A DNA stretch of 63,698 bases, filler included, from Collodictyon triciliatum (Eukaryota), in NCBI GenBank assembly GCA_043381765.1. It is 6 parts of 6 records of this genome, joined end to end, with 100 filler letters (N's around TTAATTAATTAA, not from the genome) between each part and the next. Parts side by side here need not be neighbours in the genome. Positions count along the whole stretch, not along the records: positions 37,290 to 49,614 come from JBHJMP010002200.1; 5 more parts are not named here. One strand, 5' to 3'. The position numbers were made by a program, and so were the translations under genes. This document shows, piece after piece, positions 1 through 63,698 of the stretch; the stretch's first letter is position 1, and the number at the start of each line of letters is the position of its first letter. Under the pieces are notes generated by a model. The model was not told the DNA's origin, did not search any database, and saw only the letters and a program-made list of their open reading frames with translations.

Positions 1-32426: not shown

Positions 32427-35400
32427 TCAATTGGGTATGTTTAACTGGCGCTCATATGCCGACCGTAAATAGAAGTTTAAGTCATTGACAAGAACTTTAC
32501 CAGACTAAGCATTTAGGTTTAAACATAATAGTTAAACGATTAATCAACGGTTCAACTATTAGGTGAAAAGGGGAGCATATGTCTTCTTACAAACAATAGA
32601 GCTACTTACATTTGAGAGACTGATGCGCTTGATGATTCTTGCCGTGAGATTACGGACTTGTGCATTCTTGTGTAATAACCCAGTCGCCACGAAAGTTAAG
32701 CCTCCTTCAATTTCGGGGATGGCGCCAAGGAACTAAAATATGGACTGATTGTGAAAGACTTTGTACAGGAATGTGCGAGTTGGTAGGGAACAAAAACCAT
32801 CTTGAACATGTCGACATAATGGATTGTTACTTCGTTTAAATTGATGTCGCTTTCTATGCCCTCCAATAACTGCTGATATAATTCAAGGATTTGGCTCTCT
32901 TTGGACTCTTTTTGGTTTCTTAATCGAAAGGAAATGGCGCGAAAGTCGTTGAATTCTTGATTAGATGTTTGTGCGATAGCTTTGGTTTTTTGAATCTCCT
33001 GCAATATTGAGATAGTTTATCTCTGGGATTGCCCAATTTGAACCATATCAAGATGTTTTTTTTAATCAAACCAATATTTGACAAATCCAATTCTATATTA
33101 AATGCAAAAGTAATTAAAGACAACTTACACTCTCGTAGAGAAGATATGTTTGTGTTTTTTGGATATATTCCATTCTTTTCCTGTTAATTTCTTGAAATTT
33201 GCGCTGTTCTGAAGAACCTCCAATATATTCTGCTCGAGTGCCGACATTCAAAATTTGTCTTACATAACTCTGAACCATGTGACGAATTCTTGCTTCACCG
33301 TAATTCGATTCGATTCCGGTTAATATCTATCAATGTGGAAAATGTAAATTAATCAGGTATATATTGGACATTTAAAAGTGAGTAATTATCTTTTGAGGGG
33401 AAAATGTTCAAGATAAATACCGTATCCATCACGCATACATTAAAACAATGCTTTTTTTTTTGCATTTTTTTTATCGAAACAGAAATACAGTGGTGCTCCA
33501 ATAAAGAAATTGTGTTTTCAAGTATAAAATATATAGTTTGAGAAAACCTGGTCCGAGGTTCTCTTATCTAAATCTACGAAAGGCATTTCCATAAAGTCGA
33601 TGTGATTTGGATCGCTGAAGAAGGGACTAAATATCACTCGACCAGTAGATATATCACAAAGAATATCCCACAATTCCATTTTCTCTTCAAACATAGGATT
33701 GCTGACACCAGCGATAAAACCAACACTGCATCATGTTTTTCATAGTCAGACTAAAAATATATTCAAATAAAAAAGCAATCTTGATAACTTTTTCTATATA
33801 TAAAAAAACAATCTGGAGATCAACCTTTCGCTTATTGTGGTGATTAAGTTTAGACTGGCATATGGGTACGTGCGAAGTACAATATTCTTGAGCGGTGGGC
33901 AAACCATCAGAAGGCCTAGAATGTTAACACATATCGCCATGTCATCAATGGATAAAATTCTACAAGGATGTATTGGCTTGTTTTATGACTTTTATTTTAA
34001 GGAAATATTACATGAGAGGACCGCGTTGCAGATGTCCTCCACTTTTGATTGGTTACCAACGAAAAGAATTCTTTTTTCCATCAAAATGCAATTCAAAATA
34101 ATCATAAAATCGGAGGGAAATCTTTTGATAAGTTTGATTACTGAAGCCTGCGGATGTCGGTATGTATGGTAAGTTAGGAGAAAAATATATGCATCTACTA
34201 TGGGAAGTATAAATACAGGTTTACTAGATTACATTTCCAACTTCATCGGCATAATAATGCAACGGGATGTCCAACTTATATGTCTCTTCTCCTAAAGTAG
34301 CTGTGAGCGTTTGGTGATCTGGCTTTGGATAGGGCAACCATAAACCTCTGACAAACTTTATTTTATGTCATTAGAACGAGTTTAAGAGAACAGTAAACTT
34401 TTCATAATAGACATTATATTCATAAAAAAAAAAAAAGAAACGGTCATATTTTTACTTTTTAGAATTTTTTTATTACAACGTATTTCTTATTGCCACTTTG
34501 ATTTTTCGTGTAGAGTAGTCAATTTAAAAGGTATTTGCTGCGTTCATGAGAAATTAAGCAGGATTACGGAAAAGAATAGTCACCTTCTTCTGGGAATGCG
34601 TTAATCTTTGTAATAAATCGAAATCCATCAAATTAATCGCGTTGAACAATTCTTTCAGAATATTTTCTGATGGCTCCTGAAAATATTTATCTAGACTGAC
34701 TTCAATCAGATTCTACACAAAGAAAAAAATAGCAGTCAGAAATATTTTATTTAGAAAACTATCTCTTGGTAAAGGAATATGTAATATTGCGTGGTAGTCG
34801 CATTAAATGTGAAAAGAAAGCGATTATATAGATGAATGCAAAACTTTTTATTCTACGAGTGACAAAAGCGTATCTGAATAAAAGACCAGGTGTAAAAAAA
34901 AAGCTTTATAAAAGGGGGAAGAAAACTGTATATTTACCTTGTATATATGGACGAAGGGGAAATAAGAGCATATCCCTAGTGACTTTAGGGAGGCACCTCT
35001 GCGAAGAGATGTATCAAGTACCAGCCTTGAAATACACATGCAATAAAGGAAGTGGTCTCCGTCACATGGGAAATTCATATCAAGGTATGTTCCACCAGAT
35101 AAATATCTTTCCTCTTCATATATACAGTCGAGGAGAAAATTGTCATGCGATGAGGATGCCCCCCATTTAATAATAAACGAATCAAATACTGCCGCAGAGT
35201 CTTCACCAGCGAACCGAAACCCTATTATAATATAATTGAAATTAAAGGCGAGGCTACAGAGTGAAAAAGACGAAGGTAGTCCGAGTAAAATAGAAATTAG
35301 TGACCTGAATGGGCCATGAAACATTACAGCCAGGATAAATGGTTTTTAATTATAAAGATAATAATTTATAGATTTTCTCTCAATAAACTGTTGAAATGAA

Positions 35401-36138
35401 AACAAATAGATAATGATATAGATGAACAAAAAAACCATTTATATATATGTGTGTGTGTTTTACCAAAGGTACACCCCTCTTTAATTTTCAAAACTCGAAA
35501 TAAGTCTCCCTCTTGGCTTACTTCTATGTTATCAAGATAGCAACTATAATGGCAAAAAAATAAAATAAAAAAAAGAGTCACAGCGTTGAATCAATAATGG
35601 CTTCATACTATTACAATTGTAAAGAATTAGAAGCAAATTTGTGATCAAAATTGATGCCGAAATCTACAACTTGTAAAAAGTCTCACATTCTGTGTGTTCT
35701 CTTTGTATTTTTTGCTAGTATTATATTATTGCGAAGCATAATCCAGCTGACTTCAGATTCCCCGTCCAGAGCTATGAATTCTAATTGACATGGGTGATAG
35801 TATAGTTAATAGAAATTATGAATGATATGTAAAGAAAAACTATGATATAACATGTCAATAGATGTATGATATCGATGAAATAAATAGTTCAATAATAGAT
35901 ATATTTCTAGGATTGTCAATGTCGAGACGAACCGCCATCCTTTTTCATATAAATGATCGCTTGGATGCCGCCCTCGGTCTTACTGATTTCATTTATATCG
36001 AAATTTAATCAACAGTGTAATACAGATACTAGTCAATGATAATTCTGATAAACTCTCATTTGTCGCATCCAACCGTGAATTCTTACATTTGTTCAATGTC
36101 CTCTTTCTGTTCCCATTGGTGTTGCAGTCATTCCGAAG

Positions 36139-36235
<97 letters not shown>

Positions 36236-36634
36236 TAAAGATGAAATGCACTTTCCAGCATGTTAAAATAAAAGGGACTCTTATTCAATATGTTAATAGA
36301 TATTAAAGAAAGAATGTCATCAAGTACATAAGGAGCCAGTGCCATCCTATCAGAAGGATCCACCCTCATAAAAAAAGTGATACAGTCGCTTTCCCATTTA
36401 TGCCCACCATCAGGAAGCATTAAGGAACCAAGTATGCTGTAAACATTAATGGTATTGATTAGATAAGCGCAACATACGCAAATAGTGGTTCTTGTAAATT
36501 AAGTCTATAACAAACTCTGGTGGCATTGGGGACGGCTGTGGGTATTGATGGCGTACAGTCACGCCACGGTCGATATCAAACTCGGCTAGCATCACATATT
36601 CGACCGGTAGTGCGTTTCTTGCCTCCGCACTCAT
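32427..36634 (-). CDS. Afi1/MesA (DENN-like; Afi1 N-terminal and SPA domains) protein
   Basis: [45 protein letters not shown]...[67 protein letters not shown]. Stop TGA at 32427-32429. Confidence 0.85.
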
Positions 36635-36947
36635 AACTCCCTGTTGAAGATAGGGTGAAAAAAGTGTTTATGTACGAAGGATTGTGGTTTTGAAACTACC
36701 CCACACCCTTGTTTTCTCTTTTCTTTCTCTCTGTTCAGTCGGCTCAGAAAAAAAGTTGATATTCGTCCTATCTCGCACGGAAGAAATGGTTTACTTATTT
36801 TATTTACCAATTAAGTCCCTTTGACAAGATCTCTATGAAGTCAGAGGCGATCGTATTGTTTGGGGTTGAGGGTACAGCGTGGGTTGCGTCTGTAGGTTCC
36901 AAAATATTCAGGAAACCCCAACAGAGGTTATGTGAATGTCGATCGTT

Positions 36948-37189
36948 TATGTATGTATGTATGTATGTATGTATGTATGTATGTATGTATGTATGTATGT
37001 ATGTATGTATGTATGTATGTATGTATGTATGTATGTATGTATGTATGTATGTATGTATGTATGTATGTATGTATGTATGTATGTATGTATGTATGTATGT
37101 ATGTATGTATGTATGTATGTATGTATGTATGTATGTATGTATGTATGTATGTATGTATGTATGTATGTATGTATGTATGTATGTATGTA
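36948..37189. repeat. (ATGT)n microsatellite at a contig end
   Basis: Visible directly in the sequence. Confidence 0.95.
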
Positions 37190-37289
37190 NNNNNNNNNNN
37201 NNNNNNNNNNNNNNNNNNNNNNNNNNNNNNNNNTTAATTAATTAANNNNNNNNNNNNNNNNNNNNNNNNNNNNNNNNNNNNNNNNNNNN

Positions 37290-37334
<45 letters not shown>

Positions 37335-37508
37335 AAAAAAACAAAAAAACAAAAAAAAAACAAAAAAACAAAAAAACAAAAAAAACAAAAAAAACAAAAA
37401 CAAAAACAAAAACAAAAACAAAACAAAAAAAGACAACAGCAGAGTAAAATCTAAGGCAGCCTGGAATATAAAGAACAGTATAGAAGCAACTAAGCAGTAT
37501 GGCAGGGT

Positions 37509-38829
37509 TTTGAACACAGAGCCGATGTTTGGGTGGTGGTTTCGGGACCCACGGGACTGCGGATTTTTTGTCGGGGGTATTCTGTACGGGGTCCACTGGG
37601 GCGTTCACCTGTGCATCACATTCCCAAGCCTCATTCTGTTTCTGCTGGGACTCATTGTGCTCCTTCCGGTGCGGGGACTGGAAGGGTGGGCGCAGAGGCG
37701 GTTCGGAGTGAGGTGGGAGCAGATGTTTATCTTCCACTACGTGTCCGTGTCAGCGCGGTTCCTCATACTCCTGATGGGGCTCCGGGTGGAGGTGAGCGGG
37801 GCGGAGGCGCTGGAGGGCATGGCGAGGGCGGAGACGTCTGGAGAGCAGAGACGCCAGATGGAGGACAGCCACAACAACCACAGCCACAGCCACAGCCACA
37901 GCCACAGCCACAACAACAATGACAGCGCGGGGGAGTGGCGCGGGTGCGTGCTGGTGTTCAACCACTACTCGCTGCTGGACGGGATCCTGCTGACGGGGCA
38001 CTGCCCGCTGGCGCACTCGTACGTGGCCAAGGCCGAGCTGCTGTGGTACCCGCTGGTCAACATCGGGATGTGGGTGATGGGGCACTTCTTTGTGGACCGG
38101 GGCAACCGGCAGCAGGCCACGGAGGCGCTGCACCAGGCGGCGGAGCTTCTGCGGCGGCGCAGGCGGTGCATCGCCATCAGCCCGGAGGGCACGCGGTCGC
38201 ACGACGGGCGGCTGGGGGCCTTCAAGAAAGGGCCGTTCCACCTGGCCGGTGCGGCGGGCGTCCCCATCGTGCCGTGCGCCATCCACGGCGCCTTCCGCAG
38301 CTGGCCGCGGCACTCGTGGGCGCCGCACCCCGGGCACATCCGCATCGTCTTCGGCCGCCCCATCCCCGCCCCGGCCCCGCACGCCGTCCTCGCCACCGTC
38401 CCGCCGCCCCTGCTGCAGCGCCTGGCCCCGCGAAGCCTGGCGGCCCTGGCAGCCTCGGCCCTGGCCCGCACGCCCGCCGCCCCCGACATCTCCGACGCCT
38501 CCGACGCCCTGCGCCTGGTGCCGGACAAGGCCCTCCACGCTCTGGCTCGCGACTGCTGGGCCATGGCCGTGTGGGATGCGCTGCGCTCGATGCTGCTCGA
38601 GACCCAGCCCGATGGCCTCGCCAATCGCCCCTCCTGGTCCCACCACGAACCGCACGACGCACACACACACGCCCACGCCCACACACACATCCATGTCTTG
38701 CCAACAGACGCGCCCTCGGCACTCGCGTCCGACAGTCCGTGCCACGAGGCTGTCAGGTCTCTGCCCTCGCTGAGTCCTGAGCAGAGCCACCAACAGACCC
38801 AGCCGCTCCCGCACCAAGTGCTGGAGTAG
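37509..38829 (+). CDS. 1-acyl-sn-glycerol-3-phosphate acyltransferase (LPAAT/PlsC family); start uncertain near contig edge
   Basis: Motifs FNHYSLLD, YVAKAEL, HFFVDRGN, ISPEGTRS, FKKGPFHLA, VPIVP, and an N-terminal hydrophobic helix. Confidence 0.92.
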
Positions 38830-39399
38830 ATTGGTATACATAGTTGTGTTGCTTTTGTTTCTTGCTATTTCCTTATTTTCGTTTATATCAATCTCGCAGT
38901 GTGATTATTCCTACGCCATCCACCCGGTGCGCCTTTCCGCGACTCTGGTGGTAGATGGTTGCCTCTTGACAAATAAATAAAGTATGACAGTGGTTTGTGG
39001 GGGCAGCAGTGGGCAGCGGCAATCGGAAATGGGAGGAAACCATCCGATTGGGTCAAAAGCAAACAACGGATGTGCGAGCGAAAACACACAGTCGCCGTTC
39101 AGAGAGGGGCGTTGTGTGCGCGGGGTTTTATATTCCACTTTTGAGCATATTCATTGTATGTGGTGTAACTTTGTAAAAGAATCAACAAACCCAAGCCTAC
39201 CGCCTTGTTTTCAAGAAAGGTATCTTCGACGCTGCTCTCGTTGTCTCATCGCCCTGATCACTTTCAACTTTAGAGCAGCACAGAAAGAACTTGAAACCGA
39301 CCGCCCTCATATTCGCTCAAAAACTGGTTTATTAAAAGCAGTAGTGAAACATAAGCTTTCGACGATCTGAACTTTTTTTTTTCTTACAGGGAAAGACAA

Positions 39400-40908
39400 A
39401 TGCCACCGAAGGTTAGTCCAGCAACTCTCTTTCCTCTCTTCCTTATTTTTTCTCGACTGTTTCCATCAATCTTTTCTTTCAAGTCAAGGCGCTTTTAGTT
39501 TCCTTTTGTCTTTTGGACTCCTTTTCCATACCTATTATTATACACATGTTCAAGAATTGTGCGCATAGAAAATTTTATTCTGGACATAGCTATTTTCGCA
39601 TCGGTGAGTGTGCGACCTTTTATTTTTTTTTTGACTTTTTTTTTTTCCCTTTTGAACAACGCATAGCAAGAACCAAAGTTGTTCTGGGTAAAGGATGAGA
39701 AAGAGGGATTCGTTCTTGTCGAAGCTCATCCAAGAGAACCCGAAAAGTACATCATGCGCACCAAAACTGGGGTATGTTCTGGTATAAGTAAATAATCTTT
39801 ACTGTGTTTAGTCAGAAATATTTACACGCTGATACAGAGTATCTTTTATTCGATTATATGTTTAACATAACTTGGCCATGTGCGCTGCTACATGAATGGA
39901 GACTAATTTTCTTATTTATGTTTTTATTCTCATCAATATTATTCGCCTTCGCGTCCCGCGATCATAGCAAAAAGAATATACAGGCAGAGTTTGGCCGGCC
40001 AATCCAAACGATCAAGATGGTGTACCTGACAACACACAACTTATGCATCTTCATGAGCCTGGAGTGTTGCACAATATTCGTTCACGATACACAAAAGATG
40101 AGATATATGTAATGTATTCTTGAAATACTTTTCATCATTATATATTACTTTGAATTATTTTATTGGTAATCTTATGATCATAGTTATTTTCAAAAAGAAT
40201 TTTTTTCTAAAAAAACGTCGCATCTCTCACTTTATCATTTTTCTTTCCTTCTCCATCACACAGTCATACACGGGATACATACTCATTGCAGTGAATCCTT
40301 ATAAACCATTGAGAATGTACTCTGATGAAATGATACAAGAATATCGAGGAAAATCAATGGGAGCACGTCCTCCTCATGTCTTTGCCGTAGCCGATCGTGC
40401 CTATCGTCTAATGAAATCAGGTGTGTAAAATAATGAGCACAAATAAGCGATAATGAAAAACCATCCTATACAATTTAACCCGTTATTCGCGAATTGAATC
40501 CATTACATTTATACATCTTTTATATAAAAAACCAGACGCCACAAGCCAATCAATCCTCATCAGGTGGACTACCTTGTGCTTCTATCATGCCTTTGCTGAA
40601 TTCGGCTTTTTATATAAACTGAGGAGCACTATGAAATATTTCCATTGAGAAGTTATTTTGAGTCCCATTACAGTTAAAATGTTTCTAATCAATTTAATCA
40701 TCTATCTGATTCTTCAGTGGTGAGTCTGGTGCTGGAAAAACTGAGACTAGCAAATATGTGATGAAATTTTTGGTTAAGGTATCCCCATTGCACATTTTTT
40801 TAAATCTTTCATTAATTAACGCGGTATCGAGACGAAGAATCACTAAAAAAATAAAATAAATTCTTTTATTATATCCAATCATAATCTTTCTTTTCTTTTC
40901 TTACTTTC

Positions 40909-41001
<93 letters not shown>

Positions 41002-41594
41002 GAAAAGATAAAATTGAGAAGGAACAAAACCTCTTATTTAATTATCGAACTTTTCAGGTCGGAGGACGAAGTGAAGCGGGAAGTGAAGTTGAAGATAGAA
41101 TATTGGAAAGCAACCCCTTGATGGAAGCATTTGGAAATGCCAAAACCATCCGAAATAACAATTCATCACGCTTTGTAATTTTTAAATAACTAATTAAGCA
41201 GTAAAAATTTTATTTCATGTGTTATTAACTTCAAATGTCTACAGATGACGGTATCTTTGGTATTTGTGTGATATCTATGATTGAGTGTTAAAACGTAATA
41301 GGGTAAATACATGGAGCTTCAATTTAACAGTTCGTATCAAGTATCTGGGAGCAAAATCACAACGTGTATGAATCATTCGTTATCATTTAATTTCTATATA
41401 AAAATCACAAATCTTATTCTGAGTTTTTGGTTTTCTATTCTCCATTTCTATGAGGCATATTACCAACATTCTCAAAAATGATTCGAGTCCTACGCCTTTC
41501 CTTTTTTAAAAAATGTCGTATTAACTAATTTACTTACACAAACAGATTTGCTTGAGCAGGTTGAGTTTAATTTCTCAAAATCTAGTGGTCTATT

Positions 41595-41628
<34 letters not shown>

Positions 41629-41637
41629 TTATATTTT

Positions 41638-41673
<36 letters not shown>

Positions 41674-42664
41674 TGTTTTTTTACATAGAATTTAACTTGT
41701 TAATACTCAGTCCAAATATGTGCTTTACACTTTCTGCATTTTAGCTATTGACCCATTTCATTCCAGACTAGAATAGTCCACCAATCGAAAAATGAACGCA
41801 ACTATCATATCTTTTATCAACTCTGTGCTGGTGCAACGAAGGAGGAGAAAGGTGAAATGACACTGATGCTAATGATTCGCAATACATGCATTCACAAATC
41901 TTATCTCTTGACCTACACACATCAGCTGCTTTGAAATTGGGATCTGCCGATTCGTATTACTACCTCAACCAGGGTAGCGCATGCAGTATAGCCGGTGTTG
42001 ATGATGCCAAAGATTTTGGTCACGTTAGGGTAAGTTTTACTACTGTTCTATTTTGATAAAAAAAAAAAAAGAAGTATCAATCATGAGAATTTGACCAACT
42101 CCTTGAGCACAATTTGATTAGTGCCCATCTTGGGATGTTCACCATAATAAATAAGAATTAACAAGCAGAGAAATAATGTTGCCAATCATACTATAATGAA
42201 AAAATAATTTTTTGAGAATGGATAGGCAAAAAAAAAAAAAAAGCGAAGATCCTTTTCCTTTAGTGATATTTTTCAATAGGCATCGATGACATGTATGAAA
42301 CTCTCTACAGAAACACAGTTTGAAGTCATGAAAATTCTTGCTGGGTTGCTCCATTTAGGGAACATTAAGTTTGTAGGAAATCGGAGTGACGAAGCCACAA
42401 TATCCAATATAGAAGGTCTCTGTCTCTTTTTTCTTTCTTATTTGGTTAAATTATCTCACAATATTCACCCGTAGACCTATATCAGAATATTATATAGACA
42501 ATATATCATTAATTTATCCATTTGCCAATCAAAATACAGTCTTCTAATGTTTTCTTCTAATTTTTTTGAACCCTATACAAAAATAAAAGCTGCGGAAAAT
42601 GCATCGTCAGTTCTTGGAATCTCATTGGAGGCCTTAGTAAATTTTCAAGCACCACCAAAAGCAA

Positions 42665-42762
<98 letters not shown>

Positions 42763-45700
42763 CAATAATAATAATAATAATCTTCCAATTGATATTTTAT
42801 TTGCTTTGGGTTAGCTTTTTTTATTACATACTTATGTAACATATCCCAACAGACTGAGGTCTTGCTGAGTAGAAAGATGAAAACTAGAAATGAATCTTTC
42901 TTGATTAAGTTCAAGTCACAAGAGGTTATTTTTTTCTTTGTTATTTTCTAATTGTATTACTATTTATTTATTTTTTTTGGACAGCTTCGATATCATGGAT
43001 TGAACCTCTATATTTTACTCAGACATAAATTAGGCCAATTTCTAAACCATAGATTGTCCTTCATAATAGGCTGCTGACCAACGTGACGTTTTTGTCAAAT
43101 TGGTATACACCAGGCTCTTTGACTGGCTCGTCCAACAAATCAATCTGAGTCTAGAATCGTAAGTAATAAATAACGCAGTTTTGAATTGATGAAGAGGCGT
43201 ACCCATAAGAAACGAACTAAATCACCTATTTAACGGCCTTGTATGCTTTTAGGAGTGAGGATGAAGTATCGCACATAGGAATTCTCGATATTTTCGGCTT
43301 TGAAAGTTTTGAGGTATCCTAATGCCATTCCATTTTTGTTCCGGGTTATTTTTTTTCTCNNNNNNNNNNNNNNNNNNNNNNNNNNNNNNNNNNNNNNNNN
43401 NNNNNNNNNNNNNNNNNNNNNNNNNNNNNNNNNNNNNNNNNNNNNNNNNNNNNNNNNNNNNNNNNNNNNNNNNNNNNNNNNNNNNNNNNNNNNNNNNNNN
43501 NNNNNNNNGGTTTGTCATCTGAATCAGACTTTTCTCATAGGAAAATTCGTTTGAGCAACTTTGCATAAACTTTACGAACGAGACCCTACAAAATTATTTT
43601 AATGATTGCATCTTCACACAGGTTTATTTTCTTCTTTATTCGAGTTAATATTTCCGTAGTTTACTGACTATCCACCACTATAAAAGACTCTTGTTTAGAG
43701 TTTGTATTGCATGTATGTCTCGATATTTCCTGTCATAAATACTTATCTTTTCCAAAAATTATTAAGGAACTTGATTTATATCTTCGAGAGGGCATTATCG
43801 CACCAAATATTGAGTATCAAAACAACTCTGAAACGATGGAGCTCATTTCGAAGGTTTTGGCCACTCTTCTCTCCTACCCTTTTAATATATTTAAATACAG
43901 TGCATCTGCATTTATCTAGACCTCCGTGGTTGAACTCCACATCCCCATAAAATTTGACCATAATGAAAAAAATGATAGTGAGATAACTTACTTAAATTCT
44001 GATGAACTACCATTAGAAAAAAGTCGGAATATTCCCTATTCTCGACGAAGAAATGAGACTTCCAAAAGGAAAGGACTCTGCTTTTTCTGAAAAAGGTACA
44101 AATAAAAAGACTCGCTTAAATGAAAAAGTACTCTGATTTAGTAGATAATTCACATCGACATAAAGATTATTATTATTATATTCTTAATATAATTGAAATG
44201 CAATTAAAAACACATTGGTAATCTGATTCTGCAATAGTATTCTCATCGAATGCTAAACATGCAAGTCTGTTGAAGCCTCCAATTGGATTGACTAGTTCGG
44301 AAGCCTTTGTCGTTAAGCACTACGCTGGAAATGTTGGTTCACATCTTCTATAGTATAAATAATTCAGTGTCGAAGTTCGATTTTATGTTCATAAAGTGTT
44401 GGTTGTTCATCATATTGCATTACCTTACAAACAAACAAACAAACAAACAAACAAACAAACAAACAAACAAACAAACAAACAAACAAACAAACAAACAAAC
44501 AAACAAACAAACAAACAAACAAACAAACACATGAACAATAGGTATGTTACAAAGTCCAAAATTTCTTGCAAAAAAACAACGACATCAAACACCCCGATCA
44601 CATTGGAGTTATTAAAAAAAGTTCTCTTGGCTTATTGACACATGTATTCCATGCGGACGAATTTGAGGTTCATGGAGGTAAATATCTTTCTCATATACCT
44701 ATACACGAATTTTTGATGAATTAATTATACCATCTTACTATTACGATATATATTTGATAAAAGATTCCCACTATAATCTACCACTCACCATAGGAAGCAA
44801 TTTTAATTCGATAAGCCTCAGATTCTGCGTAATTCTCATTTCTCCATATAGCAGTTAATTCTCTCAACAATGTAAATGGTGATTTACGTGACTACTTATA
44901 CACTTTGGCTAATGTACCAAATAAATTTTAGAGATCTTTGGAGGACTTAATGACAAATCTCAAAACTACAGTATCCCACTTCATTCGTTGCATTAAACCG
45001 AATACTAAACAGAAGCCCGTGAGATTATTGATAGTATATTGCGCATTGATTTCGTGTCTATCAGTGGCCCAAAATTGTCTTGAAGACTGAATTATAATAT
45101 TTACTATATAGGCAATCTATGAAGGTGAAATGGTCCTTAGTCAACTTCGTTGCAATGGAATGATGGCTGCCCTTCAACTCATGCACAGCGGATATCCCAC
45201 GCGTTGTCCATATGATGACTTGCATCAAAGGTATACTGATGTAAATTGGCAGCATACCGTCGTATTTTTCTGCCTAATATTTAGTCAACTATTAGCTCAA
45301 ATTTGATAACTATATATGATGATTGTTATTTGGTAAAAGAAAATGTACATACCCTCTTTTTTCTTGTTTTTTTTTTGTTCCTATTTGTTCCCATTTTTTT
45401 TTTTTTTTTTTTTTTATACTCTATATTTTTGCTTGAAATCAATTTAATTCAGTTTTATTAATATCTAGATTCCGACCCATGCTGCCCCCAGTTTTGGGCA
45501 ATTTGAGCCCCCAAAACTTTTGTGAAGCCCTTTTGATGGCCTTGGATGTGAACCGAAACGATTATGCCCTTGGCTTTACGAAGCTCTTTTTCAAAGCCGG
45601 GAAAGTATGAGATTTAAATCACCTTTTAATCACGCGATTCTTTGTATCGAATAAGTGGGGGAATATCTTAACCACACGACTAGAATTTGAAGAAATTTAT

Positions 45701-48700
45701 GGCATATGTTTGACAGCTGACTCACTTAGAGAAATAACCGGGAACCATTTTTTTTCTTAAAATATTCAATCAATCAAATTTACTAGCTTGCTTTTCTGGA
45801 GGACCTTCGAGGAAATGGCCAGACAGAACTCCCGAAAGATATAATAGTTAAAGTACGCAAATGGTTAGCACGAAAAAGATTAATTCGAGCTAGAGCCACC
45901 ATAATTGCATATAAGAAGTGTAAGAACATGCTTTATATTTTCATCTTCTTATTATTTTATGTATGTTTTTCAATGATTCAATATCCCTAAAGTATATAAT
46001 AACCATCAAACTATTGCCAGATTTGTAAACACCACATTACTTTTCTCATTTAAAGTATTTTTTTCAATTATATTAATGTACACACACAATGCAATCCACA
46101 TTTAGTGGAGCGTAGACTATTAGCGCTTCGGGCATTGGCTAAATTTGTAAGAGCAACCAAATTCTTCTATTTTGGTGTTATTCGTTTCATGCGTGTCTTG
46201 AAAAGGTATCGCAGAATTCGGAATGCCGCTGTTCTGATTCAGTCAGCATATCGTGGATATCGTGTTTGGAAGAAATATAGACCCATATTGGAAAGATTGA
46301 GGGAGCAATTAAAACTTCGTATTGAAGAAGAGAAGGAAAAAATTAGACAACAGAGAGAAGAACAGGAAAGGCAGAGACAGGAGAAAGAAAGACTCGAGGT
46401 AAAATCTAATCTGATGAACGATATACTCGTCTACATTATGTTTTTTTTTATATCAGTATGAGGGTATATGTAAGATTTATCGGTATTGAATCTTTGTATT
46501 CAAATTTATTATTCAATGATTTCTTTGCGAATTTTGACAGGATTTTTTTTTTTGGAAAAAATATAGAAATTACGTATTGAGGAGGAAAAGGAGAATGAGC
46601 GAAAAAGGGCTGAAGATGCAGCTCGAGCTAAGCTTCAAGTTGAATATGAGCGCAAGATGCAAGAACAAGCTGAAAAGGTCTTTACTTTATCCATTACGGC
46701 AAATGATATTCTATGGAATGTTTTCATGAAGTTAACTAGTAACTCCGAATAGTCTATTACATGAGTGAATAGAAAGAGATATTGACACCTTATACTTATC
46801 TACATGCTTGCATTTTTCTAACAAGCACATTTTAATAAAATTAGCTCGCTGAAGCCAGTAAATCATCTAAAGAGGAAACACAGAAACTGCAGACACAGGT
46901 AAATTTTGGCTTTGAGATAATATACCTATATACTGCAAGCAATGAAACCTCATATGCTATCTTATTTTTTGAATACATGGGATAAAGTGACTTATCATAA
47001 TTTTCCCGCTCTCAAAACCGTAACATTTTTATTTCTACATTTCTGTATCCTTTATAAATAGATATCCGAACTGCAGAAGATTGTCATTGATTTAAGACTG
47101 GAAAATGAACAAGTGAAGTCCAAAAATACAGCTCTACAAAAAAAGGTATTCTATTTATTGAAAAAATAAATGTATAACCTTTTTACGTCATTATTTTGTA
47201 TACTATCAATTAATATCGACCCTGATATGATATGCCATATAAACAAATTATTGAAATGAATGCCTAAGTGAAACTTTTCAAAGGTTGATGATTCTGCTGG
47301 AAAAATTCGGATGATGGAGCAAGAGAATAAAGAGAAATCACGAATTATGGATGAAAAGATACTGGAAACCCAACAATCTTTCGAAATAGAGGTATCTCCC
47401 TTGACTATTTTTTTTTCCATACTGATAAAACAACATGATGAAGATCACGGTCCGATGCAGTCATACAAGAGTATCTGTAAAATAAAGAACACTGAGCCAA
47501 TACATCTCAATCTTGGAACTTACAATTCAGATGTTGCGCCTGAAATCCTCTCTGCAAGAGTCAGAGGTTCAATATTCACTTCAAGAAACTTTACATATCC
47601 ATTTTTATGTCTATATTAATCAATTACTTCCCCATTCACGGACGTAATATGTGTTTTATTGATTTATTTATTTCTTGGGATTAGGACCATCTTCGCACTG
47701 AAAATCTGGAGCTTGATGCAAAAGTTATTTCACTGCAAAGTAAAACAACATCCCTCCAAAGACAGGCACTACTTCTATATCTATTAGATATATGACGTAA
47801 AACCATCAAATGCAGAATCTATCTCGTATTGCTCTTGTGCTTTATCTAGACTGATTTATTAAATTCAATCAAATATTAGATTGTGGATATTGAGTCATCA
47901 AGAGATAAATTGATACGCAATTTCGAGATAGAAAAAGAAGAACTTGAATCTGAATTACAAAAGGCGCGCTTCTCTTTTTCTTCTTCTTCAATCAACCAAT
48001 TCCTACTGTGTTGTTAGGGAGTTTTCCTAATATCACAAACTTCATCCATTGATTTAGGCACAGAAGGCTCTTTCCGAGGCCACATCGAAATCATCTGTTA
48101 GTCACGAGAAGGTCATTATGATTTTCATTTTGTCCCAATCATAATTTTAACATGAAAAAAAAATACTTTAACTTATTATTGTGGTGACGACCTTTTAGAC
48201 AATTTATTACCGTTTCTTATCGTATAAAGGATATGAAAAGCGATAAATTTTGAAACACGTATTGTATTTTTTTGATGCCCTTTATAAATTAAAAAAGACA
48301 CTATTCACGAACGATACTTTTATTAGGCCTTGGAGTATGAAAACCAAATACGTACCTTGAATGAGGAAAAGAAAACACTCGGTAAGCAGCATTTAAACGT
48401 TACATTTTACAGGAAACTGATGATTCCTTGTAATTGAATTCATCTAATAACAGCTATTGTCTTTTGGGAAAAATATCTTTTTGAAAGACTTTCTATTGCC
48501 CTTATGTTGGTGTCTTTGGATGGCATCGATAATGATATATAAATAAATTTCTATTTTTCCCCTTTACATGATAAATACCCCCATTTTCATATATTTTCTG
48601 TCTCTTAACCATAATTGTAGCCCGAGATTCTAAGGCAGCCGAAGAGAAGTTTATAGAAGAGAAGCTAAAGTTACAGAAATCATTGACTGCCACTGAGGCC

Positions 48701-49509
48701 AAAGTAATCAATTTGTTGGACATCGTAGCAAACATCTAATTACGTCGACTTCAACATAGTTTTATATGTAGTTTTCGTCTGCCTTTTTATAATATCAAAT
48801 GATGGCAAATTTGGTTTTTTCCCGATGATTTTTTTAGTTATGTATTTACTTAGTTTATTATTATTATTTTTTTTTTTAAAAAAAAAAAAGCTTCAAACCG
48901 TCCTGCAAGAGGTTCAGGTAATCGAAGAGACTTATGCTAAGAAAGCATCCGAAATGAGCGAGACTTTGAAATCGGTAAATCAATTTAACTCAAAAAATAG
49001 CTCCACATACTTTAAGCATTCAATTATTTACAATTAATGTACATAGATCGCCATTATTATAGTTTAAATTTCAACTCGATAATAGCACTTTTGAATCTTC
49101 CACCAATTGAACTTTTCATTAAAAAAAACTAACATTTTTCTTTTCTTTTCTTCTCTTTTATTATAGTTTAATACGACAAACCAGGACGCTGTCGATAAAT
49201 ATGAACTTAAAATTGTTGAGCTAGAGGCCACAATCAAGATGCAAGCGGAGCAGATACAAGAGCTGAATGACTCTGCCATGAGCTACAGGCGAAGCACTCG
49301 TTCAAATACGTAATGAACTATATCATACCACATTGTGCTTCCTCCCTATCGTGTGCAAATTAAACGGAAGAATATCATATCATGGTATACCATCGTTAAT
49401 GTATGACTATTTCCATCATCTTAGAGGGCAAAGCTCCCCTCAAGTTTCCACAATTGAGGTGAATCAGTTAAAGGCTAAACTGAAGCAAGTGGAGGAGCAA
49501 TCATCAAAG
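39400..49509 (+). CDS. Unconventional myosin heavy chain, myosin VI-like; more than 30 exons; 3' truncated at contig break
   Basis: P-loop [77 protein letters not shown] motif [14 protein letters not shown], then E/R/K-rich helix and coiled coil. Confidence 0.95.
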
Positions 49510-49546
49510 GTATTTTTTTCACGAGATCATTCTTATTCTTGGAATC

Positions 49547-49602
<56 letters not shown>

Positions 49603-49928
49603 AAAAAAAAACATNNNNNNNNNNNNNNNNNNNNNNNNNNNNNNNNNNNNNNNNNNNNTTAATTAATTAANNNNNNNNNNNNNNNNNNNNNNNNNNNNNN
49701 NNNNNNNNNNNNNNAAAAAAAAAAAAAAAAAACAAAAATAACAAAAATAACAAAAATAACAAAAATAACAAAAATAACAAAAATAAAAAAAAAAAAAAAA
49801 GAAAAGAAAAAAACCAGACATGCCACAGACCATAGATGAGGGTGCTTGACTGTAGCATGAGCGTGCGTGAGAAAGTGAAAAGACATTTTTTTTCGAAAAC
49901 ATACCAACACATGATACGCCCACCACAG

Positions 49929-50250
49929 AAGAGAGCAGAACCGTGCCTCAGCAAGGCGCTCCAGAGAGAGGAAGCTACAGGAACTTCATAACGCCTGTCT
50001 TGCTGCAGATAGCTTGGAGGTTGAAGAGCGGGCCTTGCAAGCCGAGAGGGACCAGCTTTTGGCTCAACAAAGACAGTTGGAGCAGCTTATCAAAGCGGAG
50101 CATGACAGACAGCGAGACCTGGCGATGAAATTCGAAAACGAGCAGAAGCAACTTTTGGATGCCCTCGAGTTCTTCAATGACATTCTGCGCGCTCGGCTCG
50201 TCCAGCCAGTCCCCATCCCACCCTTGGCTCATACAATGCATCTGGAGTGA
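49929..50250 (+). CDS. Terminal exon of a bZIP transcription factor (5' missing)
   Basis: After a CAG acceptor: REQNRASARRSRERK basic region, then heptad leucines L-EVEERA-L-QAERDQ-L-LAQQRQ-L; stop TGA. Confidence 0.8.
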
Positions 50251-51825
50251 ATGGACATCCAGTCTGAAACACAGGCGTTGTTGACAAACAATAAAGACAT
50301 GTAGATTTGACAGAAAAACAGCGAGCCCAGCACAACCACAAAAAATAGAGAAAAAAAAATTAATTAGCCCGTATCGTTGGGCAGGTGTTGCGCCCTCGGC
50401 ATTATGCCTATTCATACCTAATGTAGCGCGGCAATCCCATGCATATGCAGATGCGTTTCGAGACTCGTCTGAATGTAAATCTGGATGTAGTCCATAAGCG
50501 GAGATAAAATTGCATTCCAGACCATTTGATCGACTCTATTGGAATCCCAGTGCGCAGATATAAAGCAATTTTTCGAAGAAGACTTTTCCGTCCAGAACCG
50601 CAGAAGGATACATCGCGCAGCCGAAATCGGAAATGGGTGAAGATATGTCAACACATACAGACCCATAATATGTGCATCTCCGCTCATAACCACTGACACC
50701 AAGAAAATTTACAAAATATTCATAGAAAATGCCCAAATCAGATTTATAGACAAATTGAATCGATTAAGTATAGAGATTCGGGATTGGTTGTGTGTAACCG
50801 CAAATGCAAAAGCAAAAGGCCAAAAACTCCATTGATCTCTCGTTTCCATCCTTCTGCTTATCTGTATCATTCGACTTCGTGCGTCAATTCCAAGGGCGAG
50901 TGAGCGAAAGAGCGAGTTGAATAAAAAAAAGAAAAAAGAAATCAATATGAGACGGAAATGACAAGAAAATGGAGATTTTACTCCTCAGCCGGCTGCCTTG
51001 GTTGCAAAAACACACCACCAACGCTCCAACCGAATCGCTTGCTCGTTGGGTCTTCCCGCATTCCTCTCCGCACATATACATGGGCTTCGTTTCTTATCAA
51101 TCATACCGATCTTGGTCGAGCCTTTAGGCAAATGCAAAGTCCGGTGTGTTTCTCAATGACTTAAACCGAAAGCACATATCCGTCAAGAGGAGTAGGAGGT
51201 GGTGGTCAAATCGCACGTCCATGAAAAGGGGGATTTTGAGATATTATTGTTACAGAGGGCGCTGATCCGTGCAGTTCTTTCTTTACCATACAGCAAGTAA
51301 AACGTACTATCTTGAGTTCTTTTCTTTGATTTCTCTTGGTCACTCCAGAATGTATTTTTTCCCCTTGATCCTGTTCTTGACTTCATGCCCAATATTCCAC
51401 ATTTCTCTGTCGGGATTGCTGAGTGTTTGTAAAGCGGGATATTTGATTTTGAAGGAAACCAGAAAACATCGATTAGAAAAGAAAAGGAGCAATGACATTT
51501 GTGATGTCTTACGCCACGATCGATTCTAACAAAACTCTGCCACAGGAAGCAACGCTCCGCCCAGCAAAGCAGAACTCAGGCAGGCTAAACGGTGAGACTT
51601 GCACGCTCAACATGTGAAAACTTTGATGACGGAAAGAACTACCAAAGTCAACAAATGATGTTTCAGGAGCAAGGACACAAACAAAACGTTGCCATCATTC
51701 CCTTGCATTAAAACTATTGTTACTCCCCATCATCCAGCCTGAAGCGCCTCAGCAACATAGACCAGGATCGCGACAAGAAGAAAGCAGGAGACACAAGCAA
51801 AAAGCCACCTGCTACAGAAAAGAAG

Positions 51826-53856
51826 ATGGATGAACAATTCGAACTGAATCAATCAATCGAGGAAATCATGGTAAGTTTGAATAACACCCACCTGTATTTT
51901 TTTTTTCTCGGCCGTGCCCTTCCCACCTGTGTGATTGGGGCTCCTTGCAGCAAACACAACAAAGCATCTTCCACTCATGGCTCCAAAGAAGTTTGTGGTT
52001 TCACTGTTTTGTTCGTGGCCCGTTCTTATTTAAAGAGCGGTGCACACACGTATATGACAAACCCACGAACAGATGCTGATTCACACTCTTCCAAACGAGG
52101 AACAAAGTGACATTCGTTACTGTCGCGCACACATTAAGGCAGAACACAAAAGACACGAAAAATTGCCACATTACGAAGATCGCCTTTAAAAAAAAAAAAA
52201 AAAGGGATCCAATATATACCCTCCTCCAAGTCCTTGGTTGTTCCGTTTCATTTCACCCGCCAAACCACACAAGAGGCCACGATCACCTGTCCTTTTTTTT
52301 CCACCTCTCTTTTTTGACATTCTGTATTCAAGCGCACATAACCACCACCCCTGAAAAGCAAAACAAAGCTGCTCTGCCAATAGGAAAGAAAATACCCAGA
52401 CCCCGTCGTGACAGAGGCGAGCAGGCAAAGAAGGACACGTCCACTACTAACCGCCACTTCTCATTTCACTACCCAACAGCGCGTCTCCATGAGCGACATA
52501 TTTCCTCGGCCGGCTGAGACCATGTCCGAAAGTGACCACTCAAGCAGCTCTGGGTCCTCTATACCGCAAAGCAAACTCCCGGCCGAAGCAGAGGGCGCAG
52601 GCAACATCAGCAAAACCACGTCAGAATCAGGTTCTGGCTTCGAGATAGGCTCTGACGACATGTACCCCATCATGCTGAGCTTCGAGGAAGGCGTTCACGA
52701 GCTGCGTGGGACCTGCAATCTCTTGGACTACAGCAACTTGCAAGAGGAGCACAAGCCCTCCATGCCAGACGAACCAGTCCCCGCCGAGCTTCTCCACATC
52801 CCAGAGCTCGACCAGAAACCAGTCATCTCACGCCAGCGCCTCGGCCCCATATTTGTCATCGATGTGCCGAAGGATGCGCGCTTCCTATCCTCGCAGAGCT
52901 ACCTCTTCAGCACAGCAGTGTATGTCCAGGATGCCAGAACGGGAGATCCGGTCAGATCCGATGAGATTGTGGGTGTGGAGCACGACAAGAACCTGACGTA
53001 TCTGTCCCACTTCCGGCCGAAAGTCAGACAGGTGCCCGAGAAGTTTAGCTTTGACTTTTCACGGATGCGGATAAACAGGCCGTCTCCGAACCTCATCCGA
53101 ATAGTCTTTGAGATCTACAAAGACTCTACCCTCATCAAGTCCGTGTACACCACGCCCTTGCGAGTGTGCGCCCAGACCAAGCATGCAATCAGGCACGAAG
53201 GCTGCATAGTCTGGGAAGCCATCACCCAGTCGGGACAGGCAAGCCTGGAGGATTCCGTCCTGCAGGAGGTGAACCACTTCATCTCCACCGACAGCCACAT
53301 CACCCGCCCGCTCGATATCGAAGACCTCCGCGATCTGAACACTCTTCACAGCAACGCTTCGAGCCGCTCCGTGACCAACTACGACCTGAGTGGCATCGAA
53401 AAGAAGCACTTTCTTCGTCTGTGGATGAAGATCACCACACTCAAGAAGCTCCTGGTTGCTGAGCCTATCCTTGCAAAGCTCTGGAACGACGGCTTCATCC
53501 ACTCCATCAAGGAAAAGACCAGCCCCAGCGCACCAAGCTTCCCACACCAGGCAGAGTCTTCCCACAAGATGAAGACAAAGCGGCTGGTTGGCAGAAGACC
53601 AAGTGTCGCTGCGATGGTTGCATCCCCAACAGACCTGACAGCAAGGTACTTTGCGCTGTATCTCCGGTTCGAAAAGGAGCGGCTCAATGTGGTTGTCGTT
53701 GATTCGACCGGAGTCACCTCCACCATCCAGGCCAACCTCGCAAGGTCCAAGACCATTTGCGAGAAACTCCGAGAGATACTTGAAGTGGGCACAAGTTTCC
53801 TAATGGCCAGAGATGGCACGATGCGCACTTTACAGAAAATAAGGGATGACTTTTGA
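51826..53856 (+). CDS. Divergent STAT-like protein (Ig-fold DNA-binding domain, linker, degenerate SH2)
   Basis: Exon 51826-51870 (GTAAGT donor) joins 52480-53856 in frame, with a TACTAAC branch point near 52445. TRPLDIEDLRDL...FLRLW...LAKLWNDGFIHSI...LYLRFEKE parallels the Dictyostelium STAT linker/SH2 as I recall it. Confidence 0.65.
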
Positions 53857-55253
53857 CATCGAAGCAAAAGAAAAAAAATGAGGATACGCCAAACGCTTTG
53901 CTATACAGATATATGATTACCCTCCATGTTTTCTATTACTCGTACTTTCATTCCATCCTTACGCTTATTATTACAGATACTCATACGAAATAAACGCAAC
54001 TTACCACTGGAGCTATTGAGACTGGAGATTTCCGGATTTTTGCTGGTGTGGGTTGCGAGCCAAACATCAGAGACAGAGACAACGAGAAAAGTGCCGGTTG
54101 TATTTTATATTTGCGGAATTTATAGAATAGTATGTTTTATCAGCTTCAAAGTCACAATTACAAATGTTATGTACGATTATAAGCACCTTTACACATAATT
54201 TGGACTCGATGAAAAGGGAAAACGCTTAATCCGCACCAATTTTCCACATTTAGGCAAACACCCTTTTCATTTTGTAGAGCGAACCAAAATTTCCTTTGTC
54301 TTTCTGTTGGTGAGCGTACCAAATAGCCCTTCGCAGACACGACAGCCTTTTCGGCTATGCAAATGAGAGTCGCGCCGTGTGTTGGGCATACAAGCAGACC
54401 GTAAGCCATGACATGCAGAAGGCCGCGTCACACTGCAATGCATTCACACTATAAGATAATACAGCACATCCCGTCTCTGTTATGCTGTATGTTTTTCCTT
54501 TTCGCGTGGCTGGGAAACACCAAACTACAACTATTCCTTTTTTTTTTTTTTTTGCAGAAGTTTGTGAGTACTTGTGTTGGTGTTGGTGGTACAAAGAAGA
54601 CTTGGGGCTGTCGTAGACCCGTTCCAACCCAACCAAAATGTCTTGTGAACAGATGCTGTGTGCACGTTGGCATTCACGAAAATAACACGCCTTTTTCTTT
54701 CTTTCTTTTACAAGTGTCCGCCTTTTTCTTGTCTCTCAGTACCGCTCTGTTCTTTGGGGCGCTGTCACAGCTGACCTTGTGTCTCTTTCGTAACACATGC
54801 CGTTTTGGTTGAATTTGCCATCAGTTCGTCTGATTCCTACAAAACCTTTGCTGTGTTTGTTTTCCAATAGCTACGCTCGACGAAAAAGACACACCGCTCT
54901 TGTTTATGGCCTCTGCCAAAAAGGAATACAGAAAGCAGAACGTTGGGAGATTAGCCCTTACCTTCTTTCTTAATCCTCATTCCTCTGTCCCACAAAATCC
55001 ATCACCCCCGCACGCCTTGTGAGCGCATTTCTTTCTGTTCCGTGACCATGTTTTTTCGTGTGAGGTTGCAAACGTGATCGCACCACCCCCTCCAAAAAAA
55101 GGATGCTTGGTTGCACATCCCGCCTTTATTTCTTTGGCTCCTCAAGCACCAAAAAGTCCTGTTTTGTGACTTTGACACTCAATAGCATATTCTTGCGCCT
55201 ACCCTAATGCCACACCGCCAAGGCCTTTGATATGGCACAAGTTTATTGTTCGC

Positions 55254-55361
55254 TCTCTTTCTCTTTCTCTTTCTCTTTCTCTTTCTCTTTCTCTTTCTCT
55301 TTCTCTTTCTCTTTCTCTTTCTCTTTCTCTTTCTCTTTCTCTTTCTCTTTCTCTTTCTCTT
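55254..55361. repeat. (TTTCTC)n microsatellite; (TTTTTC)n also at 57596-57690
   Basis: Visible directly in the sequence. Confidence 0.95.
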
Positions 55362-55854
55362 TTCCTGTTATCACGGCCACGAAAGAAGTATCCACATCTG
55401 TCTGTTTTATGAACACGGTCGATGCTTGTGATTTAGTAAATTCCATAATGAAAAAGAGGCATGCCACTCGCTATTTATTATCGATTTTTTTGAGTCTTTT
55501 CCTCTTCTCTGCCTTGCTTCCTTTCTCTCCACTCCATTCCTATTTGTAGTCCCAGCAAACATTGAAGAATGGATAACTGTATATATTTGGTGGTAACAAA
55601 AGTATTGTCGTTAGTGCTTTCCTGTCTAACTCACAGCAAATACTACATCCTGGTTTTCACCCCTCTGTTTCCTGAGTCTCTTTTTCTTTTTCTTTTTCTT
55701 TTTCTTTTTCTTTTTGTTTCTGAAAAAAAAAAAGAAAAGGAGAGGTATAGTTTTAATGATTCCAGGAAAAAACTGCCCGTGAACTAACTTTTATATGATT
55801 CCAACCGCAGGAAACTGTTCATATTGTTGCCCCTAGGCGTGTTGGATAAAATCG

Positions 55855-57285
55855 ATGGAACAAAAAATCAACTATTTTCCCTCTCCTGGGAGGGTCATCC
55901 ATGCCGAATTTAAAGCATTTGCAAGCAACATTGTTGTTCCACCCGCGTCTCCAAGCGTATCAAACATACGCCCGGTCAAGGTGATAAGGGGAAAGTCACT
56001 GACGTCTCAAGTGAGCACATCAACTGGCCGGTCATCAGCAGAGCCGATTCCCAGTTCTCATGTTCAGCCAAAACCCGCCATGCTTAATGAGCAATACGTA
56101 GAATCAAGAAGTCTTGGAAAACTCGAGGCGAGCCTGGTACCACAAATGCATCAATTCTCACCGACAGACCCAACGTTGTCAGGAAGCAGCACCAGTGTTC
56201 ACGGAACATTAATGTTAAGAGGTGGCCCGTCGGCTGGTGTTATTACTTCTCGCCAAGTTATCGAGCCTCCATTTGTCATCTCCGTCCTCACGGGATGTGC
56301 CCCATTCAACTATGCAACCCCACCCAGGGATGGCAATGACTGCACGATTGACGAGCAATGTGAGCTTCCTGCAATTACAACACGTAAGAAGCGAGAAGCA
56401 TACTCTAACCGAGCTGGGCTGAAGCAAACCAAGCAAAGAGCAAGTGATAGCATCTGGCAGGTCTGCGTTCGTCTAGTCGATGGAGAAGGACGGGAATGGG
56501 GTGTGGACGATGTCATCGGAATGGAACACCAGCGGCCGCTGCCACGGGTCATACTTCCGAGCATCCGATTCAAAGGAGACAACGAGACAGCAGATGTAGA
56601 GCTCCGTCGCATGCGAATCAACACATCCCGTGACCACCGTTTTGTTTATTTTGTCCTCTCTGTTTTCAAGCATGCAACACTCATCGGTATAGTTCGGACT
56701 CCTTTGCTTCGTGTCTGTGCACACTCGCAACACCGCAGGCGGTTTTTGGCCCGATTTCAGCCAAGCAAGCCCTCTCCAACTTCCCCATCAGAATCAACTG
56801 TCATCCAGCCTCCCGCAAAAGTGGTTGATGACAGTCACCTCGATGAACATAATACAAACAGCGATTTTAGCAATATAGCAGCTAATGAACTCGAAGATGT
56901 TGAATGTGGACGTGATGAAAATGATGATGAGGAAGAAGCACCTTCGCTCTTGCATGATTCAGAGGGCACCTACATAATACCTAAAGGTGTAGGCTTTCTT
57001 CCAATCCATGAAATCATATCAAACTCGAATCGTGTTGGTGTTTTTCAAAAAGTCGGGAAGGGATTCAAGGTGGTTCGGCGCCTTTCTGGTGATGTAAACC
57101 ACATGGATTCGTTAACGCAACCTAAATCCGATTCTAACATGCAAGAGGAAGCTCAACACAACAAGACCATTAGTATGAGAACCAACCATCCGTATGATGA
57201 GATTGAGGAGGCTGCTCACAATCTCGCCTTCTTGCATAGCATACATGAGCAGCTCATATCCAAGCACAGCCGACCGCCAACATGA
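55855..57285 (+). CDS. Tandem paralogue carrying only the Ig-fold DNA-binding-like domain
   Basis: 476-aa single ORF sharing VI(T)SRQ..P.FVI.V, D..(I/V)G.EH, RMRIN and LRVCA..H with the 52480-53856 protein. Confidence 0.7.
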   Translation: MEQKINYFPSPGRVIHAEFKAFASNIVVPPASPSVSNIRPVKVIRGKSLTSQVSTSTGRSSAEPIPSSHVQPKPAMLNEQYVESRSLGKLEASLVPQMHQFSPTDPTLSGSSTSVHGTLMLRGGPSAGVITSRQVIEPPFVISVLTGCAPFNYATPPRDGNDCTIDEQCELPAITTRKKREAYSNRAGLKQTKQRASDSIWQVCVRLVDGEGREWGVDDVIGMEHQRPLPRVILPSIRFKGDNETADVELRRMRINTSRDHRFVYFVLSVFKHATLIGIVRTPLLRVCAHSQHRRRFLARFQPSKPSPTSPSESTVIQPPAKVVDDSHLDEHNTNSDFSNIAANELEDVECGRDENDDEEEAPSLLHDSEGTYIIPKGVGFLPIHEIISNSNRVGVFQKVGKGFKVVRRLSGDVNHMDSLTQPKSDSNMQEEAQHNKTISMRTNHPYDEIEEAAHNLAFLHSIHEQLISKHSRPPT

Positions 57286-57729
57286 ATAATGTCACTGTGT
57301 CTTATGTATTACGGTTTCCAATCACCATGTGCTTCCCCCTCCTTGTTCTTTCCAAGGTTTTCCTTTCCTTCCTCCTATGCGTGATGATACTAGCCTCAAT
57401 ATACTGTCTGTGCCACACCAAGCTGTGGCTGGCGATTCTCTCATCGAAGCCATAAAACACAAACCCATTTGGCTCGACCACCAAAAAAAAGAAAAATAAT
57501 AAAGAGAAGGGGCTTCTGTGCCAGTGTCAGATATTAAGGAATAAACGGCCACGGCTTTATTGATTCCAAGCGTTACATCTCTTGTCTCATCTTGTCTTTT
57601 CTTTTTCTTTTTCTTTTTCTTTTTCTTTTTCTTTTTCTTTTTCTTTTTCTTTTTCTTTTTCTTTTACTTTTTCTTTTTCTTTTTCTTTTCTTCTCTTTTC
57701 TTTGTTCTAACGTTTTATATCGCCCCAAA

Positions 57730-60700
57730 GAGGAAAGCTCCTTGGCACCTGACGTGACTGAATGGACGACCGAGCAGATCGGTACTTATTTTCCACAGAG
57801 CCTTATCATTACTATTTTTTTCAAGAGAAAAGGTCTCGTACTTTGTTTTAGTGAAGTTATACTGCGCCAATAACTCGCGAAAAAAAAAAAGACAAAAAAT
57901 CATGAGATATTATTCAAAGTCCTTTCATCTTCTATCTTGGTAAAGAGGTGGACGAAATATAAGAAAATAAAAATAAAAAAGGACTCGAAGGACTTTCCAT
58001 ATTACATGATTTAACATCAGCACCATTTTGTCCCAATTATGTATCTGATTTAACGTTTTCTTATTTGTCTCATTGTGCATTTATTTATTTATTTTTAATG
58101 GCCTATATGCTTATTTTCCTGGAAGGGAGCTTCGGAGAAGAATCTTTCAGCCTCCTCTTCAGTATGAGGAGCGAGTTTTACCTTCACCCACACCACAGCA
58201 GATTCTAGAGGAACTCCATTATGACTTTCCGCTCACCAACACAAATGAAATGAAGGTTTTTCTTCTATACATTTTGACTTTGAAAATTTAGCATACATCA
58301 GATGCAAAATTCACCATCGTCATTGGTTTGTTTATCGACTTTCATTCAAGATTCTGTTGGAATTCTTCCATCGCCAGCTATCGGGCAAAGACGCACCAGA
58401 AATACCAGTGAACAACCGGCTTTGTTTGGGATTATTGTATCTATCAAGGAAACCTCATCATAATCCAACAACCTCGAAGAATGACGATGGTATTCAGATG
58501 TCAAAGATTGCTATTTATATGATGATACTTGACTATGAATTTTCCATCAATTTTCTTTTTACCTACCTCCAAATGTATACAAATGATATATTTAACTCCT
58601 ATAAATCCATATCCAATTCACCAAACCCTTGTCTATAGGAGAACCAGTCTTCGACAGCCTTGATGAAAAAACGCCACCCACCACAGCGAAACTTTGCAGC
58701 AGCTACTTTATCAAACTCCCGGCCATGCTTTGGAGGTAAATTCAGTTAGTTGAAATATTGTCTATAGGCAACTTTTGAATTAGTTAGTTGGCTCTTGAGT
58801 TTGCTGACTTCCTTTATTTTGCCAACAAGAATACACGACACGGAGCACTTAAAAGTTTACAGTATTTTAAAGGACCTTACTACCGAAACGAAGGAGGAAT
58901 TACCTGCGGTAATTAACATAGTGTATTATAATTTCATCACGGATTAAGAGGAAAAAGAATTTACGCACTTATTAGTAATGGGTAGATAAACAGATAAAGC
59001 GAGACTAAAATTAATTATAACTCGTAGCCAGCTCCTGTTATGGAGCAGAAAGATGAAACTGAGGTATGTTCAGAAATTAATGTAGATGTAAATCATATGA
59101 AAATATGGGTATATGTTACGGTAAAGCGGCGATGTAGGCAAGGATTTTTATTACCTTTCACACGTCCTTTCTTTTTTTAGTATGAGGAAATTTATGCAGA
59201 AGAGGACCCTGAAGATTTTGTCTACGAAGATATTTACCCTCCCAAGGTAGAAGAATCTGCAATACCTTCTCCCTCAGCGCAAATCACTTCGTATGAGATA
59301 TCTGCCAAGTAAGCATATGGATATACATATATATGTTTAGCCGAACGAGCAATCAGTTCGATAACATTTAGAAAAGACATCACACCCAAAACTTTTTTGA
59401 TAACAATATGTAATTTTCCTTTGTTTTTTCTTTTTAGTGCCCAAAAAAAAGATATTATCCAGTCAAACCGTATCAAACTTTTGTATTTGATGGCACAAGT
59501 GAATTCAGATGATGTCCTACACGAAGACTGGGTTTATGATGGGTTGGCGGATGTCCTGTTTCAAATTATAGACGAGATTCGATCGAGTAAAGACTCCCGA
59601 GGATATCTTACCCATTTGATATTCCTGTTACGAGATTTCATCTTGGTAGCCCCATATTTTTTTCAATTTGATCGAAAACAGATGAGGCAGAGTATTATAT
59701 GAGCTGAAACGTAAATTAGTGGAAAAGGCAAATCTGATCATAATACCACTGAGAACATGCCGTAATACTGGGAAAAAATAATAATCTTATACCTCTTCTT
59801 TCAAGAACAATCCAGACCAGATGCCGGGAATATTGCCACATCTCCTTCAGTCGTGTCGTGTAAGTGTTGTGATGAGAGAGGAGAGACTAGATTATTGGAA
59901 ATTCATATGACCACAAAACAATATTCTTAATGCTACCCTGATAGGTCCCTAGCGATTCCTTTGAGTGGAAAATTGACGAGGAGGATGCGCTTTTCGGATT
60001 GAGCCTATACTTGTCGATTCTTTCGGCTGTATGCGGAATGTATTTAATTATTATACGAATACCATTTTCCTTTTTTCCTCATCATGACGGAAGTGGCGAT
60101 TCATTTTTGAATGATTTATTATTTATAAAGTAAAATATTCATCCAACTTTTTTTTTTAAAAAAAAAGTTACTTAAAATATCATTTTATTCATGTATCCCA
60201 TTTTTAAAAATTATATCAAAAGCCAGAAGAAGAGCGGTTCATGTTCCCAGCATATTATTGAATGCATCGAGAAAGATTTTGATATTTTGATTAATCGTTT
60301 GGGACACTTATCGGACGAGGTACTTAATTACATTCTTTTACATTCTTTTGTATATGTGAAATGAGGAAACTAATTCTCTTGACACTAATGACTCAGAAAG
60401 AAAAATGATTTTCTGACCTTTTTTTTCTTCAAAAAAAAATCAACAAGTCAAACTTTGTGAAGGGACATCAATCTTCATTGAGCGAACTTCAATCTGTAAT
60501 GACCTTTATTGAAATTTTTTTTCCTTTATTCGATTCAAAGTGTAGCGAGGTTATGCCACCTTTATTGAAAAATGAAATTCAGTTTTTTTATTTTCACTAT
60601 GTCTCGTCTTTTTCTATTCGCTTATAAAAAAAATACTGTATTCAGATATCCCAAATCCTCGAATTTTATGTCAAGCACACAAGAAATGGACAGAAGCTAA

Positions 60701-61943
60701 TCTCCAGCGGGGCTATATCGTACCTTTTGTCTATCTGGGTTGGAACGATATCTGCGGTAATAAAAAAAAAGCCCGTAGAGATATGTATATATCAAATAAT
60801 CCTTCTTTATCACATCATTATATGACTGTAGAGTGAAATTCCGTGGGCAAGAGATGCATTACTAACAATGGCCCTCCATAACCGGGAGATTTCGCATTAT
60901 TTAGCCCAAGTTTTTCCATTTAATTCTCCGTTATGAAACAAGTATTCTTGTGGCGCATTTGTTTTCAAAGAAAAATAGATTGACCAGAATATCCCATGAG
61001 TCGATTTAATGATGTTATTTCTTTGATAGGTTCCATTCTTCAACGAAATTATATGCTCAAGAGAAGCAAATCAAGTGAGTGTGCAATCAAATGTTACCTC
61101 ACTCATTTATCCAATATGTGGCGAATCTTGGCTCTTTCTTTTTTCTTTTTTTTTTGAAAAGTGGTACATAATTTCACATTTGCTGGTGTTCTTTTAGTTA
61201 TTCTCTCTTTACCCCGTGGACTCCATTGCTTGGACGGTTGTTATGGGGTATACGTTGAGCAGTCAAAGGTTGTCTTTACTCCAACTGGCTGGTAATGCTG
61301 ATTCAAAAAAATGTCTGTTGGGATTTCATTTGTTATCTAGAATGATTTTATCCACAATATGAAAATATCATCAGATTACAATAAAACGAATCAAGCAAAA
61401 TAAATGGATTCCGTTGTAGGCGAGCGTGCCAGCACTATTGCCGACAAAAAGCACGAATCGAAGCTACACATCCTTCTCGTTCGGTATTATTTCCCACAGC
61501 TCGCATACCTCTCGTACTTTGAAAGCTAAAATAATGTTAATTTCTGTATAAAAAATAAAGAAATTGGAGTTCTATTGAAAATAAATTGCACTTCTTTTCT
61601 CCTTCCCATCCCCCTTGCTGTGGTACTACAGCCTGCACCAATATTGTACGTTCGGTCAAGCAGACAGCTCAGTTCTGTTTTCCAAAGGGTCGCCGATGGA
61701 AATCTTCCTTGGCAAAGTAGAAATGCAGGTTCTGCATCCCCAAAGAAATTTTTGTATGCTCTTGAAGGAAACTTTTCATTCTCGATATTGTAACAAAGCC
61801 AAATCATTCATCAACACTAACCCACCCAGGTGAAGTCAAAGGAAGACCCGTGTTTGGAGGAATTGGATTCGATATCCCAGAGAAAACACCAGATATTGAA
61901 GCTTATCAAGCAACTTCGCCCAGAATCACGGAAAACAGACTAA
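57730..61943 (+). CDS. Multi-exon hypothetical protein, probably alpha-helical; start not identified
   Basis: About 18 AG/GT-bounded coding-like exons (e.g. ELRRRIFQPPLQYEE, IKLLYLMAQVNSDD, ISQILEFYVKH), ending LRPESRKTD* (TAA). No family recognised. Confidence 0.65.
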
Positions 61944-62138
61944 AGCTTGTTTTTTTTTTTTTTTTTTTTTTTTTTTGCCCTAAAACTCCTTTTATAATTT
62001 TTTTTTTTTTTGGATAGAGGGTTGAAAAAAGTTGGATTNNNNNNNNNNNNNNNNNNNNNNNNNNNNNNNNNNNNNNNNNNNNTTAATTAATTAANNNNNN
62101 NNNNNNNNNNNNNNNNNNNNNNNNNNNNNNNNNNNNNN

Positions 62139-63698
62139 GATCTCGCGGAAATATCTTCTGCTATTTGAGTTTTTTCCTTAACCGATGGGGCTTGTTGATT
62201 GATTACGGCATGGCTCTGATTTTTCAGTGGAGGGAGTGCACGATTTGGAGTGAAGATGTTTAATTTTGTATTAGTTGGGGGCTGAACACCCATAACTGAG
62301 CTTTCATCGGCAGATGGTTCATCCCAAGAACCAAAATCTCTTATTTTTCATCATCATCATCATCATCATCATCAATCAGCATCATCATCAAAAATGAGGC
62401 TCTTTTGCGTTTAATTTTGACTAGTCGGCTCTTTATTCAGCTCCTTTCTTGCTTCCCGATTTCTTGATTCTTTTCTTGTTCAAATCTTCTTGTTCGATTT
62501 TCTTGAGCCTTTCCTTGTTTCGAACCCTTTCTTGTTCGATTTTCTTGAGTCTTCTTGCGCCAGCTCGTTCTTGTCGATTTTCTTTGAGTCTTTCTTTTCA
62601 GCTCTTTCTTGTTCCGATTTTCTTGATTCTTTCTGTTCAAGTCCTTCTTGTTCAGTCCTTTCTCAGTTTCGATTTTCTGGAGTCTTCTTGTTCAGCTCTT
62701 CTTCGCAGCTCTTCTTTTTCGATTTTGAGTCTTTCTTCGATTATTTATCTTCAAGCTCTTTCTTGCTCACTCTTTCTTTGCTCGATTTTCTTGAGTCTTT
62801 TCTTTTCCAAGTCTTCTTGTTCATTTTCTTGATTTCTTTCTTCTTCACCCTTTCTTGTTCGATTTTCTTGAGTCTTTCTTGCTCAGCTCGTTCTGTTCAT
62901 TTTTCTGATCCTTCTTGTTCAGCTCTTTTCTTGCTCCAGCTCGTTCTTGTTCGTTTTCTTGAGTCTTTCTTTCAGCTCTTTCTTGTTCGATTTTCTTTGA
63001 TTCTCTTCTTGTCAGTCCTTCTTGTTTCGATTTTCTGGAGTCTTCTTCTTTCAGCTCTTTCTTGCTCAAGCTCGTTCTTGTTCGATTTTCTTTGAGTTCT
63101 TTCTTGGTTCAGCTCTTTCTTGCTCAGCTCTTTCTTGCTCAGCTCTTTCTTGCTCGATTTTCTTGAGTCTTTCTTTTTCAGCCCTTTCTTGTTCGATTTT
63201 CTTGATTCTTTCTTGTTCAGCCCTTGACTTTCTCGTGTTACGAATTTTCTTGAGTCTTTCTTGCTCAGCTCTGTCTGTTCGATTTTCTGGAGTCTTTCCT
63301 TGTTAGCTCTTTCTTGGCTCAGCTCGCTCCTTGTTGATTTTCTGGATCTTTCTTGTTCAGCTCTTTCTTGTTCATTTTCTGAGTCTTTCTTGTTCAGCTC
63401 GTTCTTGTTCGATTTTCTTGATTCTTTCTTGTTCAGCCCTTTCTTGTTCGATTTTCTTGAGTCTTTCTTGTTCAGCTCGTTCTTGTTCGATTTTCTTGAT
63501 TCTTTCTTGTTCAGCCCTTTCTTGTTCGATTTTCTTGATTCTTTCTTGTTCAACTCGTTCTTGCTCAGCTCTTTCTTGTTCGATTTTCTTGAGTCTTTCT
63601 TGTTCAACTCTTTTTTGTTCAGCTCGTTCTTGTTCGATTTTCTTGAGTCTTTCTTGATTGGTGCTACTTTCTTCTACATCTTCAACTTGATGCTTAGC
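62139..63698 (-). CDS. Fragment of a repetitive E/Q/R/K-rich helical protein, frameshifted in this assembly
   Basis: Minus strand reads (EQERAEQERLKKI)n-type repeats, then an Asp run and DFGSWDEPSADESSVMGVQPP. The frame shifts repeatedly. Confidence 0.6.

What the first reader, a model, noticed from the sequence alone, without database searches (positions are those of the whole stretch)
37530..38810. Second independent G-to-C skew-inversion island, inside the LPAAT catalytic domain
Seen: same polarity as the 2.5-3.6 kb island, on a different contig. Codons are G-ending up to about 38250 (GGG, CTG, GCG, CGG) and mostly C-ending after about 38260 (CGC ATC GTC TTC GGC CGC CCC ATC CCC GCC). The left flank is A-rich and the right flank T-rich. 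The switch falls within a conserved enzyme domain, so protein-level selection is an unlikely cause. Recurrence suggests a repeated chromosomal element that overrides codon usage. Both islands are long intron-free, CpG-rich exons.
Basis: partly seen in the sequence, partly recalled or inferred. Interest (0 to 1): 0.7.

Follow-up and report, generated by a model that had tools for sequence, protein, structure and literature searches.

The report
G-to-C codon switch inside GC-rich exons
Within one uninterrupted exon of a lipid-synthesis gene, silent codon positions are mostly G in the first part and mostly C in the second, and a second unrelated gene shows this more strongly, which points to a local strand-biased mutation or repair process of unknown cause.

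Summary
At four-fold degenerate sites of the LPAAT ORF (37525-38829, +) the best change point is nt 38256. G:C is 86:23 to the left and 44:65 to the right (Fisher 9e-9; 0 of 20000 permutations). The 2.5-3.6 kb island shows the same pattern more strongly (72:5 then 48:97).

The pattern is not a property of the protein family. None of 29 GC-rich bacterial homologues shows it. It is also not a neighbour-base effect, a CpG effect, a true inverted repeat or a repeated element.

It is not an assembly artefact or a contaminant. cDNA-like contigs run collinearly across the switch and end in a poly(A) tail.

No close donor exists for the LPAAT. The other island is exon 1 of a lineage-specific, multi-exon gene.

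Each island has a G-regime zone, a neutral zone at the GC3 maximum, and a C-leaning zone that is strong only in island 1.

My best reading (about 0.35) is a long-lived recombination-initiation site, combining GC-biased conversion with resection-strand mutagenesis. Transcription-linked asymmetry is a close rival. There are only two islands and no whole genome was available.

The parts
37290..37431 (+). A-rich microsatellite (A runs spaced by single C) at the start of the contig, forming the left flank of the island
   Evidence: Tandem Repeats Finder reports period 1, 142 copies, 81% matches. The sequence is shown.
37504..38995 (+). Body of the polyadenylated LPAAT mRNA. The first base follows an AG. 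One cDNA-like contig carries 20 letters before 37504 that are not in the DNA, so there is a spliced 5' leader or upstream exon. A poly(A) run follows 38995. No joint was reported inside the ORF.
   Evidence: From. X1 records cover 37504-37862 and 37928-38995, and the latter is followed by 22 A. The X2 record starts 20 nt before 37504 with unlike letters. The break at 37863-37927 is a repeat that the tool skipped. The tool only guesses that these runs are RNA. I read them as cDNA from the poly(A) run and the adaptor-like loose ends.
37525..38829 (+). LPAAT / PlsC-type acyltransferase ORF, 434 aa, TAG stop
   Evidence: ORF. Pfam PF01553 scores 98.3 bits against a cutoff of 23. 5kym_A aligns with E=1.3e-19.
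37525..38244 (+). G regime: all eight four-fold codon families are G-ending. The 40-codon four-fold skew is +0.38 to +0.87. GC3 rises from 0.68 to 1.0.
37863..37927 (+). (CACAGC)/(CAACAA) microsatellite encoding the His-Ser/Asn run, just before the catalytic domain
   Evidence: skipped repeat; HSHSHSHSH at aa 119-127.
37936..38367 (+). Acyltransferase core. The Pfam envelope is aa 138-253 and structural homology runs to aa 281. HX4D is at 37960-37980, EGTR at 38182-38199, FKKGPF at 38221-38241 and PIVP at 38263-38274.
   Evidence: The motif names are recalled.
38245..38544 (+). Neutral or 'standard' zone holding the change point (38256) and the GC maximum (0.82 at 38340-38489). Leu is CTG while Ala is GCC, Gly GGC and Arg CGC. 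Four-fold skew is -0.13 to -0.20.
38545..38724 (+). Weak C zone in the unconserved C-terminal tail. Four-fold skew is -0.40 to -0.62 and GC3 falls to 0.75. It contains the (CA)n/CACGCC repeat at 38654-38697 that encodes HTHAHAHTH.
38971..38995 (+). AAATAAATAAA poly(A) signal (38971-38981) and the cleavage site at 38995
   Evidence: Sequence. The poly(A) loose end behind 38995 is.
2398..2509 (+). Island 1: (AAACCA)19 microsatellite directly upstream, followed by a purine-rich leader at 2510-2561 (G26 C5 A20 T1)
2562..3586 (+). Island 1 is exon 1 of a lineage-specific, IPT/TIG-type multi-exon gene. It has a G zone at 2562-2921 (four-fold skew +0.75 to +1.0), a neutral zone at 2922-3221 (about 0), and a C zone from 3222 to 3584 (-0.5 to -1.0; Leu CTC 20 : CTG 3).
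   Evidence: The exon end is inferred from the GTACGT at 3587 and from homology.
3587..3765 (+). Intron 1 of the island-1 gene (GT..AG, 179 nt). GC is 0.41, with C 49 against G 24.
   Evidence: the sequence, and the reading frame restored against Diphylleia homologues. No RNA evidence.
3766..3991 (+). Exon 2 of the island-1 gene. It is still C-ending (four-fold C 24 : G 5). GC3 in successive windows is 0.92, 0.48 and 0.80. The region I read as exon 3 (4127-4336; boundaries not determined) decays from 0.64 to 0.35.

Best explanation
SHOWN. Two unrelated long exons in a roughly 37% GC genome are GC3-saturated humps, with GC3 0.68-0.9 at the edges and 0.95-1.0 in the middle. Inside each hump, silent sites pass through three zones: a G regime, a neutral zone that coincides with the GC maximum, and a C-leaning zone. 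The C-leaning zone is extreme in island 1 and weak in the LPAAT. The asymmetry is mainly G versus C. It is strongest at synonymous sites and is absent from amino-acid-determining positions of the conserved LPAAT core. It does reshape weakly constrained protein segments.

INFERRED. This is a local, centre-symmetric, strand-asymmetric substitution regime superimposed on a GC-favouring process. It is not selection on the protein, foreign composition or an artefact.

MOST LIKELY MECHANISM (inferred, about one in three). Each island marks a long-lived recombination-initiation (double-strand-break) site.
- GC-biased gene conversion builds the GC3 hump around the break zone.
- 5'-to-3' resection leaves the top strand single-stranded to the left of the break and the bottom strand single-stranded to the right.
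- Damage and translesion repair of exposed cytosines, including C>G changes, then deplete C on the top strand to the left and G on the top strand to the right.
- Over evolutionary time this gives G-rich | neutral | C-rich at free sites.
For: - The change point and its strength are established.
- There are three zones, and the neutral zone sits at the GC maximum. In island 1 the neutral zone is 2922-3221 and the GC3>=0.95 plateau is 2622-3461. In the LPAAT the neutral zone is 38245-38544 and the GC peak is 38340-38489.
- GC3 is tent-shaped rather than uniform.
- The asymmetry is mainly G versus C. A:T at four-fold sites does not differ significantly between sides (p=0.16 pooled).
- The bias extends beyond exon 1. 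The purine-rich 5' leader of island 1 has G26:C5 and intron 1 has C49:G24. Exon 2 has four-fold C24:G5.
- The bias is lineage-specific. In 58 island-1 G-zone columns where the window differs from at least two Diphyllatea homologues, codon positions 1+2 shift towards G by a mean of +0.70 (37 up, 12 down). In 52 C-zone columns the shift is -0.09 (MWU p=0.002).
- None of 29 GC-rich homologues, and 1 of all 93 analysed, reach the LPAAT's left-right skew difference of 0.97.
- Literature, from passages read in PMC7615360. [quoted passage not shown] The central +/-100 bp shows no asymmetry. [quoted passage not shown] C>G has off-centre peaks at 700-800 bp. That gives the polarity, the neutral centre and the G-versus-C character seen here.
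Against: - GC enrichment is largely confined to exons. Intron 1 inside island 1's right arm has GC 0.41, and the LPAAT 3' UTR and 5' flank have about 0.41-0.43, while adjacent four-fold sites are at 0.68-0.9. A purely regional conversion bias should raise these too.
- Island 1's left arm stops at the 5' leader, about 560 nt from the centre. Its right arm runs for about 1.1 kb.
- The LPAAT has only a weak C zone. Its right half looks like standard GC-rich codon usage.
- The LPAAT 3' UTR has no G/C skew (34:34).
- The human footprint also predicts loss of A on the left, yet the left flanks here are A-rich.
- Contigs from two other cells or strains differ from the window at 1 of 1302 ORF positions but at 4 of 388 flanking positions (p=0.011). 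That is not what a hyper-mutable spot would naively show, although contigs are a poor measure of diversity.
- Both islands sit at the 5' coding end of their genes, which also fits a transcription-linked cause.
- No recombination data exist, and there are only two islands.
Confidence: 0.35

Rival explanations
1. The asymmetry is linked to transcription, in one of two forms.
(a) A promoter-proximal, R-loop-type G-skew zone on the non-template strand lies over a background in which the coding strand is mildly C-rich.
(b) An internal divergent promoter sits at the GC maximum, and both outgoing transcripts have C-rich coding strands.
For: - Both G zones lie at the 5' coding end of their gene.
- The neighbouring myosin gene's first exon and the 34 nt before it are also G-skewed (G34:C20 and G16:C6).
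- Ordinary ORFs prefer C over G in 7 of 8 four-fold families. Coding-strand introns are C>G (49:24; 35:24). So the LPAAT's right half may simply be the baseline at high GC3.
- Human CpG-island promoters carry co-oriented positive GC skew downstream of the TSS (PMC3787257, abstract and passages read).
- One X2 cDNA-like contig starts with adaptor-like letters at 38248, the left edge of the neutral zone.
Against: - The skew reaches +0.9 to +1.0 at four-fold sites. As I recall, this far exceeds known transcription-associated skews.
- Island 1's C regime (Leu CTC 20:3, against CTG 18:5 in the neutral zone, p=2e-5) goes well beyond the baseline. A 5' zone alone does not predict it.
- None of 4 other long ORFs (52384, 55837, 20355-, 30753-) has a marked G excess in its first third, although their transcription starts are unknown.
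- The LPAAT G zone begins after a spliced leader, so not at the transcription start.
- The 38248 start appears in one run only and could be reverse transcriptase stalling at the G-rich half.
Confidence: 0.25
2. Selection acts on the transcript. Long intron-free exons are driven to GC-ending codons, for example to support expression or export of intron-poor stretches. An unknown polar requirement then favours a G-rich 5' half and a C-rich 3' half.
For: - GC saturation is confined to exons. The two islands are the long intron-free exons, whereas the intron-dense myosin gene next door is AT-rich.
- The ORF shows few differences between strains or cells.
- The native LPAAT ORF folds slightly more stably than 25 synonymous shuffles made within each half (-622 versus -608 +/- 8.6; 0 of 25 as low).
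Against: - Destroying the polarity does not weaken folding. Whole-ORF synonymous shuffles give -617 +/- 8.5, and 5 of 25 are as low as the native sequence.
- The bias also appears in the 5' leader and in intron 1.
- In the island-1 G zone it changes amino acids in the direction of the bias.
- As far as I recall, no known selective reason exists for G-ending versus C-ending codons across all eight families.
Confidence: 0.12
3. The asymmetry is linked to replication. The island centre is a fixed origin or termination site, and leading and lagging strands accumulate opposite G/C biases.
For: The pattern is symmetric about a centre, and poly(dA:dT)-rich flanks lie on both sides.
Against: - From recall, the polarity is that of a terminus under the usual rule that the leading strand is G-rich. 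Origins give C-to-G.
- From recall, known nuclear replication skews are small and extend over many kb, not +/-1 over 400 nt.
- The bias is much weaker in the non-coding DNA next to the islands.
Confidence: 0.07
4. The composition is foreign. The LPAAT was recently acquired from a GC-rich donor and retains the donor's composition.
For: - The best matches are bacterial PlsC proteins.
- In a 52-row tree the query sits among bacterial sequences, apart from the three-row group that holds the two eukaryote-like homologues included (P0065, labelled MMETSP, and P0099, my reading).
- No protein matched its N-terminal 137 residues.
Against: - Identity is at most 47%, over only a third of the protein.
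- The terminal branch is long (1.29) and its placement is unresolved.
- GC3 is hump-shaped, not uniform.
- None of 29 GC-rich homologues shows the switch.
- The transcript has a spliced leader, an AATAAA signal and a poly(A) tail.
- The stronger island lies in a gene whose only homologues are from Diphyllatea.
Confidence: 0.03
5. The switch is an artefact, either an inverted amplification or assembly chimera, or a mis-join of two sequences.
For: Genomes of this lineage have been assembled from single amplified cells, and such amplification is prone to inverted chimeras (bioRxiv 10.64898/2026.06.11.730069, passages read). Whether the window comes from such data is unknown.
Against: - One cDNA-like contig runs collinearly from 37928 to 38995, and another from 37928 to 38277, so both cross 38256.
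- A conserved domain reads in frame through the switch.
- Only composition-level inverted matches of 70-93% over 14-36 nt were found, and no true repeat.
- Lake-metagenome contigs match pieces on both sides with no differences.
Confidence: 0.02

Closest known systems
Strand-asymmetric mutation footprint around human meiotic DSB hotspots (Hinch et al. 2023, PMC7615360; passages read)
   Same: - There is a neutral centre.
- The flanks carry C-loss on the forward strand to the left and G-loss to the right.
- C>G changes are prominent and peak off-centre.
- The scale is hundreds of bp to 1-2 kb.
- That polarity would build G-rich then C-rich sequence.
   Different: - In humans it is seen only as rare de novo or rare-variant excess at short-lived PRDM9 hotspots. 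The passages I read do not report a fixed compositional imprint.
- Here free sites are nearly saturated (four-fold skew up to +/-1).
- The signal sits inside coding exons, is largely exon-confined, and A is not depleted on the left.
- No recombination data exist for this organism.
GC-skewed CpG-island promoters and R-loop zones (Ginno et al. 2013, PMC3787257; abstract and passages read)
   Same: A GC-rich island at the 5' end of a gene carries positive GC skew co-oriented with transcription for roughly 1 kb.
   Different: - CpG observed/expected is not elevated relative to the rest of the genome.
- In island 1 the skew goes on to strongly negative values rather than returning to baseline.
- The island is coding sequence, not a promoter with its first intron.
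- The magnitude is far larger.
GC3-rich gene classes attributed to GC-biased gene conversion, such as the bimodal GC3 of grasses (PMC4316631) and the gerbil GC hotspots (PMC7403616); only the abstracts in search listings were seen
   Same: Extreme, local GC3 enrichment of some genes against an AT-richer genome changes amino-acid content where constraint is weak.
   Different: From the abstracts and from recall, those cases concern G+C content. A G-then-C partition of synonymous sites within one exon does not appear in the abstracts I saw.
Bacterial-type PlsC / LPAAT (Thermotoga maritima PlsC, PDB 5kym; Pfam PF01553)
   Same: The catalytic core aligns over aa 137-281 (E=1.3e-19). The HX4D, EGTR, FKKGPF and PIVP blocks are all present.
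   Different: - The protein has a 137-aa N-terminal extension with a hydrophobic segment and a His/Ser repeat.
- It has a 150-aa Ala/Pro/His/Leu-rich C-terminal tail with no detectable homologues.
- The gene is expressed as a spliced, polyadenylated eukaryotic mRNA.

Membership tests
PlsC/LPAAT acyltransferase (PF01553) | Pfam model score above the gathering cutoff | tested here: met
   98.3 bits against a cutoff of 23, covering aa 138-253
PlsC/LPAAT acyltransferase (PF01553) | Catalytic HX4D block and EGTR substrate-binding block (motif definitions recalled) | tested here: met
   NHYSLLD at aa 146-152 and PEGTRS at aa 220-225. Both align to the same blocks of 5kym_A.
PlsC/LPAAT acyltransferase (PF01553) | Acyl transfer to lysophosphatidic acid | not testable with these tools
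   This needs an enzyme assay or complementation of a plsC mutant.
Meiotic DSB hotspot with GC-biased conversion | GC peak centred on the site, decaying over about 1 kb | tested here: met
   GC3 goes 0.68 to 1.0 to 0.72 in the LPAAT. In island 1 it stays at or above 0.95 from 2622 to 3461 and then decays through exons 2-3.
Meiotic DSB hotspot with GC-biased conversion | Strand asymmetry that flips at a neutral centre, with C-loss on the forward strand to the left | tested here: met
   G | neutral | C zones, compared with the description in PMC7615360
Meiotic DSB hotspot with GC-biased conversion | The effect is regional, so non-coding DNA inside the hump is enriched too | tested here: inconclusive
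   Intron 1 has GC 0.41 and the UTRs and flanks have 0.41-0.43, against about 0.33-0.37 for the bulk. Adjacent four-fold sites are at 0.68-0.9.
Meiotic DSB hotspot with GC-biased conversion | Elevated recombination or conversion, with W-to-S fixation bias | not testable with these tools
   No genome, population data or orthologous DNA were available.
R-loop-prone GC-skew promoter island | Positive skew co-oriented with transcription, starting at the TSS | tested here: inconclusive
   The G zones are at the 5' coding ends. The LPAAT TSS lies off the contig, behind a spliced leader. The island-1 TSS is not mapped.
R-loop-prone GC-skew promoter island | CpG-island character relative to a CpG-depleted genome | tested here: not met
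   CpG observed/expected is 0.84-0.87 in the islands and 0.87 elsewhere.
Replication-origin skew jump | Upward (C-rich to G-rich) jump at the origin (polarity recalled) | tested here: not met
   Both islands switch from G-rich to C-rich.
Recent horizontal transfer or contaminant | A close donor homologue and uniform foreign composition | tested here: not met
   - Identity is at most 47%.
- The branch is long and unresolved.
- GC3 is hump-shaped.
- The mRNA is spliced and polyadenylated.
Inverted amplification or assembly chimera | True inverted repeat at the junction, and no independent molecule spanning it | tested here: not met
   No true inverted repeat was found. Contigs from two other runs span 38256.

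The most novel reading that the evidence does not exclude
This deep-branching protist lineage (Diphyllatea-like) may carry many evolutionarily fixed recombination-initiation sites inside long exons. GC-biased conversion together with resection-strand mutagenesis would have rewritten silent sites to nearly all G on one side and nearly all C on the other. If so, a fossil map of break sites, and the strand geometry of their repair, could be read from a single genome sequence.
Probability: 0.25. Interest if true: 0.8.

Novelty: new variant of a known kind. Interest (0 to 1): 0.6.

Why it matters
Strand-asymmetric mutagenesis around meiotic breaks has so far been visible only statistically, across tens of thousands of human hotspots (PMC7615360).

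If these islands are its fixed imprint, they offer three things:
- a sequence-only read-out of stable recombination sites;
- a natural experiment on how far a neutral bias can push codon usage and protein composition;

If the cause is transcriptional instead, the skew would still be extreme. By recall, it exceeds any reported TSS-proximal skew.

There is also a practical point. Gene finders and codon-based HGT or contaminant screens would misjudge such exons.

Tried and rejected
- **Whole genome.** None is held, so no genome-wide census was possible.
- **Earlier findings.** Three look-ups found nothing.
- **Orthologous LPAAT DNA.**
  - Metagenome contigs gave 68 loci. Matches spanning most of the core were at most 45-46% identical, and short partial matches reached 50%.
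  - Genome contigs gave 36 loci at 45% or less.
  - None is orthologous, so directional substitutions could not be polarised.
- **Protein searches.**
  - The LPAAT N-terminal region (aa 1-137) had no hits.
  - The 52384 ORF had no hits.
  - The Atlas found nothing for island 1.
  - Pfam found nothing in 7 other ORFs.
- **RNA genes.** Rfam gave 0 matches and ARAGORN gave 0 tRNAs in the window.
- **Sequencing runs.**
  - No RNA holder is listed.
  - X1 and X2 are only guessed to be RNA. I read them as cDNA from their loose ends.
  - No loose end indicating an antisense transcript was reported.
  - No contig covers DNA upstream of 37504 in X1 or X2.
  - I do not count either blank as evidence.
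- **The 20-letter leader.** It was not found in the window at up to 3 mismatches. It was not found in the paper library. Spliced leader versus upstream exon is therefore unresolved.
- **True inverted repeat or repeated element.** Rejected.
- **CpG-island reading.** Rejected.
- **Keto/amino (C-to-T deamination) signature.** A:T at four-fold sites was not significant (p=0.16 pooled, p=0.036 in island 1 alone).
- **mRNA-folding selection for the polarity.** Not supported.
- **Overlapping antisense gene.** I considered a gene with G-ending codons in the right half, namely the minus-strand ORF 37965..38864, which shares third positions. I rejected it for three reasons:
  - its translation is Arg/Ser/Cys/Trp-rich;
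  - the + frame carries conserved LPAAT blocks up to aa 281;
  - the poly(A) mRNA is on the + strand.
- **Literature.** Searches found no description of an intragenic G-then-C synonymous partition, or of GC islands in Diphyllatea.
Full report
**What the window is.** It is a chain of independent contigs joined by N44-TTAATTAATTAA-N44 linkers. The pieces are 12338, 12326, 12325, 12325 and 12324 nt long, followed by a cut sixth piece, so they look like a length-sorted assembly. Most pieces start or end in microsatellites. The finding lies at the start of the fourth contig (37290-49614). Outside the two islands the window is 37% GC.

**The gene.** ORF 37525..38829 (+) encodes 434 aa.
- Pfam PF01553 scores 98.3 bits over aa 138-253.
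- The only solved relative is Thermotoga PlsC 5kym_A, aligned over aa 137-281 at E=1.3e-19.
- The HX4D (aa 146-152), EGTR (220-225), FKKGPF (233-239) and PIVP (247-250) blocks are intact.
- Around the core are a 137-aa N-terminal extension with a hydrophobic segment and a microsatellite-encoded His/Ser run, and a 144-aa tail that is 54% P/H/T/S/L/Q plus 17% Ala.

**It is a real, expressed eukaryotic gene.**
- Contigs of two coded runs (X1, X2) lie on 37504-37862 and 37928-38995 without joints. The gap is a repeat that the tool skips.
- One contig ends in 22 A that are not in the DNA, 14 nt after an AAATAAATAAA signal.
- Another begins with 20 letters unlike the DNA just before 37504, which follows an AG.
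- Adaptor-like letters mark 5' ends. The tool only guesses that these runs are RNA. I read them as cDNA from these ends, and the adaptor identity is from recall.
- Two lake or freshwater metagenome runs hold error-free fragments on both sides of the switch, and one fragment (37461-37611) joins the AT-rich flank to the ORF.
- A contaminant or an inverted chimera is therefore excluded. Contigs 37928-38995 and 37928-38277 cross the switch.

**The observation.**
- At 246 four-fold sites the change point is nt 38256 (codon 244). G:C is 86:23 before and 44:65 after (p=9e-9; 0 of 20000 permutations).
- The effect survives a control for neighbouring bases (LR 42.5).
- It is carried by Ala, Gly and Arg (41:13 to 7:34), and also by Val and Thr. 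Leu stays CTG (21:6 versus 14:6).
- Within the aligned core (aa 138-290) the four-fold skew is +0.63 on the left and -0.33 on the right, a difference of 0.97.
- In 29 homologues with four-fold GC of at least 0.8, out of 93 analysed, the mean difference is -0.20 and the maximum is +0.24. One of the 93 reaches the query value.
- Skew at codon positions 1+2 in the core matches 28 GC-rich homologues: 0.03 versus 0.03 on the left, and -0.06 versus 0.04 on the right.
- The protein is therefore held by selection, while the silent sites carry the bias.

**Recurrence.**
- In the first contig, the ORF frame from 2562 has four-fold G:C of 72:5 up to 2918 and 48:97 after it (p=1e-19). The neighbour-base control gives LR 104.
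- Its profile has three zones. Skew is +0.75 to +1.0 over 2562-2921, about 0 over 2922-3221, and -0.5 to -1.0 over 3222-3521.
- Codon tables show a G regime in all eight families, then a 'standard' regime (Leu CTG 18:5, Ala 1:6, Gly 2:8, Arg 2:11), then a C regime (Leu CTC 20:3).
- The LPAAT has the G regime, then the standard regime (38245-38544), then only a weak C zone (38545-38724, skew -0.4 to -0.6).
- In both islands the neutral zone coincides with the GC maximum, and GC3 is tent-shaped.
- The two islands are the two largest G-to-C switches in the window (D=206 and 122; next 78; SD 31).
- Ten other ORFs have ordinary third-position composition and no comparable polarity. Only the short frame at 38984, which lies over the myosin transcription start, is G-rich in its first third (11:1). 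Pooled, nine of these ORFs prefer C over G in 7 of 8 families.
- A G-to-C switch is its own reverse complement, so 'same polarity' does not depend on strand or on gene orientation.

**What island 1 is.**
- Among 1.84 billion representative proteins, its product has 4 homologues with E at or below 0.001.
- Three are Diphylleia rotans transcripts and one is a metagenome protein, at 29-51% identity.
- The alignment shows that the homologues continue into sequence that the window encodes further downstream in other frames.
- I therefore read island 1 as exon 1 (2562-3586). A GTACGT donor lies at 3587 and an AG acceptor at 3764-3765. Exon 2 spans 3766 to about 3991 and exon 3 starts at about 4127. 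There is no RNA evidence for this structure.
- One homologue ends in an IPT/TIG domain.
- This places the organism near Diphyllatea (CRuMs) and shows that the stronger island lies in a native gene.
- The C bias continues across intron 1 (C49:G24, GC 0.41) into exon 2 (four-fold C24:G5). It fades in exon 3, where GC3 falls from 0.64 to 0.35.
- In the G zone, residues that differ from at least two homologues shift codon positions 1+2 towards G (mean +0.70; 37 up and 12 down, of 58 columns). In the C zone there is no shift (-0.09 over 52 columns, a few of which lie beyond the exon end). MWU p=0.002.

**What it is not.**
- It is not a repeated element or a palindrome. Only microsatellite matches and composition-level inverted matches were found.
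- It is not a CpG island. Observed/expected is 0.84-0.87 against 0.87 for the bulk.
- It is not explained by recent transfer.
  - The best identities are 47% or less over a third of the protein.
  - The terminal branch is 1.29 and unresolved among bacterial PlsC sequences. The two eukaryote-like homologues included sit in a separate three-row group.
  - The bacterial-type origin of the LPAAT itself stays open, because no eukaryotic orthologue was found.
- There is no evidence that the polarity is selected for mRNA folding. The native ORF folds at -622. Within-half synonymous shuffles give -608 +/- 8.6. Whole-ORF shuffles that erase the polarity give -617 +/- 8.5, and 5 of 25 are as stable as the native.

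**Mechanism.**
- The data call for a local, centre-symmetric, strand-asymmetric process that mainly exchanges G and C. A:T asymmetry is not significant. This process acts on top of a GC-favouring one.
- The closest described process is the mutation footprint of meiotic break repair. [quoted passage not shown] There is no asymmetry in the central +/-100 bp. C>N occurs on the forward-strand flank and G>N on the other flank. C>G peaks off-centre (PMC7615360, passages read).
- At a hotspot that stays in place, together with GC-biased conversion, this would produce what is seen. I give it about 0.35.
- Points against it:
  - GC enrichment is mostly confined to exons (intron and UTRs at about 0.41).
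  - The arms of island 1 are unequal.
  - The C zone of the LPAAT is weak.
  - The left flanks are A-rich.
  - The ORF shows few differences between strains or cells (1 of 1302 positions against 4 of 388).
- The main rival (about 0.25) is transcription.
  - Both G zones are at 5' coding ends.
  - The neighbouring myosin gene's first exon is G-skewed (34:20).
  - The genome's baseline is C over G on coding strands.
  - Co-oriented G skew downstream of promoters is known in humans (PMC3787257).
  - This rival does not predict island 1's C regime or the size of the effect.
  - A cDNA-like 5' end at 38248 in one run could be an internal start, or reverse transcriptase stalling where the G-rich half begins.
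- Replication, transcript-level selection, transfer and artefact rank lower.

**Limits.**
- There are only two islands, no genome, no orthologous DNA and no stranded RNA data.
- The frame of island 1 rests on GC3 periodicity and on homology.
- My literature searches found no description of such a partition.

Noticed in passing
window 1-63698 (linkers at 12339-12438, 24765-24864, 37190-37289, 49615-49714, 62039-62138): The window is not one locus. It is a chain of length-sorted contigs of about 12.3 kb, joined by N-TTAATTAATTAA-N linkers. Most contig ends are microsatellites. Two of the five full contigs carry an extreme GC island.
   Followed up: yes
window 2562-4336: The island-1 ORF is exon 1 of a multi-exon gene. 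Its only detectable relatives are three Diphylleia rotans transcripts and one metagenome protein, and one relative ends in an IPT/TIG domain. This places the organism near Diphyllatea (CRuMs).
   Followed up: partly
window 39030-40780 and beyond: A myosin gene lies next to the LPAAT.
- Pfam Myosin_head matches exon 40264-40419, and a GESGAGKT P-loop lies near 40720.
- Its transcription start is at 39030, only 35 nt after the LPAAT poly(A) site.
- It has a 5'-UTR intron (about 39125-39273), an ATG at 39400, and many short exons with AT-rich introns.
- This contrasts with the long GC-rich exons.
   Followed up: partly
window 37504: One cDNA-like contig carries 20 letters that are not in the DNA, immediately before 37504 and after an AG. 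A second contig starts exactly at 37504. This is either a spliced leader or an upstream 5'-UTR exon lying off the contig. The leader was not found in the window or in the paper library.
   Followed up: partly
window 38248: In one run, a cDNA-like contig begins with adaptor-like letters at 38248, the point where the G regime ends. It could be an internal transcript start, or reverse transcriptase stopping at the G-rich half.
   Followed up: no
window 37863-37927 and 38654-38697: In-frame microsatellites inside the LPAAT ORF encode His/Ser/Asn and His/Thr/Ala runs. The contigs that cover the second repeat show 6 gaps against the window. I did not locate those gaps, so length variation between cells or strains is only a possibility.
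   Followed up: no
window 52384-53856 and 55837-57285: Two tandem single-exon ORFs of about 485 aa are weak paralogues (32% identity over 79 aa, E=3e-8). Neither has a Pfam match. The first, the only one searched, has no homologue in the 5.8-billion-protein search.
   Followed up: partly
window 20352-22427 (-): A 691-aa ORF is rich in Gln/Pro/Ser repeats encoded by a 12-nt tandem array (20811-20957). The + strand here has GC skew of +0.3 to +0.5, which reflects amino-acid repeats rather than a skew switch.
   Followed up: no
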